From positions 1 through 11,725 of the forward strand of contig NW_021826888.1 in assembly GCF_006345805.1 (NCBI RefSeq): a stretch of DNA of 11,725 nucleotides, given 5' to 3'. The stretch is from Octopus sinensis. Its lineage: Eukaryota. How positions within the stretch are numbered: position 1 is the first letter of the stretch; each line of letters opens with the position of its first letter. Below the pieces are notes generated by a model. The model was given only the letters and a program-made list of their open reading frames with translations, searched no databases and was not told where the DNA came from. Of this stretch, positions 1-11,725 are shown in pieces. The translations under genes and the position numbers were made by a program.

Positions 1-56
1 ACAGGATACACTTCTACTACCACAAATACATTTCTTTGATTAAAGTTAATTTTAAT

Positions 57-101
57 CACACACGTACACACACACAACACACACACAGACACACAGACAC
101 A

Positions 102-166
<65 letters not shown>

Positions 167-180
167 ACGCACAAACACGC
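57..180. repeat. (CA)n microsatellite
   Basis: Long CA run with a few CAGA interruptions; explains ORF 36..365. Confidence 0.97.
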
Positions 181-919
181 ACAAAAACCAATTTTTTTCT
201 TCCGCTCTCTGTCTAGCTTACTATTCCTCGCACATACATTTAGAGCATTTCACACACATACAAATACACATATACGTTTATATACCAAATATAAAACACA
301 TGTCATTCTCCGTTTTACACAACACAAACGCATACATATGTTCATACACACACGCATTCATATAAACATACTCTAAATTTCTTATTAAATTTTCATGCAC
401 GTACGCGCTCCTACGGTCACATTTAGATACAAACATTCATGTATAAATGTATGCGTGCGCGCGTATGTGCATTTACGTATATATACACACGTATATGTAC
501 ACACATACACAAACATACAGACACACAGACACACAAATTTATATATTAATCTGTTGTGTATTTGTGGTACATGTATAATTATTCTTTTTCTTCTGCTGAA
601 AAGTTTCTTGCTGTTATATATGCATACTTCTTTGCTGTATTTATATAATGTCTTGTTTGTTTCTGTCTTAGCATACATTGACTAGCTTTTTCCCAGAGCT
701 TGATAAGCACACTGGCGTCTCCAAAATTGAGTGGTCTCAATGTTAAATGGCGCCAAACCACTATGATATTTCGGGTCATTGACCGAGGAGGAAAAATCAG
801 CTGCAAATATCCCGTGTATCGTGTTTTGACCAAATTTACTGTCCATTAAGTTTTCGTCTAGTTTTCGTTGCTCTACTTTCGACTAATTCTTTGTTTGCGT
901 TATTTATGTTCAACCCTTG

Positions 920-975
920 ATATATATAATATATATATTATATATATATATTATATATATATATATTATATATAT
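920..975. repeat. (TA)n microsatellite
   Basis: Imperfect TA run directly upstream of SINE A copy 1. Confidence 0.95.
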
Positions 976-1368
976 CGCAGGTGACTGTGTGGTAAGTAGC
1001 TGCTAACCAACCACATGGTTCCGGGTTCAATCCCACTGCGTGGCATCTTGGGCAAGTGTCTTCTGCTATAGCCCCGGGCCGACCAATGCCTTGTGAGTGG
1101 ATTTGGTAGACGGAAACTGAAAAGAAGCCTGTCGTATATATGTATATATATATATGTATATGTATGTGTGTGTATATGTTTGTGTGTCTGTGTTTGTCCC
1201 TCTAGCATTGCTTGACAACCGATGCTGGTGTGTTTACGTCCCTGTCACGGTTCGGCAAAAGTGACCGACAGAATAAGTCCCGGGGTCGATTTGCTCGACT
1301 AAAGGCGGTGCTCCAGCATGGCCGCAGTCAAATGACTGAAACAAGTAAAAGAGTAAAAGAGTAAAAGA
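976..1368 (+). mobile_element. tRNA-derived SINE family A, copy 1 (octopus-type)
   Basis: A-box-like GTGACTGTGTGG (981-992), B-box-like GGTTCAATCCC (1024-1034), internal TA/TG microsatellite, (GTAAAAGA)3 tail at 1345-1368; homologous to copies at 4859, 5987 and 8671. Confidence 0.93.
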
Positions 1369-1518
1369 ATATATATATTACGGAGATGTACTTGCATAGC
1401 AAGTGATTTGATCTGAGATCGTGTGCTGGAACGAAAACAATTGCAGCGTGGAAGGTGTTTGTAAGCCATTTAAGAAACACACAAAAGCCGTTTGATTCAC
1501 TTCAACTTTTAAGTCTAA

Positions 1519-1569
1519 TTTGTCAAAATATTTTCGTCGCTATAAGACTGCGACCTGTTCACTGACAAA
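1519..1569 (-). ncRNA. Minimal type I hammerhead ribozyme motif, G3-C8 variant
   Basis: Minus strand: TTTGTCA-GTGAACA-G-GTCGC(AGTCTTATA)GCGAC-GAA-AATATT-T-TGACAAA. 7-bp stem I, 5-bp stem II, palindromic stem III, predicted UUU cleavage after 1526. Confidence 0.78.
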
Positions 1570-1591
1570 AATCCGTGATGCAGCACGGATT

Positions 1592-1642
1592 TTTGTCAGT
1601 GAACAGGTCACGGTCTTAAAGCGACGAAAATATTTTGACAAA
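1592..1642 (+). ncRNA. Minimal type I hammerhead ribozyme motif, G3-C8 variant (mirror copy)
   Basis: TTTGTCA(1592-98) GTGAACA(1599-1605) G GTCAC..GCGAC (one mismatch) GAAA(1626-29) ATATT T(1635) TGACAAA(1636-42). Confidence 0.72.
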
Positions 1643-1749
1643 TTAAACTTAAATGTTGAAGTGAATCGAACGGCTTTTGTGTTTTCTTAAATGGCTTACA
1701 AACACCTTCCACGCTGCAATTGTTTATATATATATATATGTATGTATGT

Positions 1750-1859
1750 ATTCGCCATGTTGGATCGCTGAACTTTACAAGTTTTTCTTATTCTCTCTCT
1801 GCTTATTTTCTCTTATTCATTTCTGTTGAAGAGCGTAGGCTCGAAACGTAAAAGACTTT
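1750..1859 (+). mobile_element. Truncated HHR-bearing repeat fragment (probable Penelope-like pLTR), same family as 4355-4531
   Basis: Pyrimidine-rich leader then TTTCTG(T/T)(T/G)GAAGAG(C/G)GTAGGCTCGAAAC...AAAGACTTT, shared with 4405-4443. Confidence 0.65.
1820..1853 (+). ncRNA. Degenerate minimal hammerhead motif (A6 to U)
   Basis: TTT-CTGTTGA-A-GAGC(GTAG)GCTC-GAA-ACGT-A-AAA; stem III palindrome ACGT, GUA triplet, 3-bp stem I. Confidence 0.55.
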
Positions 1860-1942
1860 AAAAAAATTTTCCCTAGTGCCAAGTGTCTATCTCCCTCTTC
1901 CTTCCCCTCTCCCTCCCTCCTTTTCTCTCTTTCTATCTAGAC

Positions 1943-2487
1943 CAGGGGTCATCAAACTATAGCCTGCGAAGTCAGTTCATCCGGCCCGCTGTTGCATTGT
2001 ACCTTTTGTGTAAATACCTGTAATAAAAGTTCATTTGCCTCAGGTATGGCATCAGTGTTTGGAACAACTTATGACTGTGAGCAAACGACGTATGTGAAGT
2101 CAGCACATCGAACAAGCTTGACTGAGGAACATTTCAAAGCAATTCTCTTGGTTGGATGCAGTAATTCCAAAGCAATTCTCTTGGATGGATGCAGCAATTC
2201 CAAAGCAAATATTAATGATATCTTAAAAGCTAAACACCAGTTTCACAAATCTTACTAATCCTTTTTGCTGCTTAGTTTGTGAGATTCGGGTATGTGCGCA
2301 CTGGGGGTGATATAGCCACTTTATTGCTAACGTCGTCTTCTTTGATAACTTTTTGGTGAATAAATATGTTGGTTGTCTTTATTTTTTGTGTATTCACTGT
2401 ATTGTATTGAACAAAAAGGTTATGCGGCCCGCGCTCGGCGTTCACTTAGTTATCAGGTCCGCCGTGAAAAAGGTTTGGTGACCCCTG
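1943..2487 (+). mobile_element. Non-autonomous hAT DNA transposon (Charlie/Buster/SPIN-like)
   Basis: TIRs CAGGGGTCATCAAAC / GTTTGGTGACCCCTG (14/15 match); degenerate 8-bp TSD ATCTAGAC (1935-42) vs AACTAAAC (2488-95), fitting the NTCTAGAN target preference; GGCCCGC subterminal motifs; internal transposase remnant. Confidence 0.9.
2010..2258 (+). pseudogene. C-terminal hAT transposase remnant (dimerisation-domain region)
   Basis: FASGMASVFGTTYDCEQ..KSAHRTSLTEEHF resembles the Buster/SPIN motif FGSTYxCEQxFS..KS.HRS.LTD.HL; no upstream domains; internal 33-bp duplication. Confidence 0.82.
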
Positions 2488-2662
2488 AACTAAACGTTAA
2501 TGGAACAATTTCTTCATAGGTCTGCTCGATCAGGCAAAATTTAGAACTAAACTACTTCTTCACCGTTTTGTTTGTATGTTCTTTATTAGAATTGGAACAA
2601 TGGTATGTATAAATGCCCTTCTGTTCCATTCATTTAATGTCACATCTCATTCACATGCTTCT

Positions 2663-2711
2663 CATTCACTCTTCCCTCTCTACCACTCTCTCTTCCTCTC
2701 TTTGTATCTGG

Positions 2712-2744
<33 letters not shown>

Positions 2745-2755
2745 CCTTTCTCTCT
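2663..2755. repeat. CT-rich / (TC)n simple repeat
   Basis: Pyrimidine tract with a pure (CT)n core around 2712-2734. Confidence 0.9.
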
Positions 2756-2859
2756 CAAGCACACATACGCGAACGCCTTTAGCTACACTGAAGTATCTGT
2801 GAACCCATTGTAAATGCACAAGGAAAATAGATATGCGTATATTATCCGTATATAAAGTA

Positions 2860-2860
<1 letters not shown>

Positions 2861-2900
<40 letters not shown>

Positions 2901-3009
2901 TATATATATATATATATAGATAATATATATATATATATATATATGTTTAATATAGAGATATCTATAGTATATATATAGATATATATATATTGTATATATA
3001 TATGTATAG

Positions 3010-3041
<32 letters not shown>

Positions 3042-3166
3042 ATGTTATATATATATGTATGTATATATATATATATGTATATATATATATTAATATATAT
3101 ATATATATATACTAGATATATATATATATATATATATATGCATGTATATATATATGTATATATATT
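2861..3166. repeat. Long imperfect (TA)n microsatellite
   Basis: About 300 bp of TA with scattered G. Confidence 0.97.
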
Positions 3167-3276
3167 ATGCTTTCACACACGCACACAAAAACACATACCA
3201 AGTGAAAAGGAAAAAATAATTTTGATTCAATTAACATAAAAAAAAGAATGAATGGGCGGGCGAATTCAACGACGTA

Positions 3277-3284
3277 TGTGCGTG

Positions 3285-3327
<43 letters not shown>
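3277..3327. repeat. (TG)n microsatellite
   Basis: TG run. Confidence 0.95.
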
Positions 3328-3329
<2 letters not shown>

Positions 3330-3371
3330 TATGTTTATAAATGCCCAATACAAGTATGGAAAAGTAACAGT

Positions 3372-3478
3372 ATATGTATGTATCTCTCTCTCCCTCTCTA
3401 TAATATATATATATATATATATATATTGATGTATATATATATATTATATAATTACACATACCCCCCCACATATATATG
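3372..3478. repeat. Compound (TATG)/(TC)n/(TA)n simple repeat
   Basis: Adjacent dinucleotide runs. Confidence 0.88.
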
Positions 3479-4000
3479 TGCACATTTCTGTATATGCACA
3501 AAGCAAGGTGTACATATGCATAAAAGCTCATGCAAGTACATATAAAAAGGAATAATACCAAAACATGCATACACACATCGAAAACCCTATTTTTAAGATG
3601 CACTCTCTATATATATTTTTAAAACTGATAATAAAAAAGTCAAATACCTAAAATGAAAAGTAGAAACCAAAAAAAAAAAAACAAAAATTAAACGATAAAA
3701 ATAAAAAAGATGAGTATAGAAATTAAAGAAAGAACGGAAGGAAGAAAAGAAAGAAAGAAAGAATGTTACCATTGATATTTCGAAACGATCTTAATTCAAT
3801 TATATGTCCTGCTAGCAATCACCTAATAATAAATAACTTATTTTTCTTACAATGTAAAAGTGAATACATACTGCAAAAGACATCAATTTAAAATTAGGAA
3901 TTCAAAATTAGATGTAAAATAACTACTTTCATTCAATTCTGAGAACTAATGAAAAGTGGATGCCTTCTATTCATTGGCTGCTCTCTTCTTCCATTCCATC

Positions 4001-4053
4001 TATTCCAGTGTATTCCAGTGTATTCCACTGTATTCTACTGTATTCCTGTGTAT
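4001..4053. repeat. 10-bp tandem repeat (TATTCCAGTG) x5
   Basis: tattccagtg tattccagtg tattccactg tattctactg tattcctgtg tat. Confidence 0.93.
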
Positions 4054-4354
4054 CTCTCTGCTGGAGATGACACGTTTGTGGAATTTTGGCGTGGATTACA
4101 ACGCATGCAAGCGACCATATTAATGTATGTGTGTAATGCATGCATAGAAATAAGTACTCATTTTAGGAATTCAAAAGAATTTAAAAGTACACGCACGTAT
4201 GCACACGTGCAAGCACACATTTAATAAATAAAGATAAGAGTAATTTCGAAGCTTTGCCGATGAACAGGTTTATAAGTTAACCACAGGTATATGAAACACC
4301 CACGCAAATGTATAATATACACACACACGCACACATATGTATTTGTGTGTGTAT

Positions 4355-4528
4355 ATACATATCTCTTTATTTTTCTCTATTTTCTCTCCTTGTTTCTATG
4401 TTCCTTTCTGTGGAAGAGGGTAGGCTCGAAACTTTAAAGACTTTTTCACTTCCCGAGCGTTATAGTAATACATCTGTTGGTTGTCTACACCACCTGTCTT
4501 CGTCTTTTGTTTTGTTTTTGTGAATTCT

Positions 4529-4531
<3 letters not shown>
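4355..4531 (+). mobile_element. HHR-bearing repeat 3' fragment (probable Penelope-like pLTR) joined to (TA)n
   Basis: Homologous to 1750-1859; ends GAATTCTCCC immediately before the TA run at 4532-4570. Confidence 0.68.
4404..4439 (+). ncRNA. Decayed minimal hammerhead motif
   Basis: CTTT-CTGTGGA-A-GAGG(GTAG)GCTC-GAA-ACTT-T-AAAG; stem I intact, stems II and III mutated; probably inactive. Confidence 0.45.

Positions 4532-4570
<39 letters not shown>
4532..4570. repeat. (TA)n microsatellite between two convergent HHR-bearing fragments
   Basis: Pure TA run. Confidence 0.97.
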
Positions 4571-4571
<1 letters not shown>

Positions 4572-4574
<3 letters not shown>

Positions 4575-4855
4575 GAGGTTTTGGTATCCAGAAGATCCAG
4601 AAGGCAGGTAAGGCTATGTAAGTGCTGCGGAAGGTCCGCTGTTAGACTCCCGGTTCGATAATAGTATGAGTGAGGAGACTGAGGCGAGTCGTGTGTGAGC
4701 GTGTATAGGTTAAATAAAATGAGACAACAAAGCTAAGGCAGTGCAAAATTTCTAGAACATTTTTATAAAGAGAAATGTAGTCTTACAGCTGTTTCAGAGA
4801 TATAAAAGATATCCCATCGTCAGATGCAATATTAGAGAGTTTAATGGAAGAAAAT
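4572..4855 (-). mobile_element. Probable Penelope-like terminal fragment carrying a hammerhead motif
   Basis: Non-simple sequence ending (minus strand) at the TA run and containing a canonical HHR core; left boundary clear, right boundary approximate. Confidence 0.55.
4780..4827 (-). ncRNA. Minimal hammerhead motif with canonical core
   Basis: Minus strand: CTGACGA(4823-4817)-T-GGGATAT(CTTTT)ATATCTC-T-GAA-ACAGCTGT-A; 7-bp stem II, 8-nt palindromic stem III, GUA triplet; stem I degenerate (GCAT vs AGAC). Confidence 0.68.
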
Positions 4856-4858
4856 AGT

Positions 4859-5128
4859 AGCCACAGGAGTGGCTGTGTGGTAAGTAGCTTGCTTACCAAC
4901 TACATGGTTCCGGGTTCAGTCCCACTGCGTGGCACTTTGGGCAAGTGTCTTCTACTATAGCCTCGGGCCGACCAATGCCTTGTGAGTGGATTTGGTAGAC
5001 GGAAACTGAAAGAAGCCTGTCGTATATATGTATATATATAAATGTGTGTGTCTGTGTTTGCCCCCTAGCATTGCTTGACAACCGATGCTGGTGTGTTTAT
5101 GTCCCCGTTACTTAGCGGTTCGGCAAAA
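4859..5128 (+). mobile_element. SINE family A, copy 2 (3'-truncated)
   Basis: GGAGTGGCTGTGTGG head, GGTTCAGTCCC B-box, homology stops at CGGCAAAA. Confidence 0.93.
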
Positions 5129-5412
5129 CATGTGTGTATGTGTGTACATATCCATGCATATGCGTGTAGACAGAAAACAAATAAAATTATGAGGGAAGGA
5201 GAAAAGCAAAGGAATATTATATGGAACCAAATAATCGAAACACCTGACTGAAAACGTGTAGAAATATAAACGAAAAGGAGAATCGGGAAGTGTAGAGTAA
5301 AATAATTTTTAAAAAAAGGCCAAAGGGGAAACGCCCCAATGACATCCGTTTACGTAACAAGCTTATATCCGTACAAATAAACACATATAAACACAAATGT
5401 ACATATTACATT

Positions 5413-5414
<2 letters not shown>

Positions 5415-5451
<37 letters not shown>
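5415..5451. repeat. (TA)n microsatellite
   Basis: Pure TA run. Confidence 0.96.
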
Positions 5452-5455
<4 letters not shown>

Positions 5456-5523
5456 TCCAATGAATTTAGGTAAATAATCCTTCGAACAGACGATCGGCAG
5501 CGACGCCTGCTGGATTTGGATGC

Positions 5524-5566
5524 TCTACATTGATAAGGGGCAAATATCCTGAAACTACTCTGTAGA
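5524..5566 (+). ncRNA. Minimal hammerhead-like motif, U3-A8 variant
   Basis: TCTACA-TTGATAA-GGGG(CAAATA)TCCT-GAA-ACTACT-C-TGTAGA; perfect 6-bp stem I; stem III is one base from palindrome ACTAGT; stem II weak (2 GU). Confidence 0.55.
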
Positions 5567-5594
5567 AAGGCGGCGAGCTGGCAGAAACGTTAGC
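5567..5594 (+). mobile_element. SINE family B 5' head fragment
   Basis: AAGGCGGCGAGCTGGCAGAAACGTTAGC matches the 5' end of the minus-strand element ending at 8663 (27/28). Confidence 0.8.
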
Positions 5595-5599
5595 GAAAT

Positions 5600-5801
5600 C
5601 TCTTGAGCACCACCAGCAAAAAAATGTTTTTCCTCTGTCTTCCCTTCTCGGGATCTTTCCTTCTCCTTTTTTTCCGACGAAGAGCTCCGCTCGAAACGTT
5701 AAACCCCCCTTCCCTTCTTTCCTGAGGGTCAAATAATACTTTAATTGTTCCACGTCCTCGCGTTGCTGTGTTTTTTTCTGTGTTTTCTTGTTTGGATTAA
5801 C
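5600..5801 (+). mobile_element. HHR-bearing repeat 3' fragment joined to (TA)n; distant relative of 4355-4531
   Basis: Pyrimidine leader, HHR motif, TTCCTGAGGGTC..TAATAC similar to TTCCCGAGCGTT..TAATAC at 4449-4470; ends GGATTAAC before TA run. Confidence 0.62.
5671..5703 (+). ncRNA. Minimal hammerhead motif (U4 to C)
   Basis: TTT-CCGACGA-A-GAGC(TCC)GCTC-GAA-ACGT-T-AAA. Confidence 0.6.
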
Positions 5802-5980
5802 TATATATATATATATAATATATATAAATACATACATACATAAATAAACATGCATGCATGTACATATCAATATACATATCTATATGTGTGGTTGTGGGTG
5901 TACGGATATATATTTATATGTATGTGTATATGTGTATGCATATATATGTATATGTATGTATATATATATGTATACATACA
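5802..5980. repeat. Mixed TA/TG/TACA simple repeat
   Basis: Alternating purine-pyrimidine low-complexity tract. Confidence 0.9.
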
Positions 5981-5986
5981 TACCTT

Positions 5987-6405
5987 CTTTTATTCTTCTA
6001 TTCTTTTACTTGTTTCTATCATTTGAGTGCGGCCATGCTGGAGCACAGCCTTGAAGGGTGTTTTTAGTCGGACAAGTCGACTCCAGGAGTTAGCTTTTTA
6101 AACCTAGTATTTACTCTATCGGTCTCATTTGCCGAACCGCTAGATTTCGGGGACGTAAACACACTAACACCGGTAGTCAAGCGGTGATGGGGTGGGGGGC
6201 GGCAAACGCAAACACAAAGACACGCACACGTACATACATACATACATACATACGTACATACATACATACCAAATCCACTCACAAGTATTTGGCCGGCTTG
6301 AGGCTACAGTAGAAGACATTTGCCCAAGGTATCACGCAGTGGGTCTGAAACCGGAACCATGTGGTTGGAAAGCAAGCTTCTTACCACACAGCCACACCAG
6401 CGCCT
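5987..6405 (-). mobile_element. SINE family A, copy 3 (divergent subfamily, internal deletion)
   Basis: Minus-strand head AGGCGCTGGTGTGGCTGTGTGGTAAG, degenerate tail at 5987-6010, internal (TACA)n, lacks the GACGGGCTTC...CGTC block seen in copy 4. Confidence 0.9.
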
Positions 6406-7476
6406 ATCCACACAGCCATATATTCGTATATGTGGATTATAACACTTTCTTAACTCACCCAGAGTAAATTCTGTTGCATTTTTATAAGGCTGCAAATCTT
6501 TTCTTTACAAATCACACGACAGTAATTTAAGTCTTCCGAACCGTAAAGTTACTTCGAGACCTGCGGCTCTCTACTGAGTATCTATGAATTTTTTCTTTAC
6601 GACTTCGTTCTGTTGTCATTTTTATAGCTATTTTGGGTTAAGCCAGTTTATTATACTTTATCACCCGATCTTACAGAGCTGTTGTTGATATTTATATTGA
6701 TAGTTGGTCTGTGATCACCTCTTGCGTTGGAATTTAATACGTCAATAGAGGATGTCCTGCAATTATCGTCTGTTGATGTCCGGTTACTGACATTAGATAT
6801 TTTGTCCAGGTTTTCACTCATTCTCTCTTTTTTTTTCTGAATATACATGATGGTTTATCTCAATGTTATGTATTTTAGAGAATTTAGTTTCTCGGTTTCC
6901 ATTTATTTAGATCTTAAGCTGATATCATTTTCTCACTGATAGATATTCGCTATCTTTTCAGGATATATATTTTTTGCCTGTGGCAATGGCAGTTCAGCGC
7001 TGTGAGAGATAACACATTTGTATTAAGAACAACTCTTTCTACATAGTGAATACCTCTGATGAATCTGCAATCTAGAATGTTCCTATAACTTCGGTAGTTT
7101 TATACACGTGTGTGTCAGAAAGTTGATACAAGCTATACAAGTTTTATGTTTTTTTTTTCGCCCTTGAGTCTCATCCAAACCCAGTGATTTAAATCATTTC
7201 GTTTTCATTTGGATCTTTGCATGAAACATCAGCAAAACTTACTTTAGGTTAGGAGCTGAATGTAATACTGTTTTTTTCTCAACCTGTTGTAAATATTACA
7301 CTGGTATATTGTGGCACAATTTGCACATCTAATCCTGTTTGAATATTTCAGTGTCGTCTACTTGCCTAAAGATTACGAACGTATTTATTTCCTTCAGGCA
7401 AATTCGATAATACGATGATAAAACTAACCGCGTTTCATTGCATGGGATTTGTTACATATAATAACATTGCCAGCAG

Positions 7477-8130
7477 CTACAAGGTTGTGAGATAAATTCG
7501 TTCGTTTCTTTTTCTATTTCGCACGCCAACCTCACATGTCTGAAAAGAGATAGAATTTATACAAATTTCAAAAACTATAAACAATAAGTTGTAGAGGAAG
7601 AATAAAACTACTACAAAACTCCATAAAACACTACGAAGAAAAAATATTTTTCGCATAATTCCAATAACATTCAAAATGACTAAAATACAAATAGGGAAAA
7701 ACACCAGTATTTTGGCTGCGTTTTTTCTTCTTCTGAAATTCAGAAATACAGAAAATAGGTTTTCTTGAAACGTAAAAGATGTTTCGTTTATTATATGACG
7801 TATCATAATAATATATCATAGATATGTCAGGCACTGATTTACTAACAAATATTTTGGTCTTCTGCTTCTTATGACGTGAAATGCAATAGTTTTCTTGGAA
7901 ACACTGTATATTTCTATCAATCCAAGGATGAAAAACCAACAGTTTTTGGTTGAATATCCTTCCATAGTTTTAAGACGATTATTGTCTACAGTGCTTACAT
8001 GCAGTACAATAGCAGAAAATATGTAATTATTGTATACAGTGCTCACATGCATGACAATAGCAGAAAATGTTAGCTCCATAGTTTAAAGACAATATCGGAA
8101 GGTCATCATATCCTTGACCTTAGTCTGAAT
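7477..8130 (-). other. Possible decayed coding segment, product unidentified (hydrophobic stretches)
   Basis: Strong minus-strand acceptor (TTTTTTGTTTTTTTTAG, AG at 8132-8131); one frame runs about 218 codons with two internal stops; no family recognised. Confidence 0.25.
7978..8070. repeat. 48-bp tandem duplication
   Basis: attattgtctacagtgcttacatgcagtacaatagcagaaaat vs attattgtatacagtgctcacatgcatgacaatagcagaaaat. Confidence 0.92.
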
Positions 8131-8463
8131 CTAAAAAAAACAAAAAACCCCAAAATCACTAATTACCTTATATATTTATTTCCGTTGCTTCTTTGCATGT
8201 TAGTTGTTGTTGAATAGTTCCAGTCAGTTCGAATCAAGTTAGAATGGTTCAATCTATTATAAGGACCATTCTGACCATGGGTATTTCATTTTTAGTAGGA
8301 TGGTGATCAAGGAATACGGTATTTAATGTGTCCTTTATTTTTTAAGATGATGTGGGGTTCTAGATTAAAAGAAAGACTGCCATTCCAAGCATCTGGAACA
8401 ACCAATAAAAGCGCCTTCATCTGCTCCTGCGCAAGCGGCTTTCATATAATGGTTTCAACTTTT

Positions 8464-8663
8464 CACAGCAGGCTAGCAAGTTCAGGGGAGGGGTAGGCCG
8501 AGTATACCGACTACAATGCTCAATTGGTATTTATTTCATCGATCCCGAAAGGATGAAAGGCAAAGTCGACCTCGGTAGAATTTGAACTCAGAATATAATG
8601 ACGGACGAAATGCCGATAAGTATTTTATCCGGCGTGCTAACGATTCTGCCAGCTCGCCGCCTT
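8464..8663 (-). mobile_element. tRNA-derived SINE family B
   Basis: Minus strand: AAGGCGGCGAGCTGGCAGAATCG (A-box), GAGTTCAAATTC (B-box), central GACTTTGCCTTTCATCCTTTCGGGATCGAT; 3' boundary approximate. Confidence 0.88.
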
Positions 8664-8670
8664 AGATTCA

Positions 8671-9107
8671 TTTACTCTTTTACTCTTTTTACTCTTTTAC
8701 TCGTTTCAGTCATTTTGACTGCGGCCATGCTGGAGCACCGACTTTAGTCGAGCAAATCGACCCCAGGACTAACTTTTTGTAAGCCTAGTACTTATTCTAT
8801 CGGTCTCTTTTGCCGAACCGCTAGGTACGGGGACGCAAACACACCACAATCGGTTTCTCAAGCGATGTTGGGGGGGGGGACAAACACAAACACACAAACA
8901 TACACACACATACATACATATATATATGTATATATGCATATATACGACGGGCTTCTTTCAGTTTCCGTCTACCAAATCCACTCACAAGGCTTTGATCGGC
9001 CCTAGGCTATAGTAGAAGACACTTGCCCAAGGTGCCCCGCAGTGGGAATGAACCCGGAACCATGTGGTTGGTAAGCTAGCTTCTTACCACACAGCCACTC
9101 TTGCGCC
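8671..9107 (-). mobile_element. SINE family A, copy 4 (full length)
   Basis: Minus-strand head GGCGCAAGAGTGGCTGTGTGG, B-box GGTTCATTCCC, internal microsatellite 8881-8944, tail read as (TTTTACTC)n on plus. Confidence 0.94.
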
Positions 9108-9686
9108 ATTTATTAACTTTGTTTTTTATTACTAGTCTTCTGAATGAAGATAAACATTCCTTCTCACCCAATAACTTCTTTACTTTCATTCGGCAAAAAA
9201 AAAAAAAAAAAATGAGGCCCTGGATTTATTTTGCAAAGCTTACATATCTCAAGCAAGTCATTGATTTATTCTTGTCATTACATTATCCTTGCCAATAAGA
9301 AATCTCGGGCTTAAAGATAGGAAATTATTGGGATTAGATACTTCTCTTTCAACCACAAGAAATCTCGCTAAAATGCTCTTCCCTATCATCATAACCCTTT
9401 AGATATTCCCTTTTAATGTATTTTAATTTGCTGTACTTCAACCCCAAACGGCAATTCCATAAAATTTACAGCTTAGTTATCTCAGATTATTTCATTTACG
9501 GGAAAGAATTCGGCCATTTATTGGAAATATGTTTGTTGCATGGTTAAACTTCTTCGGAGAGCTTTGATGCCGGGACTTCTCTAAGAGTGGTGAAGAGAAA
9601 ATCAATTTCATTTTTAGATGATAATTTAGTAACTTTCGAAATCCACCGGAGATTTAATATTGGCTGCAATTTCTTTCTATAACACC

Positions 9687-9864
9687 ATACACACACGCAC
9701 ACACGCACACACACATGCACACACACACACACGCGCACACACACATACACATATGTATTTATGTAATATATATATGTATATATGTGTATGTAACATATAT
9801 ATATATATGTACAAATATATACGTATATATATATATTATATATATATTATTATACATATACATA

Positions 9865-9909
<45 letters not shown>

Positions 9910-10022
9910 ATATATATATTACATATATATATTATATATATATATGCATATATGCATGTATATATATATATATATATATATATATTAATATATATATGTG
10001 TGTGTGTGTGTGTGTGTATGTG
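9687..10022. repeat. Compound (CA)n-(TA)n-(TG)n microsatellite
   Basis: Explains ORFs 9544..9750, 9660..10145 and 9715..10110. Confidence 0.96.
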
Positions 10023-10381
10023 TACACACTCTCACAGACACATATGTATATATCTGTGTTTGAATGTATGTGTGCTTATTTTCGTTTGTTCGAAGCATCA
10101 GGAAATTTGAAAATAAATCCTTTTAAGAAAAGCGAATTCAAATAAAGTTGCAAATAAATGATAACGCATAAAATAGTGGGCAAAATACCCCGTAGACAGG
10201 AAAGAGTGGAAAGAATCCAGTGCAAGTATGTAATCACGGTGTCATGGCCACTACACCAAGGAAGAGATGACAACTATCTATAATCAAATTAGTAACCTCT
10301 TTCTGTACAGGCGAGAAGTGAAGAAATAATTTCCTTTGATTTGTTTAAAAGTTGCGAAATTTGAAAATAAAATCTAGACAT

Positions 10382-10463
10382 GTTTATGTGTACTTACATG
10401 TATGTATGTATGTATGTATGTATGTATGTATGTATGTATGTATGTATGTATGTATGTACGTAC

Positions 10464-10494
<31 letters not shown>

Positions 10495-10532
10495 TGTATG
10501 TATGTATGTATGTATTTATCTATCTATTTATG

Positions 10533-10575
<43 letters not shown>
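10382..10575. repeat. (TATG)n followed by (TA)n
   Basis: Tetranucleotide then dinucleotide run. Confidence 0.97.
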
Positions 10576-10577
<2 letters not shown>

Positions 10578-10679
10578 CGTAAATATATAAGAAGGCGAAT
10601 ATTCTTAGAAATTTCACTACCAGTGGCCTAGCACGTATAAAAAGTCAATAGACAACATATTCTCAATATAAAATAGTAT

Positions 10680-10731
10680 ACAAGAGAAAACTATCTTTAA
10701 CAATTACCTGTTAAAGGTAGTTTTCTCTTGT
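10680..10731. repeat. Short inverted repeat, 23-bp arms, 6-nt loop
   Basis: ACAAGAGAAAACTATCTTTAACA-ATTACC-TGTTAAAGGTAGTTTTCTCTTGT; single T/G mismatch. Confidence 0.93.
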
Positions 10732-10754
10732 GTTTAATGAAATATTTAAATTGA

Positions 10755-10779
10755 GTATATATATATATAACTATATATA

Positions 10780-10824
<45 letters not shown>
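10755..10824. repeat. (TA)n microsatellite
   Basis: TA run. Confidence 0.95.
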
Positions 10825-10826
<2 letters not shown>

Positions 10827-11134
10827 AATGTGAGGATAAAATTCTTTTCGAAAAAAAAAATATTTACTCGAAAAAATTTTTATCAATGGCCAGCATATTA
10901 AAAAATACCTTTAACGGTTAAATTTATAAACAATTCATAAATGAGGGCAAAGGAAACAATTCTAATGCCAAATATGCGAAAAATTCGACATATTGTCCAT
11001 TAACCATATAATTTTTGGACATATTCGAGTAGCGTGCGTATTGTCAAAAAAACTATATGGTTAATGGACAATATGTCCAATTTTTCGGCATATTTGGCAT
11101 TAGAATTTTTTTCCTTTGCCCTTATTTATGAATT
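10825..11134. mobile_element. Second palindromic element (inverted arms 10932-11134) with unmirrored left tail, flanked by (TA)n
   Basis: Outer ~80-bp arms match with about 3 substitutions and 2 indels; weaker pairing continues inward to a ~15-nt centre. Mobile-element status is inferred from layout. Confidence 0.6.
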
Positions 11135-11276
11135 AATATATATATATATATATATATATAATTATATGTATGTAGTAGGTATTTATGTATGTATGTATAT
11201 ATATATATAATATATATATATATATATAGTATATATATATATAGATATATATAATATATACATATATATATCATAC

Positions 11277-11347
<71 letters not shown>

Positions 11348-11370
11348 AGTGTATGTCTGTGTGTTTGTGC
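11135..11370. repeat. (TA)n-rich microsatellite grading into TG
   Basis: Low-complexity tract. Confidence 0.96.
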
Positions 11371-11632
11371 GTGCACCGAGAAAGCTAATTTGAAGACTAC
11401 AGATCCAATCCATCACTGGAACTGTAAAAATCTGCAAAACTTTCCAGGAGTTTATCATTTAGATATATATGAGCATATCTAGATATATAATTATATGCAT
11501 GAGAATATATACATAAAACATACATACAAACAAAAATGCCCCTCAAAAATACCCTGTTGTTGATGTTGAAATTTCAATGAAGGAATTGGTTCTTTCTCTA
11601 TTGGCAAGAAATCTTTAAATAAACTGAATAAT

Positions 11633-11664
11633 GACATACATACATACATACATACATACATACA

Positions 11665-11695
<31 letters not shown>

Positions 11696-11721
11696 TACAT
11701 GTATGCGTATATGCATGCATG
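11633..11721. repeat. (CATA)n microsatellite
   Basis: Tetranucleotide run. Confidence 0.96.
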
Positions 11722-11725
11722 CGCC

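What the first reader, a model, noticed from the sequence alone, without database searches (positions are those of the whole stretch)
1435..1725. 291-bp palindrome encoding twin hammerhead ribozymes, one per strand, with a G3-C8 swapped core
Seen: each arm, read outward from the centre (1580/1581), gives stem I TTTGTCA/TGACAAA, core GUGAACA, stem II GTCGC/GCGAC, GAAA, palindromic stem III AATATT and a UUU site, in exact type I spacing. Known: the HHR core is CUGANGA, C3-G8 form a tertiary Watson-Crick pair whose compensatory swaps retain activity, and minimal HHRs with palindromic stem III occur in Penelope-like elements and cleave as dimers. A CUGANGA pattern search would miss this motif. Inference: a read-through transcript would fold into a ~145-bp hairpin that sequesters the ribozyme, so only RNAs starting near the centre could cleave. 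Sense and antisense RNAs share the same stem III and could form an intermolecular double hammerhead, making this a candidate bidirectional self-gating ribozyme cassette.
Basis: partly seen in the sequence, partly recalled or inferred. Interest (0 to 1): 0.9.

Follow-up and report, generated by a model that had tools for sequence, protein, structure and literature searches.

The report
Dead Penelope retrotransposon pair with variant hammerheads
The palindrome is two short, head-to-head copies of an octopus Penelope-like retrotransposon stuck in a TA repeat, each carrying that element family's minimal hammerhead ribozyme motif with a naturally swapped core base pair (G3-C8); it is a transposon relic, not a purpose-built ribozyme switch.

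Summary
Bases 1435-1725 form a 94.5%-identical palindrome. Each arm, read outward, carries UUUGUCA|GUGAACA|G|GUCGC-loop-GCGAC|GAA|AAUAUU|U|UGACAAA.

The arms are the last ~145-205 nt of a ~4.37-kb Penelope-like element (PLE), found here in Octopus vulgaris. [quoted passage not shown] Its insertions sit in (TA)n, with inverted 5'-truncated partners and a one-sided "tail". Window 1379-1434 is that tail.

The motif lies 49 nt upstream of the element's ORF. All seven octopus copies keep G3-C8. At the same position upstream of homologous ORFs:
- two other lineages also have G3-C8;
- two have canonical C3-G8;
- stems I and II covary (52/55 cells paired; 0/5000 shuffles reach that).

So this is a genuine PLE minimal hammerhead with a natural 3-8 swap. 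I found the swap reported only as an engineered, partly active double mutant.

The "bidirectional self-gating cassette" reading is not supported. An independent O. vulgaris locus has the same head-to-head pair. The arms lack their upstream promoter region, differ about equally inside and outside the motif, and would fold into a -227 kcal/mol hairpin. Catalysis is untested.

The parts
990..1378 (+). SINE-like repeat with an internal microsatellite and a (GTAAAAGA)n tail. It is context only: the insertion lies just 3' of it.
   Evidence: Four copies in the window align with one another. ARAGORN finds no tRNA.
1369..1378 (.). Left remnant of the (TA)n target microsatellite.
   Evidence: Read directly from the sequence. 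The O. vulgaris copies are also flanked by (TA)n on both sides.
1379..1434 (-). 'Tail': an extra 3' extension of the left copy, covering ORF nt ~36-93 of the element (element positions ~4314-4372). The outer end is ambiguous by 1-3 nt because it overlaps the TA repeat.
   Evidence: It encodes ...FRSSTRSQIKSLAMQVHLRN. This matches the N-termini of O. bimaculoides A0A0L8I3W9 (22/24 from Met1) and A0A0L8I923. It aligns to O. vulgaris copies that end ...CATCTCCGTAAT.
1435..1576 (-). Left arm: an inverted copy of the element's 3'-terminal region (element positions ~4173-4313).
   Evidence: blastn to L001 element 4168-4372, 92.8% identity; alignment A4.
1519..1569 (-). Left minimal hammerhead motif with a G3-C8 core and an intact stem II. 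Predicted cleavage is between 1526 and 1525.
1467..1469 (-). ATG of the element's ORF in the left copy.
1577..1725 (+). Right arm: a copy of element positions ~4166-4313, without a tail. It ends at ORF nt 35.
   Evidence: blastn to L001, 93.3% identity; alignment A4.
1592..1642 (+). Right minimal hammerhead motif with a G3-C8 core. Stem II carries an A.C mismatch (GUCAC/GCGAC). Predicted cleavage is between 1635 and 1636.
1691..1693 (+). ATG of the element's ORF in the right copy, 49 nt after the end of stem I.
1726..1752 (.). Right remnant of the (TA)n(TGTA)n target microsatellite.

Best explanation
Bases ~1379-1725 are one old, dead insertion of a Penelope-like retrotransposon (PLE) into a (TA)n microsatellite.

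Anatomy (shown):
- The insertion is two very short cDNA copies of the element's 3'-terminal region joined head to head.
- Their 3' ends, the reverse-transcription start sites, face outward. Their 5' ends meet at 1576/1577.
- The left copy started at the distal start site and so carries the ~55-nt 'tail'. The right copy started at the proximal site.
- Each copy includes the element's minimal type I hammerhead, which lies in the pseudo-LTR 49 nt upstream of the ORF start.

Hammerhead core (shown):
- In this element family the core is GUGAACA, that is G3...C8 in place of C3...G8.
- This keeps the tertiary Watson-Crick 3-8 pair.
- The swap is fixed in all seven copies seen, and it recurs in related PLE lineages.

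How the ribozyme would work (inferred):
- In an active tandem element, two copies of the motif on a pLTR-ORF-pLTR transcript would pair through the palindromic AAUAUU to build helix III.
- Cleavage would fall after U17, probably slowly and with help from the element's protein.

How the pair arose (inferred):
- It is a footprint of target-primed reverse transcription from both cut DNA strands.
- The template was a short capped pLTR transcript that begins at element position 4165.

At this locus nothing is selected: the structure is a relic.
For: 1. Family membership.
- The ORF that starts at the ATG inside each arm and runs through the 'tail' matches the N-terminus of Octopus bimaculoides proteins from residue 1.
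- Their relative P0003 led to O. vulgaris locus L001. There the arm sequence (93% identity) is the 3' end of a 4372-bp copy flanked by (TA)n, which ends with the same ...CATCTCCGTAAT as the window's left copy.

2. PLE identity.
- The L001 ORF has RT motifs. NCBIfam RT families hit at E=5e-5, and at E=3e-6 for the L003 homologue. A profile hits a solved reverse transcriptase at E=9e-4 across motifs B-C including YVDD.
- A CX3CxxC linker and a VYQIKC...C...YISETSRS..R..EH block follow. This is the PLE GIY-YIG pattern with two cysteines inside the core, as described in PMC8557442.
- L003 shows tandem units with a hammerhead at each junction.
- L002 shows an inverted 5'-truncated copy abutting a long copy.
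- In all three inverted pairs, one arm has the tail and the other does not.

3. Hammerhead.
- The motif has all four hallmarks of PLE min-HHRs that the 2014 descriptor did not impose: a nucleotide between 9 and 10.1, G10.1-C11.1, a palindromic helix III, and family covariation.
- Five further O. vulgaris copies are identical and keep G3-C8.
- Motifs sit 44-56 nt upstream of homologous ORFs in four other contigs. Two have G3-C8 (L006, L008) and two have C3-G8 (L003, L007).
- Over stems I and II and the 3-8 pair, 52/55 cells pair, 8/11 pairs show compensatory change, and 0/5000 shuffles reach the observed pairing.
- The relaxed descriptor hits random sequence only 0.015 times per kb per strand.

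4. Activity precedent.
- In the Anolis PLE hammerhead, C3G or G8C alone abolishes cleavage, and the C3G/G8C double mutant partly restores it (PMC11167929).

5. Integration.
- The same paper reports that the PLE protein cleaves and extends both DNA strands, and that the 'tail' is the stretch between two internal RT start sites.
- In the independent short pair at L002 32310-32666, both arms start at position 4165, each with one extra G that the long copies do not template.
- That position is 24-30 nt downstream of TATATAT in the long copies.
Against: - No cleavage assay exists for this sequence. PLE min-HHRs are poor catalysts in vitro. The G3-C8 swap only partly rescues activity.
- Hammerhead cleavage was dispensable for PLE insertion in vitro. 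The arms themselves span the cleavage site, so their template RNA was uncleaved.
- Pfam found neither RVT_1 nor GIY-YIG in the ORFs. The endonuclease call rests on motif reading only (one search found nothing).
- The covariation alignment was built from descriptor hits and therefore leans towards the structure. The 3-8 pair alone is weak evidence: 12/120 permutations keep all five lineages paired.
- The transcription start, cap-G and two-strand priming steps rest on two short pairs and three long copies.
- The window's own junction lacks about 11-12 nt relative to the L002 pair.
- The species of the window is not established, only that it is Octopus-like.
Confidence: 0.85

Rival explanations
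1. The palindrome is a functional, selected cassette. Outward transcripts from the centre each fold into a hammerhead and pair with each other through helix III. Read-through transcripts are silenced by the 145-bp hairpin.
For: Both arms keep every core nucleotide. The read-through hairpin is extremely stable, at -227 kcal/mol. A second locus has the same arrangement.
Against: - The arrangement is the known by-product of PLE integration.
- Both arms begin at the putative transcription start, so neither has its upstream TATA region.
- Divergence between the arms is about the same inside the motif (3/51) as outside it (5/95). It includes an uncompensated stem II mismatch.
- The AAUAUU duplex is worth -0.2 kcal/mol. 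The competing 10-bp A/U duplex (-6.2 kcal/mol) would sequester A13, A14 and U17.
- Outward sense transcripts from the two arms would also be largely complementary to each other.
Confidence: 0.03
2. The short head-to-head dimer is itself a propagating non-autonomous unit. A read-through hairpin transcript would be reverse-transcribed as a whole by PLE protein from the RT start site in its 3' arm. The window and L002 32.3-32.7 kb would then share their junction by descent, not by independent formation.
For: Two unrelated loci have the same junction position (~4165) and the same asymmetry of tailed and untailed arms. Both lie in (TA)n.
Against: - Only two instances were seen.
- The extra G on each arm at the L002 centre fits two separate capped templates better.
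- A 145-bp RNA hairpin is a poor RT template.
- The long inverted pair in L002 (truncated at 2520 and 137) shows that pairs form de novo.
Confidence: 0.1
3. The palindrome is a foldback or MITE-type DNA transposon, and the hammerhead resemblance is a coincidence.
For: It is a long, near-perfect inverted repeat with TA-rich flanks. Rfam matches only generic (MITE-like) miRNA hairpin families and no hammerhead family.
Against: - The arms are collinear with the 3' end of a 4.37-kb RT-encoding element.
- There is no target-site duplication at the palindrome borders, and no terminal inverted repeat once the tail is included.
- The window holds no other copy of the arm.
- The motif covaries across homologous positions.
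- Rfam also misses the canonical-core relative, so its silence carries no weight.
Confidence: 0.02

Closest known systems
Minimal hammerhead ribozymes of metazoan Penelope-like elements (Cervera & de la Pena 2014, PMC4209133)
   Same: Type I topology. Helix III is absent or reduced to a palindromic AAUAUU. There is an unpaired nucleotide between A9 and 10.1, a G10.1-C11.1 pair, and a short helix I. The motif sits in the pseudo-LTR, and dual motifs occur on opposite strands 100-700 bp apart. Dimerisation is expected to be required.
   Different: The core is GUGAACA (G3-C8). That paper and Perreault et al. 2011 (PMC3088659) report only C3-G8 and the U3-A8 covariant in nature. Stem II here is 5 bp, against the 7-8 bp typical of Schistosoma.
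Engineered C3G/G8C double mutant of the Anolis Poseidon (PAc) hammerhead (PMC11167929), based on Martick & Scott 2006
   Same: The same base swap in the same kind of ribozyme. It partly restores the cleavage that either single mutant loses.
   Different: That one is a laboratory mutant. Here the swap is the natural, fixed state of a family and of at least two other lineages.
Canonical PLE insertion anatomy (Neptune/Nematis-type, C-terminal GIY-YIG; Craig et al. 2021, PMC8557442)
   Same: 5' truncation, an inverted 5'-truncated partner, a tail at one end only, insertion into (TA)n, a CX2-5CxxC linker upstream of the GIY-YIG core, and two cysteines inside it.
   Different: Both partners here are extremely short (~145 and ~200 nt) and end at the same 5' position. 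The tail is ~55-60 nt rather than 30-40. The clade was not placed by phylogeny.
Metazoan non-LTR retrozymes (Cervera & de la Pena 2020, PMC7229834; bioRxiv 10.64898/2026.07.22.740005)
   Same: Short non-coding units that carry a type I hammerhead and derive from PLE pseudo-LTRs.
   Different: Retrozymes are direct tandem repeats that yield circular RNAs. This is a single inverted pair with no tandem partner. A separate retrozyme-like repeat was noticed elsewhere in the window.

Membership tests
Hammerhead ribozyme (PLE minimal type I) | Invariant core nucleotides U4 G5 A6, A9, G12 A13 A14, A15.1-U16.1, and H17 not G | tested here: met
   GUGAACA ... GAA A...U U is present in both arms.
Hammerhead ribozyme (PLE minimal type I) | C at position 3 and G at position 8 | tested here: not met
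   Positions 3 and 8 are G and C in both window arms and in 5/5 O. vulgaris copies.
Hammerhead ribozyme (PLE minimal type I) | Watson-Crick complementarity of positions 3 and 8 (the tertiary pair) | tested here: met
   Five lineages show G-C, C-G, G-C, C-G, G-C and none is unpaired. On its own this is weak: 12/120 permutations keep all five paired.
Hammerhead ribozyme (PLE minimal type I) | Helices I and II supported by covariation | tested here: met
   52/55 cells pair, 8/11 pairs show double-sided changes, and 0/5000 shuffles reach the observed value. The alignment came from descriptor hits and so leans towards the structure. Their position 44-56 nt upstream of homologous ORFs is independent of the descriptor.
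Hammerhead ribozyme (PLE minimal type I) | PLE-type hallmarks: a nucleotide between 9 and 10.1, G10.1-C11.1, and a palindromic helix III | tested here: met
   Bulged G, G10.1-C11.1 and AAUAUU are all present. The criteria come from PMC4209133.
Hammerhead ribozyme (PLE minimal type I) | Match to an Rfam hammerhead covariance model | tested here: not met
   No hammerhead family matched at E<=10. This is uninformative, because the canonical-core relative in L003 and the U3-A8 tandem motif in L002 are missed too.
Hammerhead ribozyme (PLE minimal type I) | Site-specific self-cleavage | not testable with these tools
   This needs in vitro transcription and cleavage of dimeric constructs.
Penelope-like element | Reverse transcriptase domain | tested here: met
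   NCBIfam Drt2/Drt3a/retron RT families hit at E=3e-6 to 5e-5. A profile hits PDB 9yfd_A, a solved reverse transcriptase, at E=9e-4 over motifs B-C. YVDD is present. Pfam RVT_1 did not hit. A telomerase-like clade was not tested.
Penelope-like element | GIY-YIG endonuclease with two cysteines inside the core (CCHH) and, in Neptune/Nematis, a CX2-5CxxC linker | tested here: inconclusive
   The motifs can be read in the translations and are conserved between L001 and L003. No Pfam or PDB profile hit was found.
Penelope-like element | Pseudo-LTR or tandem organisation with the hammerhead in the repeat | tested here: met
   L003 has two identical hammerheads 3323 bp apart flanking the ORFs. The L001 copy is longer than one unit, with a 28-nt terminal redundancy.
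Penelope-like element | Inverted 5'-truncated partner copy and a tail at one end only | tested here: met
   Seen in the window, at L002 32.3-32.7 kb and at L002 24.2-30.1 kb.
Foldback / MITE DNA transposon | Terminal inverted repeats bounded by a target-site duplication, with multiple dispersed copies | tested here: not met
   There is no target-site duplication at 1434/1435 and 1725/1726. With the tail included, the ends are not inverted repeats. The window has no other copy.
Non-LTR retrozyme | Direct tandem repeats, each with a type I hammerhead | tested here: not met
   Only an inverted pair is present at this locus.

The most novel reading that the evidence does not exclude
G3-C8 is a functional, repeatedly evolved natural state of the Penelope-type hammerhead. 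Censuses based on CUGANGA or UUGANAA would then systematically undercount these ribozymes. The short head-to-head pairs, with each arm starting at one defined position plus an untemplated G, would be in vivo footprints of symmetric reverse transcription primed from both cut DNA strands on a capped pseudo-LTR transcript. So far that behaviour has been seen only in vitro, for one lizard element.
Probability: 0.35. Interest if true: 0.55.

Novelty: new variant of a known kind. Interest (0 to 1): 0.4.

Why it matters
For ribozyme biology, a natural G3-C8 state would be phylogenetic evidence for the C3-G8 tertiary pair that goes beyond the known U3-A8 covariant. Here it is fixed in one family and present in at least two other lineages whose relatives keep C3-G8. 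It also shows that descriptor searches with a fixed core miss whole families.

For transposon biology, these very short two-copy insertions with defined 5' and 3' ends give a simple genomic readout of three things in Penelope-like elements: where transcription starts, where reverse transcription starts, and whether both target strands prime synthesis.

For this locus itself the result is deflationary. It is a decayed insertion with no sign of a host function.

Tried and rejected
- **Rfam, whole window and 1400-1760 at E<=10.** No hammerhead family matched, only generic miRNA-hairpin matches. This was later shown to be uninformative.
- **Other copies of the arm within the window.** None found.
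- **Protein search with the central ORF 1520-1690.** Nothing found.
- **Exact look-up of ten window ORFs.** None is in the collection.
- **Metagenome scan for the motif.** 0 hits.
- **Pfam on window ORFs, including the hAT-like-looking ORF 1992-2258.** Nothing significant.
- **Contigs encoding P0001 and P0002.** Not on record.
- **Pfam on the PLE ORFs and PDB searches with the single ORF and with the EN profile.** No hits. The RT was detected only with NCBIfam and with a profile search.
- **Contigs L004/L005 and L009.** No recognisable hammerhead upstream of the ORF. L009 lacks the ORF start.
- **Literature.** Searches for a natural G3-C8 hammerhead found only engineered mutants. Lunse, Weinberg & Breaker 2017 (PMC5785218) is not held, so I could not check whether it lists this variant.
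- **Splice-acceptor reading of ...tttcttAG| at position 4165.** Considered and set aside, because a spliced RNA would carry an upstream exon rather than end there.
Full report
**1. Observation**

Window 1435-1580 and 1581-1725 align as reverse complements with seven mismatches and one indel, about 94.5% identity. Read outward from the centre, each arm contains:

UUUGUCA | GUGAACA | G | GUCGC-(9 nt)-GCGAC | GAA | AAUAUU | U | UGACAAA

This lies at 1592-1642 on the + strand and 1519-1569 on the - strand.

- An unpaired G sits between A9 and stem II.
- The right arm has GUCAC rather than GUCGC, which gives an A.C mismatch.

As a monomer the motif folds into stems I and II as its minimum-energy structure, at -13.0 kcal/mol (left) and -8.4 kcal/mol (right).

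**2. More than chance?**

I wrote a descriptor for the Penelope-type minimal hammerhead. It requires stem I >= 5 bp, N3-UGA-N-N8-A with N3/N8 complementary, a bulge of 0-1 nt, stem II >= 4 bp, GAAA, a palindromic helix III, H17 and closure of stem I.
- In the window it finds only the left-arm motif.
- In 20 Mb of random sequence with the window's dinucleotide composition it finds 1-2 hits, and none with stems as long as here.
- The expectation for an 11.7-kb window is of the order of 1e-4 to 2e-3.

No Rfam hammerhead family matched, even at E<=10. Rfam also fails on a canonical-core relative and on a U3-A8 tandem motif, so that negative result carries no weight.

**3. What the arms are**

The window has no other copy of the arm, and a first protein search with the central ORF found nothing. 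The lead came from two papers:
- Cervera & de la Pena 2014 (PMC4209133) describe metazoan Penelope-like-element (PLE) minimal hammerheads. These lack helix III, have a palindromic 15.2-16.2, an extra nucleotide between 9 and 10.1, and G10.1-C11.1. Dual motifs occur on opposite strands 100-700 bp apart, and a U3-A8 core covariant exists.
- Craig et al. 2021 (PMC8557442) describe PLE insertions. They are 5'-truncated, often have an inverted 5'-truncated copy adjacent, carry a short 'tail' at one end only, and some clades prefer (TA)n.

The window shows (TA)n on both sides of [about 55 nt + palindrome].

I translated the three frames of the left copy beyond the motif and searched them together.
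- The frame starting at the ATG at 1469 (- strand; 1691 on the + strand) gives MAYKHLPRCNCFRSSTRSQIKSLAMQVHLRN.
- It matches residues 1-24 of Octopus bimaculoides A0A0L8I3W9 (22/24 identical).
- It continues into the start of A0A0L8I923, which begins MQVHLRNSESL....

The 55 nt outside the palindrome (1379-1434) are therefore element sequence. The element has an ORF that begins 49 nt after the hammerhead.

**4. The parent element**

A full HMMER scan with that protein found O. vulgaris CAI9726376 and several metagenomic relatives. Their contigs could be fetched.

In O. vulgaris locus L001:
- The window's left copy aligns at 92.7% identity to 14017-14219.
- That stretch is the 3' end of a 4372-bp copy (9848-14219) flanked by (TA)n on both sides.
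- The copy ends with the same ...CATCTCCGTAAT as the window's left copy.

Between the N-terminal ORF and that end lies a 560-codon ORF.
- It has RT motifs, including YVDD.
- It has a C-QSN-C-AV-C linker.
- It has GTVYQIKCQEGAC...YISETSRSINDRFKEH.

It is about 50% identical to ORFs in L003 and P0012.

Tool support for the domains is uneven.
- Pfam found nothing.
- NCBIfam reverse-transcriptase families hit at E=5e-5 for L001 and 3e-6 for L003.
- A four-sequence profile hit a solved reverse transcriptase at E=9e-4 across motifs B-C.
- The endonuclease is supported only by the motif pattern that Craig et al. give for PLE GIY-YIG domains: two cysteines between GIY and YIG, with an upstream CX2-5CxxC linker in Neptune/Nematis.

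Other PLE features were also seen.
- L003 carries tandem units with identical hammerheads 3323 bp apart.
- In L002 an inverted copy truncated at position 2520 abuts a copy truncated at position 137.

Together this is the anatomy of a C-terminal-endonuclease PLE. I did not run a phylogeny, so the clade is not assigned.

**5. Anatomy of the insertion in the window**

In element coordinates:
- The right arm is 4166-4313 (window 1577-1725, + strand).
- The left copy is about 4173-4372 (window 1576 down to about 1379, - strand).

Both 3' ends face outward. They coincide with the two 3' ends seen in O. vulgaris copies...GCAATTGT(TT) and ...CTCCGTAAT.

Frangieh et al. 2024 (PMC11167929) showed for an Anolis PLE that reverse transcription starts at two internal sites in the 5' part of the ORF, and that the 'tail' is the stretch between them. 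Here the two ends are at ORF nt 35 and about 90-93.

In all three inverted pairs available, one arm is tailed and the other is not (window; L002 32.3-32.7 kb; L002 24.2-30.1 kb). With three pairs this is only an observation.

**6. An independent twin**

L002 32310-32517 (- strand, positions 4165-4372) and 32520-32666 (+ strand, 4165-4311) form the same short head-to-head pair in (TA)n. Their flanks are unrelated to the window's.

Its centre reads ...GCATCT-C|G-AGATGC.... Each arm starts at A4165 preceded by one G, where the long copies have T (...CTT|AGATGCAG). In the three long copies TATATAT lies 24-30 nt upstream of A4165.

My inference, not shown:
- A4165 is the transcription start in the pseudo-LTR.
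- The extra G is the known signature of reverse transcription reaching a capped 5' end. This point rests on my own knowledge of LINE-1 insertions.
- The head-to-head pair arises because both cut target strands prime reverse transcription. [quoted passage not shown]

The window's centre is 11-12 nt shorter than the L002 centre. Either its two cDNAs stopped at 4166 and 4173, or the palindrome later lost its centre.

**7. Is the G3-C8 hammerhead real?**

All five O. vulgaris copies carry the identical 50-nt motif with GUGAACA. They differ from the window only in loop II and in one base next to stem I.

Upstream of homologous ORFs in other contigs, 44-56 nt before the ATG, I found:

| Contig | Motif |
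|---|---|
| L003 | AAUUCUCA\|CUGAGGA\|G\|GUUGCC-GAGG-GGCAAC\|GAA\|AAUU\|U\|UGAGGAUU |
| L007 | AUGAA\|CUGAAGA\|G\|GGAACC-GGAG-GGUUCC\|GAA\|AUUAU\|U\|UUCAU |
| L006 | GUAGUA\|GUGAUCA\|G\|GAACCG-AAG-CGGUUC\|GAA\|AGUACU\|A\|UACAAU |
| L008 | UACUA\|GUGAACA\|A\|GUGCCA-GUUAG-UGGCUC\|GAA\|AGCU\|U\|UAGAA |

The L007 register was refined by hand.

So three lineages have G3-C8, two have C3-G8, and none has a non-complementary combination. Over eleven pairs (3-8, five pairs of stem II, five of stem I):
- 52 of 55 cells pair.
- 8 pairs show double-sided changes.
- No shuffle out of 5000 reaches the observed pairing.

Two caveats apply. The rows were found with a structure descriptor, and the 3-8 pair alone would survive 12 of 120 permutations. 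Against that, the relaxed descriptor hits random sequence only 0.015 times per kb per strand, and the hits lie at the expected place on the expected strand.

The same C3G/G8C swap, engineered into the Anolis PLE hammerhead, partly restores the cleavage that either single change abolishes. The natural covariant reported so far is U3-A8. In the searchable literature I found G3-C8 only as an engineered mutant. I could not read Lunse et al. 2017.

**8. Does the palindrome do anything here?**

I found no evidence that it does.
- The arms differ at 3 of 51 positions inside the motif and 5 of 95 outside it. One of the three breaks a stem II pair without compensation.
- Each arm begins at the putative start site and therefore lacks the upstream TATA region.
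- A read-through RNA folds into a -226.9 kcal/mol hairpin (z = -35), against -13 kcal/mol for the ribozyme fold.
- The productive six-base helix III duplex is worth -0.2 kcal/mol. A competing ten-base A/U duplex (-6.2 kcal/mol) would bury A13, A14 and U17.
- PLE minimal hammerheads cleave poorly even as dimers. The Anolis one needed protein and was dispensable for insertion.
- The arms span the cleavage site, so their own templates were uncleaved.

The 'self-gating cassette' is thus an over-reading of a standard insertion scar.

**9. Verdict**

The finding is real and correctly recognised as a Penelope-type minimal hammerhead with a swapped 3-8 pair. The locus is a dead two-copy insertion of an octopus PLE.

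Two things are new relative to what I could find:
- The natural, recurrent G3-C8 core.
- More tentatively, the defined-end head-to-head pairs as a footprint of how these elements integrate.

Catalysis, the transcription start and the two-strand priming model are untested inferences.

Noticed in passing
window 5521-5566 (+); related: L002 16845-16961 and 17208-17324 (-): A second, unrelated hammerhead-like motif is present: CUCUACA|UUGAUAA|GGGG-CAAAUA-UCCU|GAA|ACUACU|C|UGUAGA. It has a U3-A8 core, and helix III is no longer palindromic. Window 5450-5565 is 78% identical to a 363-bp tandem repeat in O. vulgaris that carries an intact version, GCUGCA|UUGAAAA|GGGG-CAAUA-CCCC|GAA|AUGCAU|C|UGUAGC. 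This looks like a non-LTR retrozyme with the U3-A8 covariant core. Rfam does not detect it.
   Followed up: partly
window 990-1385 (+), 4840-5130 (+), 5965-6420 (-), 8660-9130 (-): Four copies of a ~380-430-bp SINE-like repeat with an internal TA/TG microsatellite and a (GTAAAAGA)n tail. ARAGORN finds no tRNA-like head. The PLE insertion lies in the TA repeat directly 3' of the first copy.
   Followed up: partly
L002 24197-30123 and 32310-32666: Two separate insertions of the same PLE family lie within 8 kb of each other in O. vulgaris, both in TA-rich microsatellites. In each inverted pair the - strand arm carries the tail and the + strand arm does not.
   Followed up: partly
L001 13182-13990: The element's 3' untranslated region contains a long (CATA)n/(CA)n-type microsatellite, just upstream of the TATATAT and of position 4165.
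   Followed up: no
window 1992-2258 (+): An 88-codon ORF ends ...RTSLTEEHFKAILLVG...ILKAKHQFHKSY. By eye it resembles the C-terminal part of hAT-type transposase relatives. Pfam found nothing, and the exact sequence is not in the protein collection.
   Followed up: partly
L004 1-121 and L005 1-129: Two marine-metagenome contigs encode a close relative of the PLE ORF. They show no recognisable hammerhead in the ~120 nt upstream. Instead there is a 7-bp hairpin, CUGGAUC-AGUUCGA-GAUCCAG, and a GAAACGAAAGG stretch. The motif may lie beyond the contig end, or this lineage may have a different structure.
   Followed up: no
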